DNA from: Escherichia phage T7
Length of the DNA: 36,786 nt
Direction: 5' to 3' (one strand)
Sequence record: MZ375274.1
A program made the position numbers and the translations under genes. Position 1 is the first letter of the stretch; the number at the start of each line of letters is the position of its first letter. The notes below the pieces were generated by a model. That model did no database searches, had not been told where the DNA came from, and saw nothing but the letters and a program-made list of their open reading frames with translations. Positions 1 through 36,786 of this stretch are shown here, one piece after another.

Positions 1-142
1 TCTCACAGTGTACGGACCTAAAGTTCCCCCATAGGGTGTACCTAAAGCCCAGCCAATCACCTAAAGTCAACCTTCGGTTGACCTTGAGGGTTCCCTAAGG
101 GTTTGTCTTTGGGTGTTACCTTGAGTGTCTCTCTGTGTCCCT
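1..142. repeat. Left terminal direct repeat of a T7-type linear genome
   Basis: Bases 1-142 recur exactly at 36645-36786, where the window ends; starts TCTCACAGTGTACGGACC as T7 termini do. Confidence 0.9.
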
Positions 143-345
143 CTCTGTTACAGTCTCCTAAAGTATCCTCCTAAAGTCACCTCCTAACGTCCATCCTAAA
201 GCCAACACCTAAAGCCAACACCTAAAGACCCATCAAGTCAACGCCTATCTTAAAGTTTAAACATAAAGACCAGACCTAAAGACCAGACCTAAAGACACTA
301 CATAAAGACCAGACCTAAAGACGCCTTGTTGTTAGCCATAAAGTG
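143..345. repeat. Left-end array of short CCTAAAG/CATAAAG direct repeats next to the terminal repeat
   Basis: Many irregularly spaced copies of (C)CTAAAG, e.g. aaagaccagacctaaagaccagacctaaagacac; non-coding. Confidence 0.6.
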
Positions 346-369
346 ATAACCTTTAATCATTGTCTTTAT

Positions 370-392
370 TAATACAACTCACTATAGGGAGA
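370..392 (+). promoter_or_regulatory. T7 RNA polymerase promoter phiOL (A at -11)
   Basis: TAATACAACTCACTATAGGGAGA, 22/23 match to the T7 promoter consensus. Confidence 0.7.
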
Positions 393-443
393 GACAACTT
401 AAAGAGACTTAAAAGATTAATTTAAAATTTATCAAAAAGAGTA

Positions 444-480
444 TTGACTTAAAGTCTAACCTATAGGATACTTACAGCCA
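444..480 (+). promoter_or_regulatory. E. coli sigma70 early promoter A1
   Basis: TTGACT (-35) and GATACT (-10) at 17-bp spacing, followed by ATCGAGAGGGACACGG as at the T7 A1 start. Confidence 0.8.
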
Positions 481-569
481 TCGAGAGGGACACGGCGAAT
501 AGCCATCCCAATCGACACCGGGGTCAACCGGATAAGTAGACAGCCTGATAAGTCGCACGAAAAACAGGT

Positions 570-608
570 ATTGACAACATGAAGTAACATGCAGTAAGAT
601 ACAAATCG
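570..608 (+). promoter_or_regulatory. E. coli sigma70 early promoter A2
   Basis: TTGACA (-35) and TAAGAT (-10). Confidence 0.75.
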
Positions 609-694
609 CTAGGTAACACTAGCAGCGTCAACCGGGCGCACAGTGCCTTCTAGGTGACTTAAGCGCACCACGGCACATAAGGTGAAACAAAACG

Positions 695-732
695 GTTGAC
701 AACATGAAGTAAACACGGTACGATGTACCACA
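695..732 (+). promoter_or_regulatory. E. coli sigma70 early promoter A3
   Basis: TTGACA (-35) and TACGAT (-10), start near ATGAAACGACAG. Confidence 0.75.
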
Positions 733-837
733 TGAAACGACAGTGAGTCACCACACTGAAAGGTGATGCGGTCTAACGAAACCTGACCTAAGACGCTCTT
801 TAACAATCTGGTAAATAGCTCTTGAGTGCATGACTAG

Positions 838-895
838 CGGATAACTCAAGGGTATCGCAAGGTGCCCTTTATGATATTCACTAATAACTGCACGA
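838..895 (+). promoter_or_regulatory. RNase III processing hairpin R0.3 (approximate bounds)
   Basis: Imperfect hairpin upstream of gene 0.3 at the position expected from the T7 map. Confidence 0.5.
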
Positions 896-906
896 GGTAA
901 CACAAG

Positions 907-1260
907 ATGGCTATGTCTAACATGACTTACAACAACGTTTTCGACCACGCTTACGAAATGCTGAAAGAAAACATCCGTTATGATGACATCCGTGACACTG
1001 ATGACCTGCACGATGCTATTCACATGGCTGCCGATAATGCAGTTCCGCACTACTACGCTGACATCTTGAGCGTAATGGCAAGTGAGGGCATTGACCTTGA
1101 GTTCGAAGACTCTGGTCTGATGCCTGACACCAAGGACGTAATCCGCATCCTGCAAGCGCGTATCTATGAGCAATTAACGATTGACCTCTGGGAAGACGCA
1201 GAAGACTTGCTCAATGAATACTTGGAGGAAGTCGAGGAGTACGAGGAGGATGAAGAGTAA
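907..1260 (+). CDS. 0.3: Ocr, DNA-mimic anti-restriction protein (gene 0.3)
   Basis: 117-aa ORF, very acidic, C-terminus [11 protein letters not shown]; first early gene after A1-A3. Confidence 0.95.
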
Positions 1261-1397
1261 TGTCTACTACCAACGTGCAATACGGTCTGACCGCTCAAAC
1301 TGTACTTTTCTATAGCGACATGGGGCGGCGTGGCATAGACGAAAGGAAAAGGTTAAAGCCAAGAAACTCGCCGCACTTGAACAGGCACTAGCCAACA
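1260..1397 (+). pseudogene. 0.4: Gene 0.4 remnant: about 21 N-terminal codons ([21 protein letters not shown]) running out of frame into sequence upstream of 0.7
   Basis: ATG overlaps the 0.3 stop (TAATG); the ORF departs from remembered gp0.4 after codon 21, consistent with a ~563-bp deletion. Confidence 0.5.
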
Positions 1398-1439
1398 CAC
1401 TGAACGCTATCTCATAACGAACATAAAGGACACAATGCA

Positions 1440-2519
1440 ATGAACATTACCGACATCATGAACGCTATCGACGCAATCAAAGCACTGCCAATCTGTGAAC
1501 TTGACAAGCGTCAAGGTATGCTTATCGACTTACTGGTCGAGATGGTCAACAGCGAGACGTGTGATGGCGAGCTAACCGAACTAAATCAGGCACTTGAGCA
1601 TCAAGATTGGTGGACTACCTTGAAGTGTCTCACGGCTGACGCAGGGTTCAAGATGCTCGGTAATGGTCACTTCTCGGCTGCTTATAGTCACCCGCTGCTA
1701 CCTAACAGAGTGATTAAGGTGGGCTTTAAGAAAGAGGATTCAGGCGCAGCCTATACCGCATTCTGCCGCATGTATCAGGGTCGTCCTGGTATCCCTAACG
1801 TCTACGATGTACAGCGCCACGCTGGATGCTATACGGTGGTACTTGACGCACTTAAGGATTGCGAGCGTTTCAACAATGATGCCCATTATAAATACGCTGA
1901 GATTGCAAGCGACATCATTGATTGCAATTCGGATGAGCATGATGAGTTAACTGGATGGGATGGTGAGTTTGTTGAAACTTGTAAACTAATCCGCAAGTTC
2001 TTTGAGGGCATCGCCTCATTCGACATGCATAGCGGGAACATCATGTTCTCAAATGGAGACGTACCATACATCACCGACCCGGTATCATTCTCGCAGAAGA
2101 AAGACGGTGGCGCATTCAGCATCGACCCTGAGGAACTCATCAAGGAAGTCGAGGAAGTCGCACGACAGAAAGAAATTGACCGCGCTAAGGCCCGTAAAGA
2201 ACGTCACGAGGGGCGCTTAGAGGCACGCAGATTCAAACGTCGCAACCGCAAGGCACGTAAAGCACACAAAGCTAAGCGCGAAAGAATGCTTGCTGCGTGG
2301 CGATGGGCTGAACGTCAAGAACGGCGTAACCATGAGGTAGCTGTAGATGTACTAGGAAGAACCAATAACGCTATGCTCTGGGTCAACATGTTCTCTGGGG
2401 ACTTTAAGGCGCTTGAGGAACGAATCGCGCTGCACTGGCGTAATGCTGACCGGATGGCTATCGCTAATGGTCTTACGCTCAACATTGATAAGCAACTTGA
2501 CGCAATGTTAATGGGCTGA
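1440..2519 (+). CDS. 0.7: Gene 0.7 serine/threonine protein kinase and host-transcription shutoff protein
   Basis: 359-aa ORF matching gp0.7 in size and position. Confidence 0.93.
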
Positions 2520-2522
2520 TAG

Positions 2523-2585
2523 TCTTATCTTACAGGTCATCTGCGGGTGGCCTGAATAGGTACGATTTACTAACTGGAAGAGGCA
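2523..2585 (+). promoter_or_regulatory. RNase III processing site R1 (approximate bounds)
   Basis: Hairpin-forming spacer tcttatcttacaggtcatctgcgggtggcctgaataggtacgatttactaactggaagaggc between 0.7 and gene 1. Confidence 0.55.
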
Positions 2586-2589
2586 CTAA

Positions 2590-5241
2590 ATGAACACGAT
2601 TAACATCGCTAAGAACGACTTCTCTGACATCGAACTGGCTGCTATCCCGTTCAACACTCTGGCTGACCATTACGGTGAGCGTTTAGCTCGCGAACAGTTG
2701 GCCCTTGAGCATGAGTCTTACGAGATGGGTGAAGCACGCTTCCGCAAGATGTTTGAGCGTCAACTTAAAGCTGGTGAGGTTGCGGATAACGCTGCCGCCA
2801 AGCCTCTCATCACTACCCTACTCCCTAAGATGATTGCACGCATCAACGACTGGTTTGAGGAAGTGAAAGCTAAGCGCGGCAAGCGCCCGACAGCCTTCCA
2901 GTTCCTGCAAGAAATCAAGCCGGAAGCCGTAGCGTACATCACCATTAAGACCACTCTGGCTTGCCTAACCAGTGCTGACAATACAACCGTTCAGGCTGCA
3001 GCAAGCGCAATCGGTCGGGCCATTGAGGACGAGGCTCGCTTCGGTCGTATCCGTGACCTTGAAGCTAAGCACTTCAAGAAAAACGTTGAGGAACAACTCA
3101 ACAAGCGCGTAGGGCACGTCTACAAGAAAGCATTTATGCGAGTTGTCGAGGCTGACATGCTCTCTAAGGGTCTACTCGGTGGCGAGGCGTGGTCTTCGTG
3201 GCATAAGGAAGACTCTATTCATGTAGGAGTACGCTGCATCGAGATGCTCATTGAGTCAACCGGAATGGTTAGCTTACACCGCCAAAATGCTGGCGTAGTA
3301 GGTCAAGACTCTGAGACTATCGAACTCGCACCTGAATACGCTGAGGCTATCGCAACCCGTGCAGGTGCGCTGGCTGGCATCTCTCCGATGTTCCAACCTT
3401 GCGTAGTTCCTCCTAAGCCGTGGACTGGCATTACTGGTGGTGGCTATTGGGCTAACGGTCGTCGTCCTCTGGCGCTGGTGCGTACTCACAGTAAGAAAGC
3501 ACTGATGCGCTACGAAGACGTTTACATGCCTGAGGTGTACAAAGCGATTAACATTGCGCAAAACACCGCATGGAAAATCAACAAGAAAGTCCTAGCGGTC
3601 GCCAACGTAATCACCAAGTGGAAGCATTGTCCGGTCGAGGACATCCCTGCGATTGAGCGTGAAGAACTCCCGATGAAACCGGAAGACATCGACATGAATC
3701 CTGAGGCTCTCACCGCGTGGAAACGTGCTGCCGCTGCTGTGTACCGCAAGGACAAGGCTCGCAAGTCTCGCCGTATCAGCCTTGAGTTCATGCTTGAGCA
3801 AGCCAATAAGTTTGCTAACCATAAGGCCATCTGGTTCCCTTACAACATGGACTGGCGCGGTCGTGTTTACGCTGTGTCAATGTTCAACCCGCAAGGTAAC
3901 GATATGACCAAAGGACTGCTTACGCTGGCGAAAGGTAAACCAATCGGTAAGGAAGGTTACTACTGGCTGAAAATCCACGGTGCAAACTGTGCGGGTGTCG
4001 ATAAGGTTCCGTTCCCTGAGCGCATCAAGTTCATTGAGGAAAACCACGAGAACATCATGGCTTGCGCTAAGTCTCCACTGGAGAACACTTGGTGGGCTGA
4101 GCAAGATTCTCCGTTCTGCTTCCTTGCGTTCTGCTTTGAGTACGCTGGGGTACAGCACCACGGCCTGAGCTATAACTGCTCCCTTCCGCTGGCGTTTGAC
4201 GGGTCTTGCTCTGGCATCCAGCACTTCTCCGCGATGCTCCGAGATGAGGTAGGTGGTCGCGCGGTTAACTTGCTTCCTAGTGAAACCGTTCAGGACATCT
4301 ACGGGATTGTTGCTAAGAAAGTCAACGAGATTCTACAAGCAGACGCAATCAATGGGACCGATAACGAAGTAGTTACCGTGACCGATGAGAACACTGGTGA
4401 AATCTCTGAGAAAGTCAAGCTGGGCACTAAGGCACTGGCTGGTCAATGGCTGGCTTACGGTGTTACTCGCAGTGTGACTAAGCGTTCAGTCATGACGCTG
4501 GCTTACGGGTCCAAAGAGTTCGGCTTCCGTCAACAAGTGCTGGAAGATACCATTCAGCCAGCTATTGATTCCGGCAAGGGTCTGATGTTCACTCAGCCGA
4601 ATCAGGCTGCTGGATACATGGCTAAGCTGATTTGGGAATCTGTGAGCGTGACGGTGGTAGCTGCGGTTGAAGCAATGAACTGGCTTAAGTCTGCTGCTAA
4701 GCTGCTGGCTGCTGAGGTCAAAGATAAGAAGACTGGAGAGATTCTTCGCAAGCGTTGCGCTGTGCATTGGGTAACTCCTGATGGTTTCCCTGTGTGGCAG
4801 GAATACAAGAAGCCTATTCAGACGCGCTTGAACCTGATGTTCCTCGGTCAGTTCCGCTTACAGCCTACCATTAACACCAACAAAGATAGCGAGATTGATG
4901 CACACAAACAGGAGTCTGGTATCGCTCCTAACTTTGTACACAGCCAAGACGGTAGCCACCTTCGTAAGACTGTAGTGTGGGCACACGAGAAGTACGGAAT
5001 CGAATCTTTTGCACTGATTCACGACTCCTTCGGTACCATTCCGGCTGACGCTGCGAACCTGTTCAAAGCAGTGCGCGAAACTATGGTTGACACATATGAG
5101 TCTTGTGATGTACTGGCTGATTTCTACGACCAGTTCGCTGACCAGTTGCACGAGTCTCAATTGGACAAAATGCCAGCACTTCCGGCTAAAGGTAACTTGA
5201 ACCTCCGTGACATCTTAGAGTCGGACTTCGCGTTCGCGTAA
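2590..5241 (+). CDS. 1: T7 RNA polymerase, single-subunit DNA-dependent RNAP (gene 1)
   Basis: 883-aa ORF, MNTINIAKNDFSDIELAAIPFNTLADHYGERLAREQLALEHESYEMGEARFRKMFERQ..., ends ...DFAFA. Confidence 0.98.
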   Translation: MNTINIAKNDFSDIELAAIPFNTLADHYGERLAREQLALEHESYEMGEARFRKMFERQLKAGEVADNAAAKPLITTLLPKMIARINDWFEEVKAKRGKRPTAFQFLQEIKPEAVAYITIKTTLACLTSADNTTVQAAASAIGRAIEDEARFGRIRDLEAKHFKKNVEEQLNKRVGHVYKKAFMRVVEADMLSKGLLGGEAWSSWHKEDSIHVGVRCIEMLIESTGMVSLHRQNAGVVGQDSETIELAPEYAEAIATRAGALAGISPMFQPCVVPPKPWTGITGGGYWANGRRPLALVRTHSKKALMRYEDVYMPEVYKAINIAQNTAWKINKKVLAVANVITKWKHCPVEDIPAIEREELPMKPEDIDMNPEALTAWKRAAAAVYRKDKARKSRRISLEFMLEQANKFANHKAIWFPYNMDWRGRVYAVSMFNPQGNDMTKGLLTLAKGKPIGKEGYYWLKIHGANCAGVDKVPFPERIKFIEENHENIMACAKSPLENTWWAEQDSPFCFLAFCFEYAGVQHHGLSYNCSLPLAFDGSCSGIQHFSAMLRDEVGGRAVNLLPSETVQDIYGIVAKKVNEILQADAINGTDNEVVTVTDENTGEISEKVKLGTKALAGQWLAYGVTRSVTKRSVMTLAYGSKEFGFRQQVLEDTIQPAIDSGKGLMFTQPNQAAGYMAKLIWESVSVTVVAAVEAMNWLKSAAKLLAAEVKDKKTGEILRKRCAVHWVTPDGFPVWQEYKKPIQTRLNLMFLGQFRLQPTINTNKDSEIDAHKQESGIAPNFVHSQDGSHLRKTVVWAHEKYGIESFALIHDSFGTIPADAANLFKAVRETMVDTYESCDVLADFYDQFADQLHESQLDKMPALPAKGNLNLRDILESDFAFA

Positions 5242-5249
5242 CGCCAAAT

Positions 5250-5272
5250 CAATACGACTCACTATAGAGGGA
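5250..5272 (+). promoter_or_regulatory. T7 promoter phi1.1A
   Basis: CAATACGACTCACTATAGAGGGA. Confidence 0.8.
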
Positions 5273-5322
5273 CAAACTCAAGGTCATTCGCAAGAGTGGC
5301 CTTTATGATTGACCTTCTTCCG
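5273..5322 (+). promoter_or_regulatory. RNase III site R1.1 (approximate bounds)
   Basis: Hairpin between phi1.1A and phi1.1B. Confidence 0.5.
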
Positions 5323-5324
5323 GT

Positions 5325-5347
5325 TAATACGACTCACTATAGGAGAA
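5325..5347 (+). promoter_or_regulatory. T7 promoter phi1.1B
   Basis: TAATACGACTCACTATAGGAGAA. Confidence 0.8.
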
Positions 5348-5425
5348 CCTTAAGGTTTAACTTTAAGACCCTTAAGTGTTAATTAGAGATTTAAATTAAA
5401 GAATTACTAAGAGAGGACTTTAAGT

Positions 5426-5554
5426 ATGCGTAACTTCGAAAAGATGACCAAACGTTCTAACCGTAATGCTCGTGACTTCGAGGCAACCAAAGGTCGCAAG
5501 TTGAATAAGACTAAGCGTGACCGCTCTCACAAGCGTAGCTGGGAGGGTCAGTAA
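5426..5554 (+). CDS. 1.1: Gene 1.1 small basic protein
   Basis: 42-codon ORF MRNFEKMTKRSNRNARDFEATKGRKLNKTKRDRSHKRSWEGQ. Confidence 0.8.
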   Translation: MRNFEKMTKRSNRNARDFEATKGRKLNKTKRDRSHKRSWEGQ

Positions 5555-5555
5555 G

Positions 5556-5813
5556 ATGGGACGTTTATATAGTGGTAATCTGGCAGCATTCAAGGCAGCA
5601 ACAAACAAGCTGTTCCAGTTAGACTTAGCGGTCATTTATGATGACTGGTATGATGCCTATACAAGAAAAGATTGCATACGGTTACGTATTGAGGACAGGA
5701 GTGGAAACCTGATTGATACTAGCACCTTCTACCACCACGACGAGGACGTTCTGTTCAATATGTGTACTGATTGGTTGAACCATATGTATGACCAGTTGAA
5801 GGACTGGAAGTAA
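5556..5813 (+). CDS. 1.2: Gene 1.2, inhibitor of host dGTPase (Dgt)
   Basis: 85-aa ORF MGRLYSGNLAAFKAATNKLF..., starts 2 nt after the 1.1 stop. Confidence 0.85.
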   Translation: MGRLYSGNLAAFKAATNKLFQLDLAVIYDDWYDAYTRKDCIRLRIEDRSGNLIDTSTFYHHDEDVLFNMCTDWLNHMYDQLKDWK

Positions 5814-5833
5814 TACGACTCAGTATAGGGACA
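5811..5833 (+). promoter_or_regulatory. T7 promoter phi1.3
   Basis: TAATACGACTCAGTATAGGGACA. Confidence 0.8.
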
Positions 5834-5880
5834 ATGCTTAAGGTCGCTCTCTAGGAGTGGCCTTAGTCATTTAACCAATA
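5834..5880 (+). promoter_or_regulatory. RNase III site R1.3 (approximate bounds)
   Basis: Hairpin-forming leader gcttaaggtcgctctctaggagtggccttagtc. Confidence 0.5.
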
Positions 5881-5893
5881 GGAGATAAACATT

Positions 5894-6973
5894 ATGATGA
5901 ACATTAAGACTAACCCGTTTAAAGCCGTGTCTTTCGTAGAGTCTGCCATTAAGAAGGCTCTGGATAACGCTGGATATCTTATCGCTGAAATCAAGTACGA
6001 TGGTGTACGCGGGAACATCTGCGTAGACAATACTGCTAACAGTTACTGGCTCTCTCGTGTATCTAAAACGATTCCGGCACTGGAGCACTTAAACGGGTTT
6101 GATGTTCGCTGGAAGCGTCTACTGAACGATGACCGTTGCTTCTACAAAGATGGCTTTATGCTTGATGGGGAACTCATGGTCAAGGGCGTAGACTTTAACA
6201 CAGGGTCCGGCCTACTGCGTACCAAATGGACTGACACGAAGAACCAAGAGTTCCATGAAGAGTTATTCGTTGAACCAATCCGTAAGAAAGATAAAGTTCC
6301 CTTTAAGCTGCACACTGGACACCTTCACATAAAACTGTACGCTATCCTCCCGCTGCACATCGTGGAGTCTGGAGAAGACTGTGATGTCATGACGTTGCTC
6401 ATGCAGGAACACGTTAAGAACATGCTGCCTCTGCTACAGGAATACTTCCCTGAAATCGAATGGCAAGCGGCTGAATCTTACGAGGTCTACGATATGGTAG
6501 AACTACAGCAACTGTACGAGCAGAAGCGAGCAGAAGGCCATGAGGGTCTCATTGTGAAAGACCCGATGTGTATCTATAAGCGCGGTAAGAAATCTGGCTG
6601 GTGGAAAATGAAACCTGAGAACGAAGCTGACGGTATCATTCAGGGTCTGGTATGGGGTACAAAAGGTCTGGCTAATGAAGGTAAAGTGATTGGTTTTGAG
6701 GTGCTTCTTGAGAGTGGTCGTTTAGTTAACGCCACGAATATCTCTCGCGCCTTAATGGATGAGTTCACTGAGACAGTAAAAGAGGCCACCCTAAGTCAAT
6801 GGGGATTCTTTAGCCCATACGGTATTGGCGACAACGATGCTTGTACTATTAACCCTTACGATGGCTGGGCGTGTCAAATTAGCTACATGGAGGAAACACC
6901 TGATGGCTCTTTGCGGCACCCATCGTTCGTAATGTTCCGTGGCACCGAGGACAACCCTCAAGAGAAAATGTAA
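5894..6973 (+). CDS. 1.3: ATP-dependent DNA ligase (gene 1.3)
   Basis: 359-aa ORF with the adenylation motif context AEIKYDGVRG. Confidence 0.95.
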   Translation: MMNIKTNPFKAVSFVESAIKKALDNAGYLIAEIKYDGVRGNICVDNTANSYWLSRVSKTIPALEHLNGFDVRWKRLLNDDRCFYKDGFMLDGELMVKGVDFNTGSGLLRTKWTDTKNQEFHEELFVEPIRKKDKVPFKLHTGHLHIKLYAILPLHIVESGEDCDVMTLLMQEHVKNMLPLLQEYFPEIEWQAAESYEVYDMVELQQLYEQKRAEGHEGLIVKDPMCIYKRGKKSGWWKMKPENEADGIIQGLVWGTKGLANEGKVIGFEVLLESGRLVNATNISRALMDEFTETVKEATLSQWGFFSPYGIGDNDACTINPYDGWACQISYMEETPDGSLRHPSFVMFRGTEDNPQEKM

Positions 6974-6980
6974 TCACACT

Positions 6981-7008
6981 GGCTCACCTTCGGGTGGGCC
7001 TTTCTGCG
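6981..7008 (+). terminator. Early terminator TE (intrinsic, for host RNAP)
   Basis: GC-rich hairpin ggctcaccttcgggtgggcc followed by tttctgcgttt just after the ligase stop. Confidence 0.8.
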
Positions 7009-7023
7009 TTTATAAGGAGACAC

Positions 7024-7046
7024 TTTTACGACTCACTAAAGGAGGT
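7024..7046 (+). promoter_or_regulatory. T7 promoter phi1.5 with altered -16/-15 (TTTTACGACTCACTAAAGGAGGT)
   Basis: Matches the T7 promoter core from -14 to +6, but -16/-15 are TT not AA; looks like a deletion junction. Confidence 0.6.
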
Positions 7047-7053
7047 ACACACC

Positions 7054-7143
7054 ATGATGTACTTAATGCCATTACTCATCGTCATTGTAGGATGCCTTGC
7101 GCTCCACTGTAGCGATGATGGTATGCCAGATGGTCACGCTTAA
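7054..7143 (+). CDS. 1.5: Gene 1.5 small hydrophobic protein
   Basis: 29-codon ORF MMYLMPLLIVIVGCLALHCSDDGMPDGHA after the RBS GGAGG. Confidence 0.7.
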   Translation: MMYLMPLLIVIVGCLALHCSDDGMPDGHA

Positions 7144-7163
7144 TACGACTCACTAAAGGAGAC
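7141..7163 (+). promoter_or_regulatory. T7 promoter phi1.6
   Basis: TAATACGACTCACTAAAGGAGAC. Confidence 0.8.
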
Positions 7164-7168
7164 ACTAT

Positions 7169-7429
7169 ATGTTTCGACTTCATTACAACAAAAGCGTTAA
7201 GAATTTCACGGTTCGCCGTGCTGACCGTTCAATCGTATGTGCGAGCGAGCGCCGAGCTAAGATACCTCTTATTGGTAACACAGTTCCTTTGGCACCGAGC
7301 GTCCACATCATTATCACCCGTGGTGACTTTGAGAAAGCAATAGACAAGAAACGTCCGGTTCTTAGTGTGGCAGTGACCCGCTTCCCGTTCGTCCGTCTGT
7401 TACTCAAACGAATCAAGGAGGTGTTCTGA
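7169..7429 (+). CDS. 1.6: Gene 1.6 protein
   Basis: 86-aa [24 protein letters not shown]... Confidence 0.85.
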
Positions 7430-7464
7430 TGGGACTGTTAGATGGTGAAGCCTGGGAAACATAA
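7429..7464 (+). pseudogene. 1.7: Gene 1.7 remnant (11 codons then stop); nucleotide kinase gene otherwise absent
   Basis: ATG overlapping the 1.6 stop encodes [11 protein letters not shown], then runs directly into gene 1.8; in T7 a ~196-aa gene sits here. Confidence 0.6.
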
Positions 7465-7475
7465 GGATAAATGTT

Positions 7476-7817
<342 letters not shown>

Positions 7818-7819
<2 letters not shown>

Positions 7820-7840
7820 TACGACTCACTATTAGGGAAG
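7818..7840 (+). promoter_or_regulatory. T7 promoter phi2.5
   Basis: TAATACGACTCACTATTAGGGAA. Confidence 0.8.
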
Positions 7841-7884
7841 ACTCCCTCTGAGAAACCAAACGAAACCTAAAGGAGATTAACATT

Positions 7885-8583
7885 ATGGCTAAGAAGATTT
7901 TCACCTCTGCGCTGGGTACCGCTGAACCTTACGCTTACATCGCCAAGCCGGACTACGGCAACGAAGAGCGTGGCTTTGGGAACCCTCGTGGTGTCTATAA
8001 AGTTGACCTGACTATTCCCAACAAAGACCCGCGCTGCCAGCGTATGGTCGATGAAATCGTGAAGTGTCACGAAGAGGCTTATGCTGCTGCCGTTGAGGAA
8101 TACGAAGCTAATCCACCTGCTGTAGCTCGTGGTAAGAAACCGCTGAAACCGTATGAGGGTGACATGCCGTTCTTCGATAACGGTGACGGTACGACTACCT
8201 TTAAGTTCAAATGCTACGCGTCTTTCCAAGACAAGAAGACCAAAGAGACCAAGCACATCAATCTGGTTGTGGTTGACTCAAAAGGTAAGAAGATGGAAGG
8301 CGTTCCGATTATCGGTGGTGGCTCTAAGCTGAAAGTTAAATATTCTCTGGTTCCATACAAGTGGAACACTGCTGTAGGTGCGAGCGTTAAGCTGCAACTG
8401 GAATCCGTGATGCTGGTCGAACTGGCTACCTTTGGTGGCGGTGAAGACGATTGGGCTGACGAAGTTGAAGAGAACGGCTATGTTGCCTCTGGTTCTGCCA
8501 AAGCGAGCAAACCACGCGACGAAGAAAGCTGGGACGAAGACGACGAAGAGTCCGAGGAAGCAGACGAAGACGGAGACTTCTAA
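7885..8583 (+). CDS. 2.5: Single-stranded DNA-binding protein gp2.5
   Basis: 232-aa ORF with an acidic C-terminal tail ending ...EEADEDGDF. Confidence 0.95.
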   Translation: MAKKIFTSALGTAEPYAYIAKPDYGNEERGFGNPRGVYKVDLTIPNKDPRCQRMVDEIVKCHEEAYAAAVEEYEANPPAVARGKKPLKPYEGDMPFFDNGDGTTTFKFKCYASFQDKKTKETKHINLVVVDSKGKKMEGVPIIGGGSKLKVKYSLVPYKWNTAVGASVKLQLESVMLVELATFGGGEDDWADEVEENGYVASGSAKASKPRDEESWDEDDEESEEADEDGDF

Positions 8584-9003
8584 GTGGAACTGCGGGAGAA
8601 AATCCTTGAGCGAATCAAGGTGACTTCCTCTGGGTGTTGGGAGTGGCAGGGCGCTACGAACAATAAAGGGTACGGGCAGGTGTGGTGCAGCAATACCGGA
8701 AAGGTTGTCTACTGTCATCGCGTAATGTCTAATGCTCCGAAAGGTTCTACCGTCCTGCACTCCTGTGATAATCCATTATGTTGTAACCCTGAACACCGTT
8801 CCATAGGAACTCCAAAAGAGAACTCCACTGACATGGTAAATAAGGGTCGCTCACACAAGGGGTATAAACTTTCAGACGAAGACGTAATGGCAATCATGGA
8901 GTCCAGCGAGTCCAATGTATCCTTAGCTCGCACCTATGGTGTCTCCCAACAGACTATTTGTGATATACGCAAAGGGAGGCGACATGGCAGGTTACGGCGC
9001 TAA
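8584..9003 (+). CDS. 2.8: Gene 2.8 HNH-endonuclease-like protein (GTG start)
   Basis: 139-aa ORF with Cys/His-rich block KGYGQVW...CHRV...HSCDNPLCCNPEH; paralog of the gene 7.7 product. Confidence 0.8.
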   Translation: MELREKILERIKVTSSGCWEWQGATNNKGYGQVWCSNTGKVVYCHRVMSNAPKGSTVLHSCDNPLCCNPEHRSIGTPKENSTDMVNKGRSHKGYKLSDEDVMAIMESSESNVSLARTYGVSQQTICDIRKGRRHGRLRR

Positions 9004-9433
9004 AGGAATCCGAAAGGTTGGAGCGTTTCGCTCTGGCCTAGAGGACAAGGTTTCAAAGCAGTTGGAATCAAAAGGTATTAAATTCGAGTATGAAGAGTGG
9101 AAAGTGCCTTATGTAATTCCGGCGAGCAATCACACTTACACTCCAGACTTCTTACTTCCAAACGGTATATTCGTTGAGACAAAGGGTCTGTGGGAAAGCG
9201 ATGATAGAAAGAAGCACTTATTAATTAGGGAGCAGCACCCCGAGCTAGACATCCGTATTGTCTTCTCAAGCTCACGTACTAAGTTATACAAAGGTTCTCC
9301 AATGTCTTATGGAGAGTTCTGCGAAAAGCATGGTATTAAGTTCGCTGATAAACTGATACCTGCTGAGTGGATAAAGGAACCCAAGAAGGAGGTCCCCTTT
9401 GATAGATTAAAAAGGAAAGGAGGAAAGAAATAA
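8984..9433 (+). CDS. 3: Endonuclease I, Holliday-junction resolvase (gene 3)
   Basis: 149-aa ORF from MAGYGAKGIRKVGAFRSGLEDKVSKQLESKGIKFEYEE..., overlaps the 2.8 end. Confidence 0.9.
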   Translation: MAGYGAKGIRKVGAFRSGLEDKVSKQLESKGIKFEYEEWKVPYVIPASNHTYTPDFLLPNGIFVETKGLWESDDRKKHLLIREQHPELDIRIVFSSSRTKLYKGSPMSYGEFCEKHGIKFADKLIPAEWIKEPKKEVPFDRLKRKGGKK

Positions 9434-9888
9434 TGGCTCGTGTACAGTTTAAACAACGTGAATCTACTGACGCAATCTTTGTTCACTGCTCGGCTACCAA
9501 GCCAAGTCAGAATGTTGGTGTCCGTGAGATTCGCCAGTGGCACAAAGAGCAGGGTTGGCTCGATGTGGGATACCACTTTATCATCAAGCGAGACGGTACT
9601 GTGGAGGCAGGACGAGATGAGATGGCTGTAGGCTCTCACGCTAAGGGTTACAACCACAACTCTATCGGCGTCTGCCTTGTTGGTGGTATCGACGATAAAG
9701 GTAAGTTCGACGCTAACTTTACGCCAGCCCAAATGCAATCCCTTCGCTCACTGCTTGTCACACTGCTGGCTAAGTACGAAGGCGCTGTGCTTCGCGCCCA
9801 TCATGAGGTGGCGCCGAAGGCTTGCCCTTCGTTCGACCTTAAGCGTTGGTGGGAGAAGAACGAACTGGTCACTTCTGACCGTGGATAA
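9433..9888 (+). CDS. 3.5: T7 lysozyme (N-acetylmuramoyl-L-alanine amidase, RNAP inhibitor; gene 3.5)
   Basis: 151-aa ORF MARVQFKQRESTDAIFVHCSATKPSQNVGVREIRQWHKEQGWLDVGYHFIIKRDGTVEAGRDE... Confidence 0.95.
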   Translation: MARVQFKQRESTDAIFVHCSATKPSQNVGVREIRQWHKEQGWLDVGYHFIIKRDGTVEAGRDEMAVGSHAKGYNHNSIGVCLVGGIDDKGKFDANFTPAQMQSLRSLLVTLLAKYEGAVLRAHHEVAPKACPSFDLKRWWEKNELVTSDRG

Positions 9889-11694
<1,806 letters not shown>

Positions 11695-11769
11695 CTTCTG
11701 ACAGGATTCTTGACAGTTGTTTCATATGAAGAGATTGTTAAGTCACGATAATCAATAGGAGAAATCAAT

Positions 11770-13884
11770 ATGATCGTTTCTGACATCGAAGCTAACGCCC
11801 TCTTAGAGAGCGTCACTAAGTTCCACTGCGGGGTTATCTACGACTACTCCACCGCTGAGTACGTAAGCTACCGTCCGAGTGACTTCGGTGCGTATCTGGA
11901 TGCGCTGGAAGCCGAGGTTGCACGAGGCGGTCTTATTGTGTTCCACAACGGTCACAAGTATGACGTTCCTGCATTGACCAAACTGGCAAAGTTGCAATTG
12001 AACCGAGAGTTCCACCTTCCTCGTGAGAACTGTATTGACACCCTTGTGTTGTCACGTTTGATTCATTCCAACCTCAAGGACACCGATATGGGTCTTCTGC
12101 GTTCCGGCAAGTTGCCCGGAAAACGCTTTGGGTCTCACGCTTTGGAGGCGTGGGGTTATCGCTTAGGCGAGATGAAGGGTGAATACAAAGACGACTTTAA
12201 GCGTATGCTTGAAGAGCAGGGTGAAGAATACGTTGACGGAATGGAGTGGTGGAACTTCAACGAAGAGATGATGGACTATAACGTTCAGGACGTTGTGGTA
12301 ACTAAAGCTCTCCTTGAGAAGCTACTCTCTGACAAACATTACTTCCCTCCTGAGATTGACTTTACGGACGTAGGATACACTACGTTCTGGTCAGAATCCC
12401 TTGAGGCCGTTGACATTGAACATCGTGCTGCATGGCTGCTCGCTAAACAAGAGCGCAACGGGTTCCCGTTTGACACAAAAGCAATCGAAGAGTTGTACGT
12501 AGAGTTAGCTGCTCGCCGCTCTGAGTTGCTCCGTAAATTGACCGAAACGTTCGGCTCGTGGTATCAGCCTAAAGGTGGCACTGAGATGTTCTGCCATCCG
12601 CGAACAGGTAAGCCACTACCTAAATACCCTCGCATTAAGACACCTAAAGTTTGTGGTATCTTTAAGAAGCCTAAGAACAAGGCACAGCGAGAAGGCCGTG
12701 AGCCTTGCGAACTTGATACCCGCGAGTACGTTGCTGGTGCTCCTTACACCCCAGTTGAACATGTTGTGTTTAACCCTTCGTCTCGTGACCACATTCAGAA
12801 GAAACTCCAAGAGGCTGGGTGGGTCCCGACCAAGTACACCGATAAGGGTGCTCCTGTGGTGGACGATGAGGTACTCGAAGGAGTACGTGTAGATGACCCT
12901 GAGAAGCAAGCCGCTATCGACCTCATTAAAGAGTACTTGATGATTCAGAAGCGAATCGGACAGTCTGCTGAGGGAGACACAGCATGGCTTCGTTATGTTG
13001 CTGAGGATGGTAAGATTCATGGTTCTGTTAACCCTAATGGAGCAGTTACGGGTCGTGCGACCCATGCGTTCCCAAACCTTGCGCAAATTCCGGGTGTACG
13101 TTCTCCTTATGGAGAGCAGTGTCGCGCTGCTTTTGGCGCTGAGCACCATTTGGATGGGATAACTGGTAAGCCTTGGGTTCAGGCTGGCATCGACGCATCC
13201 GGTCTTGAGCTACGCTGCTTGGCTCACTTCATGGCTCGCTTTGATAACGGCGAGTACGCTCACGAGATTCTTAACGGCGACATCCACACTAAGAACCAGA
13301 TAGCTGCTGAACTACCTACCCGAGATAACGCTAAGACGTTCATCTATGGGTTCCTCTATGGTGCTGGTGATGAGAAGATTGGACAGATTGTTGGTGCTGG
13401 TAAAGAGCGCGGTAAGGAACTCAAGAAGAAATTCCTTGAGAACACCCCCGCGATTGCAGCACTCCGCGAGTCTATCCAACAGACACTTGTCGAGTCCTCT
13501 CAATGGGTAGCTGGTGAGCAACAAGTCAAGTGGAAACGCCGCTGGATTAAAGGTCTGGATGGTCGTAAGGTACACGTTCGTAGTCCTCACGCTGCCTTGA
13601 ATACCCTACTGCAATCTGCTGGTGCTCTCATCTGCAAACTGTGGATTATCAAGACCGAAGAGATGCTCGTAGAGAAAGGCTTGAAGCATGGCTGGGATGG
13701 GGACTTTGCGTACATGGCATGGGTACATGATGAAATCCAAGTAGGCTGCCGTACCGAAGAGATTGCTCAGGTGGTCATTGAGACCGCACAAGAAGCGATG
13801 CGCTGGGTTGGAGACCACTGGAACTTCCGGTGTCTTCTGGATACCGAAGGTAAGATGGGTCCTAATTGGGCGATTTGCCACTGA
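11770..13884 (+). CDS. 5: T7 DNA polymerase (gene 5)
   Basis: 704-aa [34 protein letters not shown]... with the 3'-5' exonuclease motif at its N-terminus; ends ...NWAICH. Confidence 0.97.
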
Positions 13885-13929
13885 TACAGGAGGCTACTCC
13901 AAAGGCATAAAACTATAGGAGAAATTATT

Positions 13930-14229
13930 ATGGCTATGACAAAGAAATTTAAAGTGTCCTTCGACGTTACCGCAAAGATGTCGTCTGACGTTCAGGCAAT
14001 CTTAGAGAAAGATATGCTGCATCTATGTAAGCAGGTCGGCTCAGGTGCGATTGTCCCCAATGGTAAACAGAAGGAAATGATTGTCCAGTTCCTGACACAC
14101 GGTATGGAAGGATTGATGACATTCGTAGTACGTACATCATTTCGTGAGGCCATTAAGGACATGCACGAAGAGTATGCAGATAAGGACTCTTTCAAACAAT
14201 CTCCTGCAACAGTACGGGAGGTGTTCTGA
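13930..14229 (+). CDS. 5.5: Gp5.5 (H-NS-binding protein)
   Basis: 99-aa ORF MAMTKKFKVSFDVTAKMSSDVQAILEKDM... Confidence 0.88.
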   Translation: MAMTKKFKVSFDVTAKMSSDVQAILEKDMLHLCKQVGSGAIVPNGKQKEMIVQFLTHGMEGLMTFVVRTSFREAIKDMHEEYADKDSFKQSPATVREVF

Positions 14230-14438
14230 TGTCTGACTACCTGAAAGTGCTGCAAGCAATCAAAAGTTGCCCTAAGACTTTCCAGTCCAACTATGTACGG
14301 AACAATGCGAGCCTCGTAGCGGAGGCCGCTTCCCGTGGTCACATCTCGTGCCTGACTACTAGTGGACGTAACGGTGGCGCTTGGGAAATCACTGCTTCCG
14401 GTACTCGCTTTCTGAAACGAATGGGAGGATGTGTCTAA
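14229..14438 (+). CDS. 5.7: Gp5.7
   Basis: 69-aa ORF MSDYLKVLQAIKSCPKTFQSNYVRNNASLVAEAASRGH..., ATG overlaps the 5.5 stop. Confidence 0.85.
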   Translation: MSDYLKVLQAIKSCPKTFQSNYVRNNASLVAEAASRGHISCLTTSGRNGGAWEITASGTRFLKRMGGCV

Positions 14439-14596
14439 TGTCTCGTGACCTTGTGACTATTCCACGCGATGTGTGGAACGATATACAGGGCTACATCGAC
14501 TCTCTGGAACGTGAGAACGATAGCCTTAAGAATCAACTAATGGAAGCTGACGAATACGTAGCGGAACTAGAGGAGAAACTTAATGGCACTTCTTGA
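14438..14596 (+). CDS. 5.9: Gp5.9 (RecBCD inhibitor)
   Basis: 52-aa acidic ORF MSRDLVTIPRDVWNDIQGYIDSLERENDSLKNQLMEADEYVAELEEKLNGTS. Confidence 0.8.
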   Translation: MSRDLVTIPRDVWNDIQGYIDSLERENDSLKNQLMEADEYVAELEEKLNGTS

Positions 14597-15485
14597 CCTT
14601 AAACAATTCTATGAGTTACGTGAAGGCTGCGACGACAAGGGTATCCTTGTGATGGACGGCGACTGGCTGGTCTTCCAAGCTATGAGTGCTGCTGAGTTTG
14701 ATGCCTCTTGGGAGGAAGAGATTTGGCACCGATGCTGTGACCACGCTAAGGCCCGTCAGATTCTTGAGGATTCCATTAAGTACTACGAGACCCGTAAGAA
14801 GGCTTGGGCAGGTGCTCCAATTGTCCTTGCGTTCACCGATAGTGTTAACTGGCGTAAAGAACTGGTTGACCCGAACTATAAGGCTAACCGTAAGGCCGTG
14901 AAGAAACCTGTAGGGTACTTTGAGTTCCTTGATGCTCTCTTTGAGCGCGAAGAGTTCTATTGCATCCGTGAGCCTATGCTTGAGGGTGATGACGTTATGG
15001 GAGTTATTGCTTCCAATCCGTCTGCCTTCGGTGCTCGTAAGGCTGTAATCATCTCTTGCGATAAGGACTTTAAGACCATCCCTAACTGTGACTTCCTGTG
15101 GTGTACCACTGGTAACATCCTGACTCAGACCGAAGAGTCCGCTGACTGGTGGCACCTCTTCCAGACCATCAAGGGTGACATCACTGATGGTTACTCAGGG
15201 ATTGCTGGATGGGGTGATACCGCCGAGGACTTCTTGAATAACCCGTTCATAACCGAGCCTAAAACGTCTGTGCTTAAGTCCGGTAAGAACAAAGGCCAAG
15301 AGGTTACTAAATGGGTTAAACGCGACCCTGAGCCTCATGAGACGCTTTGGGACTGCATTAAGTCCATTGGCGCGAAGGCTGGTATGACCGAAGAGGATAT
15401 TATCAAGCAGGGCCAAATGGCTCGAATCCTACGGTTCAACGAGTACAACTTTATTGACAAGGAGATTTACCTGTGGAGACCGTAG
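14583..15485 (+). CDS. 6: 5'-3' exonuclease (gene 6)
   Basis: 300-aa ORF MALLDLKQFYELREGCDDKGILVMDGDWLVFQAM... Confidence 0.95.
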   Translation: MALLDLKQFYELREGCDDKGILVMDGDWLVFQAMSAAEFDASWEEEIWHRCCDHAKARQILEDSIKYYETRKKAWAGAPIVLAFTDSVNWRKELVDPNYKANRKAVKKPVGYFEFLDALFEREEFYCIREPMLEGDDVMGVIASNPSAFGARKAVIISCDKDFKTIPNCDFLWCTTGNILTQTEESADWWHLFQTIKGDITDGYSGIAGWGDTAEDFLNNPFITEPKTSVLKSGKNKGQEVTKWVKRDPEPHETLWDCIKSIGAKAGMTEEDIIKQGQMARILRFNEYNFIDKEIYLWRP

Positions 15486-15586
15486 CGTATATTGGTCTGG
15501 GTCTTTGTGTTCTCGGAGTGTGCCTCATTTCGTGGGGCCTTTGGGACTTAGCCAGAATAATCAAGTCGTTACACGACACTAAGTGA
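15473..15586 (+). CDS. 6.3: Gp6.3 (GTG start)
   Basis: 37-codon hydrophobic ORF overlapping the gene 6 end. Confidence 0.55.
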   Translation: METVAYIGLGLCVLGVCLISWGLWDLARIIKSLHDTK

Positions 15587-15606
15587 TAAACTCAAGGTCC
15601 CTAAAT

Positions 15607-15629
15607 TAATACGACTCACTATAGGGAGA
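15607..15629 (+). promoter_or_regulatory. T7 class III promoter phi6.5
   Basis: TAATACGACTCACTATAGGGAGA, exact consensus. Confidence 0.9.
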
Positions 15630-15665
15630 TAGGGGCCTTTACGATTATTACTTTAAGATTTAACT
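15629..15665 (+). promoter_or_regulatory. RNase III site R6.5 (approximate bounds)
   Basis: Leader taggggcctttacgattattactttaag can form a hairpin just downstream of phi6.5. Confidence 0.45.
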
Positions 15666-15683
15666 CTAAGAGGAATCTTTATT

Positions 15684-15938
15684 ATGTTAACACCTATTAA
15701 CCAATTACTTAAGAACCCTAACGATATTCCAGATGTACCTCGTGCAACCGCTGAGTATCTACAGGTTCGATTCAACTATGCGTACCTCGAAGCGTCTGGT
15801 CATATAGGACTTATGCGTGCTAATGGTTGTAGTGAGGCCCACATCTTGGGTTTCATTCAGGGCCTACAGTATGCCTCTAACGTCATTGACGAGATTGAGT
15901 TACGCAAGGAACAACTAAGAGATGATGGGGAGGATTGA
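15684..15938 (+). CDS. 6.5: Gp6.5
   Basis: 84-aa [33 protein letters not shown]... Confidence 0.85.
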
Positions 15939-15942
15939 CACT

Positions 15943-16209
15943 ATGTGTTTCTCACCGAAAATTAAAACTCCGAAGATGGATACCAATCAGATTCGAGCCG
16001 TTGAGCCAGCGCCTCTGACCCAAGAAGTGTCAAGCGTGGAGTTCGGTGGGTCTTCTGATGAGACGGATACCGAGGGCACCGAAGTGTCTGGACGCAAAGG
16101 CCTCAAGGTCGAACGTGATGATTCCGTAGCGAAGTCTAAAGCCAGCGGCAATGGCTCCGCTCGTATGAAATCTTCCATCCGTAAGTCCGCATTTGGAGGT
16201 AAGAAGTGA
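15943..16209 (+). CDS. 6.7: Gp6.7 virion protein
   Basis: 88-aa ORF from MCFSPKIKTPKMDTNQIRAVEP...; the upstream in-frame ATG at 15922 has no good RBS. Confidence 0.75.
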   Translation: MCFSPKIKTPKMDTNQIRAVEPAPLTQEVSSVEFGGSSDETDTEGTEVSGRKGLKVERDDSVAKSKASGNGSARMKSSIRKSAFGGKK

Positions 16210-16610
16210 TGTCTGAGTTCACATGTGTGGAGGCTAAGAGTCGCTTCCGTGCAATCCGGTGGACTGTGGAACACCTTGGGTTGCCTAAAGGATTCGAAGG
16301 ACACTTTGTGGGCTACAGCCTCTACGTAGACGAAGTGATGGACATGTCTGGTTGCCGTGAAGAGTACATTCTGGACTCTACCGGAAAACATGTAGCGTAC
16401 TTCGCGTGGTGCGTAAGCTGTGACATTCACCACAAAGGAGACATTCTGGATGTAACGTCCGTTGTCATTAATCCTGAGGCAGACTCTAAGGGCTTACAGC
16501 GATTCCTAGCGAAACGCTTTAAGTACCTTGCGGAACTCCACGATTGCGATTGGGTGTCTCGTTGTAAGCATGAAGGCGAGACAATGCGTGTATACTTTAA
16601 GGAGGTATAA
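16209..16610 (+). CDS. 7: Gp7
   Basis: 133-aa ORF MSEFTCVEAKSRFRAIRWTVEHLGLPKGFEG... Confidence 0.85.
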   Translation: MSEFTCVEAKSRFRAIRWTVEHLGLPKGFEGHFVGYSLYVDEVMDMSGCREEYILDSTGKHVAYFAWCVSCDIHHKGDILDVTSVVINPEADSKGLQRFLAKRFKYLAELHDCDWVSRCKHEGETMRVYFKEV

Positions 16611-16613
16611 GTT

Positions 16614-16913
16614 ATGGGTAAGAAAGTTAAGAAGGCCGTGAAGAAAGTCCCCAAGTCCGTTAAGAAAGTCGTTAAGGAAGGGGCTAGTCCGGTTAAACAG
16701 GTTGCTGGCGGTCTAGCTGGTCTGGCTGGTGGTACTGGTGAAGCACAGATGGTGGAAGTACCACAAGCTGCCGCACAGATTGTTGACGTACCTGAGAAAG
16801 AGGTTTCCACTGAGGACGAAGCACAGACAGAAAGCGGACGCAAGAAAGCTCGTGCTGGCGGTAAGAAATCCTTGAGTGTAGCCCGTAGCTCCGGTGGCGG
16901 TATCAACATTTAA
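16614..16913 (+). CDS. 7.3: Gp7.3 virion/tail-associated protein
   Basis: 99-aa Lys/Ala/Gly-rich ORF MGKKVKKAVKKVPKSVKKVVKEG... Confidence 0.85.
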   Translation: MGKKVKKAVKKVPKSVKKVVKEGASPVKQVAGGLAGLAGGTGEAQMVEVPQAAAQIVDVPEKEVSTEDEAQTESGRKKARAGGKKSLSVARSSGGGINI

Positions 16914-16926
16914 TCAGGAGGTTATC

Positions 16927-17319
16927 GTGGAAGACTGCATTGAATGGACCGGAGGTGTCAACTCTAAGGGTTATGGTCGTAAGTGGGTTAATGGTAAACT
17001 TGTGACTCCACATAGGCACATCTATGAGGAGACATATGGTCCAGTTCCAACAGGAATTGTGGTGATGCATATCTGCGATAACCCTAGGTGCTATAACATA
17101 AAGCACCTTACGCTTGGAACTCCAAAGGATAATTCCGAGGACATGGTTACCAAAGGTAGACAGGCTAAAGGAGAGGAACTAAGCAAGAAACTTACAGAGT
17201 CAGACGTTCTCGCTATACGCTCTTCAACCTTAAGCCACCGCTCCTTAGGAGAACTGTATGGAGTCAGTCAATCAACCATAACGCGAATACTACAGCGTAA
17301 GACATGGAGACACATTTAA
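16927..17319 (+). CDS. 7.7: Gene 7.7 HNH-endonuclease-like protein (GTG start)
   Basis: 130-aa ORF with KGYGRKW...HICDNPRCYNIKH...GTPKDNSEDMVTKGR; paralog of the gene 2.8 product. Confidence 0.8.
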   Translation: MEDCIEWTGGVNSKGYGRKWVNGKLVTPHRHIYEETYGPVPTGIVVMHICDNPRCYNIKHLTLGTPKDNSEDMVTKGRQAKGEELSKKLTESDVLAIRSSTLSHRSLGELYGVSQSTITRILQRKTWRHI

Positions 17320-18929
17320 TGGCTGAGAAACGAACAGGACTTGCGGAGGATGGCGCAAAGTCTGTCTATGAGCGTTTAAAGAACGACCGTGCTCCCTATG
17401 AGACACGCGCTCAGAATTGCGCTCAATATACCATCCCATCATTGTTCCCTAAGGACTCCGATAACGCCTCTACAGATTATCAAACTCCGTGGCAAGCCGT
17501 GGGCGCTCGTGGTCTGAACAATCTAGCCTCTAAGCTCATGCTGGCTCTATTCCCTATGCAGACTTGGATGCGACTTACTATATCTGAATATGAAGCAAAG
17601 CAGTTACTGAGCGACCCCGATGGACTCGCTAAGGTCGATGAGGGCCTCTCGATGGTAGAGCGTATCATCATGAACTACATTGAGTCTAACAGTTACCGCG
17701 TGACTCTCTTTGAGGCTCTCAAACAGTTAGTCGTAGCTGGTAACGTCCTGCTGTACCTACCGGAACCGGAAGGGTCAAACTATAATCCCATGAAGCTGTA
17801 CCGATTGTCTTCTTATGTGGTCCAACGAGACGCATTCGGCAACGTTCTGCAAATGGTGACTCGTGACCAGATAGCTTTTGGTGCTCTCCCTGAGGACATC
17901 CGTAAGGCTGTAGAAGGTCAAGGTGGTGAGAAGAAAGCTGATGAGACAATCGACGTGTACACTCACATCTATCTGGATGAGGACTCAGGTGAATACCTCC
18001 GATACGAAGAGGTCGAGGGTATGGAAGTCCAAGGCTCCGATGGGACTTATCCTAAAGAGGCTTGCCCATACATCCCGATTCGGATGGTCAGACTAGATGG
18101 TGAATCCTACGGTCGTTCGTACATTGAGGAATACTTAGGTGACTTACGGTCCCTTGAAAATCTCCAAGAGGCTATCGTCAAGATGTCCATGATTAGCTCT
18201 AAGGTTATCGGCTTAGTGAATCCTGCTGGTATCACCCAGCCACGCCGACTGACCAAAGCTCAGACTGGTGACTTCGTTACTGGTCGTCCAGAAGACATCT
18301 CGTTCCTCCAACTGGAGAAGCAAGCAGACTTTACTGTAGCTAAAGCCGTAAGTGACGCTATCGAGGCTCGCCTTTCGTTTGCCTTTATGTTGAACTCTGC
18401 GGTTCAGCGTACAGGTGAACGTGTGACCGCCGAAGAGATTCGGTATGTAGCTTCTGAACTTGAAGATACTTTAGGTGGTGTCTACTCTATCCTTTCTCAA
18501 GAATTACAATTGCCTCTGGTACGAGTGCTCTTGAAGCAACTACAAGCCACGCAACAGATTCCTGAGTTACCTAAGGAAGCCGTAGAGCCAACCATTAGTA
18601 CAGGTCTGGAAGCAATTGGTCGAGGACAAGACCTTGATAAGCTGGAGCGGTGTGTCACTGCGTGGGCTGCACTGGCACCTATGCGGGACGACCCTGATAT
18701 TAACCTTGCGATGATTAAGTTACGTATTGCCAACGCTATCGGTATTGACACTTCTGGTATTCTACTCACCGAAGAACAGAAGCAACAGAAGATGGCCCAA
18801 CAGTCTATGCAAATGGGTATGGATAATGGTGCTGCTGCGCTGGCTCAAGGTATGGCTGCACAAGCTACAGCTTCACCTGAGGCTATGGCTGCTGCCGCTG
18901 ATTCCGTAGGTTTACAGCCGGGAATTTAA
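17319..18929 (+). CDS. 8: Head-to-tail connector (portal) protein gp8
   Basis: 536-aa ORF MAEKRTGLAEDGAKSVYERLKNDRAPYETRAQN... Confidence 0.95.
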   Translation: MAEKRTGLAEDGAKSVYERLKNDRAPYETRAQNCAQYTIPSLFPKDSDNASTDYQTPWQAVGARGLNNLASKLMLALFPMQTWMRLTISEYEAKQLLSDPDGLAKVDEGLSMVERIIMNYIESNSYRVTLFEALKQLVVAGNVLLYLPEPEGSNYNPMKLYRLSSYVVQRDAFGNVLQMVTRDQIAFGALPEDIRKAVEGQGGEKKADETIDVYTHIYLDEDSGEYLRYEEVEGMEVQGSDGTYPKEACPYIPIRMVRLDGESYGRSYIEEYLGDLRSLENLQEAIVKMSMISSKVIGLVNPAGITQPRRLTKAQTGDFVTGRPEDISFLQLEKQADFTVAKAVSDAIEARLSFAFMLNSAVQRTGERVTAEEIRYVASELEDTLGGVYSILSQELQLPLVRVLLKQLQATQQIPELPKEAVEPTISTGLEAIGRGQDLDKLERCVTAWAALAPMRDDPDINLAMIKLRIANAIGIDTSGILLTEEQKQQKMAQQSMQMGMDNGAAALAQGMAAQATASPEAMAAAADSVGLQPGI

Positions 18930-18949
18930 TACGACTCACTATAGGGAGA
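18927..18949 (+). promoter_or_regulatory. T7 class III promoter phi9
   Basis: TAATACGACTCACTATAGGGAGA, exact consensus. Confidence 0.9.
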
Positions 18950-19028
18950 CCTCATCTTTGAAATGAGCGATGACAAGAGGTTGGAGTCCTCGGTCTTCCT
19001 GTAGTTCAACTTTAAGGAGACAATAATA

Positions 19029-19952
19029 ATGGCTGAATCTAATGCAGACGTATATGCATCTTTTGGCGTGAACTCCGCTGTGATGTCTGGTGGTTCCGTT
19101 GAGGAACATGAGCAGAACATGCTGGCTCTTGATGTTGCTGCCCGTGATGGCGATGATGCAATCGAGTTAGCGTCAGACGAAGTGGAAACAGAACGTGACC
19201 TGTATGACAACTCTGACCCGTTCGGTCAAGAGGATGACGAAGGCCGCATTCAGGTTCGTATCGGTGATGGCTCTGAGCCGACCGATGTGGACACTGGAGA
19301 AGAAGGCGTTGAGGGCACCGAAGGTTCCGAAGAGTTTACCCCACTGGGCGAGACTCCAGAAGAACTGGTAGCTGCCTCTGAGCAACTTGGTGAGCACGAA
19401 GAGGGCTTCCAAGAGATGATTAACATTGCTGCTGAGCGTGGCATGAGTGTCGAGACCATTGAGGCTATCCAGCGTGAGTACGAGGAGAACGAAGAGTTGT
19501 CCGCCGAGTCCTACGCTAAGCTGGCTGAAATTGGCTACACGAAGGCTTTCATTGACTCGTATATCCGTGGTCAAGAAGCTCTGGTGGAGCAGTACGTAAA
19601 CAGTGTCATTGAGTACGCTGGTGGTCGTGAACGTTTTGATGCACTGTATAACCACCTTGAGACGCACAACCCTGAGGCTGCACAGTCGCTGGATAATGCG
19701 TTGACCAATCGTGACTTAGCGACCGTTAAGGCTATCATCAACTTGGCTGGTGAGTCTCGCGCTAAGGCGTTCGGTCGTAAGCCAACTCGTAGTGTGACTA
19801 ATCGTGCTATTCCGGCTAAACCTCAGGCTACCAAGCGTGAAGGCTTTGCGGACCGTAGCGAGATGATTAAAGCTATGAGTGACCCTCGGTATCGCACAGA
19901 TGCCAACTATCGTCGTCAAGTCGAACAGAAAGTAATCGATTCGAACTTCTGA
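19029..19952 (+). CDS. 9: Capsid assembly (scaffolding) protein gp9
   Basis: 307-aa highly acidic ORF MAESNADVYASFGVNSAVMSGGSVEEHEQNM... Confidence 0.95.
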   Translation: MAESNADVYASFGVNSAVMSGGSVEEHEQNMLALDVAARDGDDAIELASDEVETERDLYDNSDPFGQEDDEGRIQVRIGDGSEPTDVDTGEEGVEGTEGSEEFTPLGETPEELVAASEQLGEHEEGFQEMINIAAERGMSVETIEAIQREYEENEELSAESYAKLAEIGYTKAFIDSYIRGQEALVEQYVNSVIEYAGGRERFDALYNHLETHNPEAAQSLDNALTNRDLATVKAIINLAGESRAKAFGRKPTRSVTNRAIPAKPQATKREGFADRSEMIKAMSDPRYRTDANYRRQVEQKVIDSNF

Positions 19953-19965
19953 TAGACTTCGAAAT

Positions 19966-19988
19966 TAATACGACTCACTATATGGAGA
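19966..19988 (+). promoter_or_regulatory. T7 class III promoter phi10 with T instead of G at +1
   Basis: TAATACGACTCACTATATGGAGA; the other class III promoters here read ...TATAGGGAGA; followed by the gene 10 leader. Confidence 0.85.
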
Positions 19989-20045
19989 CCACAACGGTTT
20001 CCCTCTAGAAATAATTTTGTTTAACTTTAAGAAGGAGATATACAT

Positions 20046-21083
20046 ATGGCTAGCATGACTGGTGGACAGCAAATGGGTACTAACCAAGGTAAAGGTGTAG
20101 TTGCTGCTGGAGATAAACTGGCGTTGTTCTTGAAGGTATTTGGCGGTGAAGTCCTGACTGCGTTCGCTCGTACCTCCGTGACCACTTCTCGCCACATGGT
20201 ACGTTCCATCTCCAGCGGTAAATCCGCTCAGTTCCCTGTTCTGGGTCGCACTCAGGCAGCGTATCTGGCTCCGGGCGAGAACCTCGACGATAAACGTAAG
20301 GACATCAAACACACCGAGAAGGTAATCACCATTGACGGTCTCCTGACGGCTGACGTTCTGATTTATGATATTGAGGACGCGATGAACCACTACGACGTTC
20401 GCTCTGAGTATACCTCTCAGTTGGGTGAATCTCTGGCGATGGCTGCGGATGGTGCGGTTCTGGCTGAGATTGCCGGTCTGTGTAACGTGGAAAGCAAATA
20501 TAATGAGAACATCGAGGGCTTAGGTACTGCTACCGTAATTGAGACCACTCAGAACAAGGCCGCACTTACCGACCAAGTTGCGCTGGGTAAGGAGATTATT
20601 GCGGCTCTGACTAAGGCTCGTGCGGCTCTGACCAAGAACTATGTTCCGGCTGCTGACCGTGTGTTCTACTGTGACCCAGATAGCTACTCTGCGATTCTGG
20701 CAGCACTGATGCCGAACGCAGCAAACTACGCTGCTCTGATTGACCCTGAGAAGGGTTCTATCCGCAACGTTATGGGCTTTGAGGTTGTAGAAGTTCCGCA
20801 CCTCACCGCTGGTGGTGCTGGTACCGCTCGTGAGGGCACTACTGGTCAGAAGCACGTCTTCCCTGCCAATAAAGGTGAGGGTAATGTCAAGGTTGCTAAG
20901 GACAACGTTATCGGCCTGTTCATGCACCGCTCTGCGGTAGGTACTGTTAAGCTGCGTGACTTGGCTCTGGAGCGCGCTCGCCGTGCTACCTTCCAAGCGG
21001 ACCAGATTATCGCTAAGTACGCAATGGGCCACGGTGGTCTTCGCCCAGAAGCTGCTGGTGCAGTGGTTTTCAAAGTGGAGTAA
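20046..21083 (+). CDS. 10A: Major capsid protein 10A
   Basis: 345-aa ORF MASMTGGQQMGTNQGKGVVAAGDKLALFLKVFGGEV... after the strong RBS AAGGAG. Confidence 0.97.
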   Translation: MASMTGGQQMGTNQGKGVVAAGDKLALFLKVFGGEVLTAFARTSVTTSRHMVRSISSGKSAQFPVLGRTQAAYLAPGENLDDKRKDIKHTEKVITIDGLLTADVLIYDIEDAMNHYDVRSEYTSQLGESLAMAADGAVLAEIAGLCNVESKYNENIEGLGTATVIETTQNKAALTDQVALGKEIIAALTKARAALTKNYVPAADRVFYCDPDSYSAILAALMPNAANYAALIDPEKGSIRNVMGFEVVEVPHLTAGGAGTAREGTTGQKHVFPANKGEGNVKVAKDNVIGLFMHRSAVGTVKLRDLALERARRATFQADQIIAKYAMGHGGLRPEAAGAVVFKVE

Positions 21084-21241
21084 TGCTGGGGGTGGCCTCA
21101 ACGGTCGCTGCTAGTCCCGAAGAGGCGAGTGTTACTTCAACAGAAGAAACCTTAACGCCAGCACAGGAGGCCGCACGCACCCGCGCTGCTAACAAAGCCC
21201 GAAAGGAAGCTGAGTTGGCTGCTGCCACCGCTGAGCAATAA
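20046..21241 (+). CDS. 10B: Minor capsid protein 10B, made by -1 ribosomal frameshift near the 3' end of 10A
   Basis: Slippery GGTTTTC at 21065-21071 just before the 10A stop; the -1 frame stays open to TAA at 21239-21241. Confidence 0.65.
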
Positions 21242-21250
21242 CTAGCATAA

Positions 21251-21289
21251 CCCCTTGGGGCCTCTAAACGGGTCTTGAGGGGTTTTTTG
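21251..21289 (+). terminator. T7 RNA polymerase terminator Tphi
   Basis: ccccttggggcctctaaacgggtcttgaggggttttttg stem-loop plus U-run. Confidence 0.92.
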
Positions 21290-21306
21290 CTGAAAGGAGG
21301 AACTAT

Positions 21307-21897
21307 ATGCGCTCATACGATATGAACGTTGAGACTGCCGCTGAGTTATCAGCTGTGAACGACATTCTGGCGTCTATCGGTGAACCTCCGGTATCAACGC
21401 TGGAAGGTGACGCTAACGCAGATGCAGCGAACGCTCGGCGTATTCTCAACAAGATTAACCGACAGATTCAATCTCGTGGATGGACGTTCAACATTGAGGA
21501 AGGCATAACGCTACTACCTGATGTTTACTCCAACCTGATTGTATACAGTGACGACTATTTATCCCTAATGTCTACTTCCGGTCAATCCATCTACGTTAAC
21601 CGAGGTGGCTATGTGTATGACCGAACGAGTCAATCAGACCGCTTTGACTCTGGTATTACTGTGAACATTATTCGTCTCCGCGACTACGATGAGATGCCTG
21701 AGTGCTTCCGTTACTGGATTGTCACCAAGGCTTCCCGTCAGTTCAACAACCGATTCTTTGGGGAACCGGAAGTAGAGGGTGTACTCCAAGAAGAGGAAGA
21801 TGAGGCTAGACGTCTCTGCATGGAGTATGAGATGGACTACGGTGGGTACAATATGCTGGATGGAGATGCGTTCACTTCTGGTCTACTGACTCGCTAA
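21307..21897 (+). CDS. 11: Tail tubular protein A (gp11)
   Basis: 196-aa [31 protein letters not shown]... Confidence 0.93.
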
Positions 21898-21920
21898 CAT
21901 TAATAAATAAGGAGGCTCTA

Positions 21921-24305
21921 ATGGCACTCATTAGCCAATCAATCAAGAACTTGAAGGGTGGTATCAGCCAACAGCCTGACATCCTTCGTTATCCAGACCA
22001 AGGGTCACGCCAAGTTAACGGTTGGTCTTCGGAGACCGAGGGCCTCCAAAAGCGTCCACCTCTTGTTTTCTTAAATACACTTGGAGACAACGGTGCGTTA
22101 GGTCAAGCTCCGTACATCCACCTGATTAACCGAGATGAGCACGAACAGTATTACGCTGTGTTCACTGGTAGCGGAATCCGAGTGTTCGACCTTTCTGGTA
22201 ACGAGAAGCAAGTTAGGTATCCTAACGGTTCCAACTACATCAAGACCGCTAATCCACGTAACGACCTGCGAATGGTTACTGTAGCAGACTATACGTTCAT
22301 CGTTAACCGTAACGTTGTTGCACAGAAGAACACAAAGTCTGTCAACTTACCGAATTACAACCCTAATCAAGACGGATTGATTAACGTTCGTGGTGGTCAG
22401 TATGGTAGGGAACTAATTGTACACATTAACGGTAAAGACGTTGCGAAGTATAAGATACCAGATGGTAGTCAACCTGAACACGTAAACAATACGGATGCCC
22501 AATGGTTAGCTGAAGAGTTAGCCAAGCAGATGCGCACTAACTTGTCTGATTGGACTGTAAATGTAGGGCAAGGGTTCATCCATGTGACCGCACCTAGTGG
22601 TCAACAGATTGACTCCTTCACGACTAAAGATGGCTACGCAGACCAGTTGATTAACCCTGTGACCCACTACGCTCAGTCGTTCTCTAAGCTGCCACCTAAT
22701 GCTCCTAACGGCTACATGGTGAAAATCGTAGGGGACGCCTCTAAGTCTGCCGACCAGTATTACGTTCGGTATGACGCTGAGCGGAAAGTTTGGACTGAGA
22801 CTTTAGGTTGGAACACTGAGGACCAAGTTCTATGGGAAACCATGCCACACGCTCTTGTGCGAGCCGCTGACGGTAATTTCGACTTCAAGTGGCTTGAGTG
22901 GTCTCCTAAGTCTTGTGGTGACGTTGACACCAACCCTTGGCCTTCTTTTGTTGGTTCAAGTATTAACGATGTGTTCTTCTTCCGTAACCGCTTAGGATTC
23001 CTTAGTGGGGAGAACATCATATTGAGTCGTACAGCCAAATACTTCAACTTCTACCCTGCGTCCATTGCGAACCTTAGTGATGACGACCCTATAGACGCAG
23101 CTGTGAGTACCAACCGAATAGCAATCCTTAAGTACGCCGTTCCGTTCTCAGAAGAGTTACTCATCTGGTCCGATGAAGCACAATTCGTCCTGACTGCCTC
23201 GGGTACTCTCACATCTAAGTCGGTTGAGTTGAACCTAACGACCCAGTTTGACGTACAGGACCGAGCGAGACCTTTTGGGATTGGGCGTAATGTCTACTTT
23301 GCTAGTCCGAGGTCCAGCTTCACGTCCATCCACAGGTACTACGCTGTGCAGGATGTCAGTTCCGTTAAGAATGCTGAGGACATTACATCACACGTTCCTA
23401 ACTACATCCCTAATGGTGTGTTCAGTATTTGCGGAAGTGGTACGGAAAACTTCTGTTCGGTACTATCTCACGGGGACCCTAGTAAAATCTTCATGTACAA
23501 ATTCCTGTACCTGAACGAAGAGTTAAGGCAACAGTCGTGGTCTCATTGGGACTTTGGGGAAAACGTACAGGTTCTAGCTTGTCAGAGTATCAGCTCAGAT
23601 ATGTATGTGATTCTTCGCAATGAGTTCAATACGTTCCTAGCTAGAATCTCTTTCACTAAGAACGCCATTGACTTACAGGGAGAACCCTATCGTGCCTTTA
23701 TGGACATGAAGATTCGATACACGATTCCTAGTGGAACATACAACGATGACACATTCACTACCTCTATTCATATTCCAACAATTTATGGTGCAAACTTCGG
23801 GAGGGGCAAAATCACTGTATTGGAGCCTGATGGTAAGATAACCGTGTTTGAGCAACCTACGGCTGGGTGGAATAGCGACCCTTGGCTGAGACTCAGCGGT
23901 AACTTGGAGGGACGCATGGTGTACATTGGGTTCAACATTAACTTCGTATATGAGTTCTCTAAGTTCCTCATCAAGCAGACTGCCGACGACGGGTCTACCT
24001 CCACGGAAGACATTGGGCGCTTACAGTTACGCCGAGCGTGGGTTAACTACGAGAACTCTGGTACGTTTGACATTTATGTTGAGAACCAATCGTCTAACTG
24101 GAAGTACACAATGGCTGGTGCCCGATTAGGCTCTAACACTCTGAGGGCTGGGAGACTGAACTTAGGGACCGGACAATATCGATTCCCTGTGGTTGGTAAC
24201 GCCAAGTTCAACACTGTATACATCTTGTCAGATGAGACTACCCCTCTGAACATCATTGGGTGTGGCTGGGAAGGTAACTACTTACGGAGAAGTTCCGGTA
24301 TTTAA
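21921..24305 (+). CDS. 12: Tail tubular protein B (gp12)
   Basis: 794-aa ORF MALISQSIKNLKGGISQQPDILRYPDQGS... Confidence 0.95.
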   Translation: MALISQSIKNLKGGISQQPDILRYPDQGSRQVNGWSSETEGLQKRPPLVFLNTLGDNGALGQAPYIHLINRDEHEQYYAVFTGSGIRVFDLSGNEKQVRYPNGSNYIKTANPRNDLRMVTVADYTFIVNRNVVAQKNTKSVNLPNYNPNQDGLINVRGGQYGRELIVHINGKDVAKYKIPDGSQPEHVNNTDAQWLAEELAKQMRTNLSDWTVNVGQGFIHVTAPSGQQIDSFTTKDGYADQLINPVTHYAQSFSKLPPNAPNGYMVKIVGDASKSADQYYVRYDAERKVWTETLGWNTEDQVLWETMPHALVRAADGNFDFKWLEWSPKSCGDVDTNPWPSFVGSSINDVFFFRNRLGFLSGENIILSRTAKYFNFYPASIANLSDDDPIDAAVSTNRIAILKYAVPFSEELLIWSDEAQFVLTASGTLTSKSVELNLTTQFDVQDRARPFGIGRNVYFASPRSSFTSIHRYYAVQDVSSVKNAEDITSHVPNYIPNGVFSICGSGTENFCSVLSHGDPSKIFMYKFLYLNEELRQQSWSHWDFGENVQVLACQSISSDMYVILRNEFNTFLARISFTKNAIDLQGEPYRAFMDMKIRYTIPSGTYNDDTFTTSIHIPTIYGANFGRGKITVLEPDGKITVFEQPTAGWNSDPWLRLSGNLEGRMVYIGFNINFVYEFSKFLIKQTADDGSTSTEDIGRLQLRRAWVNYENSGTFDIYVENQSSNWKYTMAGARLGSNTLRAGRLNLGTGQYRFPVVGNAKFNTVYILSDETTPLNIIGCGWEGNYLRRSSGI

Positions 24306-24335
24306 TTAAATATTCTCCCTGTGGTGGCTCGAAAT

Positions 24336-24358
24336 TAATACAACTCACTATAGGGAGA
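24336..24358 (+). promoter_or_regulatory. T7 class III promoter phi13 with A instead of G at -11
   Basis: TAATACAACTCACTATAGGGAGA; differs from phi6.5/phi9/phi17/phiOR in this window at one position. Confidence 0.8.
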
Positions 24359-24385
24359 ACAATACGACTACGGGAGGGTTTTCTT

Positions 24386-24802
24386 ATGATGACTATAAGA
24401 CCTACTAAAAGTACAGACTTTGAGGTATTCACTCCGGCTCACCATGACATTCTTGAAGCTAAGGCTGCTGGTATTGAGCCGAGTTTCCCTGATGCTTCCG
24501 AGTGTGTCACGTTGAGCCTCTATGGGTTCCCTCTAGCTATCGGTGGTAACTGCGGGGACCAGTGCTGGTTCGTTACGAGCGACCAAGTGTGGCGACTTAG
24601 TGGAAAGGCTAAGCGAAAGTTCCGTAAGTTAATCATGGAGTATCGCGATAAGATGCTTGAGAAGTATGATACTCTTTGGAATTACGTATGGGTAGGCAAT
24701 ACGTCCCACATTCGTTTCCTCAAGACTATCGGTGCGGTATTCCATGAAGAGTACACACGAGATGGTCAATTTCAGTTATTTACAATCACGAAAGGAGGAT
24801 AA
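24386..24802 (+). CDS. 13: Internal virion protein A (gp13)
   Basis: 138-aa ORF MMTIRPTKSTDFEVFTPAHHDILEAK... Confidence 0.9.
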   Translation: MMTIRPTKSTDFEVFTPAHHDILEAKAAGIEPSFPDASECVTLSLYGFPLAIGGNCGDQCWFVTSDQVWRLSGKAKRKFRKLIMEYRDKMLEKYDTLWNYVWVGNTSHIRFLKTIGAVFHEEYTRDGQFQLFTITKGG

Positions 24803-24806
24803 CCAT

Positions 24807-25397
24807 ATGTGTTGGGCAGCCGCAATACCTATCGCTATATCTGGCGCTCAGGCTATCAGTGGTCAGAACGCTCAGGCCAAAATGATTGCCGCTCAGACCG
24901 CTGCTGGTCGTCGTCAAGCTATGGAAATCATGAGGCAGACGAACATCCAGAATGCTGACCTATCGTTGCAAGCTCGAAGTAAACTTGAGGAAGCGTCCGC
25001 CGAGTTGACCTCACAGAACATGCAGAAGGTCCAAGCTATTGGGTCTATCCGAGCGGCTATCGGAGAGAGTATGCTTGAAGGTTCCTCAATGGACCGCATT
25101 AAGCGAGTCACAGAAGGACAGTTCATTCGGGAAGCCAATATGGTAACTGAGAACTATCGCCGTGACTACCAAGCAATCTTCGCACAGCAACTTGGTGGTA
25201 CTCAAAGTGCTGCAAGTCAGATTGACGAAATCTATAAGAGCGAACAGAAACAGAAGAGTAAGCTACAGATGGTTCTGGACCCACTGGCTATCATGGGGTC
25301 TTCCGCTGCGAGTGCTTACGCATCCGGTGCGTTCGACTCTAAGTCCACAACTAAGGCACCTATTGTTGCCGCTAAAGGAACCAAGACGGGGAGGTAA
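24807..25397 (+). CDS. 14: Internal core protein B (gp14)
   Basis: 196-aa ORF MCWAAAIPIAISGAQAISGQNAQAKMIAAQ... with RBS AGGAGG upstream. Confidence 0.9.
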   Translation: MCWAAAIPIAISGAQAISGQNAQAKMIAAQTAAGRRQAMEIMRQTNIQNADLSLQARSKLEEASAELTSQNMQKVQAIGSIRAAIGESMLEGSSMDRIKRVTEGQFIREANMVTENYRRDYQAIFAQQLGGTQSAASQIDEIYKSEQKQKSKLQMVLDPLAIMGSSAASAYASGAFDSKSTTKAPIVAAKGTKTGR

Positions 25398-25403
25398 TGA
25401 GCT

Positions 25404-27647
25404 ATGAGTAAAATTGAATCTGCCCTTCAAGCGGCACAACCGGGACTCTCTCGGTTACGTGGTGGTGCTGGAGGTATGGGCTATCGTGCAGCAACCACTC
25501 AGGCCGAACAGCCAAGGTCAAGCCTATTGGACACCATTGGTCGGTTCGCTAAGGCTGGTGCCGATATGTATACCGCTAAGGAACAACGAGCACGAGACCT
25601 AGCTGATGAACGCTCTAACGAGATTATCCGTAAGCTGACCCCTGAGCAACGTCGAGAAGCTCTCAACAACGGGACCCTTCTGTATCAGGATGACCCATAC
25701 GCTATGGAAGCACTCCGAGTCAAGACTGGTCGTAACGCTGCGTATCTTGTGGACGATGACGTTATGCAGAAGATAAAAGAGGGTGTCTTCCGTACTCGCG
25801 AAGAGATGGAAGAGTATCGCCATAGTCGCCTTCAAGAGGGCGCTAAGGTATACGCTGAGCAGTTCGGCATCGACCCTGAGGACGTTGATTATCAGCGTGG
25901 TTTCAACGGGGACATTACCGAGCGTAACATCTCGCTGTATGGTGCGCATGATAACTTCTTGAGCCAGCAAGCTCAGAAGGGCGCTATCATGAACAGCCGA
26001 GTGGAACTCAACGGTGTCCTTCAAGACCCTGATATGCTGCGTCGTCCAGACTCTGCTGACTTCTTTGAGAAGTATATCGACAACGGTCTGGTTACTGGCG
26101 CAATCCCATCTGATGCTCAAGCCACACAGCTTATAAGCCAAGCGTTCAGTGACGCTTCTAGCCGTGCTGGTGGTGCTGACTTCCTGATGCGAGTCGGTGA
26201 CAAGAAGGTAACACTTAACGGAGCCACTACGACTTACCGAGAGTTGATTGGTGAGGAACAGTGGAACGCTCTCATGGTCACAGCACAACGTTCTCAGTTT
26301 GAGACTGACGCGAAGCTGAACGAGCAGTATCGCTTGAAGATTAACTCTGCGCTGAACCAAGAGGACCCAAGGACAGCTTGGGAGATGCTTCAAGGTATCA
26401 AGGCTGAACTAGATAAGGTCCAACCTGATGAGCAGATGACACCACAACGTGAGTGGCTAATCTCCGCACAGGAACAAGTTCAGAATCAGATGAACGCATG
26501 GACGAAAGCTCAGGCCAAGGCTCTGGACGATTCCATGAAGTCAATGAACAAACTTGACGTAATCGACAAGCAATTCCAGAAGCGAATCAACGGTGAGTGG
26601 GTCTCAACGGATTTTAAGGATATGCCAGTCAACGAGAACACTGGTGAGTTCAAGCATAGCGATATGGTTAACTACGCCAATAAGAAGCTCGCTGAGATTG
26701 ACAGTATGGACATTCCAGACGGTGCCAAGGATGCTATGAAGTTGAAGTACCTTCAAGCGGACTCTAAGGACGGAGCATTCCGTACAGCCATCGGAACCAT
26801 GGTCACTGACGCTGGTCAAGAGTGGTCTGCCGCTGTGATTAACGGTAAGTTACCAGAACGAACCCCAGCTATGGATGCTCTGCGCAGAATCCGCAATGCT
26901 GACCCTCAGTTGATTGCTGCGCTATACCCAGACCAAGCTGAGCTATTCCTGACGATGGACATGATGGACAAGCAGGGTATTGACCCTCAGGTTATTCTTG
27001 ATGCCGACCGACTGACTGTTAAGCGGTCCAAAGAGCAACGCTTTGAGGATGATAAAGCATTCGAGTCTGCACTGAATGCATCTAAGGCTCCTGAGATTGC
27101 CCGTATGCCAGCGTCACTGCGCGAATCTGCACGTAAGATTTATGACTCCGTTAAGTATCGCTCGGGGAACGAAAGCATGGCTATGGAGCAGATGACCAAG
27201 TTCCTTAAGGAATCTACCTACACGTTCACTGGTGATGATGTTGACGGTGATACCGTTGGTGTGATTCCTAAGAATATGATGCAGGTTAACTCTGACCCGA
27301 AATCATGGGAGCAAGGTCGGGATATTCTGGAGGAAGCACGTAAGGGAATCATTGCGAGCAACCCTTGGATAACCAATAAGCAACTGACCATGTATTCTCA
27401 AGGTGACTCCATTTACCTTATGGACACCACAGGTCAAGTCAGAGTCCGATACGACAAAGAGTTACTCTCGAAGGTCTGGAGTGAGAACCAGAAGAAACTC
27501 GAAGAGAAAGCTCGTGAGAAGGCTCTGGCTGATGTGAACAAGCGAGCACCTATAGTTGCCGCTACGAAGGCCCGTGAAGCTGCTGCTAAACGAGTCCGAG
27601 AGAAACGTAAACAGACTCCTAAGTTCATCTACGGACGTAAGGAGTAA
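25404..27647 (+). CDS. 15: Internal core protein C (gp15)
   Basis: 747-aa ORF MSKIESALQAAQPGLSRLRGGAGGMGYRAATTQ... Confidence 0.95.
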   Translation: MSKIESALQAAQPGLSRLRGGAGGMGYRAATTQAEQPRSSLLDTIGRFAKAGADMYTAKEQRARDLADERSNEIIRKLTPEQRREALNNGTLLYQDDPYAMEALRVKTGRNAAYLVDDDVMQKIKEGVFRTREEMEEYRHSRLQEGAKVYAEQFGIDPEDVDYQRGFNGDITERNISLYGAHDNFLSQQAQKGAIMNSRVELNGVLQDPDMLRRPDSADFFEKYIDNGLVTGAIPSDAQATQLISQAFSDASSRAGGADFLMRVGDKKVTLNGATTTYRELIGEEQWNALMVTAQRSQFETDAKLNEQYRLKINSALNQEDPRTAWEMLQGIKAELDKVQPDEQMTPQREWLISAQEQVQNQMNAWTKAQAKALDDSMKSMNKLDVIDKQFQKRINGEWVSTDFKDMPVNENTGEFKHSDMVNYANKKLAEIDSMDIPDGAKDAMKLKYLQADSKDGAFRTAIGTMVTDAGQEWSAAVINGKLPERTPAMDALRRIRNADPQLIAALYPDQAELFLTMDMMDKQGIDPQVILDADRLTVKRSKEQRFEDDKAFESALNASKAPEIARMPASLRESARKIYDSVKYRSGNESMAMEQMTKFLKESTYTFTGDDVDGDTVGVIPKNMMQVNSDPKSWEQGRDILEEARKGIIASNPWITNKQLTMYSQGDSIYLMDTTGQVRVRYDKELLSKVWSENQKKLEEKAREKALADVNKRAPIVAATKAREAAAKRVREKRKQTPKFIYGRKE

Positions 27648-27673
27648 CTAAAGGCTACATAAGGAGGCCCTAA

Positions 27674-30600
27674 ATGGATAAGTACGATAAGAACGTACCA
27701 AGTGATTATGATGGTCTGTTCCAAAAGGCTGCTGATGCCAACGGGGTCTCTTATGACCTTTTACGTAAAGTCGCTTGGACAGAATCACGATTTGTGCCTA
27801 CAGCAAAATCTAAGACTGGACCATTAGGCATGATGCAATTTACCAAGGCAACCGCTAAGGCCCTCGGTCTGCGAGTTACCGATGGTCCAGACGACGACCG
27901 ACTGAACCCTGAGTTAGCTATTAATGCTGCCGCTAAGCAACTTGCAGGTCTGGTAGGGAAGTTTGATGGCGATGAACTCAAAGCTGCCCTTGCGTACAAC
28001 CAAGGCGAGGGACGCTTGGGTAATCCACAACTTGAGGCGTACTCTAAGGGAGACTTCGCATCAATCTCTGAGGAGGGACGTAACTACATGCGTAACCTTC
28101 TGGATGTTGCTAAGTCACCTATGGCTGGACAGTTGGAAACTTTTGGTGGCATAACCCCAAAGGGTAAAGGCATTCCGGCTGAGGTAGGATTGGCTGGAAT
28201 TGGTCACAAGCAGAAAGTAACACAGGAACTTCCTGAGTCCACAAGTTTTGACGTTAAGGGTATCGAACAGGAGGCTACGGCGAAACCATTAGCCAAGGAC
28301 TTTTGGGAGACCCACGGAGAAACACTTGACGAGTACAACAGTCGTTCAACCTTCTTCGGATTCAAAAATGCTGCCGAAGCTGAACTCTCCAACTCAGTCG
28401 CTGGGATGGCTTTCCGTGCTGGTCGTCTCGATAATGGTTTTGATGTGTTTAAAGACACCATTACGCCGACTCGCTGGAACTCTCACATCTGGACTCCAGA
28501 GGAGTTAGAGAAGATTCGAACAGAGGTTAAGAACCCTGCGTACATCAACGTTGTAACTGGTGGTTCCCCTGAGAACCTCGATGACCTCATTAAATTGGCT
28601 AACGAGAACTTTGAGAATGACTCCCGCGCTGCCGAGGCTGGCCTAGGTGCCAAACTGAGTGCTGGTATTATTGGTGCTGGTGTGGACCCGCTTAGCTATG
28701 TTCCTATGGTCGGTGTCACTGGTAAGGGCTTTAAGTTAATCAATAAGGCTCTTGTAGTTGGTGCCGAAAGTGCTGCTCTGAACGTTGCATCCGAAGGTCT
28801 CCGTACCTCCGTAGCTGGTGGTGACGCAGACTATGCGGGTGCTGCCTTAGGTGGCTTTGTGTTTGGCGCAGGCATGTCTGCAATCAGTGACGCTGTAGCT
28901 GCTGGACTGAAACGCAGTAAACCAGAAGCTGAGTTCGACAATGAGTTCATCGGTCCTATGATGCGATTGGAAGCCCGTGAGACAGCACGAAACGCCAACT
29001 CTGCGGACCTCTCTCGGATGAACACTGAGAACATGAAGTTTGAAGGTGAACATAATGGTGTCCCTTATGAGGACTTACCAACAGAGAGAGGTGCCGTGGT
29101 GTTACATGATGGCTCCGTTCTAAGTGCAAGCAACCCAATCAACCCTAAGACTCTAAAAGAGTTCTCCGAGGTTGACCCTGAGAAGGCTGCGCGAGGAATC
29201 AAACTGGCTGGGTTCACCGAGATTGGCTTGAAGACCTTGGGGTCTGACGATGCTGACATCCGTAGAGTGGCTATCGACCTCGTTCGCTCTCCTACTGGTA
29301 TGCAGTCTGGTGCCTCAGGTAAGTTCGGTGCAACAGCTTCTGACATCCATGAGAGACTTCATGGTACTGACCAGCGTACTTATAATGACTTGTACAAAGC
29401 AATGTCTGACGCTATGAAAGACCCTGAGTTCTCTACTGGCGGCGCTAAGATGTCCCGTGAAGAAACTCGATACACTATCTACCGTAGAGCGGCACTAGCT
29501 ATTGAGCGTCCAGAACTACAGAAGGCACTCACTCCGTCTGAGAGAATCGTTATGGACATCATTAAGCGTCACTTTGACACCAAGCGTGAACTTATGGAAA
29601 ACCCAGCAATATTCGGTAACACAAAGGCTGTGAGTATCTTCCCTGAGAGTCGCCACAAAGGTACTTACGTTCCTCACGTATATGACCGTCATGCCAAGGC
29701 GCTGATGATTCAACGCTACGGTGCCGAAGGTTTGCAGGAAGGGATTGCCCGCTCATGGATGAACAGCTACGTCTCCAGACCTGAGGTCAAGGCCAGAGTC
29801 GATGAGATGCTTAAGGAATTACACGGGGTGAAGGAAGTAACACCAGAGATGGTAGAGAAGTACGCTATGGATAAGGCTTATGGTATCTCCCGCTCAGACC
29901 AGTTCACCAACAGTTCCATAATAGAAGAGAACATTGAGGGCTTAGTAGGTATCGAGAATAACTCATTCCTTGAGGCACGTAACTTGTTTGATTCGGACCT
30001 ATCCATCACTATGCCAGACGGACAGCAATTCTCAGTGAATGACCTAAGGGACTTCGATATGTTCCGCATCATGCCAGCGTATGACCGCTGTGTCAATGGT
30101 GACATCGCCATCATGGGGTCTACTGGTAAAACCACTAAGGAACTTAAGGATGAGATTTTGGCTCTCAAAGCGAAAGCTGAGGGAGACGGTAAGAAGACTG
30201 GCGAGGTACATGCTTTAATGGATACCGTTAAGATTCTTACTGGTCGTGCTAGACGCAATCAGGACACTGTGTGGGAAACCTCACTGCGTGCCATCAATGA
30301 CCTAGGGTTCTTCGCTAAGAACGCCTACATGGGTGCTCAGAACATTACGGAGATTGCTGGGATGATTGTCACTGGTAACGTTCGTGCTCTAGGGCATGGT
30401 ATCCCAATTCTGCGTGATACACTCTACAAGTCTAAACCAGTTTCAGCTAAGGAACTCAAGGAACTCCATGCGTCTCTGTTCGGGAAGGAGGTGGACCAGT
30501 TGATTCGGCCTAAACGTGCTGACATTGTGCAGCGCCTAAGGGAAGCAACTGATACCGGACCTGCCGTGGCGAACATCGTAGGGACCTTGAAGTATTCAAC

Positions 30601-31630
30601 ACAGGAACTGGCTGCTCGCTCTCCGTGGACTAAGCTACTGAACGGAACCACTAACTACCTTCTGGATGCTGCGCGTCAAGGTATGCTTGGGGATGTTATT
30701 AGTGCCACCCTAACAGGTAAGACTACCCGCTGGGAGAAAGAAGGCTTCCTTCGTGGTGCCTCCGTAACTCCTGAGCAGATGGCTGGCATCAAGTCTCTCA
30801 TCAAGGAACATATGGTACGCGGTGAGGACGGGAAGTTTACCGTTAAGGACAAGCAAGCGTTCTCTATGGACCCACGGGCTATGGACTTATGGAGACTGGC
30901 TGACAAGGTAGCTGATGAGGCAATGCTGCGTCCACATAAGGTGTCCTTACAGGATTCCCATGCGTTCGGAGCACTAGGTAAGATGGTTATGCAGTTTAAG
31001 TCTTTCACTATCAAGTCCCTTAACTCTAAGTTCCTGCGAACCTTCTATGATGGATACAAGAACAACCGAGCGATTGACGCTGCGCTGAGCATCATCACCT
31101 CTATGGGTCTCGCTGGTGGTTTCTATGCTATGGCTGCACACGTCAGAGCATACGCTCTGCCTAAGGAGAAACGTAAGGAGTACTTGGAGCGTGCACTGGA
31201 CCCAACCATGATTGCCCACGCTGCGTTATCTCGTAGTTCTCAATTGGGTGTTCCTTTGGCTATGGTTGACCTAGTTGGTGGTGTTTTAGGGTTCGAGTCC
31301 TCCAAGATGGCTCGCTCTACGATTCTACCTAAGGACACCGTGAAGGAACGTGACCCAAACAAACCGTACACCTCTAGAGAGGTAATGGGCGCTATGGGTT
31401 CAAACCTTCTGGAACAGATGCCTTCGGCTGGCTTTGTGGCTAACGTAGGGGCTACCTTAATGAATGCTGCTGGCGTGGTCAACTCACCTAATAAAGCAAC
31501 CGAGCAGGACTTCATGACTGGTCTTATGAACTCCACAAAAGAGTTAGTACCGAACGACCCATTGACTCAACAGCTTGTGTTGAAGATTTATGAGGCGAAC
31601 GGTGTTAACTTGAGGGAGCGTAGGAAATAA
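27674..31630 (+). CDS. 16: Internal core protein D (gp16), N-terminal lytic transglycosylase domain
   Basis: 1318-aa ORF; N-terminus has the SLT-type motif AWTESRFVPTAKSKTGPLGMMQFT. Confidence 0.95.
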   Translation: MDKYDKNVPSDYDGLFQKAADANGVSYDLLRKVAWTESRFVPTAKSKTGPLGMMQFTKATAKALGLRVTDGPDDDRLNPELAINAAAKQLAGLVGKFDGDELKAALAYNQGEGRLGNPQLEAYSKGDFASISEEGRNYMRNLLDVAKSPMAGQLETFGGITPKGKGIPAEVGLAGIGHKQKVTQELPESTSFDVKGIEQEATAKPLAKDFWETHGETLDEYNSRSTFFGFKNAAEAELSNSVAGMAFRAGRLDNGFDVFKDTITPTRWNSHIWTPEELEKIRTEVKNPAYINVVTGGSPENLDDLIKLANENFENDSRAAEAGLGAKLSAGIIGAGVDPLSYVPMVGVTGKGFKLINKALVVGAESAALNVASEGLRTSVAGGDADYAGAALGGFVFGAGMSAISDAVAAGLKRSKPEAEFDNEFIGPMMRLEARETARNANSADLSRMNTENMKFEGEHNGVPYEDLPTERGAVVLHDGSVLSASNPINPKTLKEFSEVDPEKAARGIKLAGFTEIGLKTLGSDDADIRRVAIDLVRSPTGMQSGASGKFGATASDIHERLHGTDQRTYNDLYKAMSDAMKDPEFSTGGAKMSREETRYTIYRRAALAIERPELQKALTPSERIVMDIIKRHFDTKRELMENPAIFGNTKAVSIFPESRHKGTYVPHVYDRHAKALMIQRYGAEGLQEGIARSWMNSYVSRPEVKARVDEMLKELHGVKEVTPEMVEKYAMDKAYGISRSDQFTNSSIIEENIEGLVGIENNSFLEARNLFDSDLSITMPDGQQFSVNDLRDFDMFRIMPAYDRCVNGDIAIMGSTGKTTKELKDEILALKAKAEGDGKKTGEVHALMDTVKILTGRARRNQDTVWETSLRAINDLGFFAKNAYMGAQNITEIAGMIVTGNVRALGHGIPILRDTLYKSKPVSAKELKELHASLFGKEVDQLIRPKRADIVQRLREATDTGPAVANIVGTLKYSTQELAARSPWTKLLNGTTNYLLDAARQGMLGDVISATLTGKTTRWEKEGFLRGASVTPEQMAGIKSLIKEHMVRGEDGKFTVKDKQAFSMDPRAMDLWRLADKVADEAMLRPHKVSLQDSHAFGALGKMVMQFKSFTIKSLNSKFLRTFYDGYKNNRAIDAALSIITSMGLAGGFYAMAAHVRAYALPKEKRKEYLERALDPTMIAHAALSRSSQLGVPLAMVDLVGGVLGFESSKMARSTILPKDTVKERDPNKPYTSREVMGAMGSNLLEQMPSAGFVANVGATLMNAAGVVNSPNKATEQDFMTGLMNSTKELVPNDPLTQQLVLKIYEANGVNLRERRK

Positions 31631-31650
31631 TACGACTCACTATAGGGAGA
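31628..31650 (+). promoter_or_regulatory. T7 class III promoter phi17
   Basis: TAATACGACTCACTATAGGGAGA, exact consensus; overlaps the gene 16 stop. Confidence 0.9.
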
Positions 31651-31702
31651 GGCGAAATAATCTTCTCCCTGTAGTCTCTTAGATTTACTTTAAGGAGGTC
31701 AA

Positions 31703-33364
31703 ATGGCTAACGTAATTAAAACCGTTTTGACTTACCAGTTAGATGGCTCCAATCGTGATTTTAATATCCCGTTTGAGTATCTAGCCCGTAAGTTCGTAGT
31801 GGTAACTCTTATTGGTGTAGACCGAAAGGTCCTTACGATTAATACAGACTATCGCTTTGCTACACGTACTACTATCTCTCTGACAAAGGCTTGGGGTCCA
31901 GCCGATGGCTACACGACCATCGAGTTACGTCGAGTAACCTCCACTACCGACCGATTGGTTGACTTTACGGATGGTTCAATCCTCCGCGCGTATGACCTTA
32001 ACGTCGCTCAGATTCAAACGATGCACGTAGCGGAAGAGGCCCGTGACCTCACTACGGATACTATCGGTGTCAATAACGATGGTCACTTGGATGCTCGTGG
32101 TCGTCGAATTGTGAACCTAGCGAACGCCGTGGATGACCGCGATGCTGTTCCGTTTGGTCAACTAAAGACCATGAACCAGAACTCATGGCAAGCACGTAAT
32201 GAAGCCTTACAGTTCCGTAATGAGGCTGAGACTTTCAGAAACCAAGCGGAGGGCTTTAAGAACGAGTCCAGTACCAACGCTACGAACACAAAGCAGTGGC
32301 GCGATGAGACCAAGGGTTTCCGAGACGAAGCCAAGCGGTTCGAGAATACGGCTGGTCAATACGCTACATCTGCTGGGAACTCTGCTTCCGCTGCGCATCA
32401 ATCTGAGGTAAACGCTGAGAACTCTGCCACAGCATCCGCTAACTCTGCTCATTTGGCAGAACAGCAAGCAGACCGTGCGGAACGTGAGGCAGACAAGCTG
32501 GAAAATTACAATGGATTGGCTGGTGCAATTGATAAGGTAGATGGAACCAATGTGTACTGGAAAGGAAATATTCACGCTAACGGGCGCCTTTACATGACCA
32601 CAAACGGTTTTGACTGTGGCCAGTATCAACAGTTCTTTGGTGGTGTCACTAATCGTTACTCTGTCATGGAGTGGGGAGATGAGAACGGATGGCTGATGTA
32701 TGTTCAACGTAGAGAGTGGACAACAGCGATAGGCGGTAACATCCAGTTAGTAGTAAACGGACAGATCATCACCCAAGGTGGAGCCATGACCGGTCAGCTA
32801 AAATTGCAGAATGGGCATGTTCTTCAATTAGAGTCCGCATCCGACAAGGCGCACTATATTCTATCTAAAGATGGTAACAGGAATAACTGGTACATTGGTA
32901 GAGGGTCAGATAACAACAATGACTGTACCTTCCACTCCTATGTACATGGTACGACCTTAACACTCAAGCAGGACTATGCAGTAGTTAACAAACACTTCCA
33001 CGTAGGTCAGGCCGTTGTGGCCACTGATGGTAATATTCAAGGTACTAAGTGGGGAGGTAAATGGCTGGATGCTTACCTACGTGACAGCTTCGTTGCGAAG
33101 TCCAAGGCGTGGACTCAGGTGTGGTCTGGTAGTGCTGGCGGTGGGGTAAGTGTGACTGTTTCACAGGATCTCCGCTTCCGCAATATCTGGATTAAGTGTG
33201 CCAACAACTCTTGGAACTTCTTCCGTACTGGCCCCGATGGAATCTACTTCATAGCCTCTGATGGTGGATGGTTACGATTCCAAATACACTCCAACGGTCT
33301 CGGATTCAAGAATATTGCAGACAGTCGTTCAGTACCTAATGCAATCATGGTGGAGAACGAGTAA
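31703..33364 (+). CDS. 17: Tail fibre protein gp17
   Basis: 553-aa ORF MANVIKTVLTYQLDGSNRDFNIPFEYLARKFVVVTLIG... Confidence 0.95.
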   Translation: MANVIKTVLTYQLDGSNRDFNIPFEYLARKFVVVTLIGVDRKVLTINTDYRFATRTTISLTKAWGPADGYTTIELRRVTSTTDRLVDFTDGSILRAYDLNVAQIQTMHVAEEARDLTTDTIGVNNDGHLDARGRRIVNLANAVDDRDAVPFGQLKTMNQNSWQARNEALQFRNEAETFRNQAEGFKNESSTNATNTKQWRDETKGFRDEAKRFENTAGQYATSAGNSASAAHQSEVNAENSATASANSAHLAEQQADRAEREADKLENYNGLAGAIDKVDGTNVYWKGNIHANGRLYMTTNGFDCGQYQQFFGGVTNRYSVMEWGDENGWLMYVQRREWTTAIGGNIQLVVNGQIITQGGAMTGQLKLQNGHVLQLESASDKAHYILSKDGNRNNWYIGRGSDNNNDCTFHSYVHGTTLTLKQDYAVVNKHFHVGQAVVATDGNIQGTKWGGKWLDAYLRDSFVAKSKAWTQVWSGSAGGGVSVTVSQDLRFRNIWIKCANNSWNFFRTGPDGIYFIASDGGWLRFQIHSNGLGFKNIADSRSVPNAIMVENE

Positions 33365-33422
33365 TTGGTAAATCACAAGGAAAGACGTGTAGTCCACGGA
33401 TGGACTCTCAAGGAGGTACAAG

Positions 33423-33626
33423 GTGCTATCATTAGACTTTAACAACGAATTGATTAAGGCTGCTCCAATTGTTGGGACGGGTGTAGCAGATGTTAGTGCT
33501 CGACTGTTCTTTGGGTTAAGCCTTAACGAATGGTTCTACGTTGCTGCTATCGCCTACACAGTGGTTCAGATTGGTGCCAAGGTAGTCGATAAGATGATTG
33601 ACTGGAAGAAAGCCAATAAGGAGTGA
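33423..33626 (+). CDS. 17.5: Holin (gp17.5)
   Basis: 67-aa ORF with one hydrophobic segment and a charged C-terminus (...DWKKANKE). Confidence 0.88.
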   Translation: MLSLDFNNELIKAAPIVGTGVADVSARLFFGLSLNEWFYVAAIAYTVVQIGAKVVDKMIDWKKANKE

Positions 33627-33631
33627 TATGT

Positions 33632-33901
33632 ATGGAAAAGGATAAGAGCCTTATTACATTCTTAGAGATGTTGGACACTGCGATGGCTCAGCGTATGCTT
33701 GCGGACCTTTCGGACCATGAGCGTCGCTCTCCGCAACTCTATAATGCTATTAACAAACTGTTAGACCGCCACAAGTTCCAGATTGGTAAGTTGCAGCCGG
33801 ATGTTCACATCTTAGGTGGCCTTGCTGGTGCTCTTGAAGAGTACAAAGAGAAAGTCGGTGATAACGGTCTTACGGATGATGATATTTACACATTACAGTG
33901 A
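33632..33901 (+). CDS. 18: Terminase small subunit (gp18)
   Basis: 89-aa ORF MEKDKSLITFLEMLDTAMAQRMLADLSDHERR... Confidence 0.88.
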   Translation: MEKDKSLITFLEMLDTAMAQRMLADLSDHERRSPQLYNAINKLLDRHKFQIGKLQPDVHILGGLAGALEEYKEKVGDNGLTDDDIYTLQ

Positions 33902-33904
33902 TAT

Positions 33905-33965
33905 ACTCAAGGCCACTACAGATAGTGGTCTTTATGGATGTCATTGTCTATACGAGATGCTCCTA
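33905..33965 (+). promoter_or_regulatory. RNase III site R18.5 (approximate bounds)
   Basis: Hairpin-capable spacer ctcaaggccactacagatagtggtctttatgg between genes 18 and 18.5. Confidence 0.45.
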
Positions 33966-33995
33966 CGTGAAATCTGAAAGTTAACGGGAGGCATT

Positions 33996-34427
33996 ATGCT
34001 AGAATTTTTACGTAAGCTAATCCCTTGGGTTCTCGCTGGGATGCTATTCGGGTTAGGATGGCATCTAGGGTCAGACTCAATGGACGCTAAATGGAAACAG
34101 GAGGTACACAATGAGTACGTTAAGAGAGTTGAGGCTGCGAAGAGCACTCAAAGAGCAATCGATGCGGTATCTGCTAAGTATCAAGAAGACCTTGCCGCGC
34201 TGGAAGGGAGCACTGATAGGATTATTTCTGATTTGCGTAGCGACAATAAGCGGTTGCGCGTCAGAGTCAAAACTACCGGAACCTCCGATGGTCAGTGTGG
34301 ATTCGAGCCTGATGGTCGAGCCGAACTTGACGACCGAGATGCTAAACGTATTCTCGCAGTGACCCAGAAGGGTGACGCATGGATTCGTGCGTTACAGGAT
34401 ACTATTCGTGAACTGCAACGTAAGTAG
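33996..34427 (+). CDS. 18.5: Rz-like i-spanin (gp18.5)
   Basis: 143-aa ORF with an N-terminal transmembrane segment (LIPWVLAGMLFGLGWHLG), then charged/coiled region. Confidence 0.88.
   Translation: MLEFLRKLIPWVLAGMLFGLGWHLGSDSMDAKWKQEVHNEYVKRVEAAKSTQRAIDAVSAKYQEDLAALEGSTDRIISDLRSDNKRLRVRVKTTGTSDGQCGFEPDGRAELDDRDAKRILAVTQKGDAWIRALQDTIRELQRK
34111..34362 (+). CDS. 18.7: Rz1-like o-spanin (gp18.7), embedded in the +1 frame of 18.5
   Basis: 83-aa ORF inside 18.5 with a lipobox-like LICVATISGC and a Pro-rich tail. Confidence 0.75.
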   Translation: MSTLRELRLRRALKEQSMRYLLSIKKTLPRWKGALIGLFLICVATISGCASESKLPEPPMVSVDSSLMVEPNLTTEMLNVFSQ

Positions 34428-34448
34428 GAAATCAAGTAAGGAGGCAAT

Positions 34449-36209
34449 GTGTCTACTCAATCCAATCGTAATGCGCTCGTAGTGGCGCAACTGAAAGGAG
34501 ACTTCGTGGCGTTCCTATTCGTCTTATGGAAGGCGCTACACCTACCGGTGCCCACTAAGTGTCAGATTGACATGGCTAAGGTGCTGGCGAATGGAGACAA
34601 CAAGAAGTTCATCTTACAGGCTTTCCGTGGTATCGGTAAGTCGTTCATCACATGTGCGTTCGTTGTGTGGTCCTTATGGAGAGACCCTCAGTTGAAGATA
34701 CTTATCGTATCAGCCTCTAAGGAGCGTGCAGACGCTAACTCCATCTTTATTAAGAACATCATTGACCTGCTGCCATTCCTATCTGAGTTAAAGCCAAGAC
34801 CCGGACAGCGTGACTCGGTAATCAGCTTTGATGTAGGCCCAGCCAATCCTGACCACTCTCCTAGTGTGAAATCAGTAGGTATCACTGGTCAGTTAACTGG
34901 TAGCCGTGCTGACATTATCATTGCGGATGACGTTGAGATTCCGTCTAACAGCGCAACTATGGGTGCCCGTGAGAAGCTATGGACTCTGGTTCAGGAGTTC
35001 GCTGCGTTACTTAAACCGCTGCCTTCCTCTCGCGTTATCTACCTTGGTACACCTCAGACAGAGATGACTCTCTATAAGGAACTTGAGGATAACCGTGGGT
35101 ACACAACCATTATCTGGCCTGCTCTGTACCCAAGGACACGTGAAGAGAACCTCTATTACTCACAGCGTCTTGCTCCTATGTTACGCGCTGAGTACGATGA
35201 GAACCCTGAGGCACTTGCTGGGACTCCAACAGACCCAGTGCGCTTTGACCGTGATGACCTGCGCGAGCGTGAGTTGGAATACGGTAAGGCTGGCTTTACG
35301 CTACAGTTCATGCTTAACCCTAACCTTAGTGATGCCGAGAAGTACCCGCTGAGGCTTCGTGACGCTATCGTAGCGGCCTTAGACTTAGAGAAGGCCCCAA
35401 TGCATTACCAGTGGCTTCCGAACCGTCAGAACATCATTGAGGACCTTCCTAACGTTGGCCTTAAGGGTGATGACCTGCATACGTACCACGATTGTTCCAA
35501 CAACTCAGGTCAGTACCAACAGAAGATTCTGGTCATTGACCCTAGTGGTCGCGGTAAGGACGAAACAGGTTACGCTGTGCTGTACACACTGAACGGTTAC
35601 ATCTACCTTATGGAAGCTGGAGGTTTCCGTGATGGCTACTCCGATAAGACCCTTGAGTTACTCGCTAAGAAGGCAAAGCAATGGGGAGTCCAGACGGTTG
35701 TCTACGAGAGTAACTTCGGTGACGGTATGTTCGGTAAGGTATTCAGTCCTATCCTTCTTAAACACCACAACTGTGCGATGGAAGAGATTCGTGCCCGTGG
35801 TATGAAAGAGATGCGTATTTGCGATACCCTTGAGCCAGTCATGCAGACTCACCGCCTTGTAATTCGTGATGAGGTCATTAGGGCCGACTACCAGTCCGCT
35901 CGTGACGTAGACGGTAAGCATGACGTTAAGTACTCGTTGTTCTACCAGATGACCCGTATCACTCGTGAGAAAGGCGCTCTGGCTCATGATGACCGATTGG
36001 ATGCCCTTGCGTTAGGCATTGAGTATCTCCGTGAGTCCATGCAGTTGGATTCCGTTAAGGTCGAGGGTGAAGTACTTGCTGACTTCCTTGAGGAACACAT
36101 GATGCGTCCTACGGTTGCTGCTACGCATATCATTGAGATGTCTGTGGGAGGAGTTGATGTGTACTCTGAGGACGATGAGGGTTACGGTACGTCTTTCATT
36201 GAGTGGTGA
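34449..36209 (+). CDS. 19: Terminase large subunit / DNA maturase (gp19; GTG start)
   Basis: 586-aa [22 protein letters not shown]... with an ATPase P-loop-like FRGIGKS segment. Confidence 0.95.
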
Positions 36210-36289
36210 TTTATGCATTAGGACTGCATAGGGATGCACTATAGACCACGGATGGTCAGTTCTTTAAGTTACTGAAAAGACACGATAAA

Positions 36290-36312
36290 TTAATACGACT
36301 CACTATAGGGAG
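36290..36312 (+). promoter_or_regulatory. T7 class III promoter phiOR
   Basis: TAATACGACTCACTATAGGGAGA, exact consensus, near the right end. Confidence 0.88.
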
Positions 36313-36455
36313 AGGAGGGACGAAAGGTTACTATATAGATACTGAATGAATACTTATAGAGTGCATAAAGTATGCATAATGGTGTACCTAGAGTGACCTC
36401 TAAGAATGGTGATTATATTGTATTAGTATCACCTTAACTTAAGGACCAACATAAA

Positions 36456-36485
36456 GTATGCTTATTGTTGAACCTACTGCGGCAT
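36456..36485 (+). pseudogene. 19.5: Gene 19.5 remnant (9 codons then stop)
   Basis: atgcttattgttgaacctactgcggcatag resembles the start of remembered gp19.5 but lacks 5 nt after the ATG and the gene body. Confidence 0.5.
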
Positions 36486-36499
36486 AGAGTCAAGTCCTA

Positions 36500-36644
36500 A
36501 GGTATACCCATAAAGAGCCTCTAATGGTCTATCCTAAGGTCTATACCTAAAGATAGGCCAGTGTCACCTAAAGAGGGTCTTAGAGAGGGCCTATGGAGTT
36601 CCTATAGGGTCCTTTAAAATATACCATAAAAATCTGAGTGACTA
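36500..36644. repeat. Right-end short direct repeats (CCTAAAG/CCTAAGG motifs) before the terminal repeat
   Basis: Repeated cctaaggt.../cctaaag motifs between 36500 and 36644; non-coding. Confidence 0.5.
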
Positions 36645-36786
36645 TCTCACAGTGTACGGACCTAAAGTTCCCCCATAGGGTGTACCTAAAGCCCAGCCAA
36701 TCACCTAAAGTCAACCTTCGGTTGACCTTGAGGGTTCCCTAAGGGTTTGTCTTTGGGTGTTACCTTGAGTGTCTCTCTGTGTCCCT
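36645..36786. repeat. Right terminal direct repeat
   Basis: Exact copy of bases 1-142; window ends at its last base. Confidence 0.9.

Follow-up and report, generated by a model that had tools for sequence, protein, structure and literature searches.

In reference phage T7, the primase-helicase gene (gene 4) is separated from the DNA polymerase gene (gene 5) by a module of small genes and promoters, whereas in the T7 genome analysed here the end of gene 4 runs almost directly into the ribosome-binding site of gene 5. The locus raises the question of how this module was lost, whether by design, in nature, by recombination in the laboratory or through an error of assembly, and of what its loss leaves for the expression of gene 5 and for the phage.

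Identity of the Genome

The window, by which we mean the whole stretch of DNA that was analysed (MZ375274.1, 36,786 bp), is the complete genome of a laboratory genome-reduced T7 mutant. Terminal repeats were found at both of its ends (1-142 and 36645-36786), and the sequence between them was collinear with reference T7 (V01146, 39,937 bp), the sole interruptions being seven deletions. In T7 coordinates, these cover genes 0.4-0.6 (~1342-1903), gene 1.4 (7608-7763), gene 1.7 (~8197-8728), gene 3.8 (11254-11545), genes 4.3-4.7 in the gap between genes 4 and 5 (13278-14296), gene 5.3 (16483-16820), and gene 19.5 (~39378-39608). The main collinear segments matched V01146 at 99.7-99.9% identity, and two end segments with small indels matched at 98.1% and 96.7%.

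The closest record in the phage collection was MZ375278.1, annotated as "Mutant Escherichia phage T7 clone T7_230S" (36,783 bp), which aligned with the window from end to end at 99.89% identity, with 33 mismatches, 7 gaps, and no large indel. The T7_230S series was produced by CRISPR/Cas9 iterative phage genome reduction (CiPGr; Yuan et al., Nucleic Acids Res 2022, PMC9825161), whereby T7 went through hundreds of passages on Cas9-expressing cells with a guide library directed against non-essential genes. Clones from this work are named by transfer number and by plaque size, large (L) or small (S), and one of them, T7_300L, had a burst size that had fallen from 143 to 2.1 (PMC9825161). All seven deletions, the gene 4-gene 5 junction (ACAGGATTCTTGACAG), and the shortened 142-bp terminal repeat of T7_230S match the window, which differs from that clone in about 10 private substitutions, in an extra C at 11669, and in a differently arranged stretch near the right end (36536-36624). 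Look-ups of the exact gp4 and gp5 proteins gave no match. From the deletions and junctions held in common with the deposited clones, we infer that the window belongs to the CiPGr series.

Extent of the Deletion between Genes 4 and 5

Direct string comparison with V01146 showed that the window tracks T7 up to 13277 and picks up again at 14297, so that T7 13278-14296, a stretch of 1,019 bp, is missing. In the reference, gene 4 stops at 13265 and gene 5 starts at 14353, and the 1,087 bp between them hold phi4.3, gene 4.3, gene 4.5, phi4.7, and gene 4.7. An earlier reading of the DNA made from the sequence only (the sequence-only reading) had placed about 1.1 kb with these same elements here in T7 and had called for alignment to the reference. 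That comparison bore it out, the T7 spacer being anything but short. The deletion takes out phi4.3, gene 4.3, gene 4.5, phi4.7, and all of gene 4.7 except its last 38 nt.

The lost genes were not found elsewhere. When the T7 proteins were compared with the whole window by tblastn, gp4.3 gave no match, gp4.5 gave no significant match, and gp4.7 matched at the junction alone, over its final residues. The deleted DNA, compared with the window by blastn, gave nothing elsewhere beyond T7-promoter consensus matches. The phi4.7 sequence had no match anywhere in the window, and the sole copy of the phi4.3 sequence was phi1.6, which is identical to phi4.3. Relocation of 4.3, 4.5, or 4.7 within the genome was considered and set aside, as these tblastn and blastn searches recovered nothing more than promoter-consensus matches. 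The proposed loss of genes 4.3 and 4.5 together with promoters phi4.3 and phi4.7 was thus upheld by alignment, by tblastn, and by the promoter search. The absence of gene 4.7 was correct for most of the gene, but its last 38 nt (T7 14297-14334) are retained at 11714-11751.

The junction, genes 4 and 5, the intervals between them, and the promoters named below as intact are all on the + strand. The spacing of the two genes depends on which stop codon is counted. The sequence-only reading had given 75 bp (11695-11769), and this is what follows the open reading frame stop at 11692-11694; from the native gene 4 TGA at 11699-11701, the spacer is 68 bp. The longer count arises because the extra C at 11669 frameshifts gene 4 into the earlier stop, moving the left coordinate from 11702 to 11695. 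The annotation of MZ375278.1 agrees with 68 bp (CDS end at 11700, next CDS start at 11769), and the other sibling records align alike. The gene 5 ribosome-binding sequence had been quoted accurately: aataggagaaatcaat directly precedes the ATG at 11770. The 1,019-bp deletion itself has already been published (PMC9825161) and deposited many times, and it is not a new natural feature.

The Junction Lies in a Native Direct Repeat

In wild-type T7, the 4.3-4.7 module is flanked by an imperfect 13-bp direct repeat, ACAGG[A/T]TTCTTGA, with 12 of 13 positions identical. The left copy, ACAGGATTCTTGA, lies at T7 13265-13277, its first A being the final base of the gene 4 TGA; the right copy, ACAGGTTTCTTGA, lies at T7 14284-14296, within gene 4.7 and 38 nt before the end of that gene. 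The window holds a single hybrid copy, ACAGGATTCTTGA, at 11701-11713, and continues from there, with no filler bases, into what stands downstream of the right-hand copy in T7. Because ACAGGATTCTTGA is joined in this way to sequence from beyond the right-hand copy, the crossover in the window falls in the exact 7-bp TTCTTGA (11707-11713). The junction has what is looked for in a deletion between short direct repeats, namely both endpoints in a parental repeat, one copy kept, and no filler.

To place this repeat among the others available, exact repeats were listed under two conditions: the left copy had to lie after the gene 4 stop but ahead of the gene 4.3 start, and the right copy upstream of the gene 5 ribosome-binding site. 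The TTCTTGA pair, extended to 12 of 13, was the longest exact repeat whose deletion takes out all three genes. One longer repeat was found, the 10-bp promoter core common to phi4.3 and phi4.7, but recombination there would remove only 4.3 and 4.5.

The deletion was common to 28 deposited records in the phage collection, whose junctions fell into three groups. Sixteen carry A at the mismatched position and are identical to the window. Another eight, e.g. T7_70S and T7_5t3, carry T (ACAGGTTTCTTGA), which puts their crossover in ACAGG. The remaining four are later recombinant derivatives (PV223880-83) with A and, one base further on, a C-to-T change. The position of the crossover therefore varies within the repeat from record to record (A in 16, T in 8). 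Two crossover positions in one imperfect repeat are the mark of short-homology recombination, and the two junction variants could reflect at least two events or one heteroduplex resolved both ways.

The designed deletions in the same genome look different. Those of 1.4, 3.8, and 5.3 have 0 bp of homology at their junctions; the 1.4 deletion is an exact removal of the coding sequence, and that of 5.3 starts at the first base of gene 5.3. Such zero-homology junctions have the look that plasmid-templated edits should have. The joints left by the losses of 19.5 and 0.4-0.6, which were also undesigned (PMC9825161), are untidy, unlike the clean, repeat-mediated joint of the 4.3-4.7 deletion. At the gene 19.5 joint (36457-36483), a 27-bp retained or inserted stretch was seen (TATGCTTATTGTTGAACCTACTGCGGC), and at the gene 0.4-0.6 joint (1323-1334), clustered substitutions.

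Origin of the Deletion

We consider it about 90% probable that the short gene 4-gene 5 gap came about in a CiPGr phage through a short-repeat recombination deletion that was then selected under Cas9. Recombination or slippage between the two copies of the repeat, whether as replication slippage or as single-strand annealing following a Cas9 break, would have removed the 1,019 bp, and the product would then have been selected as a CRISPR-escape deletion, one that removes all Cas9 targets in 4.3, 4.5, and 4.7 in one step without touching gene 4 or the ribosome-binding site of gene 5. The authors of the CiPGr study named gp4.3-4.7, with gp0.3-0.6 and gp19.5, as T7 large-fragment losses "that we did not design" and suggested that some of the undesigned losses were CRISPR-escape mutations (PMC9825161).

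A designed deletion would mean that a Cas9 cut was repaired from a plasmid homology template (a "cassette-gene") that removed 4.3-4.7 as a block. The CiPGr method does use repair templates of 2 x 50 bp (PMC9825161), and the window genome does carry the designed deletions of 1.4, 3.8, and 5.3 with no junction homology. The endpoints here, however, are off the gene boundaries and inside a pre-existing native repeat, and a single template would not give the two crossover points seen among the siblings; because some siblings cross over on the other side of the mismatch, short-repeat recombination is preferred to a designed edit. Other clones of the series, e.g. T7_120L, have separate losses of 4.3 and 4.7, with a 270-nt coding sequence of the size of gene 4.5 (89 amino acids) still in place, which is the outcome expected from per-gene design. 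As the published account also counts this loss as undesigned, a templated origin was rejected as very improbable.

We give still less credence to a natural T7-like variant that never had the 4.3-4.7 module or lost it outside the laboratory. The module does vary among relatives, a Vi06-like Salmonella phage having no 4.7 and only 72 nt between 4.5 and 5, but the remainder of the window matches T7 at ~99.9% identity and has six further deletions in common with laboratory clones. When a 251-bp query spanning the short junction was searched against the phage collection, all 45 records in which one place covered at least 80% of it were laboratory "Mutant" T7. Homologues of gp4.5 were found in 809 phage records, and the sampled natural relatives have 0.6-1.3 kb between genes 4 and 5. 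With the junction seen solely in laboratory mutants and the module kept by natural relatives, this reading was discarded. An artefact of assembly or sequencing, in which 1 kb was collapsed across the repeat, is about as improbable as a natural variant. At least one suspicious single-base indel nearby (11669) puts the quality of the sequence in some doubt, yet a 13-bp repeat is far too short for a read-based assembly to collapse across, the deletion is present in 28 separately deposited genomes, and the loss was also seen by population sequencing (PMC9825161).

Comparison with Other T7 Deletions and with Natural Relatives

The repeat-mediated deletion favoured here resembles classical spontaneous deletions of T7, which reportedly form between short direct repeats, with one copy kept and non-essential DNA lost (Studier and colleagues; Masker and colleagues). 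In both cases, the endpoints lie in short parental repeats and one copy is retained; the window differs in that Cas9 cleavage imposed the selection, in place of heat or chelator stability or packaging constraints, and in that the repeat is imperfect (12/13). The engineered PHEIGES "T7-mini" (PP384394.1; Nat Commun 2024, PMC10933291) is alike in content, as 4.3, 4.5, and most of 4.7 were removed with genes 4 and 5 intact. Its deletion, in contrast, was designed, has other endpoints and a 20-bp synthetic bridge (AATGCAAAGCTATTAGCGCG), and keeps genes 4 and 5 160 bp apart, against 68 bp in the window. T7-mini is viable and forms clear plaques on E. coli B (PMC10933291).

The natural Teseptimavirus phages that were sampled (13a, Bas103, and the Vi06-like CHRF_10025) have the same slot between primase-helicase and polymerase. 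In phages 13a and Bas103, 4.3, 4.5, and 4.7 are all present, and CHRF_10025 is naturally without gene 4.7 (L013 816-889), which means that the module is dispensable in nature too. All three differ from the window in that they retain 4.3- and 4.5-like genes, and in none of the sampled natural phages did gene 4 abut gene 5. TTCTTGA was found at both flanks of the module in 13a (L011 266 and 1246, there as part of a 9-bp exact repeat, TTCTTGACG) and in Bas103 (L012 266 and 1285), although the right-hand copy is in coding sequence, so its conservation may reflect the protein alone.

As an example, the locus has modest value: Cas9 pressure on an accessory block was resolved at the best native short repeat and not by per-gene edits.

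Expression of Gene 5 after the Deletion

Downstream of the junction, the 38-nt gene 4.7 remnant (11714-11751) ends at the TAA at 11749-11751 and has neither a start codon nor a promoter. It is followed by the native 18-nt spacer between 4.7 and 5 (11752-11769), identical to T7 14335-14352 and carrying the Shine-Dalgarno sequence AGGAG at 11757-11761. Gene 5 then starts at the ATG at 11770 and runs at full length to 13884 (704 amino acids). The 56 nt upstream of the ATG are the same as in T7, so the translation signals of gene 5 are unchanged.

The sequence-only reading had proposed that gene 5 loses its nearest upstream promoter and relies on read-through from phi3.8, phi4c, and earlier promoters, and both points agree with what was found. 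Phi4.3 and phi4.7, the two promoters nearest to gene 5 in T7, are both gone; phi4c (11089-11111, an exact 23-nt match to T7 12654-12676) is now the nearest upstream, and phi3.8 (9890-9912, an exact 23-nt match to T7 11163-11185) is likewise intact. Class II transcription in T7 continues as far as Tphi, which follows gene 10 and is annotated in the reference T7 record; gene 5 should therefore still receive transcripts from phi1.1A, 1.1B, 1.3, 1.6, 2.5, 3.8, and 4c. From this arrangement of promoters, transcription of gene 5 would depend solely on read-through, from phi4c or from class II promoters that precede it. The RNase III site R4.7, which carries no annotation in the T7 record used but which the classical map puts between gene 4.5 and phi4.7, would be inside the deleted interval, and genes 4 and 5 should therefore now share a common unprocessed mRNA.

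A new RNA structure, promoter, or terminator acting on gene 5 was also considered, and fold and site searches ruled it out. The RNA fold of 11680-11800 was no more stable than that of shuffled sequences (z = -0.41), and the one local hairpin in the junction region is already present in T7, at the end of gene 4.7. The junction held no sigma-70-like site, and neither the junction nor the spacer held a terminator, the two terminator-like matches falling outside both.

The Gene 4 Tail and the Replisome

Gene 4A extends from its native ATG at 10000 to the native TGA ending at 11701, but its frame is broken at 11669, where the window has one C more than T7 (GAGTCAACAG to GAGTCCAACAG), and the reading frame ends at 11694. 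The encoded gp4 equals T7 gp4A except for A83S (window 10246, gene 4 codon 83) and the frameshift from codon 558, which swaps the last nine residues, TDWSNDTDF, for NRLVQRH followed by a stop. In gp4, the acidic tail at the C terminus, with its terminal Phe566, tethers T7 DNA polymerase to the helicase. If the extra C is true, this tail, including Phe566, is replaced by a basic heptapeptide.

The insertion was absent from every other aligned record, and no collection record matched the 11669 region without an indel. T7_230S has a T-to-C change at the base that adjoins the insertion (MZ375278.1 position 11668), so that three states of the site were observed: TCA in wild type, TCCA in the window, and CCA in T7_230S. 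The extra C could have come from a sequencing error or from CRISPR escape, or it could be a real frameshift, later restored in T7_230S; of these, a sequencing error is more likely than a real change. CRISPR escape was examined through a candidate protospacer (CACACTCAGAGTCAACAGAC, PAM TGG) that would put the change at seed positions 8-9; it was given little evidential weight, because ~80% of genome positions are estimated to lie in the seed of some NGG site.

Two substitutions were found in gene 5. G295C (window 12652, codon 295) is private to the window, and K404T (window 12980, codon 404), common to the window and T7_230S, sits in a loop (residues 401-404) that is specific to T7 and implicated in primer use. 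Residues 294-302 of gp5 are part of the thioredoxin-binding domain (PMC9198812). A83S, G295C, and K404T are all in parts of the replisome that mediate the interplay of helicase/primase and polymerase. The extra C together with the two gp5 substitutions could represent replisome co-adaptation in a crippled, long-passaged line. With CCA in T7_230S set beside TCA in wild type and TCCA in the window, T7_230S is possibly a frame-restoring derivative. The fuller proposal, that the extra C is real, that the phage survives with help from G295C and K404T in the polymerase, that T7_230S could have restored the frame, and that the window would represent an evolved replisome working without the canonical helicase-polymerase tail contact, strikes us as improbable. 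The frameshift would be of interest to replisome specialists only if confirmed.

Consequences for Host Interactions

Dispensability of 4.3, 4.5, and 4.7 in laboratory E. coli has been established already. The sequence-only reading had cited gp4.5 as a reported Lon inhibitor that blocks toxin-antitoxin abortive infection, so that its loss could narrow host range, and the gp4.5-Lon link does stand in the literature: as restated in PMC11482910, gp4.5 counters the sanaAT toxin-antitoxin system by inhibiting Lon, and gene 4.5 matters more on UTI strains expressing CcdAB (PMC11482910). Gp4.3 and gp4.5 also had weak effects against a RADAR system, plating being ~70% lower with 4.3 or 4.5 deleted (PMC11482910). 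Judged from this literature, the deletion would cost the phage the counter-defence provided by gp4.5 (Lon/toxin-antitoxin) and by gp4.3 and gp4.5 (RADAR), a loss that should matter solely on hosts with such systems. The 809 phage records with gp4.5 homologues are spread across the Studiervirinae, which fits a conserved accessory role. The term "host range" is absent from the main text of the CiPGr study (PMC9825161). A clone with this deletion offers a ready-made strain without gp4.3 and gp4.5 for tests on Lon-dependent toxin-antitoxin systems and on RADAR.

Other Changes in the Genome

Several further differences from T7 were recorded. The 292-bp deletion of gene 3.8 fuses the first 10 codons of that gene in frame to gene 4A (9952-10002), and the longest gene 4 open reading frame starts at 9952 owing to this remnant. 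The gene 3.8 start signals could thus give a primase-helicase with a 16-residue N-terminal extension; in GenBank, sibling gene 4 is annotated from the upstream ATG, i.e. from the fused gene 3.8 start.

Among the promoters, phi1.5 (7024-7046) has its first three bases clipped by the deletion of the gene 1.4 coding sequence (TAATACGACTCAC to TTTTACGACTCAC) and is probably weakened. Phi10 (19983) has a G-to-T change at the +1 start base, common to the window and T7_230S, which could lower capsid gene transcription in low-burst clones. Phi13 (24342) has a G-to-A change at -11 in the window only, and phiOL (387) has an A-to-G change at its annotated start site, making it a closer match to the 23-bp consensus.

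Each terminal repeat measures 142 bp instead of the 160 bp of T7 through an 18-bp loss (T7 99-116), and the two copies are identical. Just left of the right-hand repeat (36536-36624), there is an 8-bp loss (T7 39684-39691) together with a cluster of differences from T7_230S. Lastly, the doubtful overlapping gene 4.2 open reading frame (11423-11701) has changed in every deletion clone, since its final codons lay past the left breakpoint; in the window, the extra C shifts this frame into the native gene 4 frame, and it ends at the gene 4 stop.

What the first reader, a model, noticed from the sequence alone, without database searches (positions are those of the whole stretch)
19966..19988. phi10 promoter for the major capsid gene carries T at +1
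The promoter reads TAATACGACTCACTATATGGAGA, whereas phi6.5, phi9, phi17 and phiOR in this window, and canonical phi10, read ...TATAGGGAGA. T7 RNAP strongly prefers initiating with G at +1/+2, so this should lower or shift initiation at the promoter driving the most abundantly expressed late gene. Gene 10 can still be transcribed by read-through from phi6.5 and phi9, since no terminator precedes Tphi.
Basis: partly seen in the sequence, partly recalled or inferred. Interest (0 to 1): 0.65.

Follow-up and report, generated by a model that had tools for sequence, protein, structure and literature searches.

The report
Lab-evolved T7 capsid promoter start-site mutation
The window is a laboratory genome-reduced phage T7 whose capsid-gene promoter really has T instead of G at the transcription start, a mutation that became common during a published passaging experiment and is tolerated because upstream promoters also transcribe the capsid gene.

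Summary
Window 19966-19988 is T7 promoter phi10 with one change, G->T at +1 (window 19983 = T7 22904). phi6.5, phi9, phi17 and phiOR keep the consensus.

The window is a complete genome from the CiPGr genome-reduction experiment (Yuan et al. 2022). It is most likely clone T7_210S.

The allele is absent from all 23 clones up to transfer 110. It is present in 34 of 38 time-series clones from transfers 120-300. The only other carrier found is a natural T7-like phage, EFA-2.

Published in vitro data disagree on strength: about 8% of wild type in one study, undiminished with a start shifted to +2 in another. A complete phi10 knockout costs T7 little fitness, so read-through explains viability.

The four later clones without the allele carry other changes nearby: phi9 -6 A>G, or T>C just before the gene 10 ATG. 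T7 promoters are enriched for mutations across the lineage, and the RNA polymerase gene also changed. Selection on late transcription is therefore plausible, but drift or hitchhiking is not excluded.

This is a known promoter and a known promoter variant, so interest is low to moderate.

The parts
19966..19988 (+). T7 class III promoter phi10 (-17 to +6), 22/23 match to consensus
   Evidence: aligns to T7 22887-22909
19983..19983 (+). The mutation: +1 G>T (T7 22904)
   Evidence: Shared by 34 CiPGr sister genomes and by phage EFA-2
19984..19985 (+). GG at +2/+3, the likely alternative start (pppGG...)
   Evidence: The sequence shows it directly. A shift to +2 for +1 C/T is proposed in PMC7948468, citing Imburgio 2000. 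Inferred, not measured
19983..20045 (+). Gene 10 leader with the 5' hairpin and the s10 Shine-Dalgarno (AAGGAG at 20032-20037). Predicted 5' hairpin goes from 8 to 7 bp
   Evidence: MFE -19.3 to -15.6 kcal/mol
19982..20008 (+). ATG created by the G>T change. It opens an 8-codon ORF ending at TAG, with no Shine-Dalgarno upstream; probably irrelevant
   Evidence: Read directly from the sequence
20046..21083 (+). Gene 10A (major capsid protein), intact, with N315T
21249..21294 (+). Terminator Tphi, the only strong terminator-like hairpin downstream of phi6.5
18927..18949 (+). phi9, exact consensus; upstream source of read-through transcripts into gene 10
   Evidence: PMC6068830
15607..15629 (+). 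phi6.5, exact consensus; further upstream source of read-through
19029..19952 (+). Gene 9 (scaffolding protein), intact
24336..24358 (+). phi13 with -11 G>A at 24342, a second altered class III promoter in this genome
370..392 (+). phiOL with +1 A>G at 387, a change towards the class III consensus
2590..5241 (+). Gene 1 (T7 RNA polymerase) with V137A (2999) and Q184R (3140)

Best explanation
This is a spontaneous G>T change at the initiating nucleotide of the T7 late promoter phi10. It arose between transfers 110 and 120 of the CiPGr cassette-gene passaging of T7 on E. coli MG1655 carrying Cas9, lambda-Red and an sgRNA library. It then stayed at about 90% of sampled clones up to transfer 300.

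Mechanism. T7 RNAP binds normally, because positions -17 to -1 are intact. It cannot start with GTP at +1. It most likely starts at the G at +2 (pppGGAGA...), with output lower by an amount that differs between assays. The 5' hairpin of the phi10 transcript is shortened by one G-C pair. The phage stays viable because gene 10 is also transcribed from phi9 and phi6.5, and no terminator precedes Tphi.

The allele was probably favoured, as one of several alternative changes that retune phi9/phi10-driven capsid expression in this lineage.

Shown: the base, its origin in this lineage, its distribution across clones, the co-occurring alleles, and the intact flanking genes and signals. Inferred: the start shift, the size of the effect in vivo, and selection.

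My confidence in the mechanistic part is about 0.85. My confidence that the allele was itself selected is about 0.5. The overall figure of 0.6 reflects both.
For: Identity and origin.
- The window aligns to T7 over its full length, with deletions of genes 0.4-0.6, 1.4, 1.7, 3.8, 4.3-4.7, 5.3 and 19.5.
- The nearest record is MZ375278, clone T7_230S. MZ375274 (T7_210S) is the only accession of the series absent from the collection.
- The experiment is described in PMC9825161.

Distribution of the allele.
- The 41-mer spanning +1T hits 34 MZ3752xx genomes plus EFA-2.
- The G version hits 133 records. The A and C versions hit none.
- None of the 23 clones up to transfer 110 carries it. Counting the window, 34 of 38 time-series clones from transfers 120-300 carry it.

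Effect of the change.
- In the Komura S2 File, +1T gave 13.8 against wild-type values of 142-188. A second +1T pair gave 11.8 against 192.
- GTP and GG preference of T7 RNAP.
- Start shift to +2 for +1 C/T.
- The predicted 5' hairpin loses one base pair.

Tolerance.
- A phi10 knockout gave a non-significant fitness loss. The double phi9/phi10 knockout lowered 10A RNA by 84-86%.
- Only Tphi scores as a strong terminator.

Hints of selection.
- The four later non-carriers have phi9 -6 A>G (MZ375259, 261, 265) or T>C at -1 of the gene 10 ATG (MZ375265, 276).
- T7_250L adds phi10 -11 G>A, and T7_300L.2 adds phi9 -11 G>A.
- Of 162 distinct SNP positions in 18 genomes, 9 lie in T7 promoters, against 1.6 expected (binomial p = 3.6e-5). 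Four lie in phi9/phi10 (p = 4e-5).
- The allele sits on several different deletion backgrounds, so recombination has moved it between genomes.
- EFA-2 is about 91% identical to T7 and carries the same change. Its closest relative in this region, KKE5P, has G.
Against: - One careful in vitro scan found no loss for +1 C/T, -11 G>A, or a purine at -6. The changes may therefore be nearly neutral rather than down-mutations.
- The promoter enrichment shrinks if most coding sites are constrained. If only about 30% of other sites were free to vary, about 5 promoter hits would be expected against 9 observed.
- Clones share ancestry, so the result 'every later clone has a hit' rests on few events.
- The experiment included re-expansion of populations that fell below 1e5 PFU/ml. 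Such bottlenecks allow drift.
- The three isolates that won a competition on plasmid-free host (T7_5t1 to T7_5t3) lack +1T.
- No expression or fitness data exist for this allele.
- The authors do not discuss it.
Confidence: 0.6

Rival explanations
1. Neutral or slightly harmful passenger. The change has little fitness effect because read-through supplies gene 10 mRNA. It rose by hitchhiking or by a population bottleneck between transfers 110 and 120.
For: - A phi10 knockout is nearly neutral in T7.
- +1 C/T kept high output in one assay.
- The protocol included re-expansion of populations that had crashed.
- The allele appears abruptly, from 0/2 clones at transfer 110 to 2/2 at transfer 120.
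- The winners on plasmid-free host lack it.
Against: - It persists at about 90% for 180 transfers while recombining onto different backgrounds.
- Every later non-carrier has another change in the phi9 to gene 10 control region.
- Promoter hits are enriched.
- The same change is present in the unrelated phage EFA-2.
Confidence: 0.3
2. Cas9 escape. The G>T change destroys the AGG PAM of the protospacer AAATTAATACGACTCACTAT. That would reduce cutting by a library sgRNA acting on-target or off-target at T7 promoters.
For: - 22904 is the first G of that PAM.
- The phi13 -11 G>A in the window lies in the seed of the identical protospacer.
- The paper says about 23.5% of the T7 point mutations lie in spacer or PAM regions.
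- phi4.7 lies inside an ORF that the authors annotated. It shares the 11 PAM-proximal bases plus the AGG.
Against: - Essential genes were excluded from the design, and spacers were chosen within genes. The promoter is intergenic.
- The identical protospacer and PAM remain intact at phi6.5 and phiOR.
- The overlapping protospacer ending at -1 keeps a valid TGG PAM.
- phiOL evolved towards the consensus, which would create a new target.
- EFA-2 has the same change without any known Cas9 exposure.
Confidence: 0.07
3. Co-evolution with an altered polymerase. The RNAP substitutions in this lineage (Q184R, V137A; later R96C, E245G) relax start-nucleotide or promoter requirements. The mutant phi10 would then work about as well as wild type with this enzyme.
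For: - Q184R precedes the promoter change, and V137A is present in the window.
- Later clones change R96, which sits in the stretch AKRGKRPTA known from established T7 RNAP structural knowledge as the AT-rich recognition loop. They also change S241/E245, next to the intercalating hairpin at residues 232-243.
Against: - None of these residues is among those reported to bind the initiating GTP (R425, R632, H784).
- No biochemical data exist for these substitutions.
Confidence: 0.05
4. Sequencing or assembly error in this record.
For: None beyond the fact that it is a single base.
Against: The same base is present in 34 separately assembled sister genomes. It is absent from 27 others of the same series.
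Confidence: 0.01

Closest known systems
Wild-type T7 phi10 (class III) promoter, T7 22887-22909
   Same: Same locus, the same 22 of 23 bases, the same leader, ribosome-binding site and gene 10.
   Different: +1 is T instead of G. The start is probably displaced to +2, and the 5' hairpin is one pair shorter.
Synthetic +1 G>T T7 promoter variants tested in vitro (Komura 2018, PMC5937735; Kartje 2020, PMC7948468; Imburgio 2000 as cited by them)
   Same: Identical -17 to +2 sequence, TAATACGACTCACTATATG.
   Different: Those are short in vitro templates with other downstream sequence, and their results conflict (about 8% of wild type versus undiminished). Here the variant sits in a replicating phage genome and reached high frequency.
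Engineered phi10 knockout T7 (Paff et al. 2018, PMC6068830)
   Same: Loss or reduction of phi10 function, with gene 10 still expressed from upstream promoters and a small fitness cost.
   Different: The knockout replaces the whole promoter with scrambled sequence. Here a single base changed spontaneously, and some activity probably remains.
phi10 of the T7-like phage 'Enterococcus phage EFA-2' (MT350293)
   Same: Exactly the same promoter with +1T and the same leader. All its other class III promoters are consensus.
   Different: It is a natural isolate about 91% identical to T7 and not genome-reduced. Its T rests on a single record.
T7 class II promoter phi2.5 (A-initiating)
   Same: A T7 promoter that does not start with G.
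   Different: phi2.5 has T at -1 and A at +1, and it initiates with ATP. The mutant phi10 has no purine at +1.

Membership tests
T7 class III late promoter (phi10) | 23-bp conserved sequence TAATACGACTCACTATAGGGAGA (-17 to +6) | tested here: met
   22 of 23 bases match at 19966-19988. Zero matches at up to 3 mismatches in 100 shuffles.
T7 class III late promoter (phi10) | Position between gene 9 and gene 10, followed by the s10 leader | tested here: met
   Collinear with T7 22887-22966. Genes 9 and 10A are intact on either side.
T7 class III late promoter (phi10) | Specificity-loop contact bases -11 to -7 and the -4 to -1 TATA unchanged | tested here: met
   GACTC at -11 to -7 and TATA at -4 to -1 are unchanged in the window. 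Contact positions are as described in PMC5937735.
T7 class III late promoter (phi10) | G at +1 (GTP-initiated transcript GGGAGA) | tested here: not met
   T at 19983.
T7 class III late promoter (phi10) | Initiation by T7 RNAP at this site in infected cells | not testable with these tools
   Needs 5'-RACE or RNA-seq.
CiPGr genome-reduced T7 lineage (Yuan et al. 2022) | Shared designed deletions and lineage-specific SNPs with MZ375233-294 | tested here: met
   The same deletion junctions and many shared SNPs (405G, 3721G, 19571C, 19607A, 34067G, 34172T and others).
CiPGr genome-reduced T7 lineage (Yuan et al. 2022) | Identity with one deposited clone | tested here: inconclusive
   The best record held is T7_230S, at 99.9%. 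MZ375274 (T7_210S by the numbering pattern) is not in the collection.
Cas9 escape mutation | Change lies in an NGG PAM or in the seed of a protospacer | tested here: met
   AGG becomes ATG for the protospacer at T7 22883-22902. Most positions in a genome meet this criterion, so it is a weak test.
Cas9 escape mutation | A spacer in the library matches that protospacer | not testable with these tools
   The supplementary tables are not held. The design excluded essential genes.
Cas9 escape mutation | Other identical targets are also altered | tested here: not met
   The phi6.5 and phiOR copies of the same 20-mer plus PAM are intact in the window.

The most novel reading that the evidence does not exclude
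The phi10 +1T allele is the leading member of a selection-driven retuning of the whole T7 late-transcription circuit in genome-reduced phage. The components are:
- alternative hits in phi9, phi10 and the gene 10 leader;
- -11 G>A in phi9, phi10, phi13 and phiOR;
- phiOL converted towards the consensus;
- substitutions in promoter-contacting parts of the RNA polymerase.

If so, wild-type phi10 output is more than optimal under these conditions. The EFA-2 case would suggest that the same holds in at least one wild relative.
Probability: 0.4. Interest if true: 0.5.

Novelty: already known. Interest (0 to 1): 0.3.

Why it matters
phi10 is the promoter used in most T7-based expression systems, and it drives the most abundant T7 protein. 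A phage that keeps a non-G start at phi10 for about 180 transfers shows how much slack read-through gives this operon. If the parallel changes in phi9, phi10, the gene 10 leader and the polymerase were selected, the series would be a ready-made data set on how a minimal transcription circuit rebalances after genome reduction. That would bear on the design of reduced or refactored phages. By itself the single base is an ordinary laboratory mutation in a known element.

Tried and rejected
- **Supplementary tables.** I looked for the spacer and mutation tables of the CiPGr paper. None are held as text.
- **Primary papers.** Imburgio 2000 and Helm 1999 are not held. The start-shift statement is therefore second-hand.
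- **Literature on the allele.** A full-text search for '22904' with 'phage T7' gave only irrelevant papers. No paper describing EFA-2 itself was found.
- **Other natural carriers.** The exact 23-mer with +1T has 0 matches in IMG/VR, JGI metagenomes and GTDB genomes. The consensus 23-mer has 98 matches in IMG/VR, and 8 of 8 phi10-type leaders there have G.
- **A or C at +1.** No record has either.
- **New sigma-70 promoter.** The G>T change creates no sigma-70-like site at 19966-19990.
- **The new ATG** (19982-19984) opens only an 8-codon ORF without a Shine-Dalgarno. I judged it irrelevant.
- **Gene conversion between promoter copies.** This could explain -11 G>A in class III promoters and A>G at -11 and +1 of phiOL. 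It cannot explain +1T or phi9 -6G, because no T7 promoter carries those bases.
- **Engineered feature.** I considered a display-vector style weakened promoter. The time series shows a spontaneous origin instead.
- **Plaque size.** It is not associated with the allele. Carriers occur among both L and S clones.

Full report
**1. The observation**

Window 19966-19988 reads TAATACGACTCACTATATGGAGA. A scan for the class III consensus with up to 3 mismatches finds ten sites, against none in 100 shuffles. Exact consensus is present at 15607, 18927, 31628 and 36291.

Alignment to the T7 reference puts the mismatch at T7 22904, which the reference annotates as the phi10 start. The leader, the AAGGAG ribosome-binding site and the gene 10 ATG at 20046 follow as in T7. 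Genes 9 and 10A translate without interruption, and 10A carries N315T.

**2. What the window is**

The 36,786 bases align end to end with T7, apart from deletions of T7 1353-1903, 7608-7763, 8197-8725, 11254-11542, 13278-14272, 16483-16820 and 39378-39608, and about 45 point differences.

The closest public records are the 'Mutant Escherichia phage T7 clone T7_nnnL/S' genomes MZ375233-294. They come from the CRISPR/Cas9-based iterative genome-reduction experiment (CiPGr) of Yuan et al. 2022 (PMC9825161). In that work T7 was passaged about 300 times on MG1655 carrying Cas9, lambda-Red and a library of sgRNA/repair cassettes against non-essential genes. One large-plaque and one small-plaque clone were sequenced every 10 transfers.

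The accession numbers run in order of transfer. The nearest record held is T7_230S. The only accession of the series missing from the collection is MZ375274, which by the numbering would be T7_210S. That is the probable identity of the window.

The paper notes many unexpected point mutations but does not mention promoters. Its supplements are not held.

**3. Distribution of the allele**

I used a 41-mer centred on the T, which megablast can match only if the T is present. It hits 34 genomes of the series and one outsider.

- No clone up to transfer 110 carries the allele (22 time-series clones plus T7_100L.2).
- Among the 38 time-series clones of transfers 120-300, 34 carry it, counting the window. 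T7_300L.2 carries it as well.
- The exceptions are T7_140L, 150L, 170L and 220S.
- The G version of the 41-mer is in 133 records. The A and C versions are in none.
- The exact 23-mer with T is absent from IMG/VR, JGI metagenomes and GTDB genomes. The consensus 23-mer occurs 98 times in IMG/VR.

The outsider is 'Enterococcus phage EFA-2' (MT350293). It is a full-length T7-like genome about 91% identical to T7. Its phi10 has the same T, and its other class III promoters are consensus. Its nearest relative in this region, KKE5P, has G. The same change has therefore arisen at least twice, although EFA-2 rests on a single record.

**4. What the change should do**

[quoted passage not shown] Transcripts become 5'-heterogeneous when +1 G is replaced (PMC3683919). 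The published in vitro measurements disagree on strength.

| Source | Variant | Result |
|---|---|---|
| Komura et al. (PMC5937735 S2 File) | wild type, five barcodes | 142-188 (mean 169) |
| Komura et al. | +1 G>T, TAATACGACTCACTATATG | 13.8 (about 8%) |
| Komura et al. | second +1T/+1G pair | 11.8 vs 192 |
| Komura et al. | +1 G>A | 68 |
| Komura et al. | -6 A>G | 46-49 |
| Kartje et al. (PMC7948468) | +1 C or T | high output, attributed to a start shifted to +2, citing Imburgio et al. |
| Kartje et al. | -11 G>A | no effect |
| Kartje et al. | -6 | a purine is sufficient |

Here +2 and +3 are GG, so a pppGG start at +2 is the obvious fallback. The predicted 5' hairpin of the phi10 transcript drops from 8 to 7 pairs, with MFE going from -19.3 to -15.6 kcal/mol. 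The size of the effect in vivo is unknown.

**5. Why the phage tolerates it**

Between phi6.5 and gene 11 the only strong terminator-like hairpin is Tphi, at 21249-21284. Paff et al. replaced phi10 with scrambled sequence. The fitness loss was not significant (P = 0.0749). The phi9 knockout lowered gene 10A RNA about as much as the phi10 knockout did. The double knockout lowered it by 84-86% (PMC6068830).

**6. Passenger or selected?**

I placed 18 genomes of the lineage on T7 coordinates.

- Each of the four later clones that lack +1T carries another change in the same control region. These are phi9 -6 A>G (140L, 150L, 170L, and also T7_100L.2, 5t1, 5t2) or T>C at the base before the gene 10 ATG (170L, 220S, and also 230S, 250L, 5t2, 5t3).
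- phi9 -6G and phi10 +1T never occur together.
- T7_250L adds phi10 -11 G>A. T7_300L.2 adds phi9 -11 G>A.
- The window and 220S have phi13 -11 G>A, and 5t1 has phiOR -11 G>A.
- phiOL gained +1 A>G in all but two (5t2, 5t3) of the clones compared from transfer 100 on, and -11 A>G in two clones. Both changes are towards the consensus.

Of 162 distinct SNP positions, 9 fall in the 391 bp of the 17 T7 promoters, against 1.6 expected (p = 3.6e-5). Four fall in phi9/phi10 (p = 4e-5). The +1T allele sits on several different deletion backgrounds, so recombination moved it between genomes.

The polymerase gene also changed: Q184R early, V137A by transfer 210, and later R96C, E245G, S241A and P862S. 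R96 lies in the stretch AKRGKRPTA, which I take from established knowledge of the T7 RNAP structure to be the AT-rich recognition loop. S241 and E245 are at or next to the intercalating hairpin, residues 232-243.

Together this suggests selection on late transcription. The case is not closed, for five reasons.

- The clones share ancestry.
- Coding constraint inflates the apparent enrichment.
- The protocol re-expanded populations that had crashed.
- One assay finds these changes harmless.
- The three isolates that won a competition on plasmid-free host lack +1T.

**7. The Cas9 rival**

The G is the first G of the AGG PAM of AAATTAATACGACTCACTAT. This 20-mer plus PAM is present four times in T7, at phi6.5, phi10, phi13 and phiOR. 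In the window the phi10 copy has lost the PAM, and the phi13 copy has a seed change.

Four points argue against escape:

- The design excluded essential genes and took spacers within genes.
- Two of the four copies are untouched, and the overlapping protospacer keeps a TGG PAM.
- phiOL moved towards this sequence.
- EFA-2 shows the same change.

I give this rival a low probability. The spacer list in the paper's supplement would settle it.

**8. Comparison and verdict**

The element is phi10 by sequence and position, and it fails only the '+1 G' criterion. The variant promoter has been assayed in vitro, and a full phi10 knockout has been studied in T7. The kind of thing is therefore known.

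What has not been reported, as far as these tools show, is that this allele dominated a long passaging experiment together with alternative hits in phi9, the gene 10 leader, other promoters and the polymerase, and that a wild relative carries the same base. Interest is low to moderate.

Noticed in passing
window 24336-24358 (SNP at 24342): phi13 carries -11 G>A. In sister clones the same -11 G>A appears in phi9 (T7_300L.2), phi10 (T7_250L) and phiOR (T7_5t1). phiOL, which naturally has A at -11, gains G in T7_170L and 5t1. The reciprocal pattern could reflect selection or short-patch gene conversion between promoter copies.
   Followed up: partly
window 370-392 (SNP at 387): phiOL +1 A>G, a change towards the class III consensus. 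It is present in all but two (T7_5t2, T7_5t3) of the compared clones from transfer 100 onward.
   Followed up: partly
window 2590-5241 (2999 and 3140): The T7 RNA polymerase carries V137A and Q184R. Later sister clones add R96C (AT-rich recognition loop), S241A/E245G (at or next to the intercalating hairpin) and P862S.
   Followed up: partly
window 37 and 36681; junction near 99 and near 36743: Both terminal-repeat copies carry the same G>T (T7 37 / 39814) and the same 18-bp deletion (T7 99-116), so the change is concerted at the two genome ends. The record stops about 57 bases short of the T7 right end.
   Followed up: no
window 7020-7046: The designed deletion of gene 1.4 (T7 7608-7763) also replaces the AT-rich bases -17 to -13 of promoter phi1.5 (now CTTTT instead of TAATA). 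The deletion of T7 13278-14272 removes phi4.3 and phi4.7 entirely. The genome therefore has 14 recognisable T7 promoters instead of 17.
   Followed up: partly
window 20989: Major capsid protein substitution N315T. It is shared with T7_220S and T7_230S.
   Followed up: no
window 8798-8799: Adjacent double substitution TA>GT in gene 2.8 (T7 10071-10072). It is present in all but one (T7_5t3) of the clones compared from transfer 120 onward. It may be a Cas9 spacer/PAM escape in a non-essential gene.
   Followed up: no
L004 (MT350293), whole record: 'Enterococcus phage EFA-2' is a T7-like Studiervirinae genome about 91% identical to T7, with a full set of T7-type promoters. The stated Enterococcus host looks doubtful.
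   Followed up: partly
L023 (T7_230S) 20045; L031 (T7_250L); L022; L006: T>C at the base immediately before the gene 10 ATG (T7 22966). It recurs in six genomes of the lineage, with or without phi10 +1T. Its effect on translation initiation is unknown.
   Followed up: partly
window 19982-20008: The G>T change creates an ATG that opens an 8-codon ORF in read-through transcripts. There is no Shine-Dalgarno upstream.
   Followed up: no

Follow-up and report, generated by a model that had tools for sequence, protein, structure and literature searches.

The phi13 promoter and the substitution at -11

The window analysed here, a 36,786 bp stretch of phage T7 DNA, carries the class III T7 RNA polymerase (RNAP) promoter phi13 on its plus strand at 24336 to 24358 (-17 to +6), with the transcription start (+1) at 24353. 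Upstream lies gene 12 (tail tubular protein B; 21921 to 24305, plus strand, by alignment to V01146), and the first gene downstream is gene 13 (internal virion protein A; 24386 to 24802, plus strand), which corresponds to V01146 27307 to 27723 at an offset of 2921 and is unchanged in sequence. The promoter reads TAATACAACTCACTATAGGGAGA and matches the consensus at 22 of 23 bases, the exception being an A for G at 24342 (plus strand), which is position -11. Reference T7 has the same locus at V01146 27257 to 27279, annotated 'T7 promoter phi13', with the same flanks and the same bases at the other 22 positions; it differs in having G at -11 where the window has A.

We searched both strands of the window with the consensus 23-mer TAATACGACTCACTATAGGGAGA (-17 to +6), allowing up to three mismatches and using 100 shuffles as a control. 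Ten matches were found, all on the plus strand, against an expectation of 0 from the shuffles. Match spacings of 3320, 1039, 4370, 7292, and 4663 bp agree with the distances between phi6.5, phi9, phi10, phi13, phi17, and phiOR in T7, and the window is collinear with V01146 at a constant offset of 2921 from phi6.5 to phiOR, with phi13 between genes 12 and 13. Over 901 bp around phi13 there is exactly one mismatch to V01146, G27263A. Judged by this alignment, phi13 -11A is a real G to A mutation relative to the reference. An earlier note on this sequence had reported the A at -11 and had proposed alignment to reference phi13 as a check; V01146 indeed has G at 27263. The remainder of the promoter is preserved: CTC at -9 to -7 is kept, the non-template base at -11 is still a purine, and both the AT-rich region (-17 to -13) and the GGGAGA initiation region are intact.

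Source of the window and distribution of the allele

By sequence comparison, the window is a laboratory-evolved, genome-reduced T7 clone from the CiPGr passage series (Yuan et al., NAR 2022; clones T7_10L to T7_300). The nearest GenBank phage records found by BLAST are entitled 'Mutant Escherichia phage T7 clone' T7_xxxL/S, for example, T7_230S and T7_130L, and all have shortened genomes; we assign the window to CiPGr because the clone naming and design of these closest records match those described in PMC9825161. That study took T7 through 300 passages on E. coli with Cas9, lambda-Red, and a spacer/repair-template library and sequenced 60 clones, each named by its transfer number and an L (large plaque) or S (small plaque) (PMC9825161). 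The accessions run 10L, 10S, 20L, and so on from MZ375233; in this order MZ375274 would be T7_210S, which is probably the window. A T7 heat-adaptation study (PMC8923235) was rejected as the source, as its deposit consists of breseq tables and it makes no mention of such clones. The window is thus an engineered and evolved T7, and its departures from the reference are laboratory mutations, not natural promoter diversity; labelling them correctly is a useful outcome in itself.

In a global alignment, the window differs from V01146 at 46 places, comprising 34 substitutions and 12 indels (11 deletions and one 1-bp insertion). The deletions include genes 0.4 to 0.6, 1.4, 1.7, 3.8, 4.2 to 4.7, 5.3, and part of 19.5. 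Both terminal repeats lack the same 18 bp, GGGTTGGGGATGACCCTT (window 98/99 and 36742/36743), and they also carry a matching G>T at ref 37 and ref 39814; with the same deletion and the same substitution at both ends, the two genome ends evidently change in concert. At the window 11706/11707 junction, a 1019-bp deletion (ref 13271 to 14289) takes genes 4.3 to 4.7 together with promoters phi4.3 and phi4.7, and sibling clones have alternative deletions in this region (13350 to 13547 plus 13927 to 14334). In a multiple alignment of ten fetched genomes and the window, the SNP matrix is mosaic among clones, which indicates recombination among them. One position in gene 12, window 23322 (ref 26243), is A in the window and in V01146 and G in all ten other CiPGr clones examined, T7_10L included; the A is an apparent reversion or recombinant allele.

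Among 181 phage records matching a 61-mer specific for the phi13 -11A allele, five matched it exactly; all five are CiPGr clones, and no phage record from outside CiPGr was an exact match. The multiple alignment places the allele in 130L, 140S, 150S, 190L, 200S, 220S, and the window, with G at this position in V01146, in T7_10L (the earliest clone), and in 230S and 280S; the allele is therefore absent from the two post-220 clones fetched. In T7_220S (24093 to 24116), phi13 -11A is accompanied by a one-base insertion, a G after +6 (ref 27279), so that promoter and leader there bear a second change. Since T7_10L has G and clones from transfers 130 to 220 have A, the allele arose during the experiment. 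A sequencing artefact was rejected as an explanation, as the allele is present in six other independently sequenced clones, and so was a natural variant, as the 61-mer is exact only in CiPGr records and matches to the promoter 23-mer in IMG/VR lie only at phiOL. The allele was polymorphic for about 90 transfers and occurs in both plaque classes. Carriers comprise two L and five S clones among about 20 from transfers 130 to 220, and by a hypergeometric estimate (one-sided P about 0.18) the allele is not significantly associated with plaque size; nor does it co-vary with the RNAP changes V137A and Q184R.

We also considered whether Cas9 targeting could have produced the substitution as an escape mutation, which seems unlikely from the sequence. 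G27263 lies in no NGG or CCN PAM, and a protospacer can cover it only by using the GGG at +1 to +3 as a PAM; such protospacers are probably near-identical at other consensus promoters (the flanks compared were those of phi10 and phi13) and are therefore unlikely design targets. CiPGr spacers were designed within genes (PMC9825161).

Expected effect on promoter activity and on read-through RNA

The statement in the earlier note that -11 is read by the RNAP specificity loop agrees with the literature, in which -11 is contacted by N748 of this loop (PMC8874028; discussion of PMC5937735). The RNAP of the window (gene 1; 2590 to 5241, plus strand) has V137A (window 2999) and Q184R (window 3140) and is otherwise as in the reference; its specificity loop (residues 739 to 770) is unchanged, with N748, R756, and Q758 intact. 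Q184R is present in every fetched clone from transfer 130 on, V137A is polymorphic, and neither residue lies in the specificity loop or in a known promoter-contact element. The same recognition element, position -11 read by residue 748, is at work in T3-type promoters and in the N748D specificity switch; T3, however, has C at -11 and needs D748, whereas the change in the window is from purine to purine and the RNAP keeps N748.

Single-base saturation mutagenesis found a strong preference for a purine at -11 and reported '-11G to A with no effect' (Kartje 2020, PMC7948468), a result which that study describes as agreeing with Patwardhan 2009 and Diaz 1993. The promoter requirement given there is an invariant CTC core at -9 to -7 and a purine at -11 (PMC7948468). 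The synthetic -11 G>A single mutants (Kartje 2020, and Patwardhan 2009 and Diaz 1993 as cited by Kartje) reproduce the base change of the window within an identical 23-bp context, but they were measured in vitro on short templates, whereas the window allele sits in a phage genome with limiting RNAP, T7 lysozyme, and competing promoters. In the accessible portion of the pooled assay of Komura 2018, 93% of variants with >1% activity keep G at -11, and when two triple mutants that include -11A are set against the corresponding single mutants, the implied factor for -11A is about 0.15 to 0.27 of wild type, if effects multiply and single barcodes are taken at face value; in these data, that is at most a 4- to 7-fold loss. 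Because of these pooled values, a real several-fold weakening by -11A is possible. The expected effect thus ranges from none to several-fold weakening, not a knock-out, and phi13 is expected to stay functional. The suggestion in the earlier note that phi13 activity is reduced finds little support, G>A being the only substitution at -11 that mutagenesis shows to be tolerated (PMC7948468) and the contrary estimate of 0.15 to 0.27 being indirect.

Read in this way, the RNAP would recognize the purine at -11 through N748 and accept A as a tolerated alternative to G. Transcription of genes 13 to 16 from phi13 would then be unchanged or modestly reduced, at most several-fold, because the CTC, AT-rich, and GGGAGA regions and the specificity loop are all intact and A is tolerated; read-through from phi6.5, phi9, and phi10 would buffer any loss of phi13 output.

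The substitution could also act in the RNA. RNA that starts at upstream promoters and runs on through phi13 is predicted to fold into a hairpin with a 15-bp stem (24313 to 24359, plus strand), the 3' arm of which is formed by promoter positions -7 to +7, with z = -4.3 for the wild type and -3.2 for the mutant. In the predicted structure, a 3-bp apical helix that includes a pair between G-11 and a C is lost on mutation, and the predicted minimum free energy rises from -27.2 to -22.7 kcal/mol, a cost of about 4.5 kcal/mol. A stable extended hairpin is thereby predicted at the gene 12/13 junction of the polycistronic RNA, as for an R13-type processing site, and the 15-bp hairpin presumably forms the upper stem of R13, an RNase III site. 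We take R13 cleavage to be at 27281, just 3' of the hairpin stem. An Rfam search gave no family match in the phi13 hairpin region, and RNase III sites are annotated in no record of the collections searched. That a changed R13 hairpin makes gene 12 or gene 13 mRNA more or less stable, or changes its translation, is highly improbable as an explanation of the allele. The strength of the predicted hairpin, the predicted loss of its apical helix, and the location of an RNase site, R13, before gene 13 in T7 (PMC6938266) speak for such an effect; in the same predicted structure, however, the mutation widens the apical loop and leaves both the 15-bp main stem and the internal-loop region as they were, and T7 grows without RNase III (PMC6938266). 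An effect of -11A at the RNA level is possible but would be minor.

By itself, phi13 -11A matters little: phi13, the part played by -11, and the acceptance of A in place of G there were known before, and genomes of sibling CiPGr clones are public.

Changes at other promoters and the origin of the allele

We compared all 17 annotated T7 RNAP promoters between reference and window. Exact consensus copies in the reference are phiOR and all five class III promoters, phi13 included, and A at -11 is native only to phiOL and phi3.8. The window has lost phi4.3 and phi4.7 by deletion and has point changes in three promoters: phi13 at -11 (G27263A), phi10 at +1 (G22904T), and phiOL at +1 (A405G). According to the earlier note, phi13 differs at -11 from the other four class III promoters; all four do have G there, but phi10 (19966 to 19988, plus strand) departs from consensus, with T for G at +1 (19983). 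The +1T of phi10 is found in 33 CiPGr records, from about transfer 120 on, and is therefore nearly fixed; in the accessible portion of the Komura 2018 pooled assay, this +1 G>T change has about 8% of wild-type activity. T7_220S has the wild-type G at phi10 +1; a T>C at ref 22966, which lies one base ahead of the start codon (ATG) of gene 10, is common to 220S and 230S.

phiOL (window 370 to 392, plus strand; reference 388 to 410) likewise reads TAATACAACTCACTATAGGGAGA. The A at its -11 (376), which the earlier note had pointed out, is also native in reference phiOL, and the suggestion in that note that canonical phiOL deviates further proved correct, the reference having A at +1, which is mutated to G in the window (387). 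In the available Komura 2018 data, the reference phiOL state at this position (+1 G>A) has about 40% of wild-type activity. With phiOL A405G and phi13 -11A combined, phiOL and phi13 are now identical 23-mers. The two promoters differ in setting: phiOL is at the left genome end, with A at +1 in the reference, and phi13 drives virion genes. phiOL has been called noncanonical and weakly used, and it is presumed to serve in RNAP-mediated genome entry (Bull-lab literature, PMC6171733). A search of IMG/VR for the 23-mer found three contigs only, from T7 relatives about 80 to 94% identical to T7, each with the match at the phiOL position, upstream of a conserved A1 promoter, and with G at +1 already present. 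T7 phiOL and its natural relatives thus share with the mutated phi13 the A at -11, and the window and the three IMG/VR copies share the whole 23-mer; as these matches lie at phiOL alone, -11A is a conserved property of phiOL that is not found at phi13 in nature.

Among the CiPGr clones, phiOL +1G is present in 43 records, from about transfer 30 on, and ten records have in addition -11 A>G, which makes phiOL a full class III consensus promoter. The move to +1G, joined in ten records by -11G, suggests selection for a stronger phiOL, and the repeated change of phiOL -11 from A to G is a hint that G is the stronger base in vivo. phiOL -11G occurs together with phi13 -11A in 130L only; the other nine records lack phi13 -11A, and the single reciprocal swap between phiOL and phi13 that 130L suggests was rejected on this ground.

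The four promoter point substitutions in the fetched clones all fall at -11 or +1, the only positions at which phiOL differs from the consensus, and three of the four turn one copy into the state of another. This pattern is what ectopic gene conversion or template switching would leave, with phi13 -11A copied from phiOL or phi3.8 and phiOL +1G and -11G from consensus copies, helped by T7 recombination and lambda-Red. lambda-Red is expressed in the passage host (PMC9825161), and after A405G, the match between phiOL and phi13 extends over about 25 bp with a single mismatch. Such a tract is very short, however, and has no flanking markers that would reveal conversion; G>A and A>G arise readily as spontaneous transitions, no other copy has the T that phi10 carries at +1, and phiOL -11G and phi13 -11A mostly occur in different clones. 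We therefore regard conversion as very doubtful.

A second alternative is that -11A was selected for lower phi13 output or for reduced RNAP sequestration, rebalancing class III expression in a phage that lacks many genes and two class II promoters and that carries phi10 +1 G>T as well. The promoter 23-mers (345 bp) take three of the 34 window substitutions, with 0.32 expected (Poisson P = 0.004), and this enrichment leaves some room for selection on promoters; phi10 +1T and phiOL +1G rose to near fixation, and the phi13 allele lasted at least 90 transfers in large- and small-plaque clones alike. Against this, the phi13 allele never fixed, is absent from 230S and 280S, and has no exact match in any other record; its carriers show no significant plaque-size association, and G>A was without effect in vitro (PMC7948468). 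Adaptive retuning of phi13 is accordingly quite unlikely.

In our judgement, phi13 -11A is probably a spontaneous, near-neutral or mildly weakening polymorphism that arose in CiPGr passage and leaves the promoter functional. A spontaneous G:C>A:T transition at -11 would have occurred during serial passage under Cas9 plus lambda-Red, and the allele would then have circulated at intermediate frequency by drift, hitch-hiking, and recombination from about transfer 130 to 220. We favour near-neutral drift or hitch-hiking because the allele never fixed, is absent from later sampled clones, and has no association with plaque class or RNAP alleles; on this basis, we infer near-neutrality in vivo.

On a broader reading, which is unlikely, promoter copies evolve in concert or under selection, and phi13 -11A belongs to a rewiring of late transcription driven by adaptation or by conversion. 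If it were true, phiOL would be moving to the class III consensus, with the +1 G lost from phi10 and the phiOL base acquired by phi13, a rewiring that the original study does not describe; the promoter changes are apparently not discussed in the main text of the CiPGr paper (PMC9825161). The point changes in phiOL, phi10, and phi13 do exceed chance in the passage series, which makes them a modest lead for phage genome minimisation, and promoter changes could contribute to the low burst size reported for reduced phages.

A further promoter, phi1.5 (window 7024 to 7046), is altered by a designed deletion: that of gene 1.4 (ref 7608 to 7763) takes its first three bases, so that -16 and -15 in the AT-rich recognition region are TT instead of AA.
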